NCBI GenBank assembly: GCA_000960865.2
Contig: JZWU02000004.1
Location: forward strand, 10,200 to 74,199
Reading direction: 5' to 3'
From: Vulcanisaeta sp. AZ3
GTDB lineage: Archaea; Thermoproteota; Thermoprotei; Thermoproteales; Thermocladiaceae
DNA length: 64,000 bases
Position 1 is the stretch's first letter; each line of letters opens with the position of its first letter. Positions 1-64,000 of the stretch are shown piece after piece. Under the pieces are notes generated by a model that did no database searches, was not told the DNA's origin, and saw only the letters and a program-made list of their open reading frames with translations. A program made the translations under genes and the position numbers.

Positions 1-2
1 GA

Positions 3-101
3 GCTGACTTAATCTATAAATACGAAAAAGGCGAGGTTAATGAATTGAAACAAAGCGGTTACGCTGAGGTTTTGAATCAATTAGATGAACTTGCAGGATA
101 A
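3..101 (+). CDS. 3' end of a CDS running in from the left edge (…ADLIYKYEKGEVNELKQSGYAEVLNQLDELAG*), product unknown
   Basis: Open frame from position 3 to TAA at 99-101, directly abutting the stop of the convergent etfB. Confidence 0.55.
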   Translation, partial: ADLIYKYEKGEVNELKQSGYAEVLNQLDELAG

Positions 102-893
102 TCACTTAAGCCCCAATTTCTTAATAAGCTCCCTAGCAATCTCCTCAGGATTACCTTCAATAAATTGACGTAGACGTTCACGTGTTCTCAGTTCCTTAAG
201 CTCCGTCACAGAGGTTAATGAGCCCTTAAAGCCTACCTCATCCTCAGTTAATCCTAGATCCTTTATGCCCCATATCGTTAATTTAAGTTCGTTTTGGGCC
301 CATTGTAATCTCTCAAAGTCAGGGAATCTAGGTGTATTAACTCCCAACTCCACTGAAAGTACTGTGGGCATCTTAACCTTTAAAGTCTCATAACCTCCCT
401 TAATAGTCCTTCTAACAATCACTGAATCTTCTATAATCTCCACAACTTGCGAGACGTAAGTGATCACAGGAATACCAAGCCACTCGGCAATACCCGGCGG
501 TACCTGTCCTGTCGAGCCGTCCTCACTCTCCTCACCAGTCACAATTAATGAGTAATCACCAATCTTCTTAATAGCAGCCGCAAGTACTTTAGAGGTTACG
601 AATGCGTCGGAGCCGCCTAAGGCTCTATCACTAATTAGTACTGCGTCATCAGCACCCATAGCAATACCCATCTTAATGAATTGATCCCAGAATGGTGGGC
701 CCATGGATAGTATTATTACCTTACCACCATATCTCTCCTTTAATTGTAATGCTAGCTCGAGAGCATTCTTATCTGCTGGGTTAATCTCGTTCGTAGCCTT
801 AGATCTATCTATTGTCTTAGTGACTGGGTCAAATCTTATCTCCTCAGGTTTTGGTGTTATCTTCATTGTGACTATTATGTTCTTGAGTGGCAT
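102..893 (-). CDS. etfB: Electron transfer flavoprotein beta subunit (FixA family)
   Basis: INPADKNALE, LSMGP, MGADDAVLISD, GEESEDGSTGQVP motifs typical of ETF-beta. Confidence 0.95.
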   Translation of the reverse strand: MPLKNIIVTMKITPKPEEIRFDPVTKTIDRSKATNEINPADKNALELALQLKERYGGKVIILSMGPPFWDQFIKMGIAMGADDAVLISDRALGGSDAFVTSKVLAAAIKKIGDYSLIVTGEESEDGSTGQVPPGIAEWLGIPVITYVSQVVEIIEDSVIVRRTIKGGYETLKVKMPTVLSVELGVNTPRFPDFERLQWAQNELKLTIWGIKDLGLTEDEVGFKGSLTSVTELKELRTRERLRQFIEGNPEEIARELIKKLGLK

Positions 894-899
894 GTTCTA

Positions 900-1883
900 T
901 CACCCCTTTAACTCTTTTATTAATGCCTTTAACACGTCAAATAGATCTGCAACAATACAATAATCACAATTCTCAAATATTGGTGCTTCCCTATCAGTAT
1001 TCACAGCAACCACTGTGCCGCAGTCCCTAATGCCATAGACAAAGTGCGGGGCGCCACTAGCGCCAAAGACAAAAACAGTCTTAGCCCTAAGTGTGACACC
1101 CGTCGTACCTATCTGGTAATCCCTAGGCATTATACCCATGTCAGCCAGCGGTCTCGTGACACCAAGAGCAGCACCTATTAAATTGGCAAATTCCTTAATG
1201 AGTTCTAGGTCGCCGCCTGTACCAAGACCTGCAACCACGACCTTCTCTGCTTTAGATAAGTCAGGTATTGGTGAAACCTTCTTCTCGACGAGCTCAATTT
1301 TGCGTTTTCTTAATAAATCCTCAGGCACGGGTTCCCTAATGACCATAGCTTCCTTACTACTTGGTCTTGCTTCGTAAGTGCCTGGGCTCACGGTAGCCAT
1401 CTCGGGCTTGCCGCTTATACAGGCAACTGTGGCTACAATATTGCCACCAAAGCCAGGCACTGCAGTGATTAACCTTTTATCTTTCTCATCAATATCAACC
1501 ATAATAGTATGAGCACTTAGGCAAGTCCTGAACCTAACGGCCAACCTACCAGCTAAGTCCCTGGAGTTCCTAGTGGCTGGTAAGAGTAAATACCTTGGCT
1601 TATACTTGTTTATTACGTAAGAGAGCGTCTCAGTATAGGTGTCACTATTATAATGCCTAAGGTCTGGATGATCAAGAACTATGAGTCTATCAGCACCATA
1701 CTTAGATACCTCTTTAACTAACCCATCAGTCTCATAACCTAGTAATATTCCGAGAACCTCCTCCCCAAACTTACCACCTAGCTCACTGGCCCTAGTCAGT
1801 ATTTCTAAGGCTGTTCTCTCTAACTCGCCATCATCCTGTTCTATGAATACAGAGACACCTCTCCACTCGCTCATGCTAATCAC
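900..1883 (-). CDS. etfA: Electron transfer flavoprotein alpha subunit (FixB family)
   Basis: RDLAGRLA, QIGTTG, GASGAPHFVYG, AVNTDREAPIF FAD-binding motifs; adjacent to etfB. Confidence 0.95.
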   Translation of the reverse strand: MISMSEWRGVSVFIEQDDGELERTALEILTRASELGGKFGEEVLGILLGYETDGLVKEVSKYGADRLIVLDHPDLRHYNSDTYTETLSYVINKYKPRYLLLPATRNSRDLAGRLAVRFRTCLSAHTIMVDIDEKDKRLITAVPGFGGNIVATVACISGKPEMATVSPGTYEARPSSKEAMVIREPVPEDLLRKRKIELVEKKVSPIPDLSKAEKVVVAGLGTGGDLELIKEFANLIGAALGVTRPLADMGIMPRDYQIGTTGVTLRAKTVFVFGASGAPHFVYGIRDCGTVVAVNTDREAPIFENCDYCIVADLFDVLKALIKELKG

Positions 1884-3000
1884 CCATCACGCTATCTAAG
1901 AATTCTACCAAGTCCATAACCTTTAGGTTTGTCTTCATAACCTTATTGGCATCTTCAAGCATTCTAAAGCAATATGTGCATGCCGTTAATACCACCGAGG
2001 CACCCGTATCAACAGCCTCCTTTAATCTACGCTTTGATAATTCCATGGAAACCCTTGTTTCGAGAGCAATACCGCCACCACCAGCACCACAACATAGAGA
2101 TTTCTCCTTAGAATGCTCCATTTCCACAAGCCTAACACCGGGTATTGCCATTATTACTCTCCTGGGTTCCTCAATAACTCTCTGGTGCTTAGATAGGTAG
2201 CATGGGTCATGATAAGTCACAGTTGTATCTATCCTCTTATCAACCTTTAACTTGCCTGCTCGTATTAATTCATCTAAAAGTTCAGTGTAATGAACAACTT
2301 TAACGCCCTTAAGGTATTTCCTAAGTGAGTACTCGCAGTGCGGTGATAGAGTTACTATTATTGGAGCCTTAACATTACTCATTATTGAATCTCTAAGCTT
2401 GGTCGTATACTCGTCATAGAACGCTTTATTACCCGTATGCTGAATAATGTCGCCACAGCAGGATAGGCCCATGTACATACCGACCTTAAGTCCAGCCCTA
2501 GTTAGTACTCTAATTAGGGCCTTAATATGTTTCTGAAGCCTTGGGTCACCAATAGATAAGCAACATGGATATATTACAACGTCAGGATTCTCATTATTTA
2601 TTAAATTACTAAATTGGGTAGTAAACCTTCTCTTATCAGTTACTGTGTAGCCCCATGGATTTTGATTTTCATATATCTTCCACAGAACCTCATTTATCTT
2701 TGTTGGAAATACTTTAGATTTCATGGCCATGGTTCTAATGACCTCAACGAGATTAACAATCTCCACATTATTGGGACATAGGGCTTGGCATGTACCACAA
2801 GTTACGCAGTCCCATATAATCTTAAAGTCTCTATTTTCAATGGCGCCAAGCTGTGCCTTCTTTACGAGATACCTAATGTTATAGTTCTCATCAGTTATAG
2901 GGCAGTATGTACTGCACGTACCACATTGGTAGCATAGGCTTAAGGTTGGTACAACTTTAAGGAGTTCCTCCCTAAGGCCGAAATTAACAGCTACTGGCAT
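1876..3000 (-). CDS. Fe-S oxidoreductase with two 4Fe-4S motifs and CCG domains (HdrC/HdrD/GlpC family)
   Basis: CYQCGTCSTYCP, CVTCGTCQALCP, SCCG, YHDPC, CCGAGGG, TACTYC. Confidence 0.9.
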   Translation of the reverse strand: MPVAVNFGLREELLKVVPTLSLCYQCGTCSTYCPITDENYNIRYLVKKAQLGAIENRDFKIIWDCVTCGTCQALCPNNVEIVNLVEVIRTMAMKSKVFPTKINEVLWKIYENQNPWGYTVTDKRRFTTQFSNLINNENPDVVIYPCCLSIGDPRLQKHIKALIRVLTRAGLKVGMYMGLSCCGDIIQHTGNKAFYDEYTTKLRDSIMSNVKAPIIVTLSPHCEYSLRKYLKGVKVVHYTELLDELIRAGKLKVDKRIDTTVTYHDPCYLSKHQRVIEEPRRVIMAIPGVRLVEMEHSKEKSLCCGAGGGGIALETRVSMELSKRRLKEAVDTGASVVLTACTYCFRMLEDANKVMKTNLKVMDLVEFLDSVMGD

Positions 3001-3004
3001 ACTC

Positions 3005-6000
3005 TCACCTCAATCGCTTTATTTTTTGTTTTGTTTGCTCTATTTCTTCTTTTGATATTGTTTTTACTACTCTCTCCGCCTCTCTCATAGCCTCCACTAG
3101 GTCCGTGACGTCCGGTGCTCCGAAGAGTCTTAATTGGAATCTATCTTCCCTAACACCAATATTCATTAACCTCTTCTTCCAATTCTCAAATCTCCTAACA
3201 GTATTATAATTCGCTGTTATGTAATGGCAGTCACCAAGCCTACAACCAGTTACAAAGACGCCAGCAGCACCTAATTCAAAGGCATGCTTAACATGCTTCC
3301 AACTCAACCTGGAACTACATTGAAGCCTAATAATCCTAGCGTGCGGTGGGTATTGCAGCTTGAAGATGCCAGCATTATCAGCAGCCCAGTAAGAGCAATA
3401 AGCGCATGTAAACATGATAACCTTCTCCTCAGGTTTCTCAGCAAGTGTGGCATCAATTTGTGCCATAATAGCATCATCACTAAGGGCATCGAGAGTGATA
3501 GCATCTTGAGGGCACTCAGCAACACAAGAACCACAACCTTGACAAGCGGCTGGTACGTGCTCAATCCATTTACCGGGTACCCCTCTGATGGCACCATATG
3601 GGCATGCCTTTATACAGAGACCACATTTAGTGCACTTAGCCCAGTCGAATTTTGGTATGAATGGTTCTTTAGTGACGTATCCCTGGGCGAGCATCATGAA
3701 GGCCCTGGCCGCGGCTGCGTAGCCCTCGGCAATTGCCTCATTAACATTCTTAGGACCCCTTGCGGTTCCCGCTATGTAGATGCCAAGTGTCATTGTGTCA
3801 ACAGGCCCAAGCTTCGGATGCGCTTCCATTAGGAAGCCCTCGGGATCCTTAGATAGCCTCAGTATTTTAGAGGCTTCATCAGTGTCTTCACTAGGTGTAA
3901 GGCCTATGTTTAGTACGATATTATCAAAGGGCACCTCAACATCATCATTAAGTTCAACATCGTGAACCACCAACTTATTAGTATCCATCTTAATAGCCTC
4001 CATTAACTCCGCCTTCCTGGGTATCCTGATAAATAACACTCCAGTATCCCTAGCCTTCTTATAAAGATCCTCAACCTCTGGAGTTACACCCATTATATCC
4101 CTATAGATAAGGACCACATTCTTACCCTGCTCCCTCAACTCTAAGGCCTTGCTAAGGCCAACTGCGCAACAGTACCTCGAACAACCCCTACCATTAGTCC
4201 TTGAACCTACACAGTTTATTATCGCTATATTCTTGCCCTCAACGGTCTTACCATTCTCTAAGTCCAGTGTCGTTAGAATTCTTGGGTCATTACCATAGTT
4301 AAACTCTGTGGGTGTGTAGGGCTTAGCACCCGTGGCCACTATTATTGCGCCAACGTCAAGTTCAGTACCGTTACTAAGCACTACGTGGAAATTACCCGTA
4401 AACCCACTCACATCCTTAACCGTAGTACCAAACATAAACTTAACACCAACTTCCCTAGCCTCCTCAGCCATCTTATCGAGTAATTTCCTTGCCTCAATAC
4501 CCTCAGGCTCAAGTTTATTCAAACGTCTGAGCATACCACCACACTCATTCGACTTCTCAACAAGTACTGTTTCAATACCAGCACTAGCAAGGCCTGTGGC
4601 CGCCGCAAGGCCTGAGGGTCCGCAACCAATTACTAACGCTTTCTTAATTACGGATAATTTTATTGTGCTTAATGGAACCATGTGATGTGTCTTAGCCACA
4701 GCCATCCTAATCATATCCTTAGCCTTCTCGGTAGCAGCCTCCCTATTTGAATGAACCCACGTGTCTAGGTTTCTAATGTTAGTCATTTCAACAAGGTATG
4801 GGTTAAGCCCAGCTCTCTTTGCAGAATCTTGGAAGAACCTTAAGTGTGTAACTGGAGAGCAGGACGCAACCACAACCCTATTTAATTTCTTCTCCTTAAT
4901 AACCTCAGTTATCCTATCGAGCGATGACTTGGCGCAGGCAAATTGTAAGTCCTCTGCATGAACAACACCCGGCATCTGCTTAGCAGCCTCAACTAAGGCA
5001 GGCACATCAGCTACACCAGCTATGTTTGTACCACAGTGACAAACAAAAACACCAACCCTTACTGGGTATGGTTCTATCGTTTCCTCATACTTCTCCTCCT
5101 CAATAACCCCGGGACTTGCATATCTAATTGCCTGTATTGCTGCTGCTAACCCTGTGACCACAGACTCAGATATATCCCTAGGGCCACTTGCAGAACCTGC
5201 AACGAAAATACCGGACCTTGTTGTTATTGTTGGATTTTCAGGGCTTGTCCTCACAAAGCCCGCCTCATTGAGGGATATACCCAATATCTTACTGAGCTTA
5301 CCCATGTCACTTACAGGCTTTACTGATGGAGCTAACACCACCATATCATACTCATTCGTAACAATCCTCTTGTTCCTAGTATCCTCGAACCTAACGATTA
5401 TCCTACCATTTCTCTCACCAACAATCTCAGGCCTACCCCAGACGATATTTATACCCTCCTTAATGGCTCTATCATAAAAACTTTCAAAGCCCTTACCATA
5501 CGTCCTAATATCATTCATATACATTATCGTGACATTCTTAATACCATGCAAAACCTTAGCGTAAATACCTTGCTTAAGCAGGTATGTACAGCAAAAACCT
5601 GAGCAATAATCATTTTTCTTAGCATTTCTAGAACCAACACAGGATATTAATAATATATTCTCAGGTTCCTCACCAGTACTTGGTTTAACAACAATGCCAC
5701 TTGAGGGCCCAGAAGCATTAACTAATCTCTCAAACTCAAGAGATGTCACGACATCCATGTACCTATCATAACCATACTCACTAAGCACATCACCTCCTTC
5801 AAGTTCAAAACCAGTTGACACTATCACTGCAGCTACATCACGCTCGATATATTTCGGCATCATTGTGTATATAATGGCATTCCTATCGCAGGCCTTAAGG
5901 CATCTGTCGCAGGGGAAATAATTAGGTGGCTTATTTAAGCAGTGATCAATGTCGAGTATATATATACCAGGCTCGGCTTGAGGAAATGGCAAGTATATAG

Positions 6001-6400
6001 CCTTCCTAGCACCAATACCAGCCTCAAACTCGCTGGGTACCACGACAGGACACACATCCTCACATTGACCGCACTTCGTACAATCATCAGTCACGTACCT
6101 AGGCTTCACAAGTATCTTAGCTTTAAAATCACCCGGCGAACCTGTTAAATTCACAAGTTCAGCTGGTGCCAGGAGCTCGATGTTTGGATGTCTGGCAACA
6201 TCACTTATTAATGGGCCTTCAATACATATACTGCAGTCAAGGGTTGGGAACGTCTTATCTAACTGTGCCATCTTGCCACCAATGGCTGGTGACTTCTCCA
6301 CAAGCGTAACTCTATAACCCATGTTTGCTAGGGCTAATGCAGCTTCAATACCAGCAATACCACCACCAAGTATTAGGATCCTATTCGTGGGCACGACCAA
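3005..6400 (-). CDS. hdrA: Large heterodisulfide-reductase-A-like flavoprotein: two FAD modules, two ferredoxin inserts, C-terminal MvhD [2Fe-2S] domain
   Basis: GGGIAG…DKTFPTLDCSIC (first FAD module), GVFVCHCGTNIAG, second GxGxxG (GCGPSG), two CS(G/R)xCC motifs, C-terminal FTCAYCSY…GCRLGDCHY (MvhD). Confidence 0.9.
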   Translation of the reverse strand: MVVPTNRILILGGGIAGIEAALALANMGYRVTLVEKSPAIGGKMAQLDKTFPTLDCSICIEGPLISDVARHPNIELLAPAELVNLTGSPGDFKAKILVKPRYVTDDCTKCGQCEDVCPVVVPSEFEAGIGARKAIYLPFPQAEPGIYILDIDHCLNKPPNYFPCDRCLKACDRNAIIYTMMPKYIERDVAAVIVSTGFELEGGDVLSEYGYDRYMDVVTSLEFERLVNASGPSSGIVVKPSTGEEPENILLISCVGSRNAKKNDYCSGFCCTYLLKQGIYAKVLHGIKNVTIMYMNDIRTYGKGFESFYDRAIKEGINIVWGRPEIVGERNGRIIVRFEDTRNKRIVTNEYDMVVLAPSVKPVSDMGKLSKILGISLNEAGFVRTSPENPTITTRSGIFVAGSASGPRDISESVVTGLAAAIQAIRYASPGVIEEEKYEETIEPYPVRVGVFVCHCGTNIAGVADVPALVEAAKQMPGVVHAEDLQFACAKSSLDRITEVIKEKKLNRVVVASCSPVTHLRFFQDSAKRAGLNPYLVEMTNIRNLDTWVHSNREAATEKAKDMIRMAVAKTHHMVPLSTIKLSVIKKALVIGCGPSGLAAATGLASAGIETVLVEKSNECGGMLRRLNKLEPEGIEARKLLDKMAEEAREVGVKFMFGTTVKDVSGFTGNFHVVLSNGTELDVGAIIVATGAKPYTPTEFNYGNDPRILTTLDLENGKTVEGKNIAIINCVGSRTNGRGCSRYCCAVGLSKALELREQGKNVVLIYRDIMGVTPEVEDLYKKARDTGVLFIRIPRKAELMEAIKMDTNKLVVHDVELNDDVEVPFDNIVLNIGLTPSEDTDEASKILRLSKDPEGFLMEAHPKLGPVDTMTLGIYIAGTARGPKNVNEAIAEGYAAAARAFMMLAQGYVTKEPFIPKFDWAKCTKCGLCIKACPYGAIRGVPGKWIEHVPAACQGCGSCVAECPQDAITLDALSDDAIMAQIDATLAEKPEEKVIMFTCAYCSYWAADNAGIFKLQYPPHARIIRLQCSSRLSWKHVKHAFELGAAGVFVTGCRLGDCHYITANYNTVRRFENWKKRLMNIGVREDRFQLRLFGAPDVTDLVEAMREAERVVKTISKEEIEQTKQKIKRLR

Positions 6401-6986
6401 TCACCTCCCTTAAATACTTTCTCCCGTAGTCAAGCCCTGCTTGAAATGCCTTGATGTTCATCTCTTGGACTGCTGTATCAAGTTTACCTGCTCTCCTTGT
6501 TACATTCTTTATGGCGTTTATTACGGAATCCTCTTTCATCAATGGTTCAAGTGCTGCAGTTATGACCCCCACTAGAACAACATTCATTGTTAGTCTCCTA
6601 CCTGTAACGCTCTCAGCTATTTCCGTGGCGGGTACAGGTATTACTACATAGTCATTAGGATTTGGAATTATTGGTTTATAGATTGTGTTTTCATATATAA
6701 ATACGCCATTCTTATGAAGGCTATTAAACTCTAGATCAAAGGCTTGCTGAGTGGTGGCTACAAACACATCAGCTTCATCGATTAATGGGTAATCAACCAT
6801 CTCCTTACTTATGATCACATCAGCCCTAGACCAACCACCCCTTTGTTCAGGACTATAAGTTATTGTTAATATTGAGTCAAGCCCACCCATCGCCGCGGCC
6901 ATACCCACAAGTCTACCTGCAAAGACTATACCATGACCACCGAGGCCCATGAGCCTAATGCGTACTTGATCGAGGGATCGCTGCAT
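6381..6986 (-). CDS. 2-oxoacid:ferredoxin oxidoreductase gamma subunit
   Basis: GLGGHG, YSPEQRGG motifs; clustered with the alpha, beta and delta subunits. Confidence 0.92.
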   Translation of the reverse strand: MQRSLDQVRIRLMGLGGHGIVFAGRLVGMAAAMGGLDSILTITYSPEQRGGWSRADVIISKEMVDYPLIDEADVFVATTQQAFDLEFNSLHKNGVFIYENTIYKPIIPNPNDYVVIPVPATEIAESVTGRRLTMNVVLVGVITAALEPLMKEDSVINAIKNVTRRAGKLDTAVQEMNIKAFQAGLDYGRKYLREVIGRAHE

Positions 6987-7095
6987 GTTGTTCCATAAAT
7001 AAATATCTAAGGGATTTTATAAATTTTGTTCTTTTTGACATAAGTTGTTTTAATATATGCATAGATATGCGAAAAAAGTTCAGATTATATGATCA

Positions 7096-7932
7096 TTATC
7101 CATACGATACAGGTCTCTCCCTCTTAACAAAATTTCCTAAGATTATCTTCTTCATACTAAAATCTATATCCAAATCTGAAAGGCTCGCAGTATGATCGAC
7201 CACGGATTTCTCTCTGATGATCTTCATTAAATCGACAGCATCACCCATAGCATTCCTATCAGTATATATTATACATGGAGACAAAACCTCAACTACGGCA
7301 AAGCCCTTAACCTTAAACATGTCGAGGAGTGCTTGATACAACTCATTTTGATGTAAAACGCTCCATCTAGTCACATATGATGCTCCAGCTGCATAGGCCA
7401 GGAGCGGTATGTTGAATGGATTCTCGAAGTGCCCATAGGGTGATGTTGTTGTCTTTGCACCCTTGGGTGTTGTTGGACTATACTGGCCTCCTGTCATTCC
7501 ATAGATGAAGTTGTTAACTATTATTACGTTAATATCATCATTCCTCCTGGCTGCATGTATGAAGTGATTACCGCCGATGGCCAGTATATCGCCATCACCG
7601 CCCACAACAGTAACCTCGAGCTCAGGGTTAGCCATTTTAAGGCCTACGGCAAATGGTATAGCTCTGCCGTGAGTTACGTGGTATGCATCGAGCTTTAAGT
7701 AACCACCGAGCCTACCTGTGCATCCAATACCAGTAACTATTACGTGCTTCTCAATTGGTATCCCGGAATTTTTAATTGCCCTGGCCAATAGCTTAAGCAG
7801 TATTCCTAAGCCGCAACCTGGGCACCAAATGTGAGGTAATCTATCGATTCTTATTAAATCCTTAATATCTTCGTATGATTTAGGGAGTTCGACTTTTATT
7901 CCTGTGGTTGTTGTCTCAGCCTCCATGCTCAT
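7096..7932 (-). CDS. 2-oxoacid:ferredoxin oxidoreductase beta subunit (TPP-binding)
   Basis: WCPGCG, GIGC, HGRA, GGDGD…NN..YGMTGGQ. Confidence 0.95.
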   Translation of the reverse strand: MSMEAETTTTGIKVELPKSYEDIKDLIRIDRLPHIWCPGCGLGILLKLLARAIKNSGIPIEKHVIVTGIGCTGRLGGYLKLDAYHVTHGRAIPFAVGLKMANPELEVTVVGGDGDILAIGGNHFIHAARRNDDINVIIVNNFIYGMTGGQYSPTTPKGAKTTTSPYGHFENPFNIPLLAYAAGASYVTRWSVLHQNELYQALLDMFKVKGFAVVEVLSPCIIYTDRNAMGDAVDLMKIIREKSVVDHTASLSDLDIDFSMKKIILGNFVKRERPVSYG

Positions 7933-9110
7933 CTCTCGATCACCTTCCTCACATTACTTACTACATAATCTGGGTCCGGTATGTAACCTGGAGCGTATGG
8001 TATGTGCTCCACCGGGACTCCCTTTGAGAATTCCCTAACTACATGATACATCTTACCCATGTTTACCTCCACGGTTATGAACTTCTGAATACCTCTTGAG
8101 GCAAGATTCTCAACAACCCATCCTGGAAATGGCCATGCAGTCTTCGGCCTAAGCATACCAACCCTGTAGCCCTGAGTCCTCAATATCTTTATTGCCCTTC
8201 TGGCAGAACCTGATGTTGAGCCATAGGATGTTATTACGTACTCTGCATCATCGAGCATGTACTCCTCCCACTCAGCTATCTCCTTTTCGTTTTCTCTAAT
8301 TTTTCTAACAAGTCTCGTGACAAGTTTGAATGAGGCGTCTCTATCGGTTGTTGGGTATCCCTTATCTGTATGTGTTAATGATTCGTTGTTAGCCCTATAA
8401 CCAGTACCTGCTATGGCCATTGGTGGAACTAGGTATCTACTATCATAGGGTAAGTATTGATCTGGCGGTACTGTTGGTTTTGGCCTCTCAAATATTTCAA
8501 TTTCATCGAACTCAGGCACCCTAACTTTACCGTACATATGTCCAACTAATTGATCAGACAGAACTATAGCAATGACCCTATATTTCTCAGCCATATTAAA
8601 CGCCTTTATAGTGAAGTCAAAGGCTTCCTGGGGGTTAGCAGGTAAGTAAGCAATTATTTCATAATCTCCATGCGAACCGTACTTAGCTTGTAGTATATCG
8701 CCTTGTCCAAGGAGTGTTGGTATTCCTGTTGATGGACCTGCTCTCATTACATCAACTATCACGGCGGGTATTTCCAACATAGAACCTAGCCCAATCTCTT
8801 CCTGCATTAGGGAGAAACCTGGACCGCTTGTTGCGCTCATGGACTTAACACCGGCTGCTGATGCGCCGAGTAATGCCATTATACTTCCTATCTCATCCTC
8901 CATCTGTATGAACTTACCACCAACCTGGGGCAGCCTATATGACATGTATTCAGCAATCTCGTTAGAAGGAGTGATTGGATAACCAGCATAGAACCTACAA
9001 CCAGCCGTTACCGCACCCTCAGCAATTGCGGTATTACCATCCAGGAAGTGAATGCCAGGCTTCAACAGCTTATCTAGGTCCTTCTTATATAATTCAGCTA
9101 CTGTGAGCAT
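7929..9110 (-). CDS. 2-oxoacid:ferredoxin oxidoreductase alpha subunit
   Basis: YAGYPITPS, QMEDE, ATSGPGFSLM, RAGPSTG. Confidence 0.95.
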   Translation of the reverse strand: MLTVAELYKKDLDKLLKPGIHFLDGNTAIAEGAVTAGCRFYAGYPITPSNEIAEYMSYRLPQVGGKFIQMEDEIGSIMALLGASAAGVKSMSATSGPGFSLMQEEIGLGSMLEIPAVIVDVMRAGPSTGIPTLLGQGDILQAKYGSHGDYEIIAYLPANPQEAFDFTIKAFNMAEKYRVIAIVLSDQLVGHMYGKVRVPEFDEIEIFERPKPTVPPDQYLPYDSRYLVPPMAIAGTGYRANNESLTHTDKGYPTTDRDASFKLVTRLVRKIRENEKEIAEWEEYMLDDAEYVITSYGSTSGSARRAIKILRTQGYRVGMLRPKTAWPFPGWVVENLASRGIQKFITVEVNMGKMYHVVREFSKGVPVEHIPYAPGYIPDPDYVVSNVRKVIER

Positions 9111-9432
9111 GCTTGTTCACCCCATAATACTTATCATACGTTATATACTCCTCTGAAATCACGGTTATTGCAAAATCTGGACACACCTTCTCACACATCT
9201 TACAGGCCACGCACTCAAGTTCCTTACCAGGTTTAACCACAGGATAATGGTAACCCTTGAAATTCACGTCCTTAGATTCCTCGAGGACATCGTTTGGGCA
9301 GAATTCGATGCAGAATTTACAATCCTTACAAAGATCTATGTTGACTTGAATCTTACCAATGGGTCGTTTCATCTTATGAAGGTTAACGAGTCTACGCATG
9401 AACCAAGACCCGTCCTGCTGAGCCAGAACCAT
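9094..9432 (-). CDS. 2-oxoacid:ferredoxin oxidoreductase delta subunit (2x[4Fe-4S] ferredoxin)
   Basis: CKDCKFCIEFCP and CVACKMCEKVCPD; first gene of the operon. Confidence 0.9.
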   Translation of the reverse strand: MVLAQQDGSWFMRRLVNLHKMKRPIGKIQVNIDLCKDCKFCIEFCPNDVLEESKDVNFKGYHYPVVKPGKELECVACKMCEKVCPDFAITVISEEYITYDKYYGVNKHAHSS

Positions 9433-9636
9433 ACCTGATTACTATTGTTTTCAGTAAAAATATTTTTAAATCTTCTTCTTCAACAGTATAATTCTTATTG
9501 GTCTTACCATATACTTAAATAATTTAATATTAATGCATTTAAAAATATTCATTGAAATATTTATCATAAGCATTAGTATAACGATATGACAAGAAACCCT
9601 AGGATTTAAAATGTCTCAATTCATAGAGAATACTCA

Positions 9637-10518
9637 GTGAGCCTTCCTGAGGATGAGGATAGAGCAATTAGAAAGAGGATTGAAAGTAGAAGGTTTAGGA
9701 TTAAGGATATCGATCAACTAAAGACTGTTGATGACGTATTCAATCAATACACAATAAATGCATTGAGAGAGCTCATGAACAGAGGCATTGTTGATGAAGT
9801 TTATGGCCCTGTTGCTCAGGGTAAAGAGGCGAAGGTTGTATGGGCAAAATCACATGACAATAAGGATATTGCCCTAAAGATATTCTACACAACCACAGCC
9901 CAATTCATTAGGGGTAGATATAGGTATCTCCTTGGCGATCCTAGGTTCACCAGTGTAAATATATCGAATACGAGGAAGTTAATTGAGTATTGGTGTAAGA
10001 AGGAGTATGGTAATTTAAGCAGTGCTTACAATGCAGGCGTTAGGGTACCAAGGCCGATAGCCTTTAATAAAAATATATTGGTTATGGAATTCATAAACTA
10101 CGAGGGATATAACGGCGTACCTGCACCATTAATTAAGGATTTACCACCAAGTAATCCCAATGAGGCATACTTAGTAATTATCAAGTTCATCGAAAGAGCA
10201 TTATTACTTGGTGATATAATCCATGCAGACCTCAGTGAATTCAATATATTAAACACTGGAAGAGAATTGGTTATTATAGATTGGGGTAGTGCCGTGAGGG
10301 TAAGCCATCCCAATGCGTTTGAATTTCTACTTAGGGATCTAGAAAACGTGAATAGATACTTTGGTAGAGAGCTTGGTGTTGATGTGTTCAACAGTGGGAC
10401 GTTATTGAAGGTATTATTACGTAGATATGAGTACAAGAGTGAGGCTAATGAGGATAAGGATGGCTGGTTATTAATAGAGGGGAATAGCATAATTGAGGAG
10501 ATTAATAATGGGCCTTAA
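9637..10518 (+). CDS. rio1: RIO1-family atypical Ser/Thr kinase
   Basis: GKEAKV, ALKIF, IIHADLSEFNIL, IIDWG. Confidence 0.9.
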   Translation: MSLPEDEDRAIRKRIESRRFRIKDIDQLKTVDDVFNQYTINALRELMNRGIVDEVYGPVAQGKEAKVVWAKSHDNKDIALKIFYTTTAQFIRGRYRYLLGDPRFTSVNISNTRKLIEYWCKKEYGNLSSAYNAGVRVPRPIAFNKNILVMEFINYEGYNGVPAPLIKDLPPSNPNEAYLVIIKFIERALLLGDIIHADLSEFNILNTGRELVIIDWGSAVRVSHPNAFEFLLRDLENVNRYFGRELGVDVFNSGTLLKVLLRRYEYKSEANEDKDGWLLIEGNSIIEEINNGP

Positions 10519-10803
10519 GATCTCATTTTCTTCTTTCAGGTTTGATAAGGCTTATTCCTGCAAGACTTTAGTCCGATATCGGGAGTAACAGACTCATTAA
10601 TTTAGCACTAAACCCTAGGGATTTGATTCTAAGTATATATCATGGGAATATTGAATTAATTGTTGGAATTAGGAATAGAACATGCTAATTAAGATTAAAA
10701 CTATGAACTTTGGAATAAGTTCGTAAACTAGAAACTTCGTAAAGAGAATAAAAGTCAATATATTAGTTAAATTAATATATTCGTAGTTAATTAATGATTA
10801 TAG

Positions 10804-11142
10804 ATGTCATTACCTATACCGCCAGAGCCTGGGGATATTAAGGATAGGATCATGAAGCGAAGAAGTGCATGCACAGGTACTGGTTGTGACTCCTTTGCTG
10901 TTTGGTTTGGTAACGAGTTAGCTAAGTATCTATGGGCTCATTGGAGTAAAGAATTAAGTAGGGTTCACATTAATTGGCAGAGATTTCTGGTGATACTTGG
11001 TAATCATACTCAAGATATTATTAATTGGGCCATTAAAGGTACCCTTAATTGGGAGGATTTAGTTAAGATAATTGCAGGTGAGGCATTAACGGGCGTGAGA
11101 ATACAGGAGGAGAAGGGCGGTATACTAGATTACATTAGGTGA
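10804..11142 (+). CDS. Hypothetical protein (112 aa)
   Basis: ATG start, host-like codon usage, AT-rich promoter region upstream; no recognised motif. Confidence 0.7.
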   Translation: MSLPIPPEPGDIKDRIMKRRSACTGTGCDSFAVWFGNELAKYLWAHWSKELSRVHINWQRFLVILGNHTQDIINWAIKGTLNWEDLVKIIAGEALTGVRIQEEKGGILDYIR

Positions 11143-11197
11143 TCAATGCTTCAAGTGGCAGGATCTTAAGGAGACGCACTTAAGACTTGGTTTGGAG

Positions 11198-11557
11198 TTA
11201 TGATGAAGGAATAAGACTATTTACTTGATTTGCTTTAATATTGGCTTGTTTCTTTCGCCCTAGTATTGATTCATTCATTATCCTTATCAATATACAAATC
11301 TCTCTACAAATGTTATATGGTTCTGTGTTTGAGCGCATGTATTCGATGATCATTATTGGTGTTGCATAAGTATTAATCCAGAACTCTGCGAATAATTTCT
11401 CATCCTTGTCAACAAGGTGTACCTCCACATTACTGTCACCACTAAATCTCACCATGTACCTTGACCCACTCATGAATTGCTGTCTCTCAACCGATATAGC
11501 ATTGCAAGTCCTCATTAGTAAATCAGCCACTAAGCCGGCTATTCGCGTGCTCATCAC
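11198..11557 (-). CDS. Hypothetical protein (~118 aa)
   Basis: ORF fills the gap, TATA-like TTTAAA about 25 nt upstream; no recognised motif. Confidence 0.65.
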   Translation of the reverse strand: MMSTRIAGLVADLLMRTCNAISVERQQFMSGSRYMVRFSGDSNVEVHLVDKDEKLFAEFWINTYATPIMIIEYMRSNTEPYNICREICILIRIMNESILGRKKQANIKANQVNSLIPSS

Positions 11558-11636
11558 TGAATATGCTTAAGTCTCATTTTAAAGCATGCGTTTTAATTTA
11601 TTGGAAATTATGGATCGAGACAGAGCACTCCAATCC

Positions 11637-12188
11637 TTATTTAACCACTATGGTACTATCATCATCTTCATCATCATGAGGTTTAAATGTCATGATAATG
11701 AATCTATATAATGTCGATAGTTTATTATTCATCAAATCCTCAATTAGCTGCCAAGACATCACCAATAAGCCTGCATTGTAAAGAGCAAGCCCAAATCCTA
11801 GATAATGATCACCGGTCAATTGGTAATCAGTAATAACAAGCCCAAGGTCTGCATAATGCATTATTGATATGTATGTAAAGTACATAAGAGCTATCATGAA
11901 GAAAGTTATGTATGTAATTATAAGCGCTCTGGCCCTGAATGACATATCCCCAAAGCCGTTCCTTAATTGTTTAATCATTGTTAGTGAGGATATCACAAGC
12001 ATGGACAGCATGAACATAAACACTGGAGTAACTATCAGCACCGTTAGGTTCGCAATGCCATAAAGCCACAGCTCTATTAATACATAGTCGAGAGCCATTG
12101 CCATAGATAGGGCTGAGATTAGGGACATTATGTATATATACCTTACATAATCCTGAATACCTCCCGTATTAACCGACATACTATTCAA
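11637..12188 (-). CDS. Hypothetical membrane protein (about 4 TM helices, acidic C-terminal tail)
   Basis: Four hydrophobic stretches; DDEDDD tail. Confidence 0.7.
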   Translation of the reverse strand: MNSMSVNTGGIQDYVRYIYIMSLISALSMAMALDYVLIELWLYGIANLTVLIVTPVFMFMLSMLVISSLTMIKQLRNGFGDMSFRARALIITYITFFMIALMYFTYISIMHYADLGLVITDYQLTGDHYLGFGLALYNAGLLVMSWQLIEDLMNNKLSTLYRFIIMTFKPHDDEDDDSTIVVK

Positions 12189-12300
12189 GCAATACTCTCA
12201 TAATATTAATATTTAATGCTAACAATTAGAATTCCGAGGAATATAACGAACCCCCATAAGTGCTTATTAAGGGGTTCCTCAGAGTATGGTGGATTAGTTA

Positions 12301-15300
12301 ATGGAGAAACAACCGTTAGTGATATATAGAAAGGTCTGTCCAAACTGCGGTGGAGACATAACCTCGGATAGACTTAATTCTGGATTACCATGCCATAAAT
12401 GCTTACCTGAGAATTTAAGTAATGTTGCTGGGGTAATTGAAGTTCTTAATCTCCTTGAGAGGTTAGGTACGATTAATAGACTTAGAACATTATCAAATCT
12501 CATTCATGAGTATGAGGAATTTAGTGATATGTTCAAAAGTGCCATAGGTATGAGCATGTGGGGTGCTCAGAGGCTCTGGGCTAGGAGACTTATTAAGGGT
12601 AAAAGTTTTGCAGTGGTTGCGCCTACGGGTAGTGGGAAGACTACCTTCGGTATAATTGCGTCAATATACATGGTGGTTAGGAGGACGGGTAAGGTATTGA
12701 TAATGGTACCCACATCAACACTGGCTTACGACATCCATAGAAGGCTTGTGAATTATGCAAATAAGCTTGGCGTTAGCGTTAAAGTAGTACATGTATCCTC
12801 AATATTAAGTAAGCAGGAGCTTTCTGAAGCTATGAAGTCAGTCGAGGATGGTGATTTTGACATATTGATAATAACAAATGCCTTCTTACCGCGTCACATG
12901 GACCTCCTCAAGAGGTACAGATTCTCATTGATCTTTGTTGACGATGTCGATAGTGTATTGAGAGCCTCTAGTAGGAACATAGATAGATTATTGATACTGC
13001 TCGGTATTAGTGAGGAGACGCTACATAAGGCATTAGAGGTCGTTGAGCTAATAAAGAAGCTTAGGAGAGCAATTAGGTTTAGATTAAGTGAGGAAGAAAT
13101 CAATAGTCTTAGGAGGGATATTGAGAAATTAAGTGGTGAATTACGTAATTATATAAACAATAATAAGATAGGTATCTTAATAGCCTCAGGAGCGTTGACA
13201 AAGATAAGAAAGACCACCAGGCTCTTCCTCTTTAGGGAATTCTTGGGCTTTGAGACAGGCGGTAGGGCTGAGGGGCTTAGGAATGTTGTTGATGTTTATG
13301 TTAAACTTGATAAGTCCATAATCGATACTGCAGTTCAAATCGTGAAGAGACTTAGTGGTGGGGGTATAGTGTATGTGCCATCGGACCTTAAGGACTTAAT
13401 TAATGAGTTAGATAAGAAACTCAATGAAAGCGGTATAAAGTCAGCACCCTACTTAAGGCCCAGTAAGTCCGTGCTTAATGATTTCATTGATGGAAAAATA
13501 GACGTATTGATAGGTCTCGCCACCCCTAGGTCATCTCTAGTTAGGGGTATCGATTTACCTCAAAGGATTGCTTATGTTGTTTTCATAGGCGTCCCACGCA
13601 TGAGGTTTAGAGTTAAGCTTGACGAATTCACACCAATTAGATACCTAATGCTTCTATTCAATATCAGGAATGCCGTTCCTCAATACCTAAGGAATGATAT
13701 CGATAGAGTTGTTGCTAAACTTAAGAATTTAACAGTACTTAATCAAGAGCAAATAAATAATTTATTAAAAGCCATTAAGGAGAATAAAGAGTTAAGTGGA
13801 TTTGAAAAATATGCCGTTGATGTAATTAAGGAGGCTGTAGATCTCGTAAATAAATTATTAAGTGATAAAAATGTTAGGAAGGCCATTGAACAATCAAGCG
13901 AAGTTGGTCTTGAGTACATTAATAATGAATTATATGTAGTGGTTCCTGATGTAACAACGTATGTGCAAGGTAGTGGTAGAACCTCAAGATTCTACGTTGG
14001 CGGTGTTTCCAAGGGCCTGTCCGTACTTATTATTGATAATGAGAAAATATTCAATGGACTGACTAGAAACCTTAAGTACAGGCTTGAAGATGTGAGATTT
14101 CAAGAAATAAGTGAGGTAAACCTCGATAATTTAATAAAGAATATCAAAGAGGAAAGGGAGTTAATTAGAAATATAATGCTTGGTAAGATACCAAATCAAT
14201 TCCTGGGTAAGGATCCGTTAAGAACAGCGTTTGTAATTGTCGAATCGCCAACTAAAGCAAGGACAATAGCAAGCTTCTTCGGCGTACCCACTAGAAGGGA
14301 GGTCGGTCCTCTCATTATTTATGAGGCTGTCCTAGGTAATCTATACTTACTAATAACAGCTACAAAGGGTCATATGTGGGACTTAATGCCCTCAGTTCCA
14401 CTCGACGTAAAAGATTTCGCGCCAATCCTAGGGGCAAGTAAGTTACTTGATTATTACGGTGTTCTAAAGGTTAATGATAACTTCATCCCTATTTATAGCA
14501 CAATAAAAAGATGCCCCGTTGGGGGTGAAACCTACACGGAAGATTCTGATGTATGTAAGATACATGATGTTAAGCTCGTAGATGTCATGGAAGTAGTCAA
14601 TGCAATAAGAGATGTGGCCACAGAGGTTGATCAAGTAATGATCGGCACAGATCCTGACTCAGAGGGAGAAAAGATCGCATGGGATGTTTACATGATTCTC
14701 AGACCTTACGTAAGTAACATATATAGGATTGAGTTCCATGAGGTAACCAAGAAGGCAATAATAGATGCAATAACAAATCCAAGAGGAATAAACACAAATA
14801 TGGTCAATGCCCAATTGATAAGAAGAATTGAGGACAGGTGGATTGGCTTCGGACTAAGCCAGAAGGTCCAAGAAGAGTTTCACAGGAAGAACCTATCGGC
14901 CGGTAGAGTACAGACACCAGTACTTGGCTGGATAATAGATAGGTTTGATGTGAGTAGAAAAGACAAGGTTTACACTGTGACCCTAACTCTCAATAACAAC
15001 ATTAAGGTAAGGTTAAGTATACCCCCTGAGAAGGAGGACTTAATAAAGGTCTTGAGAGCACTCCATAGGAATAAGCCCGTTGAACCTACAATAAAGGTCA
15101 AGGTCAACAAGATTAGTGAAGAGAAAGGAATTGAGTTAAATCCACCACCTCCATACACAACAGATGCCTTACTCAGAGATGCCGCAAACATCCTTGGGCT
15201 AAGCGTTGAGAGAACAATGGCAATAGCCCAGGAACTCTTCGAATCAGGGTTAATAACATACCATAGGACCGATAGTACAAGAGTATCAACCGTCGGCATC

Positions 15301-16101
15301 GGTATAGCCAAGGAATATATTAGTGAGAGAATTGGTGGAGATTATTTCGTGGGCAGATCGTGGAGCGGTGAAGAGCTTGGTGCACATGAGTGCATAAGAC
15401 CAACAAGACCTATAGACTCTGATGATTTAAGGAACCTATTGAACACAGGGCTTCTCCAATTAGCTATTAGAGTTACTCCAAACCACCTTAGAGTCTACGA
15501 CCTAATCTTCAGGAGGTTCATCGCAAGCCAAATGAAGAGTGCCAAGGTTACAAAAGAGAGATTTAAATTAAGCATTTACTTAAATAATGAAGAGGTTCAT
15601 TCTGAGGAGTTTGAAAGAATAAGTAAGATCGATGAGCCTGGATTTACTAGGGTTTGGAGTTACCCTGAGGGTAGGGTGTCTCAAGAGCTTAACCTCGATA
15701 GGGGTGAGTATGAGATAATTAATGTTGATTATATTAAGAAGGTAAGCAGGACACAACCACTTAGGGAGGGTGATATAATAGATTTAATGAGGAACAGGGG
15801 AATAGGTAGGCCGAGTACTTACGCCAAAATAATTGACGTAATCTTAAAAAGGCACTATGCAATTGTTGTTGGTAAGAGGGCTAGGTTCGTTGTACCAACA
15901 ACCCTCGGCCGTCAAGTCTATGATTATTTAACGAAGAAGAATAGTAAATTCAGTGATTTAGTTAGTGAAGAGAGGACTAGAATGGTTGAGAATTACATGG
16001 ACGACATTGAAAATGGCAAAAGAGAATACGCAGATGTACTTAATGAACTATTTGATGAGGCAGTAAGCAAGGGAGTATTGAGAGGGAATGTTATTGATTG
16101 A
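12301..16101 (+). CDS. rgy: Reverse gyrase
   Basis: N-terminal CPNCGG zinc finger, APTGSGKT, DDVD, QGSGRTSR, VESPTKA, DPDSEGE, SAGRVQTP, catalytic ITYHRTDS. Confidence 0.98.
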   Translation: MEKQPLVIYRKVCPNCGGDITSDRLNSGLPCHKCLPENLSNVAGVIEVLNLLERLGTINRLRTLSNLIHEYEEFSDMFKSAIGMSMWGAQRLWARRLIKGKSFAVVAPTGSGKTTFGIIASIYMVVRRTGKVLIMVPTSTLAYDIHRRLVNYANKLGVSVKVVHVSSILSKQELSEAMKSVEDGDFDILIITNAFLPRHMDLLKRYRFSLIFVDDVDSVLRASSRNIDRLLILLGISEETLHKALEVVELIKKLRRAIRFRLSEEEINSLRRDIEKLSGELRNYINNNKIGILIASGALTKIRKTTRLFLFREFLGFETGGRAEGLRNVVDVYVKLDKSIIDTAVQIVKRLSGGGIVYVPSDLKDLINELDKKLNESGIKSAPYLRPSKSVLNDFIDGKIDVLIGLATPRSSLVRGIDLPQRIAYVVFIGVPRMRFRVKLDEFTPIRYLMLLFNIRNAVPQYLRNDIDRVVAKLKNLTVLNQEQINNLLKAIKENKELSGFEKYAVDVIKEAVDLVNKLLSDKNVRKAIEQSSEVGLEYINNELYVVVPDVTTYVQGSGRTSRFYVGGVSKGLSVLIIDNEKIFNGLTRNLKYRLEDVRFQEISEVNLDNLIKNIKEERELIRNIMLGKIPNQFLGKDPLRTAFVIVESPTKARTIASFFGVPTRREVGPLIIYEAVLGNLYLLITATKGHMWDLMPSVPLDVKDFAPILGASKLLDYYGVLKVNDNFIPIYSTIKRCPVGGETYTEDSDVCKIHDVKLVDVMEVVNAIRDVATEVDQVMIGTDPDSEGEKIAWDVYMILRPYVSNIYRIEFHEVTKKAIIDAITNPRGINTNMVNAQLIRRIEDRWIGFGLSQKVQEEFHRKNLSAGRVQTPVLGWIIDRFDVSRKDKVYTVTLTLNNNIKVRLSIPPEKEDLIKVLRALHRNKPVEPTIKVKVNKISEEKGIELNPPPPYTTDALLRDAANILGLSVERTMAIAQELFESGLITYHRTDSTRVSTVGIGIAKEYISERIGGDYFVGRSWSGEELGAHECIRPTRPIDSDDLRNLLNTGLLQLAIRVTPNHLRVYDLIFRRFIASQMKSAKVTKERFKLSIYLNNEEVHSEEFERISKIDEPGFTRVWSYPEGRVSQELNLDRGEYEIINVDYIKKVSRTQPLREGDIIDLMRNRGIGRPSTYAKIIDVILKRHYAIVVGKRARFVVPTTLGRQVYDYLTKKNSKFSDLVSEERTRMVENYMDDIENGKREYADVLNELFDEAVSKGVLRGNVID

Positions 16102-16118
16102 AAAACCACAGACTAGTT

Positions 16119-18802
16119 TTATCCACAAGAGCCTGTTTTGCAATACGGATCATCTGTCTCTCCAAGCTCCTCTCTCATTTCCTCCTCAATACTACCTGAA
16201 CCATCACCCTTAATCCTGACCAACTTGTCCTTAAGTGATGATAGGGATGTATAGCTGGCCTTCGCCTCAATCTCAATCCTTGGTTTTGTCTCGATCTTGG
16301 CTTTTATTTCAGTCTCAGCGCTCTTAATGCCTGTGTATATTACTTGGGCTGACTTGCTCCTATCTCTATATACAGTAATTCCGAAGGCATTTAGGAGCCA
16401 AGCTAACCTATATGCCTGCTCCACATCCTCTATAGGCGTCTCACTGGGCATGTTTATTGTCTTACTAACACCAGAATCATTCCACCTAGCCCAGGTGACT
16501 TGCATGTAGATGTGCCACTTCCAATGTACCTCATGGGCAGTCCTCAATAGATTATTCAATGGGTGGTCTTTGGGTAATACGCCGTATTCCTCAACGAATT
16601 TCCTGGTCCTCTCATCAAGTGTCTTCGTGCTCATTAGTAGCTTGAGAGCCGTATAGTTATACTCAATGAGTTTGCCAATGCTTAAGTTCCTAATGTAGGC
16701 AATGGCGAATAGGGGTTCTATGCTTGAGTTCACACCTGCAATGAGGCTTCTCGAACCCTCTGGTGCAATGCTCATTATTGAGCCATTCCTAATGCCAATA
16801 GTGCTCACGTCTATTGATAAATCCTCATCAGTGGCATCATAACCCTTAAGCACTGCTGTGTAGCCCCTCATTATTGACTTAACAGTCTCATCCTCATAAC
16901 CAATCCTCAATGTATTTAAGTACTCATTAACTGCCTCCTCATCTATTGAACTCGAGAACCTCTCAAGTCTCTCCCTATGCTTTGTCCAGGGTAGTACACC
17001 ATCAGCCCAATCACCATGCTTATACGCCGGGTAAGCACCCTTCTCCCTAGCCAATTCAATACTTGCCCTAACAGCAAACCTAGCCATAAAACTAGCCAGG
17101 GCATCCGACACAGCCAAGGCCTGGGGTGAATCATACCTAAGACCCAGGGCTATCAAGGCATCAGCCAAGCCATTAGCCCCAAGCCCAATCCTCCTAGTCT
17201 CTAAAACCCTCTTCTTAAGTCTCTCGTGAGGTAACTTATTCACATCAATAACATCATCCAAAAACCTAACCGCCAAACCCACATCCCTAGCTAACCCCTC
17301 CCAATCAATACTGCCACTCACCACGTATTTAGCCAAGTTAATACTGCCTAGGTTACAACTCTCAAAGTCATACAGTGACTCCTCTGAGCATGGGTTTGTG
17401 GCATTAATAACCTCGCCAGGTAACTTCTCATTATTAATGAAGTTAGCTAAATCCCTATTCCAAAGACCTGGATCTCCACTATCCCAAGCGGACTTAACTA
17501 TTTTGTCCCAGAGCTCCCTTGCATTGACTTTCTTCCATATCCTAACCTTCCCAGCCCTTATTGCCTCTACGCATGACTCATAGCACTTAACGAAGTCCTC
17601 ACCCCACGTCTTGTAGAGGCATGGGCACTCCCTTGGGCTAATTAAATAAACATCCTCACTCTTAAGAGCCTTCTGCATGAAGTAGTCGTCGATAGTTACG
17701 GATATGTTGAAGTTCTGAAGCTGCGTATCCTTTAAACCACCACTCTTTGATGTTATGAACTTCTCAATATCTGGATGCCACCAGAAGAGCATACCCATTT
17801 GGGCACCGCGTCTCTTACCGCCCTGCTTAATAGTGTCGACCAATGTGTCGAAGAGGCGCATGAAGCTTAGAGGACCACTGGCAATGCCAGTGGTTGACCT
17901 AACAATGTCTCCCTCAGGTCTCAATTTACCAAAGTTATAACCAACACCACCACCAGACTGGAATATCAAGGCGGCAAGTCTCAAGGCATCCATTATGCCG
18001 AAGTTACACTCCGCATCCTCCCTATTTGTATCGCTATCCCTAGATAGACAATCATCAACGGGTATTACGAAGCATGCAGATAACTGGCCAAGCCTAGTAA
18101 ATGCATTATATAACGTTGGCGAATTAGGCATGAACTTAAGCTGACTAATTAGGTCGTAGAATCTCCTTGCCCAAGTTATTGGATCACCACCATACCTAAG
18201 CTCCGCATAAGCAACACCCATTGCAGTCCTCATCCATAAGTATTGAGGCGCCTCGAAAAAGAACCATCAATCCTTTTCAGGAGGTACCTACTCATTAGCG
18301 TCCTGACACCATTGTACGTTAGAAGCTCATCCCTACTGGGGTCTAGATAGCTAGCCAACTCATCAATGTGATCTCCAAACCAAGCAGCCATCTCAGGATC
18401 CCAAATTCTCAGTTCAAGCCCTGTCCTAAACCAATCCTTGAAACCATCACGGTAGGCACCCTCAAATTTCAACTTACTTTCATCAATAGCCTTAATAATG
18501 CTCTTACCCCAAACCTGCTTATACACGCTCCAAAGTAAGTAATTCCTAGCAGCATAATGCCAACTCAAATCTTCAGTGACCATGTTAAGCATGATCAACT
18601 GAACCCTATCAAACAACTCCACGGACGAAATAACACCACTAATATCTAAGGCATTAAGTACAGCACTTGGGTCAGGAGCCCTAGCAAGCTTCAAAGTAGT
18701 GAGTAGTTTATTTTCGTCGAAACTCTCCACAACACCATTCCTCTTCAACACTTCTGCTTTAACCATTTCTCTAACTCCTTCAGTACTTAATTGCACGCCC
18801 AA
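16119..18802 (-). CDS. nrdJ: Class II (B12-dependent) ribonucleotide reductase with N-terminal ATP-cone, split into two ORFs (18230-18802 and 16119-18233) by a -1 frameshift at 18256-18260
   Basis: VLKRNG ATP-cone; PNSPTLYNA, QLSACF, RRGA, TNPCSEE, CNLGSINL, C-terminal CKTGSC. Adding one T to the T5 run restores …DGSFFEAPQYLWMRTAMG. Confidence 0.92.
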
Positions 18803-19192
18803 AATATAAATTACTTTTATTAGGAGGTAAGAGACAAAATAAAAGAAAATGATTGAAGGAGAAAGACATATATATTACATTCATTCAACTCTAGGGATGT
18901 CTTAAGGTTCCATGTAAAAGGCTTTGTTTCCTATTGTCACGATTGACTAAACAGTAGTTGGGTAATTTTTCAAGAGTGGTAATATTAAATCTACATAACT
19001 AATCGTTAATTCACTACTTTGTATCATTGATTTCTAATTCTTACTAAGGAGTTATTAAATGATTTATAATTAATGCAGCAATTGGTTTGCTTATTTTTCG
19101 TATTATTTAATCTAAGCTAGTCCATGGTTGATCTACTTAGAATTAATAACACTAATAAAGAAGATTAAAACGCGTGTATTTGGTATAGGCAT

Positions 19193-20341
19193 ATGACGAT
19201 TGAGATTATAAAGCCTGATTATAATGGTTATAGCATTCAAAATTTAGCTAACACGCTACTTTCGAATTTCGGTATTGCCGTGAGGGGTCCTAGGTTGAGA
19301 TACGACTTGGATCTAGATAGGCGTGTAGTATTGATATTAATTGATGGCGTTAGTTATCAGGACTTAATCAATGTGTTTGGAGATTCACTTAGGGTTAGTA
19401 AGTTGTATAGGTTGTCTACGGTATTCCCTACAACAACATCAACGGTATTAACGACCTTATTTACGGGATTAAGCCCTGGAACCCATGGAGTCTTGGGACC
19501 TAACCTATACCTTAAGGAGTTAGGTGCTATAATTAATACCCTGAACATGGGGCCTGTAATTGGTGAAAGGGATGGTTTGTATAGGTCAGGTTATGATTTG
19601 AAGGAGTTATTCCCGATAAAATCTACGATATTTGAAGAATTAAGTGCAATGGGTATTAGGGGTAGAGTTTACGTGCCAAGGGGTATATCGGGTGGGTTGT
19701 CTAGGTTGACTTATGCGGGGGCTGAGGTTGTGGAGTACGCTACATATTATGATGCTATTGTGAATGCGGGTAAGTTTCTTAATGACTATAAAGAGGTGTT
19801 TGTGCATATATACATAACTACTGTGGACTCGGCTTCGCATAAGTATGGGCCGAATTCTGAGGAGAGTAGGGTTGTTTTAAGGGAGACTGTAGATTCCGTG
19901 ATTCGTCTTACCAGGAATTACCTTAAGGAATCAAGTGTTATTATAACTGCTGATCATGGTCATGATGAGGTATTGAGGAATGTGAAGGCTAATGATTTAT
20001 TAAACCTGCTCGATCTGCTTACTGTACCTCCATATGGTGATGCTAGGGCAATATACTATAGGCTTAATAATGGTGTTGATATTGCTGACTTGAGGTCGTT
20101 ATTGAATAAGAATAATATTAGTGGGGTTATGCTGAGCAAGGGAGAGGCGGTAAGTATGGAGCTGTTTGGTGAGATTGATGGTGGAGTTATTGATAGAGTT
20201 GGAGATGCCGTGTTCATACCAAGTAGTGGTTCGTCCTTAATATATCTCTATAGACCTGATAATGAGGAGGTGTTGATGTTAAAAGGCCAGCATGGTGGGT
20301 TAACAGAGAGGGAGTTATACGTACCATTAATACAGCCTTAA
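19193..20341 (+). CDS. Alkaline phosphatase superfamily / nucleotide pyrophosphatase-like protein
   Basis: LILIDG, STVFPTTT, VDSASH, TADHGH, GQHGG metal ligands. Confidence 0.88.
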   Translation: MTIEIIKPDYNGYSIQNLANTLLSNFGIAVRGPRLRYDLDLDRRVVLILIDGVSYQDLINVFGDSLRVSKLYRLSTVFPTTTSTVLTTLFTGLSPGTHGVLGPNLYLKELGAIINTLNMGPVIGERDGLYRSGYDLKELFPIKSTIFEELSAMGIRGRVYVPRGISGGLSRLTYAGAEVVEYATYYDAIVNAGKFLNDYKEVFVHIYITTVDSASHKYGPNSEESRVVLRETVDSVIRLTRNYLKESSVIITADHGHDEVLRNVKANDLLNLLDLLTVPPYGDARAIYYRLNNGVDIADLRSLLNKNNISGVMLSKGEAVSMELFGEIDGGVIDRVGDAVFIPSSGSSLIYLYRPDNEEVLMLKGQHGGLTERELYVPLIQP

Positions 20342-21672
20342 CCACCAACAAGTCTATCTAATCTTCTCCTAGACTTCTTTATTTGATTGACCATTCTCTT
20401 CATTAGTTGATAATAATTCAGTAGCTCCTTAACGTCTTTAGGCGATACACCGGCACCCTTAGCTATTCTCCTAATCCTCGATGCATTTATCGTCTCAGGG
20501 TTAAGCAGTTCCTCTTTCGTCATTGAGTTAAGTATGTTTCTCCATCTCCTAAGCATCTCCTGGGCGTTACTCATTCTCTCATCATCAAGCATTAATGCCC
20601 TATACTGGGTTGGTAGTAGGCTTGTTGGTAGTAGTTCCATGATTTTGCTCAGTGGTCCAAGTTTTAGCATGGAATCTAATTGTTTCTTTAGGGTTAATAG
20701 GTTCATTTTACCTTCCTCAATTTCCTCCATAACCTTATTCTCCTCCTCAATGGCCTTGATTCTTTCAATGAGCGTTTCAAGGTCGCCCATACCAAGCATC
20801 CTAGATACGAATTTATCGGCATTGAAGACCTCAACCTCATCAATGCCCTCACCAACACCAATGAACTTAATCTTAGCACCACTCTTAATGACTGAGGTCA
20901 ATGCACCACCAGCCTTAGCAGTACTATCCATCTTCGTCAAAAATACACTATTTATGGGTACGTACTTCATGAAGGCTTCAGTCTGGGCGGCTGCTTGCCT
21001 ACCTATGGTTGCATCAATGACTAACATAACCTCATCAGGCTTGGACTCCTCATAAATTGCCCTGGCCTCTCTCAATAACTCTTCCTCATTCCTATGCCTA
21101 CCTGCCGTATCAATTATTATCAAGTCAACCTTATTTCTCTGCATGTATTCAAGCCCGTGTCTCAATATTGTAAGTGAGTCCTTAGAATTCTCCTCACCAT
21201 AGAACATAGCATTAACTTTCTCAGCTAACTGTTTAAGCTGGTAGTAGGCACCTGGCCTGTATGTGTCAGTCTCAATGAGCCCAACCTTTAGGTTTCTTCT
21301 CATGTAGAACCAAGCCAATTTAGCAGCTGTCGTTGTCTTTCCACTACCCTCAACGCCAATTAACATTAGTCTATACGGCTTCTTAGTAATATTAACATCA
21401 AGTCCTCCCTCACCGCCCAAGGCTTTAATCAATTCTTGATAGAGTAGGTATATGAGGAATTCCTTCGAGGTTATTCCCTCTGGGGGTTTCTCCTGCCTAA
21501 ATCTTTCTTCAATTGACTTAGTTATTGATGAAACAGCATCAGCACTTACATCAGCCCTTAATAATACTCTTTGAACTTCCCTTAAAATCTCCCTTAGCGT
21601 TGTCTCATCTATGTAATTAATTCCCCTAATCCTAGCAACTAAGTTGGTGAATGCCTCAATTAACGGTTTCAC
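20338..21672 (-). CDS. ffh: Signal recognition particle 54 kDa protein
   Basis: GVEGSGKTTT, DTYRPGA, DTAGR, TKMD, GGAL, M-domain SRIRRIAKGAG. Confidence 0.95.
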   Translation of the reverse strand: MKPLIEAFTNLVARIRGINYIDETTLREILREVQRVLLRADVSADAVSSITKSIEERFRQEKPPEGITSKEFLIYLLYQELIKALGGEGGLDVNITKKPYRLMLIGVEGSGKTTTAAKLAWFYMRRNLKVGLIETDTYRPGAYYQLKQLAEKVNAMFYGEENSKDSLTILRHGLEYMQRNKVDLIIIDTAGRHRNEEELLREARAIYEESKPDEVMLVIDATIGRQAAAQTEAFMKYVPINSVFLTKMDSTAKAGGALTSVIKSGAKIKFIGVGEGIDEVEVFNADKFVSRMLGMGDLETLIERIKAIEEENKVMEEIEEGKMNLLTLKKQLDSMLKLGPLSKIMELLPTSLLPTQYRALMLDDERMSNAQEMLRRWRNILNSMTKEELLNPETINASRIRRIAKGAGVSPKDVKELLNYYQLMKRMVNQIKKSRRRLDRLVGG

Positions 21673-21715
21673 GGTAACCTAATTTTTCCTTCGGCTTAGC
21701 CTTAAATAGTTATTG

Positions 21716-22762
21716 TTATTGCGGGTATTGCTGTGTCCCGTAGTATTGTGATGTGTAGTATTGTTGTGGATAATAATAGTTTTGCGTTGTTTGTTTACCG
21801 CAATAATAACTTCTGTAATAATTAAGTGTTGTTTCATCGTTCAAGGGCCCTATTATGTATATGCCGCTGGGTCCAATTTCGTAGATCAATTTTATAGGCC
21901 TAATTGGCATCCACCTCATTTTTCTAATGAACATAACTCTCATTAGGCATCCAATGTCATTGTTGGCCAGGCTTAACTCCTTGAGAGAGAGCATAATGAC
22001 TCCACTGGCTAGGTACTCCTCAACACCAAATCTGCTTAATTTATTCTCCTCGCCTGTAGGTATTTCTGACGTCATTATTGTCGTGACATCCTTAAGCTTC
22101 TTAAGCTGAAACACAAGCTCCCTGAGATATTCCCTTATCCAAATTACGTCTTGATGGCTCATTATTATTAATGGTGCTATCGGGTCTATGACCAGTCTCT
22201 TTACATTGTACTTTTTCACTTGCTCAATAATCATCTTAGCTAGATCTCTCGGGTTAAGGGTTATCTTCTCGTCACGGGCATAGACACTGAAGTACGTTCT
22301 GAAGTCAGCCAGAACTAACTTACTGCTTCTCTCATAGGTATCTAGGTCCCAGCCAAGTGCGTCACGGACACCGTTCTTAACATCCTCAGAGGGTTCATCA
22401 ACAGTTACGTACATGCCAACTTCATCTGAATCCGCTCCGGTTCTTAGGAAGGTTAGGCTGAATATTGTCTTTCCAGTACCGGCCTCGCCAGCTATCAAGT
22501 AAACCTCTCCCTTCTTAAATCCACCACCGAGCACGTACGTATCTAAATAATTAATGCCAGTTAATGCCTTATCCTCATAGTAATAGTAATAATATGGGTA
22601 TTGGCCCTGGGGATACTGCATTGTTTGAGTAGGGCTTTGAGTATCATATTGGTATTGATAGTATGCCGTTGTATCATAATTATAATAATTATTCGATGCA
22701 TAATTAGTATAATTGGTGTAGGAATCCTGGTTAGTCTCATAATCTCTCCTTATTGGTTTCAT
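21716..22762 (-). CDS. KaiC/RAD55-family RecA-superfamily ATPase with Tyr/Gln/Asn-rich N- and C-terminal tails (likely ATG at 22762)
   Basis: TGINYLD…GG, GEAGTGKT, RLVIDPI, EEYLASGVI, IRKMR. Confidence 0.88.
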   Translation of the reverse strand: MKPIRRDYETNQDSYTNYTNYASNNYYNYDTTAYYQYQYDTQSPTQTMQYPQGQYPYYYYYYEDKALTGINYLDTYVLGGGFKKGEVYLIAGEAGTGKTIFSLTFLRTGADSDEVGMYVTVDEPSEDVKNGVRDALGWDLDTYERSSKLVLADFRTYFSVYARDEKITLNPRDLAKMIIEQVKKYNVKRLVIDPIAPLIIMSHQDVIWIREYLRELVFQLKKLKDVTTIMTSEIPTGEENKLSRFGVEEYLASGVIMLSLKELSLANNDIGCLMRVMFIRKMRWMPIRPIKLIYEIGPSGIYIIGPLNDETTLNYYRSYYCGKQTTQNYYYPQQYYTSQYYGTQQYPQ

Positions 22763-22813
22763 ATTACTCGTCAATAGTAATAAAGGCACTATATATATGT
22801 TGCGTTCCCTTAA

Positions 22814-24400
22814 TCATTCTCTGGGCTTAACCTTAAGTTGAACATTGAACTTCCTACCAATGCTCTCGAGCTTAGGTAAACCCTTAGATATGACCACACC
22901 AATATAAGCATTAGGCACTTGAATTACTATTGAGCCGTCCTCGCCTCTAACAATTGTGACTTCCTCAGGAGGTACATACTTCCTCAAAATCCTAATAATC
23001 CTACTCAACAACCTCTTATCACTCACTGCGCGTTCAACTCTACGGGCCTTACCAATGGGTGTTACGAAAATCTCCTCACCGAACACGTAAATTTCGTACT
23101 CAACAGTATTACTTATGAAATCCTTAACAATAACAACAGGCCTTGCAAGATCCTCCTCGCTCATACCCTCAGGAACCTTCACCGTAAGTTCTAAACTATA
23201 TACCTTCTGAACCTCGCCATCTCTCATGAAGAGTACTGTGTCTATTATTGAGGGGAGCATGCCAAGTTCGGTCCTACCTATGAATCTCTGGATTGCGTCT
23301 ATTGGGTTTGTTGCATGTACAACACCAACCATACCAACGCCAGCGAGCCTAAGGTCTATGTACAACTGAAAGTCAGCCGTATCTCTCATTTCATCAAATA
23401 TTGTGAAGTCTGGTCTAGATAGTAATAGGAGATCGTGAATCTCCTCGGAGGATGCGTAAGTCTTTGAGATTTGCGTGACCTCATTGGGCAGTATCATATC
23501 TCTAGGAGACTCCACGGTCTTAACTATTCTACCAAGGTTCATGTAATACTCAGCTAATGCCTGCGCAAATGTTGTCTTACCAGCACCAGGTGGCCCCGCT
23601 ATAAGTATTCCCTCAGCCTGCTTACTAAGCCTCTCAAGAACCCCAGGATGTAGCGAATATTCCTCCAACCTTCTCTTAATCAGTGGCCTAACGGCAGTTA
23701 TCTCAATTCCATCAGAAACGGGAGGTAATGCAATGACTATTCTGTACTCACCGTGCTGAATTATTAACGAATTCTCTCTCTTAATCTCAACCCTAGTATT
23801 ACTATCTGCCTTCAATGATGCAGATATTAATTCCCTAACCATCCTTTCCAAATACTCTCTACTCAATGGTTTAGTACCAAGAGGCACTAACTGCCAATTA
23901 CCTGGCCTCCCTTTCTTGGCGTAGGGTATTGATCCCTCCTTAAGGTGAATTGACATAGTGTCTTGGTCAAAAAATCTCTCGATCTCTAGTGCTTCCTTGT
24001 GCTGGCCTATGAAAAGTGTCTCTACACCCATTGCCTTAGCTATTTCTAGGTTCATCTCATCGCTAGTAATTAGGGTAGCCCCTAATTCCCTAGCCATTTC
24101 TCTAACCACTTCATCGACAGTATGTTGATCGAGTCTCATTATTGATTTAGGAATTATTGATACGTATTCTATGGTCGTACCCTCAGAATTAAACCTACTA
24201 ATGGGTTCCGTGATATTATTTAATTCTCTAATACCTAACCAACCCAGAGCACCACCAGCCCTAGCCTCACTTTCAAATCTCCTAATAATCTCTGTATGAA
24301 CAAGAATTCTACCCCTAATGCTACCCTTCAATATGGCCTCTTTCAAACTACCATCCAAGAAAACCGAGGTATCAGGCACGTACACATTACTTACCTGCAT
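22814..24400 (-). CDS. PINA-type ATPase (PIN + VirB11-like ATPase + KH); likely ATG at 24400
   Basis: VPDTS PIN start, GPPGAGKTT, ESPRD, RPDFTIFDEMR, GVVHA, C-terminal KH-like domain; GGAGGA upstream of the ATG. Confidence 0.9.
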   Translation of the reverse strand: MQVSNVYVPDTSVFLDGSLKEAILKGSIRGRILVHTEIIRRFESEARAGGALGWLGIRELNNITEPISRFNSEGTTIEYVSIIPKSIMRLDQHTVDEVVREMARELGATLITSDEMNLEIAKAMGVETLFIGQHKEALEIERFFDQDTMSIHLKEGSIPYAKKGRPGNWQLVPLGTKPLSREYLERMVRELISASLKADSNTRVEIKRENSLIIQHGEYRIVIALPPVSDGIEITAVRPLIKRRLEEYSLHPGVLERLSKQAEGILIAGPPGAGKTTFAQALAEYYMNLGRIVKTVESPRDMILPNEVTQISKTYASSEEIHDLLLLSRPDFTIFDEMRDTADFQLYIDLRLAGVGMVGVVHATNPIDAIQRFIGRTELGMLPSIIDTVLFMRDGEVQKVYSLELTVKVPEGMSEEDLARPVVIVKDFISNTVEYEIYVFGEEIFVTPIGKARRVERAVSDKRLLSRIIRILRKYVPPEEVTIVRGEDGSIVIQVPNAYIGVVISKGLPKLESIGRKFNVQLKVKPRE

Positions 24401-24460
24401 TCCTCCAATCGCTAATTGGATCGAAGCTAACACCTTAATAAACACTTTTGTTCGTTATGG

Positions 24461-25450
24461 CTAATCCTCAATAACCTTAGCACCTTCTGAGTCCAGGCTG
24501 GCCTTTATAACGGAACCGCCAACAAGCTCCACAGCCCTCTCAACCTCAGGCTTATTTGATAGAGCGATCATGCATCCACCACCGCCCGCACCAGTTAGCT
24601 TAGAACCAAGGGCACCGGCATGTCTCGCCGCATATACAAGCTCACTCAATTGCCTATTAGATACACCCAATGCCTCGAGTAAGCCTTGATTTACATTCAT
24701 CAACACACCCATTAACTCTAAATCACCCTTCTCCAATGCTTCCCTACCCTTCCTCGTAATGATACCAATAGTCTTAATTATCGGCTCAATAACATCTCTC
24801 ATCTCTTCATACCTTCTCTTAACCATGGCTACCAATTCCTTAGTCGTACTGACCCTAGGTACATACCCAATGATTAGGGGTATCTCTGTACCAGGCCTTA
24901 CAGGGTCCATAGTTGTATTGTCTCCATCAGGCTTTACATACATTATACCGCCGAAGGTAGCCATTGTCGTATCCGTAGGACTTGCAGCGCCTTGAACATC
25001 TCTTTCCACTCTCCAAGCAAGGCTCGCTAAATCCCTCTTATCAATTTCATACCCTAGCTCCCTGATGTAAGAGAGTAGTGTTGCCACGGCCACCGCAGCA
25101 GAAGTCCCTAGACCAGCACCCACTGGCATCTCTGATTTTATGATTAAGTCAACACCCACTCTCTTATCTACATAATCCATTGCTAATTCAACAGCCCTCT
25201 TAACATAACTTAAAGCCGATATCACAGCACCATAGTCAGTCCTTGCGGTGATATTACCATCCTCTTGAATAGTTACTGAAATGCCCACAAGCCTAAGGTC
25301 TCTGGCATTTATGTTTACCTTACCATCGCTCCTAGCCTTGGCCGTTACATATACGTACTTATTAATAGCCATTGCCAGGGCAGGTTCTCCATATACAACA
25401 GCATGTTCGCCATACAATATTACTTTACCCGGCGCCCTAACGGTAACCAC
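24461..25450 (-). CDS. mvk: Mevalonate kinase
   Basis: APGKVILYGEHAVVYG, PVGAGLGTSAA, KLTGAGGGGC. Confidence 0.95.
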   Translation of the reverse strand: MVTVRAPGKVILYGEHAVVYGEPALAMAINKYVYVTAKARSDGKVNINARDLRLVGISVTIQEDGNITARTDYGAVISALSYVKRAVELAMDYVDKRVGVDLIIKSEMPVGAGLGTSAAVAVATLLSYIRELGYEIDKRDLASLAWRVERDVQGAASPTDTTMATFGGIMYVKPDGDNTTMDPVRPGTEIPLIIGYVPRVSTTKELVAMVKRRYEEMRDVIEPIIKTIGIITRKGREALEKGDLELMGVLMNVNQGLLEALGVSNRQLSELVYAARHAGALGSKLTGAGGGGCMIALSNKPEVERAVELVGGSVIKASLDSEGAKVIED

Positions 25451-25541
25451 ACAAGTGGAAATTAGGGATTAGGAATTAAGCCTTTCCATTCATAATATTA
25501 GTAAACTCATGCTTGAACTAATTATTTGTCAGTGATTTTCC

Positions 25542-26720
25542 TTATATATGCAGAATTAAAATCATCAATGAAAGGATTAAGGGTGTTAAGAAGAGTGTAT
25601 ATGTACTAATACTATATAAGGCGCCGGATAAGTATCCACCTATTATTTGACCAACTAATTGAAATACAATAAAGAAGCTAAACCCATAACCTCTTCTATC
25701 AATCTTAACTAACCTCCCAAGCCCACTCTGTAACTCAGTCATTATTAATTGAGATCCGACTTGAAGTAATATGAGGTAAAACATGGCCGTTAATACGTTC
25801 TCAAAGAGGCCCACAGCGCTACCTAAAATATTAATTACAGAACCTAGTAACATCAGCCATCTTCTTAATCTATCAACGTAAAACGTCAGTAATATACCAA
25901 TGACTATGTAAGCTGCATAGGATACAGAGACAAAGTACCCCCAATAAACCGTACTTAACCCCAACCTATAAACCGCAAATACTGAAAGCAATGTATTAGC
26001 CGGCATTACGGATATCGTCAGTAATAATGCAATAATGTATATTCTCACAACATCATTGGGTAAGTTAACTATATCACTGAGAGAATAGTAAGAATGCAGT
26101 ACCTCTCTAAACGAAATCTTCTCATTGTTATTCCTTAGCGTTTCCTTTAAGGTAAATTGCCTAATCACAGCCACGGCTATGGATATAAATGCTGAGATTA
26201 TGTATGCCAGCCTAATACCTAGTAAACCATACTTATTAATCAAGAGACCCCCAATGGGTGGTAGTATCAACCAAGGTATTTGTGGTAATACTGAGGTTAT
26301 TAGGATACCGCTTGCATATCGTTCTTGTGGTAATGAATCAATTATTATTGCAGATAGAGCTGGTTGGTAGAAGGCGGCAGCCATGTTTATTGCATATATT
26401 GCAATTAATGACTGCCAATTCGGCGCAATTGCCATTAGGAATGAAGTTATAGTGATTAACCATGTACCAATGACTATTGACTTCCTACGGCCAATGGTAT
26501 CTGTTAAATAACCTCCAGGTATTATCGTCATTAACTGTGCCGAAATTGCTATGGAATAGGTAATACCAATCTCAACAGAGTTTGCGCCAAGCATCTTCAT
26601 GTAGATTGATAGATAAGGCATTGTTATGGCATTACCAATACCATAAAGCAACCAAGTGAGTAATAATACTCCAACATTCCCAGTTATATAATACTTAATA
26701 TTATTTCTCAGACTCCGCAA
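25542..26720 (-). CDS. MFS transporter
   Basis: About 12 TM helices; motif A GYLTDTIGRR. Confidence 0.9.
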   Translation of the reverse strand: MRSLRNNIKYYITGNVGVLLLTWLLYGIGNAITMPYLSIYMKMLGANSVEIGITYSIAISAQLMTIIPGGYLTDTIGRRKSIVIGTWLITITSFLMAIAPNWQSLIAIYAINMAAAFYQPALSAIIIDSLPQERYASGILITSVLPQIPWLILPPIGGLLINKYGLLGIRLAYIISAFISIAVAVIRQFTLKETLRNNNEKISFREVLHSYYSLSDIVNLPNDVVRIYIIALLLTISVMPANTLLSVFAVYRLGLSTVYWGYFVSVSYAAYIVIGILLTFYVDRLRRWLMLLGSVINILGSAVGLFENVLTAMFYLILLQVGSQLIMTELQSGLGRLVKIDRRGYGFSFFIVFQLVGQIIGGYLSGALYSISTYTLFLTPLILSLMILILHI

Positions 26721-26765
26721 ATGATAGCACCACCAGGTTATTTCTGTACTGCATTTTAAGCTTAA

Positions 26766-26813
26766 TCAGCGACTCTACTTTCATCACTGGTCAAGAGACC
26801 GTCGACTCATCAC
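26766..26813 (-). ncRNA. C/D-box sRNA (2'-O-methylation guide)
   Basis: Minus strand GTGATGA(C)-GTCGACGGTCTC-TTGA(D')-CCA-GTGATGA(C')-AAGTAGAGTCG-CTGA(D); intergenic; TATA-like TTTTTAAG about 25 nt upstream. Confidence 0.88.
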
Positions 26814-26852
26814 TCATGGAAATAATTAGCAGAAATGACTTAAAAAGTTATG

Positions 26853-28388
26853 TTAAGTTGATTTATACCTGACGATAGCACCCCTCGTACACACTAATTG
26901 GCATATACCACAACCAACGCACTTGCTTACATTTATTACAGGATTGCTATCCATGTATATTGCTGGACAATTAATCCTTAAGCAATCACCACAATTATCG
27001 CAATAATCATTAATAACCCTATAAACATACCTAACTGTTGAACCAACCACGTTCATCACTATAACCCCCTTGGTATTAATAATACTTAGTAATTCTGCCA
27101 GGGAGTTTAGAGGGTCTTCCTCGTTATAATTAATGGTCTTAAAGTCAATGTTAAGCTTAGAGAGTATGTTGAGGGCCTCCTTGCAATTATCGCCTATGAT
27201 GAGTATGATCAATAAATAATTAGTGTTGCGGTAGTTTATTATCTCCTTAAGTAGGTCTTGATACATAATTAGTGTGCATGGGTTTATTATTGCTATACTC
27301 CTACCATAACTATACCCAGCCTTACTTATTGCCAATATTGCAGCTAGCGGATTAGTCACTAAATCTATGGCTTGATCGTAATTGTTTGGTTCGAAGTAAG
27401 TTAGTAGTATATCAAAGCTTGGTAATAAACCCTCCTTACTCACTAGGTGCGTGTATGTTGTGTCTAGAACTACAAGGGGCACTTCACCATGTCTTACGTA
27501 CTTTGATATTAACCATTCAATGAGCATTAATGGGTCTCCTGGGCTTCGAAAAAAGAGTTCCTGCTTTAGTCTCATTATTAATTCATTGTATTGATTAGTA
27601 ACATCATTAATCATGAGCCTAGTAATACCAAGCCTACTAGCTAGGTAATCATTGATGTCAACTACGTATTTAGCATTAATGGAATCCTTGGGTATGGGAT
27701 TAACGTAGAGAGTTCTTACTAATGCGTAATTCACGAGTTCACTAATCCTTCCCTTAATTAGAGACCAGGCAGAACCAGAAAATAAGACTCCATCGCCACT
27801 ACCCATTGTAACTATGGTATCCTTAGCCCTAATCACGGCATCCTTCGGCAGTTCCCTCGCTTGGTAACTCAGTAATCGATCTAACCCCCACCGCATTGGT
27901 TCACCCCAGTTCTTATTGAATGTAGGTTCTCTGCGTCTAATGCCAAAGCCCTTAACCCCATCATTGATGGTTATCCAAGGTCCTAGCCTGATAATGTATG
28001 GTGTTTCGAGGGTCTCACTATAATCTCTACCTTCTCTAGTCGCCGTTAATAAGCTCTCGGAATCCCAGGGTTCAAGGCAAGGAATACCCATTAGCTCACA
28101 GAATGGCCTCACGTCCCCTAGATCATATACATAAATCACAATGGAGCCTCTAACTCTAACTGTGTTTAGGGCACCTAATGAGTTAAGGAAGCCTACGTCG
28201 TCGGTGAGAATCGCAGTGCTTCTAAACATGCTTGATAATACTTCAGTCTCATGAACTGCTTCTTCAGGTCTTACCTTAATGTCGAATATCTTATTCATTA
28301 TGAGGGAGCCTGTAATCACTAAATCATCGAATGAATCCTTAAGCACATCAGCAATACGCCTTATGGTGCTCTTTGCATCGCTCACCAT
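26853..28388 (-). CDS. Divergent indolepyruvate:ferredoxin oxidoreductase alpha (IorA)-like protein with C-terminal 2x[4Fe-4S]
   Basis: C-terminal CDNCGDCLRINCPAI…CVGCGICQLVC; IPCLEPWD resembles the IorA P(V/C)LEP segment; canonical TPP and YPG motifs not recognisable. Confidence 0.65.
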   Translation of the reverse strand: MVSDAKSTIRRIADVLKDSFDDLVITGSLIMNKIFDIKVRPEEAVHETEVLSSMFRSTAILTDDVGFLNSLGALNTVRVRGSIVIYVYDLGDVRPFCELMGIPCLEPWDSESLLTATREGRDYSETLETPYIIRLGPWITINDGVKGFGIRRREPTFNKNWGEPMRWGLDRLLSYQARELPKDAVIRAKDTIVTMGSGDGVLFSGSAWSLIKGRISELVNYALVRTLYVNPIPKDSINAKYVVDINDYLASRLGITRLMINDVTNQYNELIMRLKQELFFRSPGDPLMLIEWLISKYVRHGEVPLVVLDTTYTHLVSKEGLLPSFDILLTYFEPNNYDQAIDLVTNPLAAILAISKAGYSYGRSIAIINPCTLIMYQDLLKEIINYRNTNYLLIILIIGDNCKEALNILSKLNIDFKTINYNEEDPLNSLAELLSIINTKGVIVMNVVGSTVRYVYRVINDYCDNCGDCLRINCPAIYMDSNPVINVSKCVGCGICQLVCTRGAIVRYKST

Positions 28389-28438
28389 GCCTTAATTATA
28401 TCATGACTTAAAAAGCCTTATTTATATGGCTCATGGCT

Positions 28439-29208
28439 CTAGGCAAGGCCAAGCTTACCCTCAATTCTAAGGTGCTTGTCGAATATTCTTAGTAACGCAT
28501 AGGTGATCATGAATAAGATTATCACAGTCGATATAGAGATTGTTAATTGGTACGTGATTGGTAATGGTATTTCCATATAACCAAGGGCTGACTCACGCAT
28601 AATCACGAATGGATAGGCAATGGGTGAATACTCATTTATTATAAGGAAATACTTGCTGGACTCGCTCGGTATTAATCCACCTAGTGCTGGCATTAGGAAC
28701 TGTATGATGTTAGTAACGACCCAGCTAGATCTAAGTTTAATTACAAGCATGGCATATACTGTGGATATGAAGAGTAACTGCAGCGACGCCAGTAATATGG
28801 ATAATACCAAAAGTACCCAATCATGAACCTCAATAACTACATTAAATATTAAGTAAAACTAAACATCAGCGCTAGCAGATCTAGGATAGTATACATGCTG
28901 TAAGCAAGGCCCCAACCAACCACATGCCCCAGCAAGCTACCCTTTACTGTCATTAAGTTCTCAAGGACCCCATTATAACCCTCCTCAATGATACCATGGC
29001 CAAAACCCCACAACCAGCTTGAGTATAGTGTGAAGGCATAAGCAGCCCATAGAAATAATTGTATAACCTGCTCGCTCAGTACCGTAACTCCAAAACCCCT
29101 AAGTGTTAATATGAAGAAGGCTAACCATAGGGGTGCCGTGAGTATATTAATCACTATGAGTAGTGGCCTAGAGAGTACAATGCGTAACCCCCTCCAAGCC
29201 TCAACCAC
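28439..29208 (-). CDS. ABC-2 type exporter permease, split by a -1 frameshift at 28855-28858
   Basis: ORFs 28849-29208 and 28439-28810 join as …MFSFYLIFNVVIEVHDWVLLVLS if one T is added to the T4 run; EEGYNGVLENL ABC-2 motif. Confidence 0.8.
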
Positions 29209-29212
29209 TAAC

Positions 29213-29986
29213 TCACTGAATACCCTTTCTCCTAAGGTCTCTCTCGAGGCTTGCGTATGAGGTCACCCCAAGTAGTAAATATATTATTACAGCAAGAACC
29301 ATACTAATTACCAGGGCAAGGTTTTCCTTACCCAAGATCTCCATATACATTGAATAGAAGGTCATGTACATAGGCAGGACGTAAACTAAATACTTAATCC
29401 AGAGGGGGAGTACATATGTCGGGTACGTAGTTCCAGAGAGTATTGTTAGGATCGGAGTTACTATATTCATTACTGAGTCCGCATCATTAAACCTCATGAC
29501 TAAACCTGCTATTATTAATCCAATACCGTAAAGAGGCATTAAGCCTATAAAAAGCAGAAGCAACGCTAATATTAACCTCTCCATACTAATTAATCCATAG
29601 CTTAGGTAAAGTACTGGTAGGGATGCTATGGTAAAGGCCCCAATATCAACAATAACCATGGTTAAGGAAGTACCTAACAAAACCACATACATACCAGTCG
29701 AAGTCATAAGTAAGTATTCAAGCCTACCACCATTCCTCTCCTCTGCAAGAAATCTAGCCCCCGTCTGAACCATTATTAATGATAATATGAGAACTTCAAA
29801 ACCAAGGAATTCCCTAATAAATATTAAATCAGTAACCCTAGAAAAGAAGGATGCTATGAAAGCCATGCCACCAGCTATGAAATAAGGCATTATAATAAGC
29901 AACACCAAACCACCAGGCTCTCTACTTATTATCCTAAGCTCATTAACCATAACGGCGTATAATACACTTAATTTACCTAACCTCAC
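29213..29986 (-). CDS. ABC-2 type exporter permease (likely GTG at 29986)
   Basis: EERNGGRLEYL motif, about 6 TM helices, overlaps the ATPase stop. Confidence 0.88.
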   Translation of the reverse strand: MRLGKLSVLYAVMVNELRIISREPGGLVLLIIMPYFIAGGMAFIASFFSRVTDLIFIREFLGFEVLILSLIMVQTGARFLAEERNGGRLEYLLMTSTGMYVVLLGTSLTMVIVDIGAFTIASLPVLYLSYGLISMERLILALLLLFIGLMPLYGIGLIIAGLVMRFNDADSVMNIVTPILTILSGTTYPTYVLPLWIKYLVYVLPMYMTFYSMYMEILGKENLALVISMVLAVIIYLLLGVTSYASLERDLRRKGIQ

Positions 29987-30908
29987 CGCTAACCACCCTA
30001 ACGAAGGCCTCCTCAAGGGAAGGCTCATTAACTCTAACCCTAACCACCTTAAATCCCCTGGCATCAGCCTCGTTCATTAACCTACGGAGTGAACCAGCAG
30101 GATCTGTAGTCTCCTCCTGTAGAGTTTCAACACGGCCATTGACTTGAACCTCGATCTCAACTAAGTACTTCAAACCAAGCGTGTCCTTTATGTCCTTTGG
30201 GGAACCCTCCACTATCATGGTTCCCTTACTTATTATACCAACGTAATCACATACCTCCTCAACCTCCCACAAGTTATGGCTAGTAAATAGTACGGCCTTA
30301 CCCTCCCTCTTCAATTCTCTCACTAACTGCCTTACTTCTCTAGCGGATATGGGATCTAACCCTATGGTTGGTTCATCTAAGAATAAGACGGGTGGATCAT
30401 GGATCAATGCCTTGGCTATCGCCAACCTAGCTCTCATACCAAGACTATACTCCTCATAAGGCCTATTCATGGCATCCTCAAGACCCACAATCTTCAACAA
30501 CTCCCTAGCTCTAGCCTCGGCATCAACTCTATTGAGTCCGTATAATCTGCCGAAGTAAACCAGGTTTTCATATCCGCTTAACCTTGAGTAAAAACCCTTA
30601 TCGGGGTATAGGACGGCTCCTATTAATTTTCTCACAGTTTGTGCTTCTTTAACTACATCGTGGCCGTCAATCAACGCATAACCACCGTCTGGAATGAGAA
30701 GTGTGGTTAGTATTTTGACAGTCGTTGTTTTACCAGCTCCATTCGGGCCGAGAAGACCATAAACCTCACCCCATCTAACGTTAAAGCTCACATGCTTCAA
30801 TGCTTCAATCATGATCTTCCTCTTCTTAAGGAAGCCAATACGTTCATAACTAATGAATGATTTCCTGAGATTGTGGGCTTCAACAGCTATGCTCACTGGA
30901 ATCAGCAC
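29973..30908 (-). CDS. ABC exporter ATP-binding subunit (DrrA/CcmA-like)
   Basis: GPNGAGKTT, YSLGM, LFLDEPT, TSH, C-terminal PSLEEAF. Confidence 0.95.
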   Translation of the reverse strand: MLIPVSIAVEAHNLRKSFISYERIGFLKKRKIMIEALKHVSFNVRWGEVYGLLGPNGAGKTTTVKILTTLLIPDGGYALIDGHDVVKEAQTVRKLIGAVLYPDKGFYSRLSGYENLVYFGRLYGLNRVDAEARARELLKIVGLEDAMNRPYEEYSLGMRARLAIAKALIHDPPVLFLDEPTIGLDPISAREVRQLVRELKREGKAVLFTSHNLWEVEEVCDYVGIISKGTMIVEGSPKDIKDTLGLKYLVEIEVQVNGRVETLQEETTDPAGSLRRLMNEADARGFKVVRVRVNEPSLEEAFVRVVSGEVR

Positions 30909-31007
30909 GTTAATGCTCAGACTTTTTAATAAGGTTTAATCATGCACCAATAACTTAACTACTCTTAATGGAAAGGTTTATTAATAGTTATAGTTTACGG
31001 GTGTTGA

Positions 31008-31520
31008 ATGAAGATACCTTTCTGCACCTTCTGCGTTAAGACCAGGGTATTTTGCAACAAGTGCCAATCCCTCCTAGACAGCGGAGAGTACTCTATGCTG
31101 GATGTTGATGTAAGCGACGCCCTACTGAACATAGCCACAGGGAAGATGGAGGAGACCTTGAGGAATGTGGAGTATGTAAAATCCTACGAAATTGGCAATC
31201 TAGTAATAGTAGTGCTTAGAGGTATAAGGGCGCTACCACGATCGATCATACAACAAGTTGAGTACGAGTTAGAAAGAGCCTTGAATAAAAAGGTGAGAGT
31301 TGTTGAGAAAGGGGTCAATGTTAACGAGCTTGCATCACAATTAGCATCGCCAGCTCGCATATTGACAACATCAACATCTTGGCTCCCTGATGGCACTACA
31401 GAAACCATAGTCAGGATAACTAGGGGTGAGCTTAAGAGATTGCCATTTAAACCAAGTGAGCTGGCCAGAATCCTTAGTCAAATTAGCGGCACAAATATTA
31501 GGGTTGAGATAACGAAATAA
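31008..31520 (+). CDS. NusA-like KH-domain protein with N-terminal Cys4 zinc finger
   Basis: CTFCVKTRVFCNKC followed by KH-like segments (KKVRVVE, WLPDG). Confidence 0.75.
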   Translation: MKIPFCTFCVKTRVFCNKCQSLLDSGEYSMLDVDVSDALLNIATGKMEETLRNVEYVKSYEIGNLVIVVLRGIRALPRSIIQQVEYELERALNKKVRVVEKGVNVNELASQLASPARILTTSTSWLPDGTTETIVRITRGELKRLPFKPSELARILSQISGTNIRVEITK

Positions 31521-31559
31521 TAGCAATTCTTAAATTCTCCTCAGCCTTAATGAGCTATC

Positions 31560-32861
31560 GTGAGCTTTCCTCGAAAGACCCACTGGACTAAGGATGTAAC
31601 GCCCGAGCTAGATGGCAGAGAAGTGGTCTTGGCAGGCTGGGTTTGGGATATTAGGGATATCGGCAGCATAAAGTTCATCCTTCTCAGGGACAGGGAGGGT
31701 ATGGTACAACTCACGATAAAGAAGAGTATGGTATCGAATGATGTTTGGTCAGTAGTATCGACATTGAATAGGGAAGACGCTATAGTGATTAGAGGAGTTG
31801 TTAAGGCGAGTAAGATAGCTAAGGTTGGTGTAGAGGTATTTCCAAGCGAAGTTTATGTGGTGGCGAGGTCTAAGTCTCTACCTATCGATATATGGGGCAA
31901 TGTAGAGACTGACATGGACACCAGGTTGAAGTTTAGGCCTATAGACCTCAAGAGACCCGTTAACTCATTAATATTTAGGGTTGAGAGTGAGGTTGTTCAT
32001 GTAATCAGAGATACGCTTCGCAGCCATGGATTTATTGAGGTATTTACGCCGAAAATCATCGTGACAAGCACTGAGGGTGGTGCGGAGTTATTCACAGTCC
32101 AATACTTCGAGAGAGTGGCTTACTTAGCACAAAGTCCCCAGTTGTATAAAGAGGAATTAACGGCAAGTTTAGAGAGAGTGTTTGAGATAGCACCAGCATA
32201 CAGGGCTGAAAAGCACAACACGAATTACCACCTTAATGAATTCATATCTGTGGATATGGAAGAGGCTTTTGCGAATTATAATGATGTAATGAATATACTA
32301 GAGGACGTAATTATTAACGTATATGATGGAATTATGAGAGTATTTAATAACGAACTTAGTAAGTATGGTATAAAGATTAAGGTGCCCAAGAGACCCTTCA
32401 GGAGGATAACATATGATGAAGCCTTGGAAATGCTTAGCAAGAAAGGATTGAAGATTAATTGGGGTGAGGATGTGCCCAAGAACGGTATGGAAATGCTCAG
32501 CGAAGAACTCGGCGAACCCTTCTTCATAATTCACTTTCCCACAGACATAAGGGCATTCTACACAAAGCCTCTCGACAGTGATCCAAGGATAAGCGAATCC
32601 TTCGACCTAGTAATTAATGGCCTAGAGATTGCATCAGGGAGTAGTAGAATTCATGTTAAGGAACAATTGATAGATGCATTGAGAAAGAGAGACTTGGATC
32701 CGAAGAACTTCGAGAACCATCTAATGATTTACGACTACGGAATGCCACCCCACGCAGGCTGGGGCATGGGACTCTACAGGCTGATGATGGTATTACTAGG
32801 GAGAGAGAATATCCGTGAGGTTGTACTTTACCCAAGGGATAGGTTCAGGTTAGAGCCATAA
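31560..32861 (+). CDS. aspS: Aspartyl-tRNA synthetase (archaeal type)
   Basis: LAQSPQLYKE, YRAEK, EIASGSSRIH, GMPPHAGWG, YPRD. Confidence 0.96.
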   Translation: MSFPRKTHWTKDVTPELDGREVVLAGWVWDIRDIGSIKFILLRDREGMVQLTIKKSMVSNDVWSVVSTLNREDAIVIRGVVKASKIAKVGVEVFPSEVYVVARSKSLPIDIWGNVETDMDTRLKFRPIDLKRPVNSLIFRVESEVVHVIRDTLRSHGFIEVFTPKIIVTSTEGGAELFTVQYFERVAYLAQSPQLYKEELTASLERVFEIAPAYRAEKHNTNYHLNEFISVDMEEAFANYNDVMNILEDVIINVYDGIMRVFNNELSKYGIKIKVPKRPFRRITYDEALEMLSKKGLKINWGEDVPKNGMEMLSEELGEPFFIIHFPTDIRAFYTKPLDSDPRISESFDLVINGLEIASGSSRIHVKEQLIDALRKRDLDPKNFENHLMIYDYGMPPHAGWGMGLYRLMMVLLGRENIREVVLYPRDRFRLEP

Positions 32862-33221
32862 TAATATTTATAGAGTTAATCTCTAAGTTGTTTACTTTTG
32901 ACATTTAGTATCAATCTCTACCGCAGTGTTCAGCCCAACCATACTCAAAGCCTTTATATTCTCCTACATAACCCCCATAGCTTCAGTGCCTCAGAGCTTT
33001 ACAAGACCTAACCTGTACCGTGTAAAACTCCAAGCATCCTTACTTTCGGTTAGTGAGCCACATGGCTTAGTCTCCAGGACAAGTGGGACATAGACTTTAG
33101 ATGTATTTACTTTTAACTTAAATGAAGTTCTAACTAAACTTTATCAGTTCTTTCTAACCTGTAGAATTGAGATTGCATGGATAGCATTTGTGGTACTTGC
33201 AGCCGTAACTGTCTCATATTC

Positions 33222-34522
33222 ATGGGAAAAAGACGGAATACTAAACGTGATGTAGCTAGAGTTAGTGATTGTAGTATTATAGTAGCTGTTGTTGGTCAGC
33301 CATCTGCCGGTAAGTCCACCTTCTTTACCCATTTGCAGTATTTCTAGTCGCATTTACCATTAACACGGGTTTTCCGCTGAATGTAATTCTAAGTTATCTA
33401 GGCTTTGGGGGAGCAGCTGGGGTTCTAGAGACATATAGTCTAAAGTGGACTAGTAGCGGAGGCGTTCTCAATTCTCGGAGAGATTATTAAAAACTATCTT
33501 GGAGGGAGCTGGATCGCTGCCCTCTTAAGTGATGGGATCATTGCTGGAGTAGGACTAGTGCTTAGCTTCGCGCCGCTGGTACTCGTAGTATCTGCAGCAA
33601 TAGCCGTACTTGAGGATAGTGGTTTAGGGCCTAGGATGGCTACATCTCTTCACAATCTCTTTTCAGCTTTCGGTCTCTCTGGCAGATCTCTCTATCCGCT
33701 GGTGTTAGGTTTTGGATGTAACGTTCCGGCAGCCATTCAGTCCAGGATTTCTATAGATAATACCGAGAGGTTTGAGGTCCTAGCATCAGTACCGTTTGTT
33801 ATATGTCAAGCTAGGCTTATGGTTATGATGTACTTCATTCAAGCCCTACTACCTGGTAGGCCCTTGCTTCAAGCAGCTCTAATGCTATCCATTTACGTAG
33901 TCTCAATAATTCTCTACCTACTAACAGCTAAGCTAGTTCGCAGGGTCCTTAGAGTTAGAGAACCTCCAGAGCTGGTGACGGAGATACCCCTTACATAGGG
34001 TAAGTTCTAGAGTTGTTTGGTGGAACTCTTGGTTTATGACTAGACACTTCCTTGTGAAAGCTGGGGTAATAGTATTCGGAATGGTTCTATTGAGCTGGTT
34101 TTTAATATCCTTTGGGCCCTCAGGACCTGTCAGGAATCCCGCTGAATCATGTGCAGCCCTAGCAGGCTCGTACATTGGTAGGGCGCTAACCTACCTCTAC
34201 GGTATTAGCGTAGAGTCTGCATGGAAAATCGGCTATGCCCTAATCTACGGTAGTATAGCTAAGGAGGGTCTCATTACATCCATAGCTCAACTCTCGGCTG
34301 TTGAAGAGAAAGAAGCAGTGGAGGCTCTTGAACTAACCCTTCCACAAGCAATGTCTCTCCTAGTCTTCTTTATGTATTACATACCGTGTATAGCAACGAT
34401 AGCTGTAATATATAGGGAGCAAGAGCGCCAAGTTTACTTTAACGGTAGTAGCGTACGAAGTCACTGTAGCTACAGTTCTCTCATACCTATCTTACGTACC
34501 TCTCTCAATGCTATATCCTTAG
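33222..34522 (+). pseudogene. feoB: Ferrous iron transporter FeoB, internally deleted and carrying several frameshifts
   Basis: ATG at 33222 gives IIVAVVGQPSAGKSTFF (G1 box), then the sequence jumps to the membrane domain (AFTINTGFPLN, DGIIAGVG, LEDSG, GFGCNVPA, AKE, YIPCIATI); frameshifts near 33441, 33988 and 34418. Confidence 0.9.
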
Positions 34523-34572
34523 CTATACAACTAGTCTAATTATGTGTGCACGCCAGGCAGGGATTGGTCAGC

Positions 34573-34793
34573 CTATGTTCTCTTAACTAAGATCTTGGAA
34601 GCCACACCTCTACTAAGGGCAATGGCAGCTCCTCTAACTCTAACGAGAACATGGCCTCTACTATTGGATAGCACCTCAATCTGAGAACCAGGGAATATAC
34701 CCATCCGCTCTAGCCTAGCCCTAAGCCCCAACCAGCGTCTATCTCAATTACTTCAACATTCTCTCCAGCGACGACCTTGCTTAACGTGGTCAT
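34573..34793 (-). pseudogene. feoA: FeoA with a 1-nt frameshift (not in the ORF track)
   Basis: MTTLSKVVAGENVEVIEIDAGW/GLRARLERMGIFPGSQIEVLSNSRGHVLVRVRGAAIALSRGVASKILVKRT*; one G missing at the run 34726-34729; 221 nt is 74 codons minus 1. Confidence 0.88.
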
Positions 34794-34838
34794 GTTAAGT
34801 CTATATGCGTTAGGGATGATTTAAGCTTCACGCATTAG

Positions 34839-35810
34839 CTATATTACCTTCCTCCTGCCCAACATTACTATTACAGACCTGAGACGATGCCTAGGCATAA
34901 TCTCTCCAGTCAAATAATTATGAATATCTTGACCCTTAGTAATGAATACTTCACTAATATTCTCATTGTAAGTACTTGTTAAGGTTAATCCACGATGTAT
35001 ATTCATGGGCGTCCCGACGCTTGTTGATAATATTGACGTAATTAGTAATATCCATGCAATTGGATTAGTGGGGAGTTGCTGGAATGGTATTGAGGCAAAT
35101 ATTGAGCTGGCTATCTCTACCGAGGTGGTTAATGAAGTCTCAGTGGGGCCTATCATCCTTATCGATATGGCGTATAACGTGTATGGAATAACATTACCCA
35201 CCAGAGCAAGTAGTATTGGGTAATAAACGTAGGATACACTTAAGTATGTAATACTGGGTATACGATTTATCATTACGAGCGAGATTAATAGAGTACCTAT
35301 GAATTGGCCAAATACTAGGTTTAGGGTATCTACATCATTGATTCTATCTAATACTATAGCATATAATAAGTTAAGGACCATGAGTAATAATGCGAGATCT
35401 ACTGAGTCGGCATAACCCTGAAATAAGAGATATAGACTGCCCAACAGAGTTAATGCAGAGACCACATGCCTAATATTAACGGAGCCCTCACGGAAATAAT
35501 CAAGAATTATTAAAGGAACCACATAACCAGAGCTTATTAAAGCCGTTAACCCACCCATATATTCAGCCACCTTGATATATAGGTATGAGAGAGCATAATT
35601 AATCGGCGATATTAATAGACCCATCAATATCGACCTACCGTCATATCCCCACACTACTAACGCCACCATTAGTAATACTACAGAAAAGAGATAAGTTAAC
35701 ATAAGCAGTTGTCCAACACCATACAGCCTAAGGGCTAGATAAGTAATGGGATACGAGACTCCCCACAGAGCCGAGGCTATGAGTGCCAATGTCAGGTAGC
35801 GATTAGTCAT
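34839..35810 (-). CDS. DMT/EamA-family transporter (likely ATG at 35810)
   Basis: ALIASALWGVSY N-terminus, about 10 TM helices, IGPTETS. Confidence 0.85.
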   Translation of the reverse strand: MTNRYLTLALIASALWGVSYPITYLALRLYGVGQLLMLTYLFSVVLLMVALVVWGYDGRSILMGLLISPINYALSYLYIKVAEYMGGLTALISSGYVVPLIILDYFREGSVNIRHVVSALTLLGSLYLLFQGYADSVDLALLLMVLNLLYAIVLDRINDVDTLNLVFGQFIGTLLISLVMINRIPSITYLSVSYVYYPILLALVGNVIPYTLYAISIRMIGPTETSLTTSVEIASSIFASIPFQQLPTNPIAWILLITSILSTSVGTPMNIHRGLTLTSTYNENISEVFITKGQDIHNYLTGEIMPRHRLRSVIVMLGRRKVI

Positions 35811-35974
35811 GAAAACCACCAAATTCGTGAGAACTATATTACTTAACAATAAGACATTAGTTCTTCTGTATTAAAAATCTTTCTTAGATATTTTTAAGCA
35901 AATTATGGCTGTTATTACGGTTGTTTAATGAATGGTAAATTTTGATATTTTTGAATATTTTTCTAGCATCATGA

Positions 35975-37321
35975 TTATTTACCAGCAGCTTCGTCCAATG
36001 CACTTACATGTAATCCTCTTGTTTCCACACCAAATGCATACCAAGCTACGGCTGCTGCAACACCTATAGCATAAAGTACTAGGACCGAGAGTAGATATAT
36101 GTAAGTACTGGCCGTAGCTAATAAGTAGTATATTAGGAATACATAAAATGCCCAAGCAATAAATCTCACTAGACCTACCCAGGTAGCCCTAACCTTCGTT
36201 GGGAACAGTTCAGGTTCTAACATTGTTCTCACAGCCCAACCAAACTCGCTAAATACCATGTTTAGGAAAAGGAGTAGGTAAAAGACAATTAACGAAGAGC
36301 TTATGTTGGTGAGCATTAAGCCATAGATTAGGAATATCGGCACCATGGTCACTAAACCGCCTATGTATGAGAAGAGGGTGAAAGATCTCCTACTAATTCT
36401 ATCAATTACCAAACCAATTAATCCAGCCAGCGAAGCGCCAACGTTGGCCCAAAGAAGTACTTGTGTAGCCAATTCCTCATTGTTTGAGAAGGGTAATGAT
36501 GGTAAGTATATTATGTAATAGGCCATTAAACCGTACGTGACTATTTGTGCAATGCCTATCAATGATAGGAATAACACTCTAAACCAGGCGGGCGGGAACC
36601 TAGTAATTTCTGTTCCTCCCTCATCAGTTAATGTATATGTTAGTCCTTCCTTCTCAGCAATCCTCTTAGCCACATCGCCTCTACCCCTAATTAATAACCA
36701 CCTTATTGATTCAGGTATTACCAATCTTATAATTATAGCTACCATTATCACCACTAAGGCAGAGCCAATCATAGTCCAAATGGCCGACACTGGTGTGCCC
36801 ATAAGTAGAGCCATGAGAAGTATTGCGGCAGCAATAGCAGCTCCAATATTATCAAAATTCGTAATTAACACTAACATGGAACCCCTATAATTGGGCGGCA
36901 TTAACTCAGTTGCAGCAGCTAGGGCTGGCGGTTCTTCACCACCAACACCAAGTTCTGCAAGGGCGTATGATACTAGGAATATTGTGAATGCGGTCATTAT
37001 TGGCATGGTCTTTGTTAATAACAGTGATATCGCCATACCTACTAGTCCTATTGCGTATAGGCTCATTGTGTATGCATATATGCCTCTTCTACCGACGATA
37101 TCGGCTAACCTACCCATTAATGTATTACCAATCATTAGAAATATTGGTCCTAAGGCTGCAGAAATTGGTAGCAAGAACCTTGGTATATATTTAGAGAAGT
37201 AATCTAAGGTCATCACACCACTTGTACCAACAAAGCCCCATATTAGGAACGTTAAGGAGTAACTAAGGAACATCATATAATGTATTCTCGACAATCTAAA
37301 CTTTGGCGTCACTTTTGCCAT
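35975..37321 (-). CDS. MFS transporter (sugar-porter/NiaP-like)
   Basis: GRLADIVGRR, ELMPPNYRG, PESIRWL, PELFPTKVRA, VETRG. Confidence 0.9.
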   Translation of the reverse strand: MAKVTPKFRLSRIHYMMFLSYSLTFLIWGFVGTSGVMTLDYFSKYIPRFLLPISAALGPIFLMIGNTLMGRLADIVGRRGIYAYTMSLYAIGLVGMAISLLLTKTMPIMTAFTIFLVSYALAELGVGGEEPPALAAATELMPPNYRGSMLVLITNFDNIGAAIAAAILLMALLMGTPVSAIWTMIGSALVVIMVAIIIRLVIPESIRWLLIRGRGDVAKRIAEKEGLTYTLTDEGGTEITRFPPAWFRVLFLSLIGIAQIVTYGLMAYYIIYLPSLPFSNNEELATQVLLWANVGASLAGLIGLVIDRISRRSFTLFSYIGGLVTMVPIFLIYGLMLTNISSSLIVFYLLLFLNMVFSEFGWAVRTMLEPELFPTKVRATWVGLVRFIAWAFYVFLIYYLLATASTYIYLLSVLVLYAIGVAAAVAWYAFGVETRGLHVSALDEAAGK

Positions 37322-37335
37322 ACCGTAATCAACCT

Positions 37336-37378
37336 GTTATTATGCGATAATAACCTATTTATAAGGCTTATGCGATAA
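37336..37378. promoter_or_regulatory. Two palindromic operator-like sites flanking the TATA box of the MFS gene
   Basis: GTTATTAT-GCG-ATAATAAC (37336-37354) and TTAT-GCG-ATAA (37368-37378) either side of TTTATAA (37358-37364). Confidence 0.65.
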
Positions 37379-37461
37379 TCTAATAAGTTCTCTGTTCCAA
37401 AGGTATTGCACGGCGATGAGGACGTTATTAATTAAGGCGATATATAAGGCGTTTCGTTATA

Positions 37462-38100
37462 TTACTCTTCAGACTCTTGTGGTATCTCTATGTTCAGTTT
37501 CTTAAACCATTTCGCGTAATAATCCTTAATTTTACCTTTAACTTCCTCAAGGTGCTTAGGCAAATCGGCAGGATCTAAACCCTTAGCTAAGTATTGGGAG
37601 AAACGTGCCTTATATAGCGTCTCATTCTCATTCTTTAGCCTCTCGGCATACTCAGCTATGTGCTTACCAACTAATCTATCCTCATCAGGCAGAATTTCCT
37701 CGCCATGAGGCACCTCAAGACCAGCATCTACGGCACCTTTTAACACAGCGAACACTCTAGAGCCCTTGATAGGCCTATGGAGTCCTATGTCGAGTACAGC
37801 CTTTTTAATACCTTTAAGTAACGCCTTATAACCAATCATCAGGCCAACGAGGTAAGCACTTGGTATATTCTTCATACTGCCCTTCCAACCAAAGTCTAGC
37901 AGCTCTTTTGATGAGGCGCTCACAATAACTTCGTCACCAGGAACCTTGGCGATAATTATCTGCGCAGTTACGTACTTATTACTCCTCCTGACAACAAGTC
38001 TTGGCAATCCGCTCTTAATCATTTCCCTACGTTTATAATAACTCGTCTTACCCTCACTGCGTCTCCTAAACTTAACCTTATAACGCCCACTCCTCGCCAT
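37462..38100 (-). CDS. rpl18: 50S ribosomal protein L18 (uL18); likely ATG at 38100
   Basis: [46 protein letters not shown]. Confidence 0.96.
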
Positions 38101-38179
38101 GGATTCTCGCAAAGCCAATGGTATAGTCGCTTAATAAGTATTTCTGAAGGTTTATCGGTAAATTGAGGTGCTGTTACTG

Positions 38180-38626
38180 TTACTGTTTAATTATATTATT
38201 ATTTATAAGGTATGTTCTAAGCGAGGCCACACTATCAAATCTGCCACCCTTAACCTCTAGGTAAAGTTCTCTCCAAGTCTTAGTGTCGATTAACCCCCTT
38301 TTCTTCAATGAATTTAGATACCTCCTCAATGCCCTAATCCTTCTCACCCAATTCTCCTTTGGATCAAGCCTAGCGTACTTAGAACCCCTCCTACTGCCAA
38401 CTCCTCTTCCTCTACCCTTCCTTTTCTTCTCATGATACTCACGCCACCTACCCCTACTTACGCCTCTTTCGTACACGGCATATATCAAGCCTTCCTTAAC
38501 TAAAGCCCTAACATCAGCCTTAGTAGTAACCTCCTCAAGCCTATCAATAGCCTCAGGGCTAATTCTAACTCTGGATTCACCAGCACCAAGAACATCAGCG
38601 GCAAGTCTCCTAACGTCAACCATCAA
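38180..38626 (-). CDS. rpl19e: 50S ribosomal protein L19e
   Basis: RRLAADVLGAGESRVRI, SRGR, GRGRGVGSRRG, WVRRIRALRR. Confidence 0.96.
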   Translation of the reverse strand: MMVDVRRLAADVLGAGESRVRISPEAIDRLEEVTTKADVRALVKEGLIYAVYERGVSRGRWREYHEKKRKGRGRGVGSRRGSKYARLDPKENWVRRIRALRRYLNSLKKRGLIDTKTWRELYLEVKGGRFDSVASLRTYLINNNIIKQ

Positions 38627-38971
38627 GACGCATCAACAAAAAAGCTATTTAAGCATTTGGTCCCATCATCAGTCGTGTTCTAGTGAGCTTATTTTCCTTA
38701 ATTATTGGTTAATCCCAGTGTAATTAGTGTCACGTGATTGGGCAGGATAACCCATAGGGATTTAGGTTTAGTTCATGGGAATTTCATGCCGATAAAGGTA
38801 AATAAGTACGAATGCAGTTGAGGTGCTAAACTCTGGGTATCCGTAAATGTCACGAACGTTAATTCAAAACAACCTAATTAACTTAGGTGGCCTCTAATTG
38901 TGTTCGTTAGTTCTAATAATAAATTCGCTGTTCTTTTTACTTATTGTTTATCATAATTTATCATAATTAAA

Positions 38972-39850
38972 TTAGAGAGGATTAGCCTCGTACTTACCAT
39001 CTGGGTAAATAATAGCCCTGGCCCTTCTTGTGGCCCAGCAGGAGAAGACTATTCCTACGGCAAAGGTAGCTGGGTGCCTATAGGCGTATTCTATGTGGAC
39101 ATCAAGTGCGGTCACCTTACCGCCGGTACCATGAGCACCGATGCCAAGCTTATTGATTGCTTCGAGCAAGGCGTCTTCAATTTTCGCAATACCTGGGTTA
39201 CTATTCCTAGAACCAACGGGTCTTAAAACCGCTGCCTTCTTTGCAAGCTTAGCCGCCACGTCTAAGTTGGGTCCAATGCCTATGCCAACTATAACTGGTG
39301 GGCAGGGCATGGGTCCTGCGTCAATAACAGCATTAAGAACTAACTCTGGCAGTCTTTCCCATGCATTTCCTGGTGGTATAACAAAGGCCTTACTCGGTAA
39401 TTCAGTACCGCCACCTTTAGGCGTATATATCATTTCTAAGTAATTGCCATCAAATAACTCAACATCAAATACTGGTATGCCTATGCCTGTATTATCACCA
39501 CTATTCTTCTCTGTTAATGGATCAACAGAGTTTGATCTTAAGGGCAATTCCTTAGTTACCTCTTTAACAGCCTCTGTGAGTATTGAGAATAACTTACTTC
39601 TTATTGGGAATCCATCACCCAGTCTTATAAAGAAGGTTGGTACACCAGTGTCCTGGCATACTGCAGAATTCGTCTTTACCGCTAGTTCCACGTTTGTTAA
39701 TATTGCATTCAACTGAACCTTACTTGGTTCGTGAACCTCGATTTTAACTGCATTCCTTAATGCATTAACTACGTCATCTGCCGGGGACACACTTGCCATT
39801 CTAATGATGGTCTTCGCGGCCTCCTTAACAACCTCTTCTAGGCTCGGCAT
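38972..39850 (-). CDS. Class I fumarate hydratase / tartrate dehydratase alpha subunit
   Basis: VCQDTG, GDNTG, PKGGGTE, PCPP, SCWATRR. Confidence 0.92.
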   Translation of the reverse strand: MPSLEEVVKEAAKTIIRMASVSPADDVVNALRNAVKIEVHEPSKVQLNAILTNVELAVKTNSAVCQDTGVPTFFIRLGDGFPIRSKLFSILTEAVKEVTKELPLRSNSVDPLTEKNSGDNTGIGIPVFDVELFDGNYLEMIYTPKGGGTELPSKAFVIPPGNAWERLPELVLNAVIDAGPMPCPPVIVGIGIGPNLDVAAKLAKKAAVLRPVGSRNSNPGIAKIEDALLEAINKLGIGAHGTGGKVTALDVHIEYAYRHPATFAVGIVFSCWATRRARAIIYPDGKYEANPL

Positions 39851-39953
39851 AACCTATCTAGCCCCTCCTCTATATTAAAAGTCTTGCTGTGAGACCTCAG
39901 TTGTGAATAATTAGGAAATGCTTAATTATGCTATTCAATTATTATCATTTAGT

Positions 39954-40580
39954 ATGGGTACTTATTACTTAAGGACTCCCATAATAGATGATGATGTGGT
40001 TAAATTAAGTGTTGGCGATACAATATACATAAGTGGTACCCTTGTCAGTGCGAGGGATGCGGCCCACGTTAGAATAATCGAAGCGATAAGGAAAGGCGAG
40101 AAGCTACCTATCGATTTAAGGGGTGGAGTTATTTATCATGCAGGCCCTGTGGCAGTGAAGCAAGGCGATACATGGAGGATAATCAGTATGGGGCCTACAA
40201 CAAGTGCAAGAATGGAGGAGTTCGAACCAGAGGTTATTGAGAAACTTGGGGTTAAGTTAGTAATTGGTAAAGGTGGTATGGGTCCTAAGACCACGGAAGC
40301 CATGAAGAAGTTTAAAGCAGTATACGCAATATTCACTGGTGGTGCTGGGGTCTTGGCTGCCCAAGCTATTAAGAGGGTTCTTGGTGTTAATTGGCTTGAT
40401 CTAGGCATTGCAGAGGCCATGTGGATACTTGAAGTTGAGAATTTCGGACCGTTGACCGTAGTCATCGATTCCCACGGGAATAATTATTATGAGGATCTAA
40501 GAAGAAATGTGAGGGAAAAGGTTAAGGATCTGTCTGAGGATGTTAGGAGAACAATAAATGATGTACTCTCCCAACACTAG
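39954..40580 (+). CDS. Class I fumarate hydratase / tartrate dehydratase beta subunit (likely ATG at 39954)
   Basis: ARDAAH, YHAGP, GPTTSARM, IGKGG, LGIAEA, DSHGNN. Confidence 0.92.
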   Translation: MGTYYLRTPIIDDDVVKLSVGDTIYISGTLVSARDAAHVRIIEAIRKGEKLPIDLRGGVIYHAGPVAVKQGDTWRIISMGPTTSARMEEFEPEVIEKLGVKLVIGKGGMGPKTTEAMKKFKAVYAIFTGGAGVLAAQAIKRVLGVNWLDLGIAEAMWILEVENFGPLTVVIDSHGNNYYEDLRRNVREKVKDLSEDVRRTINDVLSQH

Positions 40581-41347
40581 GTTATTATTTCACGTATTAA
40601 GTCTCTCTCCGTAACGATACCCATTAATTTGCCTCTCTCGACGACTGGTAGGGAACTTACATTATTGTTCCTCATTAGGTTTACTGCATCAATAACGTAT
40701 GCGCCCGGGTCTATTGTAATTGGATTATGACTCATTATGGAACTGATAGACAGGCCTAGGTCAATTCCCTTGCCCACTTCAACGTGCTTCATTAGGTGTC
40801 TCAGTATGTCTCTAATAGAGACTACACCCATGACCCTGTCACCTCTGGCTATTAGTAAATGACGTATATCATGAGTTGCCGCCGTCTTTATGGAGTCATT
40901 TATTGAGGAATCGAGGTCAAGAACTACGGGTTTTCCACTCATTACATCAAAAATCCTACGTCTACTGAATAATTGAGCCGGAATCTTATGGACTAAGTCC
41001 CTCTCTGTAATAATACCAATTACAGTATCACCATCAAAGACTAGGGCTGCATCCATTCTTTCATTAATCATCTTTTTCACGATGTCATTAACGTCATCAC
41101 TTTGCGATGCCTTAATGAAGTTCGCAATCAATGAAGCATCTCTCACATACCCACTAAGTACCTGGATACCCATCTTATCAACATCTTTAATTATACTTAA
41201 TGCTGTGATGAGACCTACTACTGTATTGTCTCTAATGATCGGTACATGTCTAAATCCGTGATTTACCATGAGGCTTACGGCATCGATTAACTTAGCATCA
41301 GCATCTAATGTGATCACTCTTTTGGTCATTAGGTCTCTAATAAGCAT
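40577..41347 (-). CDS. CBS-domain protein (4 CBS repeats)
   Basis: Repeated RH(V/L)P…GI(I/V)TERD CBS motifs. Confidence 0.9.
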   Translation of the reverse strand: MLIRDLMTKRVITLDADAKLIDAVSLMVNHGFRHVPIIRDNTVVGLITALSIIKDVDKMGIQVLSGYVRDASLIANFIKASQSDDVNDIVKKMINERMDAALVFDGDTVIGIITERDLVHKIPAQLFSRRRIFDVMSGKPVVLDLDSSINDSIKTAATHDIRHLLIARGDRVMGVVSIRDILRHLMKHVEVGKGIDLGLSISSIMSHNPITIDPGAYVIDAVNLMRNNNVSSLPVVERGKLMGIVTERDLIREIIT

Positions 41348-41468
41348 AAATATTCATAGTAACTTACATGACTTAGTTATTATATTTTACTACAAGGTAC
41401 ACATGTTAAACTCAGTAGAATTGCTATACCCATAAGCTTAATAATTTAATGAGCCCTAGAGGAGGCGG

Positions 41469-42971
41469 ATGCTTAAAGGGCTTATAATCAACATACTAGG
41501 TCCTGTTAACCTACCTGACTTTCCCAGGGAATTCCACGATGTAATGGTTAAGTTCGGGGTTTTTAAGGTATTCATTGGTGGTTCTTGGATAGACTTTGGT
41601 AACTACATGCCTGTTAAGTCGCCGATAAATAATGAAGTTATCGCCCAGGTGAACAAACTAGAGCCTGAGCATGTTGATTCAGCGGTTGAAAAGCTTCATG
41701 AATCCTGGAGTTCTCTCAAGGGTATCCCAGCCCATAGGAGGGCTGATATGTTGGTGAAGGTTGCGGATTTCATAAGTGAGTATAAGGATTTATTCCGTGA
41801 CATACTGATTATTGAGGGAGGTAAGCCAATCAATGAGGCTGAGGGTGAGGTTCAATCAACAATAACAAGATTAAGAATGGTGCATCAAGACTTGGGTAGA
41901 TTATTAGATGTTGGAATACCTGGTGAGTTTGGTGCTGGTACTGAGAATAAGTATGCAGTTGTTGTTAGGGAGCCTGTGGGTGTAGTTGCTGCAATAGCCC
42001 CATTCAATTACCCGTTGTTCACGCCAATGGTTAAGATAGCCACTGCATTACTGGCGGGTAACCCAGTGATACTCAAGCCCTCCAGTTACACACCAATTAT
42101 TGGTATTCTCATGGCAAAGGCTATTGAGTATGCAGGGTTAGGCAACTACTTTGCCTTGGTAACAGGGCCTGGGGCAAGTGTCGGTGATGCCTTAGTAACA
42201 CATCCATTAGTTAGGGCAATATCCCTAACCGGTAGTACAGATACAGGGCTTAGGGTTCTCAGGATGGCAGGCTTAAAGAAGGTTCAGCTTGAGCTTGGGG
42301 GTAAGGCACCAGCCATAGTCCTCGAGGACGCAGACCTAAGGCTAGCCGCCAATAAAATAGTCACAGGTTCTCTTAGATTATCTGGACAGAGGTGTGACGC
42401 AATTAGTAGGGTAATAGCGGTTGATGACGTTGCCGACGAGTTAAGTGAGTTAATTGTTAAGGAGGTGGAGAGGTGGCGTATTGGTGATCCAAGGGATCCA
42501 AAGGTTAGTATGGGTCCATTAATAAGCGTTAATGCTGCAGAGAGGGTCTCTTCAATGATTGATGACGCGCTTGCTAAAGGTGGTAAGTTAATCTACGGCG
42601 GTAACTACTGGTTAACTTATCACGAGGCTTCTGTGATCGACCACGTAGATAGAAAGGCCAGGCTTGCAGTTGAGGAGACCTTTGGCCCCGCAATACCAAT
42701 AATTAGGGTTAAGAATGTTGAGGAGGCCATTCAAGTGGCTAATGAGGTTAGGTATGGTTTAGATGCCGCAATCTTCGGCAAGGATTTAGCCGCATTATGG
42801 CGTGTCGCTAGGTCTCTTGAGGTTGGTGAGGTTACATTTAATGATTTTCCGAGGCATGGTCTTGGCCTATTCCCATTTGGTGGTGTTAAGGATTCTGGAG
42901 TTGGTCGTGAGGGTGTTGGATTTTCTATTGAAGATTTTACTGAGTTAAAGACTATAGTAATGACGTATTAG
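41469..42971 (+). CDS. Aldehyde dehydrogenase, non-phosphorylating GAPDH (GAPN)-like
   Basis: PFNYP, TGST, LELGGK, GQRCDAI, FPRHGLG and PFGG motifs resemble Thermoproteus GAPN. Confidence 0.85.
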   Translation: MLKGLIINILGPVNLPDFPREFHDVMVKFGVFKVFIGGSWIDFGNYMPVKSPINNEVIAQVNKLEPEHVDSAVEKLHESWSSLKGIPAHRRADMLVKVADFISEYKDLFRDILIIEGGKPINEAEGEVQSTITRLRMVHQDLGRLLDVGIPGEFGAGTENKYAVVVREPVGVVAAIAPFNYPLFTPMVKIATALLAGNPVILKPSSYTPIIGILMAKAIEYAGLGNYFALVTGPGASVGDALVTHPLVRAISLTGSTDTGLRVLRMAGLKKVQLELGGKAPAIVLEDADLRLAANKIVTGSLRLSGQRCDAISRVIAVDDVADELSELIVKEVERWRIGDPRDPKVSMGPLISVNAAERVSSMIDDALAKGGKLIYGGNYWLTYHEASVIDHVDRKARLAVEETFGPAIPIIRVKNVEEAIQVANEVRYGLDAAIFGKDLAALWRVARSLEVGEVTFNDFPRHGLGLFPFGGVKDSGVGREGVGFSIEDFTELKTIVMTY

Positions 42972-42972
42972 T

Positions 42973-43020
42973 TCAGTCCCTGACCCACCAATCACCAGAT
43001 CAGTTGCCTTACTTCATCAT
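42973..43020 (-). ncRNA. C/D-box sRNA
   Basis: Minus strand ATGATGA(C)-AGTAAGGCAA-CTGA(D')-TCTG-GTGATTG(C'-like)-GTGGGTCAGGGA-CTGA(D); intergenic; TTTTAAA about 28 nt upstream. Confidence 0.85.
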
Positions 43021-43060
43021 TTAATGATTCTCTTCTCGAGTCAAGGATTTAAAAATAATT

Positions 43061-43756
43061 TTGCATGGTGATAATGTGGAGAGGCTTGCCAAGTCGTTAA
43101 TTGCGTTATCTAAGGAGGGTGTATTCTCGAGAGAGTCTCTTGAGGAGTTAAGCGGTTTCAAGGGATCTTTAATTGATTACTTTCTAGATAGTTTGTTGAG
43201 TGAGGGGGTCTTGGTTAAGGTAGGTGATGGCTATAAATCAAGCTTACCGCCTCATAGATTAATTAAGTACTTCATGGAAAAAGGGCTAAATGTTGATCTT
43301 GAGGAATTAAGTGGTCTACTTCCATGGGATGAGTTTGAGGCCTTAATAAGGCTTATCTTCGAGGAGTGGGGATTCCGCGTGGTTAGTAGGTTGAGGGTTC
43401 CTGCGATGGGGACTAGAGTGGAGTTTGATGTAATTGCCTTCAAGGAGCCCAGGGTATTACTAATAGAGGCTAAACGTTGGAGGAGAATTTCCTCAAGTAT
43501 ATCTATGATAGTTGAGAAGCATTTGAAAAAGGTTGAGCTGGTTTCTAGGAAACCAGAAGTACTCATGAATAGGTTAGGTGTCAGATGGGGCGAAGCGTTA
43601 CTAATACCCATCATCGTTACTTGGCATAAGATTGCGATGCAAGTGATTGATGGAATGCCAATAGTCAGTATTTATCAAGTGAATTCCTTCATAATGGAGC
43701 TTGATGCTATTATTGATAGAATAAGGATTTTCAAGGTCTCCTGGAGTCGCCTTTAA
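43061..43756 (+). CDS. PD-(D/E)XK nuclease (Mrr/NERD-like) with probable N-terminal winged helix
   Basis: WDEFE…GF, VEFDVIA, LLIEAKRW. Confidence 0.8.
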   Translation: MHGDNVERLAKSLIALSKEGVFSRESLEELSGFKGSLIDYFLDSLLSEGVLVKVGDGYKSSLPPHRLIKYFMEKGLNVDLEELSGLLPWDEFEALIRLIFEEWGFRVVSRLRVPAMGTRVEFDVIAFKEPRVLLIEAKRWRRISSSISMIVEKHLKKVELVSRKPEVLMNRLGVRWGEALLIPIIVTWHKIAMQVIDGMPIVSIYQVNSFIMELDAIIDRIRIFKVSWSRL

Positions 43757-43904
43757 TCCTACTAATTCTTGCATAGCAGTCTGGGCATGCGTAGACCTTA
43801 AACACCATACCTAACTCCCTAACCTCATAATCAACGATGTAGTATTCTCTAACCCTCCTCAGACAGAAGAAGCATATAACACCCTTATTACTGGTTCTCT
43901 TCAT
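43731..43904 (-). CDS. Small Cys4 zinc-finger protein (57 aa; below the ORF-track cutoff)
   Basis: MKRTSNKGVICFFCLRRVREYYIVDYEVRELGMVFKVYACPDCYARISRIKGDSRRP*; its ATG overlaps the upstream gene's stop (TAATG). Confidence 0.75.
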   Translation of the reverse strand: MKRTSNKGVICFFCLRRVREYYIVDYEVRELGMVFKVYACPDCYARISRIKGDSRRP

Positions 43905-44518
43905 TATTCAGAACGTTCAGTCTCCTCCTCACTCTTAAGTATAACTGTCATATTAGTCAATTGGTCAATATCTAAATATTGATCATCCACTAACTGAGGT
44001 TCTCTGTACAACCACATGCCTGCGATAAGTAATATTGTGCTTATTAAATACATTACTGATGCAAAACCCACATAGGCATTAATACCCACTAACATGTATA
44101 CATTAACGTTTGTTAGATAACCATCAGATATGTATATGGGTGTTGGTATAGGCAATGCGAATATTAAGGATAAGGCAAGCATTAGTATGGTTCCTAGTAA
44201 AAACGGATCCGATAAGTTCATAGTAATGCTCCTTCTCACTATGAATAGTGCTATGGATACAACCATCCCTATAAATACGAACAATGGAGATAGATAATTA
44301 ATCATATTAATAAATCCTGAATATCCCCTAGCCTGTATTAACCTTAATGCACCATTTATGTTGCTAATGATTAAGGTTGTGCCTGGTGTTATATTAACCA
44401 TTGTGTTAAGATTTGATAATGCTGAGTTGCTAATTATCATCGGTATCGTTATTCTAATACTTGACATTATGAGAATTACTAGGCCAATCACCACAAATGC
44501 AATTGCCACTTTCTTCAT
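43904..44518 (-). CDS. Hypothetical membrane protein (about 4 TM helices)
   Basis: Hydrophobic segments, acidic C-terminal tail. Confidence 0.75.
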   Translation of the reverse strand: MKKVAIAFVVIGLVILIMSSIRITIPMIISNSALSNLNTMVNITPGTTLIISNINGALRLIQARGYSGFINMINYLSPLFVFIGMVVSIALFIVRRSITMNLSDPFLLGTILMLALSLIFALPIPTPIYISDGYLTNVNVYMLVGINAYVGFASVMYLISTILLIAGMWLYREPQLVDDQYLDIDQLTNMTVILKSEEETERSE

Positions 44519-44541
44519 TATTAATCATTGAATAGGGTATA

Positions 44542-45453
44542 TTATAAGGTTTTAAGGTTTTCTTTATCGAAATTATTAATCTCGGTTTTCATAATTTTAC
44601 TTTTAATAGCGCCCTTTAATTCATAGATTAATGAGTAATCACCATCCATAACCCTCCTAACATTTTCAATCAATGAGTCAATCGGATTCTTAACTAATGA
44701 CTTTTCAAGCAATTTCCTATCAGTATCTAGATGCCTTATTACATTTGCTGGGTCTGCAGATATCGTTGTAAAGTCATAGATGCGAGGTATGGGGATTGCC
44801 GATAGTTTAGTAGACCAATGGAGTGAATATGGGATCCTAAACATCTTAACCTTAAGCATTGTGTTACCGCCTATTAATGCCTCATCGCCAAGCGCCTGAT
44901 ATAGCTCGTTTGACTTAATACTCCTGATAACAGCATCACTAATTATATTTATCAAGACTCTCAGCTCCTCGGCACTAATTCCGCCGGAAAGAAACGCCAT
45001 TATCTTAAAGCCATTCATACCATCAAAAAACACAAGGCTATTCATAAGCCCCAGGTACTCAAGTGCAGTACGTATTGCACTGGTTATCAAGTCCATGAGT
45101 TCCAACCCCCTATTAATAATCCAAGCCTTCCTACTACCCTTCACATCAATTATTACTGTGTCTGCATCCTTAGCGGTGGCACTACTCACAGAGGCCATGA
45201 AATCAATACCGCCTATCTTAACGAACCTTAGCAATTCGTTCTTATCACTAATTATTATCGGTAATTTGCTGCCATCCTCATGCTTAATTCTGGTCATTAC
45301 GGTTATAGAATCACCAGTCTGCCTAATTATGGTAATTCTTCTACCAATTAGAAAGTTCATCATTAAGTCGCCAACAATATCGTAATACTTAAGCGGCCTA
45401 ACCGAGGGCTTAGGTACTATTGGGATTAACTTCCTGGGCATTATCATCACCAA
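44542..45453 (-). CDS. Archaeo-eukaryotic primase (AEP/LigD-Pol)-like protein with degenerate catalytic motifs
   Basis: IIDVKG where motif I is expected, FFDGMNGFKI where motif II is expected, RIPYSLHWST. Confidence 0.6.
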   Translation of the reverse strand: MVMIMPRKLIPIVPKPSVRPLKYYDIVGDLMMNFLIGRRITIIRQTGDSITVMTRIKHEDGSKLPIIISDKNELLRFVKIGGIDFMASVSSATAKDADTVIIDVKGSRKAWIINRGLELMDLITSAIRTALEYLGLMNSLVFFDGMNGFKIMAFLSGGISAEELRVLINIISDAVIRSIKSNELYQALGDEALIGGNTMLKVKMFRIPYSLHWSTKLSAIPIPRIYDFTTISADPANVIRHLDTDRKLLEKSLVKNPIDSLIENVRRVMDGDYSLIYELKGAIKSKIMKTEINNFDKENLKTL

Positions 45454-46234
45454 TGGGCTTGTAGTAATAGGTTAATTTACCGAGTATCCAATCTCTAATT
45501 ATAGTTATTGCAGCATTCCTAATACTTACCTTACCACCCTTTAATAATAAACCCCTCCTCTTGCCAACTAACTCAAGCAATTCCAACGGATCGTCTGAAT
45601 CAACACCATACCTATCCATAAAAGCCCTAGGATTGAAGCCCTTAATCCTCATTATTAACTTTATTGCTGATGGCACAGGATCCTCAAGCTTTGAAGGATC
45701 CACAACACCCTTTATAATGAGCAAAGCATCATCCTTAGCCTCCTCAGGTTGAATGACTCCAGGCGTGTCTACAACAATGAGCCACTGCTTAGCCTTAACT
45801 AATTGCTCACCAATAGTCCAACCAGGCACTGGGCTAGTCTCCGCTACGTGTCTCCCCTTTAAGTAATTAATTATTGTTGATTTGCCCACATTTGGGTATC
45901 CAACTACCGAAACCCTCACGGGTAACCTAGGGGCATACTGTTTAATCTTTATTATTAGCTTTCTCGTGCCAAGCCTATCCTTAGCACTTATGAATACGGT
46001 TGGATAATTCCTCTCGAGAAAGTTCTTCCACTCCCTAAGTATCTCAATTGGGACTAAATCTGCTTTATTAATGACTATGAGGAGAGGCTTACCTAACCTA
46101 TTCACCAGTTCCTCTAATCTCTTATTCCTAGTTTCCAACGGATCTCTTGCATCCACAACCTCAAGTACCAAATCGCTCATCTCAAGCACTCTCCTAACTC
46201 GGAACCAAGCTTCTCTCCGGCTGACTCTACTCAT
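45410..46234 (-). CDS. Circularly permuted ribosome-biogenesis GTPase (YlqF/RbgA family)
   Basis: VDARDP, NKADL, SAK, GYPNVGKST, DTPG in G4-G5-G1-G2-G3 order. Confidence 0.93.
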   Translation of the reverse strand: MSRVSRREAWFRVRRVLEMSDLVLEVVDARDPLETRNKRLEELVNRLGKPLLIVINKADLVPIEILREWKNFLERNYPTVFISAKDRLGTRKLIIKIKQYAPRLPVRVSVVGYPNVGKSTIINYLKGRHVAETSPVPGWTIGEQLVKAKQWLIVVDTPGVIQPEEAKDDALLIIKGVVDPSKLEDPVPSAIKLIMRIKGFNPRAFMDRYGVDSDDPLELLELVGKRRGLLLKGGKVSIRNAAITIIRDWILGKLTYYYKPIGDDNAQEVNPNST

Positions 46235-46289
46235 AATCTTATCTGTTGCTTGTAATAATGTTTATAAATATAAAACGTTATTCATATGC

Positions 46290-46910
46290 GTGGCCTTTGA
46301 AAGGCCCATTCCATCGAGACTCACGTTATTAAGACTTAGGAATCAAGAGAGGTTTTACAGAGGTATTAGGAAGACTGTTGAGGATGCCCGCAATGCAACA
46401 ATACAGAGAATTAGGGCAATAATACCAAAACTTGAGTCTGCTAGGAAGGGTGTTTATGAAGAGTTAAGTAAAACTTCATTACTACTTAAGGCAGCAGTTT
46501 CTAAGATGGGCATTGAGGATTATGGAAAGTTAAGTGAGTTAGTTAGACCTACGGTGAATGCAGAGTTCGTAGATATAACAATGGAGGGCTTGAAGTTCAG
46601 AGGTTTAGAGTTTAGGGATATTGTGAGTCCTAACTACGGAATATTCGCAATACCACCTGAGCTAGATAGTGCTTTGTATGGTATTTACAGTAATTTCAGA
46701 ATTATTACAGAAATGATGAACTTAGAAACTCTATTTTACACATTGCTGGCTAGGGTTAGGGAATATCAGAGGATGGTTAATGCAATAGATAACGTCCTTT
46801 TGCCAAGGATAATAGATAATGCTAATTTTGTCAGGTTAAAACTAGATGAAGATGAACGTGAGGAATTCGTAAGGAGAATAATAATCAATAAACTACTCGG
46901 TACTGGGTAA
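46290..46910 (+). CDS. atpD: A/V-type ATP synthase subunit D (likely GTG at 46290)
   Basis: PSRLTLLRLR N-terminus; QRMVNAIDNVLLP…LDEDEREEFVR C-terminus; TTTATAAA at 46261. Confidence 0.8.
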   Translation: MAFERPIPSRLTLLRLRNQERFYRGIRKTVEDARNATIQRIRAIIPKLESARKGVYEELSKTSLLLKAAVSKMGIEDYGKLSELVRPTVNAEFVDITMEGLKFRGLEFRDIVSPNYGIFAIPPELDSALYGIYSNFRIITEMMNLETLFYTLLARVREYQRMVNAIDNVLLPRIIDNANFVRLKLDEDEREEFVRRIIINKLLGTG

Positions 46911-46950
46911 AAAGGTAAGATTTAAGTAAACAGCTGTTACCTTAATGATA

Positions 46951-47000
46951 GTGACGAGAGGAGGGATGTGCAGATCGATGAAGATGGATTTGAACGCAGA
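46951..47000 (+). ncRNA. C/D-box sRNA; D guide complementary to the tRNA T-loop (predicted Cm56 guide)
   Basis: GTGACGA(C)-GAGGAGGGATGTG-CAGA(D')-TCG-ATGAAGA(C')-TGGATTTGAACG-CAGA(D); TATA-like TTTAAG at 46921. Confidence 0.82.
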
Positions 47001-47024
47001 TTAATTAAGAACCCTCCTAATACC

Positions 47025-47594
47025 CTACGAAATTAGGTTCTTTATGAATTTACTGAAGTATATTATCTCGAGATATTCTAGGTTGGCAGCTATGAAAAGT
47101 AGAACCACAGATATTGCGTAGTAAATCAATAATGTTATTAAATCGTTCTTACTAATCGAACCCTTATTGCGTAATGCTCTGAATAATTTTAGGGTGAATG
47201 TGATGGAGCCCGTTGTTGAGAATGCGTAGGCGAGTAACTCAATTATGCCATGAGGAAAAAATAGGGTGACTAATAATGCGGATATTAATACTAATGGTGA
47301 ACTAACTGTGTAAGCTATGTCAACACCCAATATAAATCCAGTTGTTGTCAGAGAGATTATGAAAGCAACAGGACCGATCACCGGTACTGCCATTAAGGTG
47401 TCTATCTCCAGGTTATGGAGGAAGATGCCATTAGGACCTAATTTTACAGCACTCAATAATTCATTCTTTATTACATTAATGGTTGACTGACTTATTAAGC
47501 GAGGGCCAATATAGAAGCCAATTATTGATAAAATAACCATAATTACAAGCTCAAGCATATACACAATAAAGACGTTCTTAATACTAATATTCAT
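47025..47594 (-). CDS. SpoIIM/DUF95-family membrane protein
   Basis: IFLHNL and PHGIIEL motifs, C-terminal AANLE. Confidence 0.85.
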   Translation of the reverse strand: MNISIKNVFIVYMLELVIMVILSIIGFYIGPRLISQSTINVIKNELLSAVKLGPNGIFLHNLEIDTLMAVPVIGPVAFIISLTTTGFILGVDIAYTVSSPLVLISALLVTLFFPHGIIELLAYAFSTTGSITFTLKLFRALRNKGSISKNDLITLLIYYAISVVLLFIAANLEYLEIIYFSKFIKNLIS

Positions 47595-47605
47595 GTACTT
47601 ACCAC

Positions 47606-48484
47606 CTAACCGTTAATGTTTTGATACATGAACCTCTGCGTTGCTAGATTATTCACGAACGTGGAAAGCTGTGTAGGTGTATACGTATCATCATAAGCCC
47701 CGCTCACTGAGTTATAACCTAGTATAAACACTACCGGTGAGTTAACAGATGAGGTACCTAATGGCGCTTGCGTGTAAAATGGTTGTACATAATATGCATT
47801 AAGTATGACACCAACACTGGTTTGATACTTCGTAATGATATTCTCATATTTGTTCACACAATTTGTTACGTTCATATTTATACTCATTTGATTCAGCATA
47901 TTTTGTATTAAGGTTGTACTTGTTAGGCTTGCTACTTTAGTGGCATTGGAACCCACATAGGAAGCTACCTCCCTTAGGAATAATAATGCATTATCCTTAT
48001 TTGTTGAATTATAGTATAGGCAATATGCCACAGACGCTACATTAGTCTCTGCAAGGGTCATTGGAGATGAACCAGTACCCATAAATGAGAATAGGTTGAA
48101 GGCTATTTCATACTGCACAAGGCCTGACTTTGTTGAATTTAGCATGTAGTTTATGTTTGATAGCGTGAAGTTAGTGCCAGGCGGCATGATTGGATTGTAT
48201 ATTATTAGTACTTTGATGGGTGCTGTATTCGGTCCATAAACGAGACTATAGTTGGTGAATAATTTATATATTGATGATGCATTTAGTAATTGAAAGTATG
48301 GAGGCCACGCAATAATATTCACCTGATAAGAGCCTATGCCCAGCGGCAATGTTATTATCGTTGTGCCTCTATGTAATGTTGTTGGCGGTGCTACAACCTT
48401 AACAAGTATGAAATATGTAACTACAGCAGCTAGTGCAATTACTAAGGCCAGTATTGTCATCCCAATTACCTTATTAACATCCAT
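47606..48484 (-). CDS. Membrane-anchored extracellular protein, probable DsbA/thioredoxin-like fold lacking CxxC
   Basis: N-terminal TM helix, [16 protein letters not shown], multiple N-x-S/T sequons. Confidence 0.6.
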
Positions 48485-48577
48485 ACCTATGCTCTCCGTA
48501 CATTAAGCGATCACTTTATTAAGGATTACTCACGCTCACCCACACCCTCTAGATCATTAGAGAAATGTTTAAATTAC

Positions 48578-48811
48578 ATGCGATTCCACGAATTACCAAT
48601 GGCAATATCCAGAGTTGAGAGACCGAAGCCTGCGCTGTATGGACCAAACGTACCAGTGTGCACTTCATGCGGTAAGCCCATTAAACCCTATGAGAGGGCT
48701 ACTCACTTCTTATGCCCGAACTGTGGTAAGGCAGAGATCTGGAGGTGCGAGCATTGCAGGAGGACTGGCAATCCATATAGATGCCCAGTCTGTGGTTTTG
48801 AGGGACCTTAA
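48578..48811 (+). CDS. Double zinc-ribbon protein (DUF1610/COG2888 type)
   Basis: [25 protein letters not shown]. Confidence 0.9.
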
Positions 48812-48842
48812 TTCATTTAAATCATCAAATGAGTTACATACC

Positions 48843-49250
48843 TTAGCGATTAAGGTGGGAAGATTTATCGTTCTTCCAATCGCTGAATGGTCTTGGAAAT
48901 AACTCCTTAAGGCTATGTTTAATGACTTGATCATTATGAATGATTATAACCTCCTCAACACCAAACTCGCTCATTACTTGTAGACAAGCACCACAGGGAT
49001 ATATTGGTTTATCAAGATTTGATGTTAAGACCACAGTCTTGATCTTTCTCTCACCATTTGATACGGCGTTGAAGATTGCAACTCTCTCGGCACATATTGT
49101 TAATCCCAGCGATGCGTTTTCCACATTAACACCGCGATAAACCTTACCCTCTGGTGTTATTGCTAGAGCACTAACTTTAATGTTACTGTACGGTGCATAT
49201 GAGTACCTTAACCCATCCTTAACAATCTCAATCCACTCCTTCGGTATCAT
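48843..49250 (-). CDS. cdd: Cytidine deaminase
   Basis: YAPYS, NVENAS, CAERVA, PCGACLQ. Confidence 0.93.
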   Translation of the reverse strand: MIPKEWIEIVKDGLRYSYAPYSNIKVSALAITPEGKVYRGVNVENASLGLTICAERVAIFNAVSNGERKIKTVVLTSNLDKPIYPCGACLQVMSEFGVEEVIIIHNDQVIKHSLKELFPRPFSDWKNDKSSHLNR

Positions 49251-49368
49251 TAATTCCTAGATATCTCATCTCTTCATTTAAGCCTTTGACTACTTTGGGA
49301 GACCTCCCACGTAATTTTTAGCAATGCTTTAAATACTCCATCCTTCGTATTATGATTGGTGATATGGT

Positions 49369-50034
49369 TTGAAGAAGGCCATAATAATTAGTGCGAATAA
49401 TGTTAGTATTGAAGTAGCTAGGATACTCAGTAATAATGATTATGAGGTTTCAATAGTCGATAATGATGAACAATTATGTGAGAAAGCCTACAAGGTTCTT
49501 AAGTCGAAGGCGCTAATTTATAGGGGAGATCCTCGAAGTGCTGATGTACTTAATGATGTTGGTATTGATAAAGCAGAGATTTTATTAGCGCTTTCGAGTA
49601 ATGATGATATAAATTACGAAGCCTGTAAGATCGCCAAAGAGAGTGGTGTTCCTTTTGTGATTGCTAGGGTCAATGACAAGAGTAAAGAGGATTTATTTAA
49701 GGAGTTAAATGTAGAGGTAATAAGTGTTGAGGACATTATTACAAGTAAAATTGGGGACCAAGTGCTTAGTAAATTCACGGAACAGCTACTTACAGATCAA
49801 TCTTCAGGACTTTCCTTCGTAAAGATAAGGATTAGGGAGAACTCAGAGGTCATAGGTTTAAAGGTAGGAGATTTAGTGAGCACCTATGATGTTGCAATAC
49901 CATACATAGTAACTTCTGGTGGTGTCATTAAGCCTGACAATGAGCATGTAATTGAGAGTAACATGGAACTCGTTGTCGTAGGCCCCCTGGACCATGTTGA
50001 AAACTTAATTAAGAGAATAATCGGTGAAGCATGA
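49369..50034 (+). CDS. TrkA-family (RCK N+C) regulatory protein
   Basis: GD, DDIN, IARV motifs plus a C-terminal TrkA-C-like domain; GxGxxG degenerate. Confidence 0.8.
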   Translation: MKKAIIISANNVSIEVARILSNNDYEVSIVDNDEQLCEKAYKVLKSKALIYRGDPRSADVLNDVGIDKAEILLALSSNDDINYEACKIAKESGVPFVIARVNDKSKEDLFKELNVEVISVEDIITSKIGDQVLSKFTEQLLTDQSSGLSFVKIRIRENSEVIGLKVGDLVSTYDVAIPYIVTSGGVIKPDNEHVIESNMELVVVGPLDHVENLIKRIIGEA

Positions 50035-50035
50035 A

Positions 50036-50824
50036 CTATTCATTATTCTCAACACTACCATACCTTTCCTTATTTTTCGCGAATAATTCAAAGGCCTTAT
50101 TAAGTATGGAATACTTAACGTCGTCAATAGTTCTTAAATCTTTATATATACCCCTCGCAATTAATTCCACATACTTATCCTCAATGGCTGCAATATCAAC
50201 ATGCGGATCCTCAATACCTTGATCCTTCATGTACTCATTTAATTCCTCACGTAAATCATCAATGAGCACGCCATCCTTAGGTACCTTAAACGGGATCCTA
50301 ACCTCAATACCTTCGGTAGGTGATACCTTCCTAATCATGTTCTTCATAAGTAGGGTATACGGTACATAAATAAGTTCATTACGTGAGTTCCTAATCACTA
50401 GTCCTAGTGATGTTTGTTTAATCACGTAACCCTTAATGCCCATGACCTCTACATGATCACCAATATCCAATGAGTAATCCCTAATGAGCCTACTTATCTT
50501 ACCTGTAAAATACTCCTCAATTATTGGTCTCATACCTATTATTAAAATGACAGCAACAATTATGAGCAGGGCACCAACAATTAAATATTGCCCATACACA
50601 TAGGCTATGGCTGATAATATAATTACAGCCAATATAATTCTAAAAATAAACCTCGCATTCTCAACATCACCCTTCCTACTAAGTTTAATGAAGACCTTAA
50701 TTATCCTACCAAAGACATAATCAAGTAGAAAATATATCGCAATCGCCGTAATTATCACAATTAAGGCAGTCTCTATCGAGTAAAGGATACCTCCAGGAAT
50801 CAAGCCATTAATCTCGATAATCAT
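50036..50824 (-). CDS. Small-conductance mechanosensitive channel (MscS family)
   Basis: 3 TM helices, IGDHVEV..IKG, YVPY. Confidence 0.82.
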   Translation of the reverse strand: MIIEINGLIPGGILYSIETALIVIITAIAIYFLLDYVFGRIIKVFIKLSRKGDVENARFIFRIILAVIILSAIAYVYGQYLIVGALLIIVAVILIIGMRPIIEEYFTGKISRLIRDYSLDIGDHVEVMGIKGYVIKQTSLGLVIRNSRNELIYVPYTLLMKNMIRKVSPTEGIEVRIPFKVPKDGVLIDDLREELNEYMKDQGIEDPHVDIAAIEDKYVELIARGIYKDLRTIDDVKYSILNKAFELFAKNKERYGSVENNE

Positions 50825-50877
50825 ATGTTACTAAACCATATGGCTACAATCTCTTTAAAAACCTAAATTAACTTAAG

Positions 50878-51312
50878 CTAATGAACAACCAACACAGGTC
50901 TATTCGCATACCTAATCACCTTCTCTGACACGGAGCCAAGTAGGAACCTCGTTAAACCCCTCAATCCTCTAGAGCCGACAATTATCATATCCACACCAAG
51001 TCTATTAGCTACATTTATTATAGTATCAGCAGCATCAGCGCCAGTCTCGAGGAGCCCCTCGGCATCAACACCCATGCTTCTTGCATATTCAAGCGACCTA
51101 TTTAATATATCCCTACCTTGTCTCTCCATGGTCTCTATTAATGATGGATATATTGCTGAATCCTGAGCTACTACTACCTTACTCTCCTCAATCACATGTA
51201 GTATATAGAGCTTTGCATTGAATATCTTGGTAATGCTTATCGCATATTCAAGTGCCTTTTCTCCAGCCTTTGATCCATCAACACCAACCAGTATTTTAGA
51301 TATTAATTGCAT
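50878..51312 (-). CDS. Universal stress protein
   Basis: ILVGVDGS, VGSRG…LGSVSEKV…PVLVV. Confidence 0.95.
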   Translation of the reverse strand: MQLISKILVGVDGSKAGEKALEYAISITKIFNAKLYILHVIEESKVVVAQDSAIYPSLIETMERQGRDILNRSLEYARSMGVDAEGLLETGADAADTIINVANRLGVDMIIVGSRGLRGLTRFLLGSVSEKVIRYANRPVLVVH

Positions 51313-51515
51313 TAATTAAATGACACATAAACTAAATAAAAGCTTAACCTTAGTCATTGTCTTAATTTTGGCAAAATTTAATTCTTACCACTTTTATCAC
51401 AATCTCGCAATTTTCCATTTTACGCATCCAAGACAAATTAATGATCGCATCTTCGGCTAAATGTTATCTCACTGGAAGATGTCTCCCATCCCTAGAATTC
51501 ATATTTAACTTTAAA

Positions 51516-52232
51516 TTAAAGCCTTTGGTTGTAGATACTGTAGGTAGTGCATATAGGCTTTAGTTCGCATCTCATGCATAATGATATGTTCGGTGGTTTA
51601 GTCGGCCATCCTTGGAATGATTCGATTGCTTTCAACTCGTTTAAGACCCCCTGGTACTCTCTCCTTAATCCCATTATTGGTAGGGGCTTAACCTCCCTCA
51701 TTGTGACTAAGTAAGCCTCTCTAATCTGTATACCTGCCTCCTCGAGCATGAATATATATGAAGTAACCTGCTTTAGGTATCTCTTTTCCCTATCCTCATC
51801 TAGATTCCATGAACTCTTTAATTCAATTAATCCCCAAATCTCATCATCATCGAACTCCCGCATATAGACAATATCAGCCCTACCCGAGGTGTCTGCAGTT
51901 TCTATTCCACTTTCAACCTCAACATGGACCCTTGGATTAACAATCCTAAACCACTCCTGGTACAAATCATGGATGGCCCTACCCCTAGCTAGGTTCCTCA
52001 AGCCGTCCATGTTTGTTATTGTGCCATATCTAAGCTTAATTAATGATTTTACAATGCAATCATAGCTGAATATGGATGGTGTTGCCCTACCCGTGGGTCT
52101 ATCCACGAGGTACAACCCATCGCCTATCACCTGGGCAGTACGCATCATTTCTTCTAAGTAATCCTCAGTCTTTCTGCTAATCTCATCTCTGCTAAGAACC
52201 TCAGCAATCGGCTTAATCACTAACTTAACCAT
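51516..52232 (-). CDS. cas4: Stand-alone Cas4-like exonuclease (PD-(D/E)XK with Fe-S cysteines)
   Basis: Cys in YDC, RGRAIH, GRADIV, IELKS, QVTSY, CMRCELKPIC. Confidence 0.85.
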   Translation of the reverse strand: MVKLVIKPIAEVLSRDEISRKTEDYLEEMMRTAQVIGDGLYLVDRPTGRATPSIFSYDCIVKSLIKLRYGTITNMDGLRNLARGRAIHDLYQEWFRIVNPRVHVEVESGIETADTSGRADIVYMREFDDDEIWGLIELKSSWNLDEDREKRYLKQVTSYIFMLEEAGIQIREAYLVTMREVKPLPIMGLRREYQGVLNELKAIESFQGWPTKPPNISLCMRCELKPICTTYSIYNQRL

Positions 52233-52318
52233 TTGCCAGAGGATCCTATATTTAACTCACTTATAAAGTCAAAACTCATTATAAGTATTTAAAGTAGTGA
52301 ATCTCCATAGGGTATGTT

Positions 52319-53302
52319 ATGGTATACGTGGGTGTTGATGTCGGCGCCACATACATAAGGGTTGGATTAATTAACAATGAGGGTAGTGTTATTAGTAAAG
52401 TTAAGACTAGTCAGCCGTCTAATGGTAATGAGAATACAGTTGCGGAGGTAATAATTAAGCTAATAAAAAGCCTAGTGGGTTCTGAAAGGATTGATGGTAT
52501 TGGCATTGGTTCAATAGGCCCCCTTGACCTGAGGGAGGGTATTGTCCCGCATGCACCGAATGCGTCAATTAAGAGTTTTAAACTCGTGGAACCTATAATT
52601 AGGGAGCTTAAGGTGCCTGTGGTACTTGGTAACGATGCCATGGCAGCTGCATGGGGTGAGTATGTATTCGGCATTGGTAAGGGTATGGAGAACCTCGTAT
52701 ACGTAACCTTCAGCACTGGGATAGGTGCTGGAGTCATAGTTGATGGTCACTTACTAGTTGGTAAGGATGGCAATGCCCATGAGATAGGCCACCTCGTCCT
52801 TGATGTGAATTCAGAATTACAATGTGGTTGTGGAGGTTACGGTCATTGGGAGGCATTGGGGTCAGGTGCCAACGTGCCTAAGGTAATTAGGGAATTCGTA
52901 AAGGGTAAGGTGTACTCGTCAAGCCTTTACGAGAAGCTAATGAGGAGTGAGTTAGTCACCACGGAGAATGTTTTCAAGGCTTATTACGATGGTGATGAGT
53001 TAGCAAGGGATTTCATAGATAACTTCCTTATGAGGATACACGCTGCTGGGTTGGCATCTGTCATGAATGCCTACGACCCAGAGCTCGTGATTTTAGGTGG
53101 CTCGATGGCGCTCAATAATCAAGAATTATTTAGGAGGGGTATTGAGAAGTACTTAGGTAGGTATTTAACTGTTAGGGCAGCTAGAATTGAATTCACAAAA
53201 TTCGGTGATGATATAGGCATAATAGGTGGTGCAGCTCTCGTGAAAAGAATTCCAGATTCTTTAAGGAGCTTCGTAGAATCCTACAGTAAATACATATCCT
53301 AA
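52319..53302 (+). CDS. ROK-family ATP-dependent hexokinase/glucokinase
   Basis: GVDVGAT, NDA, STGIGAG, HEIGH, CGCGGYGHWE. Confidence 0.92.
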   Translation: MVYVGVDVGATYIRVGLINNEGSVISKVKTSQPSNGNENTVAEVIIKLIKSLVGSERIDGIGIGSIGPLDLREGIVPHAPNASIKSFKLVEPIIRELKVPVVLGNDAMAAAWGEYVFGIGKGMENLVYVTFSTGIGAGVIVDGHLLVGKDGNAHEIGHLVLDVNSELQCGCGGYGHWEALGSGANVPKVIREFVKGKVYSSSLYEKLMRSELVTTENVFKAYYDGDELARDFIDNFLMRIHAAGLASVMNAYDPELVILGGSMALNNQELFRRGIEKYLGRYLTVRAARIEFTKFGDDIGIIGGAALVKRIPDSLRSFVESYSKYIS

Positions 53303-53390
53303 GTGTCAGTAGAAGGCCAGGTCAATGATGTGCTTAGTTGTAATACGGCTAGAAAGATACTTCAAGACCGGAGTTCATTGAGGTGATGGC

Positions 53391-53756
53391 ATGTATAAGC
53401 AAGTAATTATTGTTAGGTCTGACCTAAACATGTCTTGCGGTAAGACTGCAGCTCAGGTTGCCCACGGCTCCGTGGGTGTGGTTCTCAGAATACTCAATGA
53501 GGGTAGGAGAGATTGGATGATGTGGTTTAAGGCTTGGGAGTCTTCAGGGCAGAAGAAGATAGTGCTTATTGTTGATTCATTAAATGAACTATTAGCGCTT
53601 AAGGAGAAGGCTGATAAGCTTGGGCTACCGAGCTTTCTAGTTGAGGATGCAGGGCTTACGGAACTACCACCAGGAACAATAACAGTACTCGCCGTAGGGC
53701 CAGGGCCTGAGGATCTTATTAATAAGGTGAGTGGTTCATTAAAGCTATTGAGGTAA
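53391..53756 (+). CDS. pth2: Peptidyl-tRNA hydrolase Pth2
   Basis: [32 protein letters not shown]. Confidence 0.95.
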
Positions 53757-53761
53757 TTGCA

Positions 53762-54463
53762 ATGAGTAGGACTAGTATCTTTAGAAATATAATGAATAGA
53801 GTATTTGCTTATTCAAGGTATGATTTAGTCAATAACATAGTTACATTGTACTTGTTACGTAAATTGAGGTATTGGGCATCCATGGAAATCATAAAATCCA
53901 TGAATGAACATGACTGTATAATACTTGATCTAGGTGCTGGTGATGGGTCAATGACTAAGTACCTATTGAAGTTTAGTATTAAGCCCAAGTCCATAGTACT
54001 CCTTGACCCTGCCATAAATGGGCTCCTTTCTATTAATGAGTTAAGGCAAGAATTCATTGATAGAGTTGTTGGTGTTAGTGAAGCATTACCGTTGAGACAA
54101 TCGTCAATATGCACCATATACACCGCATTCGCCTTTAGGCAATTTAATAATAAGGCCCTAGCCCTTATTGAGGCACATAGGGTTTTGAGGAGAAATGGTT
54201 CCTTCGTAATTCTCGAGTTTTGGAGACCTGACGGTGCCATGGCCCACGCAGTACTGCTTTATTACTTAACGTTGCCCCTACCATTGCTAATATCTATAGT
54301 AGCCCCGAGGTCAATTAGGGACTACCTAATAATGAGAGATACAATTAGGGGTATTGGGCCGATTACGTGGTTGAAAGACTTAATTAACAGGTTTATTGGT
54401 AATGTTGAATTCTTTAAGAGATATTTAGGAATATTCGTGATAATAAGAGCTAGGAAGAATTAA
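53762..54463 (+). CDS. UbiE/MenG-like SAM-dependent methyltransferase
   Basis: YDLVN, LDLGAGDG, EALP, FAFR, RVLRRNG..VILEF. Confidence 0.82.
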   Translation: MSRTSIFRNIMNRVFAYSRYDLVNNIVTLYLLRKLRYWASMEIIKSMNEHDCIILDLGAGDGSMTKYLLKFSIKPKSIVLLDPAINGLLSINELRQEFIDRVVGVSEALPLRQSSICTIYTAFAFRQFNNKALALIEAHRVLRRNGSFVILEFWRPDGAMAHAVLLYYLTLPLPLLISIVAPRSIRDYLIMRDTIRGIGPITWLKDLINRFIGNVEFFKRYLGIFVIIRARKN

Positions 54464-56238
54464 ATTATTCCTAATCTAACCAGAATCTCCTGCCTCGGCT
54501 TACCACTCTCATCATAACTCCTCAACTCATAGTATTTGCTCACCATGAATGACCACTCATCCTCCGAAATAACATACCTCTTACCTTCATACTCAACAGG
54601 TTCCCTCAACCACCTAGGTGGAAGTCTATCCTGGTCGATAGTAGTTTCATTCATAAATCTATGGAGAACAATTATTCTTTGAGAAACTTCCCTCAACTCA
54701 TTCACTGTATACCCAAGGCCAGTCACTGCATTCAAAGCGTCCTTAATTACATCCCACGTATACATGGCCCTACCGAACTTACAGAGAAGCATTGAGTCAT
54801 ACAGCGCATTCCTCTCCTCAATATCCATAACAGCCTTAACCTTATCCTCACCAACGGCAAACCTACCACCAGCCTGTCCAGCGATATCTATGGCATATGC
54901 ACTTGACCATAAATGATCAGCACCCCTTTCAGAGACAGCATTATTCAGTATCATACCCTTAAGAGTCCTCGGATCATAGCCAGCTGGTTCAAGCCCCTTG
55001 ACATGTATCGCCAAGTCAGGAACGCCTAATCTCTCGGAAATAGCCTTTGTACCTAATGCCGCTAATTCACCCAAGCCTCTTCTATAGGCTGTATCAATTA
55101 TTAACTTCCTAATTCCTTCATAATCACCCCACTTAGGCGCATCTCTAACAATACCTCTCTCGCCAAGGTAAATTAGGAAGGCTATTGTATTCCCAAGACT
55201 TATCGAATCAAAACCCAGTCTATCCGCTAGCTCAGCGAGATCTATGACTTTCTGCGGATCACTAACACCCATTAATCCACCCAATGCCATGGTTGTTTCA
55301 TACTCTAAGTCATACTCACCATCACTTGACCTAACGACCTTATGACAAGCCACTGGGCAGTATAAGCATGCACCATTCTTTACAAAGTACCTGGGCTTAA
55401 TTGACTTTTCCCATGATATATTCTCCCAATTAGGCATAACAACCCTCGTCCAGTAAATGGATGGAAAGAAACCCATACCATTACCAGCATCGATAAGTCT
55501 AACAGTACCACCCTGTCTATATGGGACCATACCTGGATTAGTCACAGCTTGCCTCCCTAAACTCCTAACAAGGTCCTGATAAGCCTTATCATTAGCAACA
55601 TCTACAGACTTACCCATTGGTACAAATGTTATGGCCTTCACACCCTTACTACCCATCACAGCACCACCACCAGTACGCCCAAACTGCCTCCAATCCTCAT
55701 GACCAATACATGCATAGGGCACTTTATTCTCCCCAGCAGGCCCTATTGTTAGCACAGCGGAATCCCTAAACTCTCCCTTGATTGCATGTTCAGTCTCTAC
55801 TGTATCCAATCCCCACAAATCCCTAGCATCCCTAATCTCAACCCTACTATCACTAATAATTAAGTGCACAGGCTTAGGACTTACCCCAGTAATTACCACA
55901 GCATCAACACCCGCATACTTCATGTAAGCCCCCAACGTACCACCTACTGTAGAGTAGCTCCATCTATTCGTAAGTGGCGATTTAAAGATAGCCGCAGCCC
56001 TCGTGGAAAGAGGTATTCTAGTCCCACCAAGCGGTCCTGTGGCTATTATTAAGGGGTTCTCCGGCCCATAGGGATCAACATTGTTTAAGCTGAGACCCAT
56101 ATCAAAGATAAGCTTTAAGCCTAAGCCTCTGCCTCCAATGAATGACTTAGCGATTTTCTCGTTCAATTTCTCAACTTTCACCTCACCATGTCTTAGATCA
56201 ATCCTTAATATGCGATTTGCATAACCATACACGTTCAT
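54460..56238 (-). CDS. aor: Tungsten aldehyde:ferredoxin oxidoreductase family protein
   Basis: GGRGLG, KSPLT, IGPAGE, GRTGGGAVMGSK, CLYCPVAC, EYET, YDPR, RGADH, CKF. Confidence 0.93.
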   Translation of the reverse strand: MNVYGYANRILRIDLRHGEVKVEKLNEKIAKSFIGGRGLGLKLIFDMGLSLNNVDPYGPENPLIIATGPLGGTRIPLSTRAAAIFKSPLTNRWSYSTVGGTLGAYMKYAGVDAVVITGVSPKPVHLIISDSRVEIRDARDLWGLDTVETEHAIKGEFRDSAVLTIGPAGENKVPYACIGHEDWRQFGRTGGGAVMGSKGVKAITFVPMGKSVDVANDKAYQDLVRSLGRQAVTNPGMVPYRQGGTVRLIDAGNGMGFFPSIYWTRVVMPNWENISWEKSIKPRYFVKNGACLYCPVACHKVVRSSDGEYDLEYETTMALGGLMGVSDPQKVIDLAELADRLGFDSISLGNTIAFLIYLGERGIVRDAPKWGDYEGIRKLIIDTAYRRGLGELAALGTKAISERLGVPDLAIHVKGLEPAGYDPRTLKGMILNNAVSERGADHLWSSAYAIDIAGQAGGRFAVGEDKVKAVMDIEERNALYDSMLLCKFGRAMYTWDVIKDALNAVTGLGYTVNELREVSQRIIVLHRFMNETTIDQDRLPPRWLREPVEYEGKRYVISEDEWSFMVSKYYELRSYDESGKPRQEILVRLGII

Positions 56239-56329
56239 TTACCCGTAACCTCTCTTTTTATTCCTTAAATAATAAATAATCATTCGAATACTTATTAATT
56301 GAGCATTAAGTACTTAAGCGCATGTTAAT

Positions 56330-57124
56330 ATGGAGCCATGTATGGTTGAGAAGGTTTTTTCCAATGGTGGTTGGATTGTTAGGATTGATGGTGGTATTGC
56401 CGAGGTTATCATTAACAAGCCTCCTCTAAACCTAATAACACTCGAGATGAGGAGAGACTTGGGAAAGATAATTAACGAGCTAGAGGGCGATGATAATGTT
56501 AAGGTCGTGATTTTCGAAGGCGCCGGTGATAAGGCATTTAGCGCCGGCGGTGATGTTACAGAGTTTCTAAACACAGAAGCCACGGACTTAATTGATTGGG
56601 GTAAGACTGTGGAGATGATTGAGGAGCTTAGTAAGCCCACAATAGCCCTACTAAGGGGTTACGTACTCGGCGCAGGCACTGAGTTAGCGTTAACCTGCGA
56701 TATAAGAGTTGCCACACCCGACGTGGAGATCGGATTACCCGAGATTAGACTAGGTATGGTACCAGCTAGCGGTGGCTTAACAAAGATGGTTAAGGCCCTA
56801 GGCCCACTTAGGGCCAAGTACTTCCTACTCCTCGGTAAGAGAATTAAAGCTGAGGAAGCGCTCCAGCTAGGTCTTGTTCATGAGATTGTTGAACCTGGTA
56901 AAGTTAGAGATAGGGTTATGGAGATCGCCAAGGACTTAATGGGCATGTCGCCATTGGCATTAAGAGCTATGAAACAAGCAATAAGGCTAATCCAAGATTC
57001 ATCTACTGAGGTAGGTTATGAAGTGGAGAGAAGGACCTTTGCATTATTAAGACACAGTCAGGACTTTAAGGAAGGAATAACGGCATTTAAGGAAAAGAGA
57101 GCACCTAAATACCAAGGTAAGTAA
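56330..57124 (+). CDS. Enoyl-CoA hydratase/isomerase (crotonase family)
   Basis: AFSAGGD, KPTIA, GAGTEL, CDIR, PEIRLG, DFKEG. Confidence 0.93.
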   Translation: MEPCMVEKVFSNGGWIVRIDGGIAEVIINKPPLNLITLEMRRDLGKIINELEGDDNVKVVIFEGAGDKAFSAGGDVTEFLNTEATDLIDWGKTVEMIEELSKPTIALLRGYVLGAGTELALTCDIRVATPDVEIGLPEIRLGMVPASGGLTKMVKALGPLRAKYFLLLGKRIKAEEALQLGLVHEIVEPGKVRDRVMEIAKDLMGMSPLALRAMKQAIRLIQDSSTEVGYEVERRTFALLRHSQDFKEGITAFKEKRAPKYQGK

Positions 57125-57159
57125 GCAAAACTATTAAAGGGGAAGATAAGTACAAAGAA

Positions 57160-57243
57160 TTGTTTGCTACCCTGAGACCCGCTTAAGAGCGGGACTATGA
57201 GGGCAGCGGGTTCCCCCGGAAACACATCCCTCCCATGCTACTT
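57160..57243 (+). ncRNA. K-turn hairpin RNA, H/ACA-like pseudouridylation guide candidate
   Basis: GCTACC-CTGA-GACCCGCT-TAAG-AGCGGGACT-ATGA-GGGCAGC hairpin with CUGA/AUGA K-turn; ACA 14 nt after the stem (57222-57224); TATTAAAG about 25 nt upstream; GC-rich island in the intergenic gap; ends approximate. Confidence 0.72.
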
Positions 57244-57537
57244 TCACTTTCTAATCACCTCATTAATAACTTCATCAATATCCAATTTAATGCTATCCAA
57301 AACTCTATAGCCCACCCGCCTAATCTCACCATTTTGGATCACATATATCTGAGGTATTCTGATTATTCCATTGCTTATGCCGTACTTTATTAATAACGAT
57401 ATTACTGCCTCCTCGTTGTAATTATGGATCTCGCATTCAAAACCTATTCTAAGTACTTGTTCACATAAACTGTCCAAGTCCTTCCTTAAATAATCCCAAT
57501 CAGCCGTTACTATAACGACTCTCTTCACGTTTTTCAT
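57244..57537 (-). CDS. Small thioredoxin/glutaredoxin-like protein lacking CxxC
   Basis: VVIVTADWDYL where the WCxxC site is expected; IPQIYV resembles the cis-Pro strand. Confidence 0.6.
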   Translation of the reverse strand: MKNVKRVVIVTADWDYLRKDLDSLCEQVLRIGFECEIHNYNEEAVISLLIKYGISNGIIRIPQIYVIQNGEIRRVGYRVLDSIKLDIDEVINEVIRK

Positions 57538-57594
57538 TATTTAGGATTTAGTAATGTTTTTAAAGGTGGTTCTCAGGATTCGCATTGAGAGAAT

Positions 57595-57924
57595 ATGGAG
57601 TACGTATATGCAGCATTACTACTTCACTATGGCAAGCAACAAATTAATGAGGAGAACATAGTTAAGGTCCTACAAGCGGCTGGCATTCAGACTGATGAAG
57701 TTAAGGTTAAAGCCCTAGTCGCCGCCCTGAAGGAGGTTAACATTGATGAAGCTATAAAAACTACAGTAGCCATGCCCGTAGCCCCGGCACCGGCACAAGC
57801 AGCCGCACAGACAGGCGGTGAACAGAAGGCAGAGGCTAAGGCTGAGGAGAAGAAGGCTGAGGAAAAGAAGGAGGGTCCAAGCGAGGAAGAGGTTGCGGCC
57901 GGTCTCGCAAGCCTATTTGGATAA
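57595..57924 (+). CDS. rpl12: 50S ribosomal stalk protein P1/L12
   Basis: [11 protein letters not shown], Ala-rich hinge, GLASLFG C-terminus. Confidence 0.97.
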
Positions 57925-57962
57925 TTCCTAAAAGTAAAATGGCTTACCTTGTTCAATCAAAA

Positions 57963-58838
57963 TTACTTTGCACTGCCCTCAATCTTAAAGAGATCCTTCA
58001 TAGCTCTCTCCCAAAGTTCTCTAGGTGACTTATTGTAAATTCTAACCTTCGTGTATGGAAGCCCCAAAAGAGGCTTTGATAACTCAAACTCTACAAACCT
58101 CCTCTTTTCATTAATAACCACTTGCTTAGCCATTATTGGGGACTTAAGCAAGTACATGCCATCAATGAGCATGGCATCCTTAAATACTATGAGCTCCTTC
58201 GTAACAGTGTATGGAAAGTCAGATATTTGCACATTCATAGTCATGAAGGGCATCCTCATGAGCCTAAACACTACATACATGAGCACAAAGAAGACCCCGA
58301 AATATATTAGGTAATCAATGAAGTATGCATAGAAGAGATTAGCCTCCTCAATGGTTGGCGTAAACCAAGGCTTTAAATACGCACCGATATTAATAAAATT
58401 CGAGATGTACTTGGAAAATGATATGAATGGTCCCGAGAGTACATATGTATAAAGCACTAATAAACCTATCAGCACTACCATCATTATGATCAGATTCTTC
58501 ATCTGGGACTTAACGAACTTATTCATCTCCTGAGCATACTCAGGATCCTTCTCCATGGCCTTTACAAAATCATCATGCGTTAGTTTCTCAACAGCGCCAC
58601 TTCTGCCCATCTTCGTGTAATTCTCAATCTCCTTAAGCCTACCCCTCGTACTCTTAATACCCATTCCCATCACAATCCCAAAGAAAATAGCTAAGTATGC
58701 TATAGTTAACATGAATGTTATTGAAGGCTCATGAGCTACATTACCCCAAGCACCCACCGCTGCGAAGACCAATACGAAGGCTATTGGCCACACATACCTA
58801 ATAAGTTTACCCTTAATACCCCTCTGCTGCATGTACAT
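57963..58838 (-). CDS. Conserved crenarchaeal membrane protein (DUF2208-like)
   Basis: Four TM segments, MEKDPE, NEKRRFVE. Confidence 0.7.
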   Translation of the reverse strand: MYMQQRGIKGKLIRYVWPIAFVLVFAAVGAWGNVAHEPSITFMLTIAYLAIFFGIVMGMGIKSTRGRLKEIENYTKMGRSGAVEKLTHDDFVKAMEKDPEYAQEMNKFVKSQMKNLIIMMVVLIGLLVLYTYVLSGPFISFSKYISNFINIGAYLKPWFTPTIEEANLFYAYFIDYLIYFGVFFVLMYVVFRLMRMPFMTMNVQISDFPYTVTKELIVFKDAMLIDGMYLLKSPIMAKQVVINEKRRFVEFELSKPLLGLPYTKVRIYNKSPRELWERAMKDLFKIEGSAK

Positions 58839-58940
58839 AGTTAGGGTTACAGATTTAGAGACCCCTTTAAAACCTTCCTCATTAACATTATCGAGGTTAA
58901 GAAAAAGATTTTATTCTCATAACCAACTACCACGGCGAAA

Positions 58941-59651
58941 ATGAGCGTTAATAATGAATTAATAATAAGCGTGATTTGCGATAACGAGACAAAGGCCCTA
59001 AACATCGAAAGTGATAACTCTATATCCCTTCTCATTAATAACGAGTTACTAATTGATGCATGCTCAAGCACAGATAAATTCCTAGGTAACGCGAGAGCCC
59101 TAGGCCTAAATGCAAAACCTAGACTTTTAGCCATAACGATACCTGTTAATCATCACTGGGGCGGCATCGATGCTCTGTCTGGAATTACTACAGTGGCCGT
59201 TCCTGTGGATTATACAATGCATAGTTTTGAACTTAGAGATAAATTGAATAAATTAGGTTTCGACATAATTGAGGTTAGTGATAGAGAGAGGCTTAGGCTT
59301 GACTTTGGCGATGTGGAGTTAATTAGGATCGGTAATAAGAGGATTGGTGAGTTATTAATTTATGTACCAAGCCATAAATTATTAATTAGCGGTTGTGGCT
59401 TAAATCTATGGCTCATTAATGATGATGAGTTACTAAGGTTCTTTAAGGGGCTTGATATTAGGCACTTCGTGGGTGGCTTGGGGGCAACCTCTGTGAGTGA
59501 GTATCAGGGAGTATTGCTTAAGGATATTATTAGAAACTTGTCATCTGTATATCCGCTCCATGGTACAGGGCCTATATTAAGGAGGGAGTTATTAAGTAGT
59601 TATAGGAATGCCCATGATGTTGGTGCAGGGTCAATACTGAGGATTAGGTGA
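58941..59651 (+). CDS. Metallo-beta-lactamase-fold protein with degenerate metal site (COG1237-like)
   Basis: LLIDA, N…LG, ITIPVNHHWGG, ISGCG, VGG, YPLHGTG, VGAG. Confidence 0.6.
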   Translation: MSVNNELIISVICDNETKALNIESDNSISLLINNELLIDACSSTDKFLGNARALGLNAKPRLLAITIPVNHHWGGIDALSGITTVAVPVDYTMHSFELRDKLNKLGFDIIEVSDRERLRLDFGDVELIRIGNKRIGELLIYVPSHKLLISGCGLNLWLINDDELLRFFKGLDIRHFVGGLGATSVSEYQGVLLKDIIRNLSSVYPLHGTGPILRRELLSSYRNAHDVGAGSILRIR

Positions 59652-60898
59652 GAGGTGTTATGCAGTACCTAGGCTTAATAATTGTTATTGCAGTATGGTT
59701 TGCATTAATTGGTATTATTTACCTATTTAGAGCCCTTGGTATTAGAGTTCCTGTTAAGGTTTATTACGGCATGTTCATAATGCTTAAAGATGAGGAGCTC
59801 GTTAAAAACATAATAACGCCGCTGGGTAACCTCCTACGTAGAATCCCCGCTTGGCTTGTAGTTGCCGTAACGGTGGGCTTATTCTTGATCTCCATGTTTC
59901 TAATAGTGCCAGTACCATTAGCAATAATGAATGTAAATGCGTGGGGCTTACCATCAATGCTTTACCTAATGGTTAGGAATATAATAGTTATGGCAGTAGC
60001 TCTATTACATAGACTAAGCCCTGTGGAAACCGTGGAGAAAGGATTCATGCCGCTCGCACCGCTAATACCTGGCGTAACAATATCACTATACACATTCATC
60101 TACGTAATCGTGGCCATAGGCATCGGCATACTTCTTCATGAATTAGCCCATGGCGCCGTGGCGTCAAGGTTTGGAGTTAAGATAAAGTCTGGCGGAGCCT
60201 TCGCCCTACTCTTCTTAGCCTTTGGTGGTTTTGTGGAGATCGACGAGGAAGAGTTGAGAAGCAAGAGCCTAGCTGTGAGATTAGCGGTCTACTCAAGCGG
60301 TGTTTTTATGAATATAGCCTTGGCCTACGTAGCAGTAGCCCTAGTTGAATTAGCATTACTTAACCCGCAACTAACGCAGAGCATGCTTGGGACAACAATT
60401 ACTTACATCGTTAATTCCACAGACATAACCCTAAGGAGCGGTTATGTAATAACCGCAATAAACCACCAACCAGTGGCCAGTGTATACACACTCATCTCCG
60501 TACTGGGCGAAACAAATTCCAGTAGTGTTACGTTGACTCTGTACGATCCGATTAATGGCGCCATATTCAACGAGGTATTGAGCACAAGGAACCTAACAAT
60601 GGCCTTACTGGGTTACTCAGCATTATACATTAGTCCATGGGGTATAGTCGTTAAGAACAGTTCCTTCTATAACCTAATGTTCTGGATATACACACTAAAT
60701 CTAACCCTAGCCCTGCTCAATGCACTTCCGGCTTACCCGTTAGATGGTGGTCAATTCCTCGACGCATTATTATCAAAGATCATAAAGAATCAAGCCCTGA
60801 GGGGTAGGTTAATGATTATTGTATCAGTCCTGCTCTGGTCATTAATAGGGCTAACCCTATACTACACATTAGTTACAGGGCTCTATAGATTAATCTAG
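59648..60898 (+). CDS. Site-2 protease (peptidase M50) with PDZ-like insert
   Basis: HELAHG, NALPAYPLDGG, multiple TM helices. Confidence 0.93.
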   Translation: MRGVMQYLGLIIVIAVWFALIGIIYLFRALGIRVPVKVYYGMFIMLKDEELVKNIITPLGNLLRRIPAWLVVAVTVGLFLISMFLIVPVPLAIMNVNAWGLPSMLYLMVRNIIVMAVALLHRLSPVETVEKGFMPLAPLIPGVTISLYTFIYVIVAIGIGILLHELAHGAVASRFGVKIKSGGAFALLFLAFGGFVEIDEEELRSKSLAVRLAVYSSGVFMNIALAYVAVALVELALLNPQLTQSMLGTTITYIVNSTDITLRSGYVITAINHQPVASVYTLISVLGETNSSSVTLTLYDPINGAIFNEVLSTRNLTMALLGYSALYISPWGIVVKNSSFYNLMFWIYTLNLTLALLNALPAYPLDGGQFLDALLSKIIKNQALRGRLMIIVSVLLWSLIGLTLYYTLVTGLYRLI

Positions 60899-60930
60899 GG
60901 TGTGTGAACCTTAAATAAAACTCATTAACG

Positions 60931-61425
60931 ATGCACTTAATGGGAATAAAATCAATAAGCACTAGAAGGAGAGTTATGAGAGGACTGGAATTAGGGGTCA
61001 TAATAACAATCCTCTTCTTCCTAATAGGGTTCACCCACGTTGGTGAAGCCTTCGCCCTTGAGACCAGGGTCTATGGATATGTCATATATAGACTAGGTGA
61101 GATTGTGCACGTTAATTATCTGCCTCTTTACCTATATATGTGGAGAGTTTCCTCACTGCTCTTCCTGGCTTGGGTAATCACATACATTGCCTACATAGTA
61201 AAGCCATCGATTGTACTAGACTCAGCAGGCGTTATTTATGGGATCATGTACATCATTACTCACTACATATATCTATTCACAATAGGAGCCCCAATCTACA
61301 TATACCCGTTAACCTATGAATTAATAACTATTGGTAAACCACTCTTCTACCTTGATTGGGGCCAAATTATTGCACTAATAACTATCTGGAGAATTTACAC
61401 TATTCGTAAATTAACTAGAGGCTGA
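60931..61425 (+). CDS. Hypothetical membrane protein
   Basis: Several TM stretches; LDWGQ near the C-terminus. Confidence 0.7.
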   Translation: MHLMGIKSISTRRRVMRGLELGVIITILFFLIGFTHVGEAFALETRVYGYVIYRLGEIVHVNYLPLYLYMWRVSSLLFLAWVITYIAYIVKPSIVLDSAGVIYGIMYIITHYIYLFTIGAPIYIYPLTYELITIGKPLFYLDWGQIIALITIWRIYTIRKLTRG

Positions 61426-61429
61426 AACA

Positions 61430-62278
61430 ATGACAAACATAAACGTGAAGAACACCATAGCCTCAACACTACATGAACTTGGCATTGAGTGGATTAGAAA
61501 GTTTGAAGAGAAGGACCCACAGTTTCTAGCGATTAAGAGACTATGCGATGTAACCCATGACCTCGGCGTAACCCTTAAGCTAACAATATTGAATGCCCTA
61601 ATTAGTTATCAATTAACGGGTAAAGGTGAGGATCACTGGAACTACTTCGCCAATTACTTCATCAGTAATAAGCCGAGCGATTTATGCCGTGACTTCACGA
61701 ATTACACCATGAGTAGTAAATACCTAGCTAGGTACAAAGCATCTAGGATTAAAAGGATCAATACAGTATGCCCCAAGTTAATTAAACTTGACCTAACTGA
61801 TTACATTAAAGATCTAGTAAAGTTATGGAGATTAATTAACGAAATTGTTGGTGGTTCAGGTGATGAAAAGACCATAGTATTCTCCGTGAAAATGGCCTAC
61901 TACGTGAGCAGAACCTGCGGCCACAGCATTGAGGTCCCCATGGAAATACCAATACCCGTAGATTATAGGGTCACAGTAATAACAATATGCAGCGGTCTCA
62001 TAAACATAAATAATGAAAAGTCAGCCACAGAACTCGCTAAAGAAATAATGATTAAGCGTAAAAAGGAAATTCAAGAAATTTGGAGCGACATTGCCAAGTC
62101 AAGCGGTGTGCCACCCTTAAACCTTGATTCTGTAGTTTGGGTTCTAGGCGGATTACTAATTAATTCCTACTTCAACATAAATGAAGCAATAAATAAACTA
62201 AGACAGTTTGGAATCCCCATCAATGACGGAGTAGTTAGGCTTCTTCATCTACTTAGTGGTCGTTGCATAGCTAGGTAA
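61430..62278 (+). CDS. Archaeal 8-oxoguanine N-glycosylase/DNA lyase (AGOG)
   Basis: EEKDPQF, NALISYQLTGKGEDHW, KTIVFSVKM, IPIPVDYRV, PPLNLDSVVW. Confidence 0.92.
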   Translation: MTNINVKNTIASTLHELGIEWIRKFEEKDPQFLAIKRLCDVTHDLGVTLKLTILNALISYQLTGKGEDHWNYFANYFISNKPSDLCRDFTNYTMSSKYLARYKASRIKRINTVCPKLIKLDLTDYIKDLVKLWRLINEIVGGSGDEKTIVFSVKMAYYVSRTCGHSIEVPMEIPIPVDYRVTVITICSGLININNEKSATELAKEIMIKRKKEIQEIWSDIAKSSGVPPLNLDSVVWVLGGLLINSYFNINEAINKLRQFGIPINDGVVRLLHLLSGRCIAR

Positions 62279-62556
62279 GTACTTATCACTAGTTCTCTAG
62301 CCTCCCTATATACCTGCATTATTGTTCTATTAGCCTTAAACCTACGCAGCAGTTCTACAGAGTCATCCTTAATCGACAAGTAACCCGAGGCAACTAACTT
62401 ACTTATCAAATTCCCTGCATAGTTCTTACCAAGCCAATAAGCAACTAACCTATACACCTTAAGAAATCTAAGCCTAACCTTACCACCTCTAAGCTCAACC
62501 TCCTCAAGCAACAATAAGGCTAGCCTAGCCTCCGTGCTCATCGACATACACCTCAC
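62245..62556 (-). CDS. Hypothetical protein (possible winged-helix fold)
   Basis: ORF overlaps and is probably coupled to the upstream DUF126 gene; no diagnostic motif. Confidence 0.6.
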   Translation of the reverse strand: MRCMSMSTEARLALLLLEEVELRGGKVRLRFLKVYRLVAYWLGKNYAGNLISKLVASGYLSIKDDSVELLRRFKANRTIMQVYREARELVISTYLAMQRPLSR

Positions 62557-62920
62557 CCCTATCTAAATCAACATGCACCAAGGACCCACTCGGTAGATTC
62601 AGCACCTCTCTGGGTAAGTTCGTGACTATTGGTATCTGAGCCATGACAGCACCTATTATGAGCATAGTATCAGCCTTAACACTCAAGATAACCCTCGGTG
62701 CCTTACCATACTTCATCAATTGATACATCACGTAAGGACCAACCGTGGAACCCCTAGAGCTCGGTATTGCCAAAACCTTACCCACAATACTAACATTCAC
62801 AGTCCTAATAATCCCACTCCTCCCATCAACATCGCCCAAGAACGAGAGCGGCTCCTTATAAACGACCAACTCACCTTCAACAACACCACTTCCAAATAGC
62901 GTATAACCCTTAAACCTCAT
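62525..62920 (-). CDS. Aconitase X small subunit (DUF126; phosphomevalonate dehydratase small subunit-like)
   Basis: PLSFLGDVD, GKVL, RGSTVG. Confidence 0.88.
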   Translation of the reverse strand: MRFKGYTLFGSGVVEGELVVYKEPLSFLGDVDGRSGIIRTVNVSIVGKVLAIPSSRGSTVGPYVMYQLMKYGKAPRVILSVKADTMLIIGAVMAQIPIVTNLPREVLNLPSGSLVHVDLDRGEVYVDEHGG

Positions 62921-62988
62921 AAGAGTACATGTGAAGAAAAATAAGCGATACTATTTAAGGATTTTTAATGCCAACATAAAAATAAAAA

Positions 62989-63681
62989 TCACTCAATCCT
63001 AATCTTAATGACCTTCTTCGCCTCCTCAACCTCCTCCTTAGGCAACTCCTTATACGTCAACCACCAAGCAAAACCCTTATACTGCTGCAATCTCTTGGGA
63101 GCATCCTCAACGTTATGTGGTGGTGGATTAAGCACATTTTCACCGATTATCTCGTTATATGGCCAGTTAGCAGGCATGACAACACCATACTTATCAATCA
63201 ACTGTAAGGACTTAACAACCCTCAATATCTCCGGTATATTTCTACCAAGTTCCAATGGATAATAAAGTACCGTCCTAATTATTGCTTTATCATCAACAAC
63301 GAACACAGCCCTCACAGTACTTGTCGAAGATTCGCTATGAATCATACCCAATGCCCTTGATACATTACCCATTGGATCAGCAATTATTGGAAATGGTATC
63401 TTAACACCCAACTTCTCCTCAATCCACTGAACCCACTCAATATGAGATATGTCTGTGTCAACACTTAAGCCTATCAACTCAGTATTTAGCTTCTTAAAGT
63501 CATCATAGTGCTTAGCAAAACTCACAAACTCCGTCGTACACACCGGAGTAAAGTCCCCAGGATGGCTGAACAATATAAACCACTTACCCTTAAATGCATC
63601 AGGTAACTTCATTGGTCCCTTACTAGTCACTACGTTTAACTCCGGAAACTTTTCACCTATAGATGGTATTGTTACTGGCAT
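62989..63681 (-). CDS. Peroxiredoxin (Prx6 family, single Cys)
   Basis: [27 protein letters not shown]; C-terminal WW lacks the flanking cysteines. Confidence 0.95.
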
Positions 63682-64000
63682 ACCAACATAGTAATTGCCC
63701 CTAGGTATTTAAATGGGCATTCTAAGTTATTTTATGTGAATAGACATTTTTAAAAATAGTAATTAAAATATATAATTAAACACATTTTTTATTAATTAAA
63801 CATTAAAATGCACTAACAATGGATGCTTTAAGTCATTCTTTTGACTTATACTAAAGCTTTAAATTTAGGCAAGGCTTCTCGATTTACTAACAACTAACAT
63901 GAGAAACTTATCTATCGCTACATTAATAATCTACATATACATAGTGCTTTGGGATATTAACACCATTAATGTTAATACCAATAGGCATACACCTCTCCTA

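Follow-up and report, generated by a model that had tools for sequence, protein, structure and literature searches.

The D' guide of a tRNA Cm56 box C/D sRNA in Vulcanisaeta matches the ACA boxes and tails of H/ACA-like sRNAs, a hint of cross-talk between two guide-RNA systems

A box C/D sRNA of the hot-spring archaeon Vulcanisaeta sp. AZ3 (genome G000, 1.51 Mb, 89.85% completeness; other G numbers are congeners) is, judged by its sequence, a guide for tRNA Cm56, and the match of its second guide, the D' guide, to the 3' tails of several H/ACA-like sRNAs hints at cross-talk between two guide-RNA systems. The D' pairing with these tails looks to be under selection. With moderate confidence, we read the D' guide as an antisense element that selection maintains against 3'-extended H/ACA-like precursors, at their ACA box and the 7-9 following bases, in which the U opposite guide position N+5 would be methylated. 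The C/D sRNA and one of the H/ACA-like sRNAs lie in the window, the whole stretch of 64,000 nucleotides that was analysed (Table 1).

Table 1 Features of the C/D sRNA locus and of the PyrR205-like locus in the window.
Feature	Position	Strand	Basis or remark
TATA-like promoter element of the C/D sRNA	46919-46929	+	sequence reading; putative promoter
Box C/D sRNA, tRNA Cm56 guide	46951-47000	+	box anatomy and homologues
Box C	46951-46957	+	part of the C/D sRNA
D' guide, 13 nt	46958-46970	+	antisense element in question; core AGGAGGGATG
Box D' (CAGA)	46971-46974	+	part of the C/D sRNA
Box C'	46978-46984	+	part of the C/D sRNA
D guide, 12 nt	46985-46996	+	part of the C/D sRNA
Box D (CAGA)	46997-47000	+	part of the C/D sRNA
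CCCTCCT motif in the C/D sRNA's own 3' trailer	47012-47018	+	antisense to the 5' portion of the D' guide
TATA-like element upstream of the H/ACA-like sRNA	57131-57139	+	sequence reading; putative function
H/ACA-like sRNA, distant PyrR205 relative	57163-57226	+	weak Rfam matches, fold, orthologues
K-turn hairpin of the PyrR205-like RNA	about 57166-57207	+	predicted fold
3' guide core of the PyrR205-like RNA	57206-57219	+	common to orthologues
Two overlapping ACA of the PyrR205-like RNA	57222-57224 and 57224-57226	+	sequence
Site complementary to the D' guide	57223-57233	+	11 Watson-Crick pairs; U57227 opposite N+5

The C/D sRNA carries boxes C, D', C' and D in the order of an archaeal box C/D sRNA, with guides of 13 and 12 nt, and its boxes are off consensus (GTGACGA; CAGA twice, not CUGA) at tolerated positions where congeners vary as well. 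Of 41 related genomes, 30 yielded a homologue. No Rfam model matched the sRNA at its gathering score, the best being sR2 with 20 bits against a cut-off of 42, and no Rfam covariance model matched at the 12 homologous loci. Upstream of box C, an A/T-rich box of the ...TTAAGTA type stands at equal spacing in 12 genus loci, and similar TTATTAA-type boxes occur in the loci orthologous to the PyrR205-like RNA; the sequence-only reading had given each RNA a TATA-like element of its own on the + strand, and both were recovered as putative promoters. Genes for fibrillarin (PF01269, 336.6 bits, contig C1:16451-17131) and Nop10 are encoded in the genome.

The D guide pairs by at least 10 bp with the T-loop, placing C56 at N+5, in 41 of 43 predicted tRNAs, which bears out the earlier assignment of tRNA C56 as its target. 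A stand-alone Trm56 (PF01994) was found in none of the 39 genomes of two families of the order, G000 included, and is present in both genomes of a sister family; the Cm56 C/D sRNA, for its part, turned up in 30 of the 39 but in neither sister-family genome. In Pyrobaculum aerophilum, tRNA Cm56 is reportedly guided by a C/D sRNP, in work attributed to Renalier and colleagues in 2005. The D guide described here resembles that system in its T-loop pairing and its placement of C56, whereas the D' guide differs in being conserved across the genus and in matching H/ACA-like sRNA tails; the D' guides of Pyrobaculum-type genomes have another sequence. The use of a C/D sRNP instead of Trm56 for tRNA Cm56 would thereby reach beyond a single species to two entire families of the order.

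Within the window, GGAGGGATGTG (46960-46970, + strand) and its exact reverse complement (57223-57233, + strand) are the sole two exact copies, which confirms the 11-nt match that had first drawn attention to this pair. One further window site has one mismatch to this sequence; with one mismatch allowed, 100 shuffles averaged 0.82 sites, and 3 sites were reached in 5 of them. A46966 is position N+5 and pairs with U57227, as had been stated. The description of this U as the third nucleotide after the ACA is right for the box aligned by homology (57222-57224) but not for the second box, after which it is +1, because ACA occurs twice with an overlap; in the other H/ACA-like RNAs found, the base opposite N+5 is +1 after the ACA. 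The first T-run after the PyrR205-like RNA lies only at about 57241-57252, so the primary transcript could include the complementary site.

The PyrR205-like RNA is below the Rfam cut-off (PyrR205, RF02803, 14.1 bits against 35.6; PyrR204, 16.1 bits), and no congener locus reaches an E of 0.01 on the PyrR205 model. It has the K-turn hairpin, single-stranded 3' guide and terminal ANA box of PyrR205, and a 14-nt guide core (at most one change) links G000 and seven congeners to genomes of another family of the order, whose RNAs score 85-90 bits on this model. Orthologues were recognised by the common 3' guide and synteny in 11 of 12 congeners, and the RNA lies about 10-11 kb from the C/D sRNA in G002, G003, G004, G005, G006, G008 and G009. 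As a pseudouridylation target, one congener's rRNA gave only partial matches in a simple antisense scan. The expectation that the in-window pair would be conserved in relatives failed: none of the 11 congeners reaches 9 bp at the orthologous tail with its own D' guide, 10 of them having at most 7 bp and the closest congener 5+4 bp. The predicted in-window pairing is lineage-specific.

Across the genome, six non-self sites pair with the D' guide over at least 11 contiguous Watson-Crick bp including N+5, one of them over 12, while 60 shuffled guides gave a mean of 2.5 sites and a maximum of 20, with 9 of the 60 reaching six. The strength of the match alone is not unusual; the location of the sites is. 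Three of the six fall in 3' tails of H/ACA-like sRNAs and begin at the ACA box in the same register (two of the three RNAs having been found through the complementary motif itself), and they belong to the PyrR205-like RNA in the window, a PyrR207-like RNA on contig C8 and a PyrR209-like RNA on contig C22. Each combines a K-turn hairpin and 3' guide with a promoter-like box. The descriptor scans for H/ACA-like sRNAs were crude and missed the PyrR207-like RNA, and in the genus the PyrR205-, PyrR207- and PyrR209-like RNAs, at 14.1, 15.3 and 18 bits, come nowhere near the Rfam cut-offs. In Rfam, the PyrR205 and PyrR207 models stop at the ANA/ACA box, so the complementary site may exist only in a putative precursor. 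The remaining three sites lie antisense to open frames 367-603 aa long. The sequence-only reading had called an 11-mer match in 64 kb only modestly unlikely and its position inside a small RNA much less likely. The genome holds an equal or better match than the in-window one, over 12 bp, and that match is itself an H/ACA-like sRNA tail in the same register.

These counts bear on coincidence, under which the D' guide would be a purine-rich, Shine-Dalgarno-like orphan that pyrimidine-rich tails match by chance and shared descent. The number of 11-bp sites within the shuffled-guide range, the lineage-specific in-window pair and the abundance of the guide's 8-mer (96 sites where 41 are expected, most of them antisense to RDV/RRD-type codons) would all suit such an orphan, as would the targetless second guide of about 80% of tRNA-targeting Pyrobaculum sRNAs given by Lui et al. 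(PMC6009581). We nevertheless hold coincidence to be improbable: three matches lie in register on ACA boxes within one genome, and with about ten such boxes in roughly 3 million positions (our own estimate) the probability of three in-register chance matches is negligible.

No better rRNA or tRNA target for the D' guide emerged from the rRNA of four congeners, the 16S 3' end and the predicted tRNAs. The rRNA of the four congeners contains no sense match with at most one mismatch, the 16S 3' end pairs over only 6-8 nt, and the best tRNA run is 8. The guide's 10-mer was no commoner than a reversed control in five genomes, the three 10-mer sites conserved between orthologues all lie antisense to coding frames, and no other conserved expressed target of the D' guide was found.

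The D' guide core is invariant in 11 of the 12 genus genomes, the variant of G006 being 1 nt shorter. PyrR209-like orthologues occur in 11 of 12 congeners, and their pairing was counted in the 11 genomes with both RNAs, G000 included, using each species' own D' guide. The tail pairs over 9-12 bp in a common register in 7 of the 11: 12 bp (1 G-U) in G000, 12 bp in G012, 11 bp in G005, 11 bp (1 G-U) in G006, 10 bp in G011, 9 bp in G008 and 9 bp (1 G-U) in G001. In G004 a C is lost from the tail without compensation, leaving 8 bp (1 G-U), and G002, G009 and G003 have 5 bp each. All 11 comparisons, the weak ones included, have a Watson-Crick A-U pair at N+5. G006 provides a compensatory change, in which one G is gone from the guide, one C from the PyrR209-like tail and one C from the C/D sRNA's own trailer; its duplex has a G-U and a mismatch at N+1 and N+2 and keeps N+3 to N+13. 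Anchored at the ACA, the mean pairwise identity of PyrR209-like RNAs is 0.64 at +1 to +8, equal to that of the 20 nt before the box, and falls to 0.33 at +9 to +16 and 0.30 at +17 to +30. Both the conservation of +1 to +8 against about 0.3 downstream and the compensatory indel argue against coincidence as well.

Complementarity, register, conservation and one compensatory change are all observed here, and the 9-12 bp in 7 of 11 genomes together with the compensatory change lend comparative support to the general idea. The comparisons support a D' guide aimed at an H/ACA-like tail for the PyrR209-like RNA (7 of 11) but not for the PyrR205-like pair in the window (0 of 11). Good pairing by PyrR207-like tails is confined to two of the six genomes in which that RNA was found, G000 (12 bp) and G005 (10 bp, 2 G-U). 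G002, G003 and G009 keep the D' guide, and none of the three H/ACA-like families examined exceeds 7 bp at the ACA register in them, so something else must hold the guide there.

The C/D sRNA's own 3' trailer is also complementary to the D' guide, by 7-9 bp in all 12 genus genomes and by at least 7 bp in only 1 of 18 loci of other genera; the motif stays beside the sRNA despite an inverted downstream SpoIIM-like gene in this genome. CCCTCC(T) could accordingly be a common 3'-flank signal of a few sRNA genes, for example for termination or processing by a protein, with the guide kept mainly for the own-trailer helix and the H/ACA-like matches a by-product. The motif in 12 of 12 genomes agrees with such a signal, and so does the long-range guide-trailer helix, present in the minimum-energy fold of all 12; G002, G003 and G009 keep guide and trailer though their H/ACA-like tails have decayed. 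However, the fold z-scores range from -0.03 to -4.68, several species having weak ones, and as many as 90 of 200 shuffles folded equally well. A 7-nt guide-trailer match occurs in just one of the 22 further C/D candidates that the box pattern gave in this genome. In addition, GATGT or GATGC, the conserved 3' portion of the guide, finds its partner in an ACAUC that the H/ACA-like tails have and most own trailers lack. We consider a flank signal quite unlikely as the main explanation. In most species the trailer base opposite N+5 is mismatched, which indicates that this conserved pairing is not for methylation.

In the preferred reading, the D' guide would bind the ACA box and trailer of 3'-extended precursors of Pyrobaculum-type, K-turn hairpin sRNAs, and its steady partner across the genus would be the PyrR209-like RNA. 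According to the N+5 rule, the C/D RNP (L7Ae/Nop5/fibrillarin) would 2'-O-methylate the U adjoining the ACA box, and the likeliest use would be to fix or protect the mature 3' end during trailer trimming. We infer the existence of the precursor, the pairing in the cell, the methylation and its purpose. It speaks against this reading that Cbf5 must bind the ACA box. The duplex would cover this box, so the two RNPs would compete.

Identical comparative evidence speaks for a non-catalytic pairing, in which the C/D RNP or the naked D' guide would be a chaperone, tether or mask on the ACA and trailer, holding the precursor for trimming, delaying Cbf5 loading on the ACA or coupling the two RNPs without a functional methyl mark. 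The predicted duplex covers the ACA box itself, N+5 is mismatched in most own trailers, and G006 keeps N+3 to N+13 despite its disturbed N+1 and N+2, all of which would suit pairing alone. The A-U pair at N+5 in 11 of 11 PyrR209-like comparisons, the register of a normal methylation guide and the intact C'/D' boxes favour methylation instead, and we regard a purely non-catalytic role as unlikely. More tentatively, one sRNP may have two jobs, the D guide directing tRNA Cm56 and the D' guide a 2'-O-methyl on the U beside the ACA of several H/ACA-like sRNA precursors, where the mark or the duplex would set and protect 3' ends. If this held, a methylation-guide system would control the biogenesis of pseudouridylation guides, as an RNA-guided counterpart of HEN1 end-marking.

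Atypical H/ACA-like sRNAs of Pyrobaculum (Rfam PyrR205, PyrR207 and PyrR209) are said to have been described by Bernick and colleagues in 2012. The RNAs found here share with them one K-turn hairpin with a single-stranded 3' guide and an ANA/ACA box after it, and a 3' guide core common to members at 85-90 bits on PyrR205; they differ in that several have a conserved pyrimidine-rich post-ACA tail matching a C/D guide. Eukaryotic snoRNAs and scaRNAs guide 2'-O-methylation of small stable RNAs such as U6 and other snRNAs. The predicted case is similar in that a C/D guide would act on a small non-ribosomal, non-tRNA RNA, but the target would be a guide RNA of another modification system, in an archaeon, and the site would lie at the 3' end box, not inside a functional helix. 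HEN1, a protein-only enzyme that reads the RNA end, carries out 3'-terminal 2'-O-methylation of plant miRNAs and animal piRNAs. The likeness to HEN1 would be one of function, not membership, if the methylated U is terminal or nearly so and blocks 3' trimming or tailing, whereas an internal precursor nucleotide would be selected here by base pairing.

Roughly one in four archaeal C/D guides is an "orphan", and in Pyrobaculum the share is 28%. According to Lui et al. 2018 (PMC6009581), conserved targets of archaeal C/D guides outside rRNA and tRNA were not known. If the preferred reading is true, the H/ACA-like ACA and trailer would be the first such target class and would link two guide-RNP systems. 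It would also bear on the 3'-end formation of archaeal small guide RNAs, with one guide, one nucleotide and three substrates. Processing snoRNAs such as U3, U8 and U14 act on pre-rRNA, pairing with the precursor but leaving it unmethylated. The C/D RNA described here is like them in its predicted pairing beside the maturation site of a stable RNA and unlike them in its target; a closer parallel to these snoRNAs is a second C/D sRNA of the genome (contig C3, ~16830, minus strand), whose D' guide matches, in antisense, 11 nt at the 3' end of 16S rRNA in congeners.

The box C/D sRNA whose D' guide is at issue corresponds to no Rfam family, and the whole window gave no Rfam match at the gathering score. 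The window (C4:10200-74199) belongs to an assembly of 1.51 Mb in 55 contigs (89.85% complete), which encodes fibrillarin and Nop10. Homologues sharing this D guide turned up in 30 of 41 related genomes, comprising those of the genus except G007 (G000 denotes strain AZ3 and G001-G012 its congeners) and those of five other genera. The D guide paired over at least 10 bp with the T-loop of 41 of the 43 predicted tRNAs and placed C56 at N+5, opposite the fifth guide nucleotide upstream of the box, which is the predicted 2'-O-methylation site. In the two sRNA-carrying families, 39 genomes in all, Pfam Trm56 (PF01994) was not found; both genomes of the order's third family have it, and there the sRNA was not detected. 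The T-loop pairing together with the failure to find Trm56 indicated that the sRNA is a C/D-guided Cm56 system of the type reportedly described for Pyrobaculum aerophilum. RNA-guided tRNA Cm56 seems to characterize whole families and not single species. Box C position 5 and D/D' position 2 depart from U together (C with A in the window sRNA; in congeners, A with A, G or U), so that other non-canonical pairs stand in for the K-turn U-U pair across the sRNA family.

Features of strain AZ3 considered here (window positions, or contig positions where a contig is named)
Feature	Position	Strand	Description
Box C/D sRNA	46951-47000	+	box C GTGACGA, 13-nt D' guide, box D' CAGA, box C' ATGAAGA, 12-nt D guide, box D CAGA
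D' guide	46958-46970	+	
SpoIIM-like membrane protein gene	47025-47594	-	directly downstream of the C/D sRNA; inverted relative to congeners
PyrR205-like H/ACA-like sRNA	~57163-57226	+	K-turn hairpin, then single-stranded stretch, two overlapping ACA triplets
D' guide site, PyrR207-like sRNA	C8:11623		12 bp
D' guide site, PyrR209-like sRNA	C22:3876		11 bp + G-U
Intron-containing tRNA	C8:11263-11381	-	~240 nt from the PyrR207-like sRNA
C/D sRNA candidate	C3:~16830	-	outside the window; same box C variant GTGACGA

The sequence-only reading had proposed that the D' guide methylates the PyrR205-like RNA just after its ACA box. The 11-mer at 46960-46970 was confirmed as the exact reverse complement of 57223-57233, with A46966 as N+5 opposite U57227, and no change in either 11-mer was among the differences listed for DNA contigs of four sequencing runs, the best-matching of which may be the source sample; a search of sequencing runs listed none of RNA from this organism. 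Rfam scores of the K-turn RNA against the Pyrobaculum H/ACA-like families were weak (14.1 bits for PyrR205, cut-off 35.6, and 16.1 bits for PyrR204), and BLAST against 40 relatives returned no orthologues; these were located instead by the pattern of the 3' guide core and by flanking genes. The 14-nt core, with at most one change, was found in seven congeners, in most of them ~11 kb away from the C/D sRNA, matching the window arrangement. Genomes of another family have it too, in copies scoring 85-90 bits on PyrR205. Flanking genes yielded four additional orthologues. The window RNA is a distant relative of PyrR205. When each species' own D' guide was set against its own PyrR205-like RNA and tail, we counted 11 Watson-Crick pairs in G000, 5+4 pairs flanking a mismatch in the closest relative G010, 7 pairs including one G-U in G002, G003, G004, G008 and G009, and no in-register pairing in G001, G005, G006, G011 and G012. 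The conservation in relatives that the proposal led us to expect was thus not observed for this pair, and the PyrR205-like alignment loses conservation directly past the ANA box.

Across the AZ3 genome, the D' guide could form at least 11 contiguous Watson-Crick pairs, N+5 included, at six non-self sites, and 12 at one of these; with shuffled guides, the number of such sites averaged 2.5 and reached 20. Because the window pair is not kept in congeners and the number of sites lies within the range of shuffled guides, the match was first read as coincidence. Three of the six sites lie on the strand opposite to open frames of 367-603 aa. The two non-coding sites beyond the window each lie at an RNA 3' end; both RNAs combine a TATA-like box and a K-turn hairpin with a single-stranded 3' stretch and an ACA box, and they weakly match PyrR207 (15.3 bits, C8) and PyrR209 (18 bits, C22) in Rfam. 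At both, the complementarity starts within the ACA box and N+5 stands opposite the U directly after ACA, in the same register as at window 57224-57233. Of the six best matches among 3 million positions, three therefore coincide in register with the ACA box of an H/ACA-like sRNA. A D' guide aimed at an H/ACA-like tail has lost the support of a conserved window pair, but is favored by this common register and by the pairing of the PyrR209-like RNA in congeners. A 7-nt sequence in register with the D' guide (ACATCCC) also occurs in the long insert of the intron-containing tRNA on C8.

The PyrR209-like RNA was located in 11 of 12 congeners, and BLAST with one query detected it in none of the 18 other-genus genomes of the family. 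In-register pairs with each species' own D' guide, anchored on ACA, were counted in the 11 genomes with both RNAs, leaving out G007 (RNA present, C/D sRNA not found) and G010 (RNA absent, 79%-complete assembly). There were 12 in G000 (one G-U) and G012, 11 in G005 and G006 (one G-U in the latter), 10 in G011, 9 in G008 and G001 (one G-U in the latter), 8 in G004 (one G-U), and 5 each in G002, G009 and G003. The D' guide core is altered in G006 only, by the loss of one G, and the PyrR209-like tail and the sRNA's own trailer of that genome each lack one C; the guide and tail losses are one compensatory event. Mean pairwise identity of the tail at +1 to +8 was 0.64, the same as in the 20 nt before the box, and fell to 0.33 and then 0.30 further downstream. 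Five congeners yielded a PyrR207-like orthologue, with good pairing in G005 only (10 bp with two G-U). A second G009 match and a G007 site were rejected as further H/ACA-like tails, having the motif and no sRNA features, and a metagenome pattern scan returned six loci, the one relevant locus being identical to G004.

A competing rRNA or tRNA target for the D' guide was sought and none was found. The AZ3 assembly contains only positions 4-828 of 16S and no 23S, and the rRNA of four congeners was used for the search. No sense-strand match with at most one mismatch and two G-U was obtained in these rRNAs, where the best site, in 16S, has 8 Watson-Crick pairs, 2 G-U and 1 mismatch, and the 16S 3' end has only 6-8 nt in common with the guide's complement. 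The best run among the predicted tRNAs was 8. In five genomes, the D' core 10-mer did not outnumber its reversed control. A conserved mRNA or ncRNA target was rejected after comparison of 65 exact 10-mer sites (50 from G004, G008 and G011 and 15 from G000, with 32 G012 sites left out), as each of the three clusters conserved across genomes lies antisense to a coding frame. Inspection by eye of 25 additional 9-mer sites in the complete congeners G004, G008 and G011 revealed no H/ACA-like tail or sRNA features.

The D' guide is also complementary to its own flank. A CCCTCCT motif lies 8-16 nt past box D in 12 of 12 genus genomes and matches the 5' part of the guide over 7-9 nt; trailer-guide complementarity reached 7 nt at 1 of 18 loci in other genera. 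The resulting helix is part of the minimum-energy fold of all 12 genus loci, with z-scores from -0.03 to -4.68. As N+5 is mismatched in most species, the helix cannot serve methylation, and it may instead cover the guide, act as a competitor of its targets or assist processing. CCCTCC was rejected as a general trailer of C/D genes, being confined to this sRNA among 23 box-pattern candidates. The inverted SpoIIM-like gene, 58% identical to the + strand gene of G005, has its breakpoint within ~6 nt of CCCTCCT, and the motif remained with the sRNA. At the G010 locus (L006), CCCTCCT is immediately followed by a 9-nt complement of the D' guide including N+5, and this sRNA could target its own trailer. 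At L019, L021 and L023, three of the five loci from two other genera, the sequence past box D is complementary over 6-8 nt to the C' box region and not to the D' guide, which is a different long-range hairpin within the same sRNA family.

Judged from these comparisons, the most probable role of the D' guide is that of a selected antisense element directed at the ACA and trailer in precursors of H/ACA-like sRNAs. The PyrR209-like RNA would be the old partner, and the AZ3 lineage would have gained two more, the window RNA included. The U adjoining ACA would be methylated, and the mark or the duplex would set or protect the 3' end; alternatively, the duplex might hide the ACA box from Cbf5. Since the site lies beyond the Rfam model ends of these families, the antisense element requires a 3'-extended precursor, and several species have T-runs after the motif at which a precursor of this kind could end. 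Against the antisense reading, three species retain the guide without a good tail, the deletion in G004 is uncompensated, and two of the three target RNAs were detected through the motif itself. Two of the three also came up in a crude, motif-independent descriptor scan; such scans gave 224, 20 and 6 candidates, missed the PyrR207-like RNA and do not amount to a census.

The accessible part of Lui et al. (2018, PMC6009581) gives orphan guides as 28% of Pyrobaculum guides and a second guide without target in ~80% of tRNA-targeting sRNAs, with no conserved target outside rRNA and tRNA known in Archaea, and that of Breuer et al. (2021) does not mention an H/ACA target. A literature search, with supplementary tables outside its scope, found no report of an H/ACA sRNA as the target of a C/D guide. 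The D' guide of the C/D sRNA candidate on C3 is complementary to 11 nt of the congeners' 16S rRNA 3' end and anti-Shine-Dalgarno region, and would span the mature 16S 3' end in parallel to the H/ACA-tail case.
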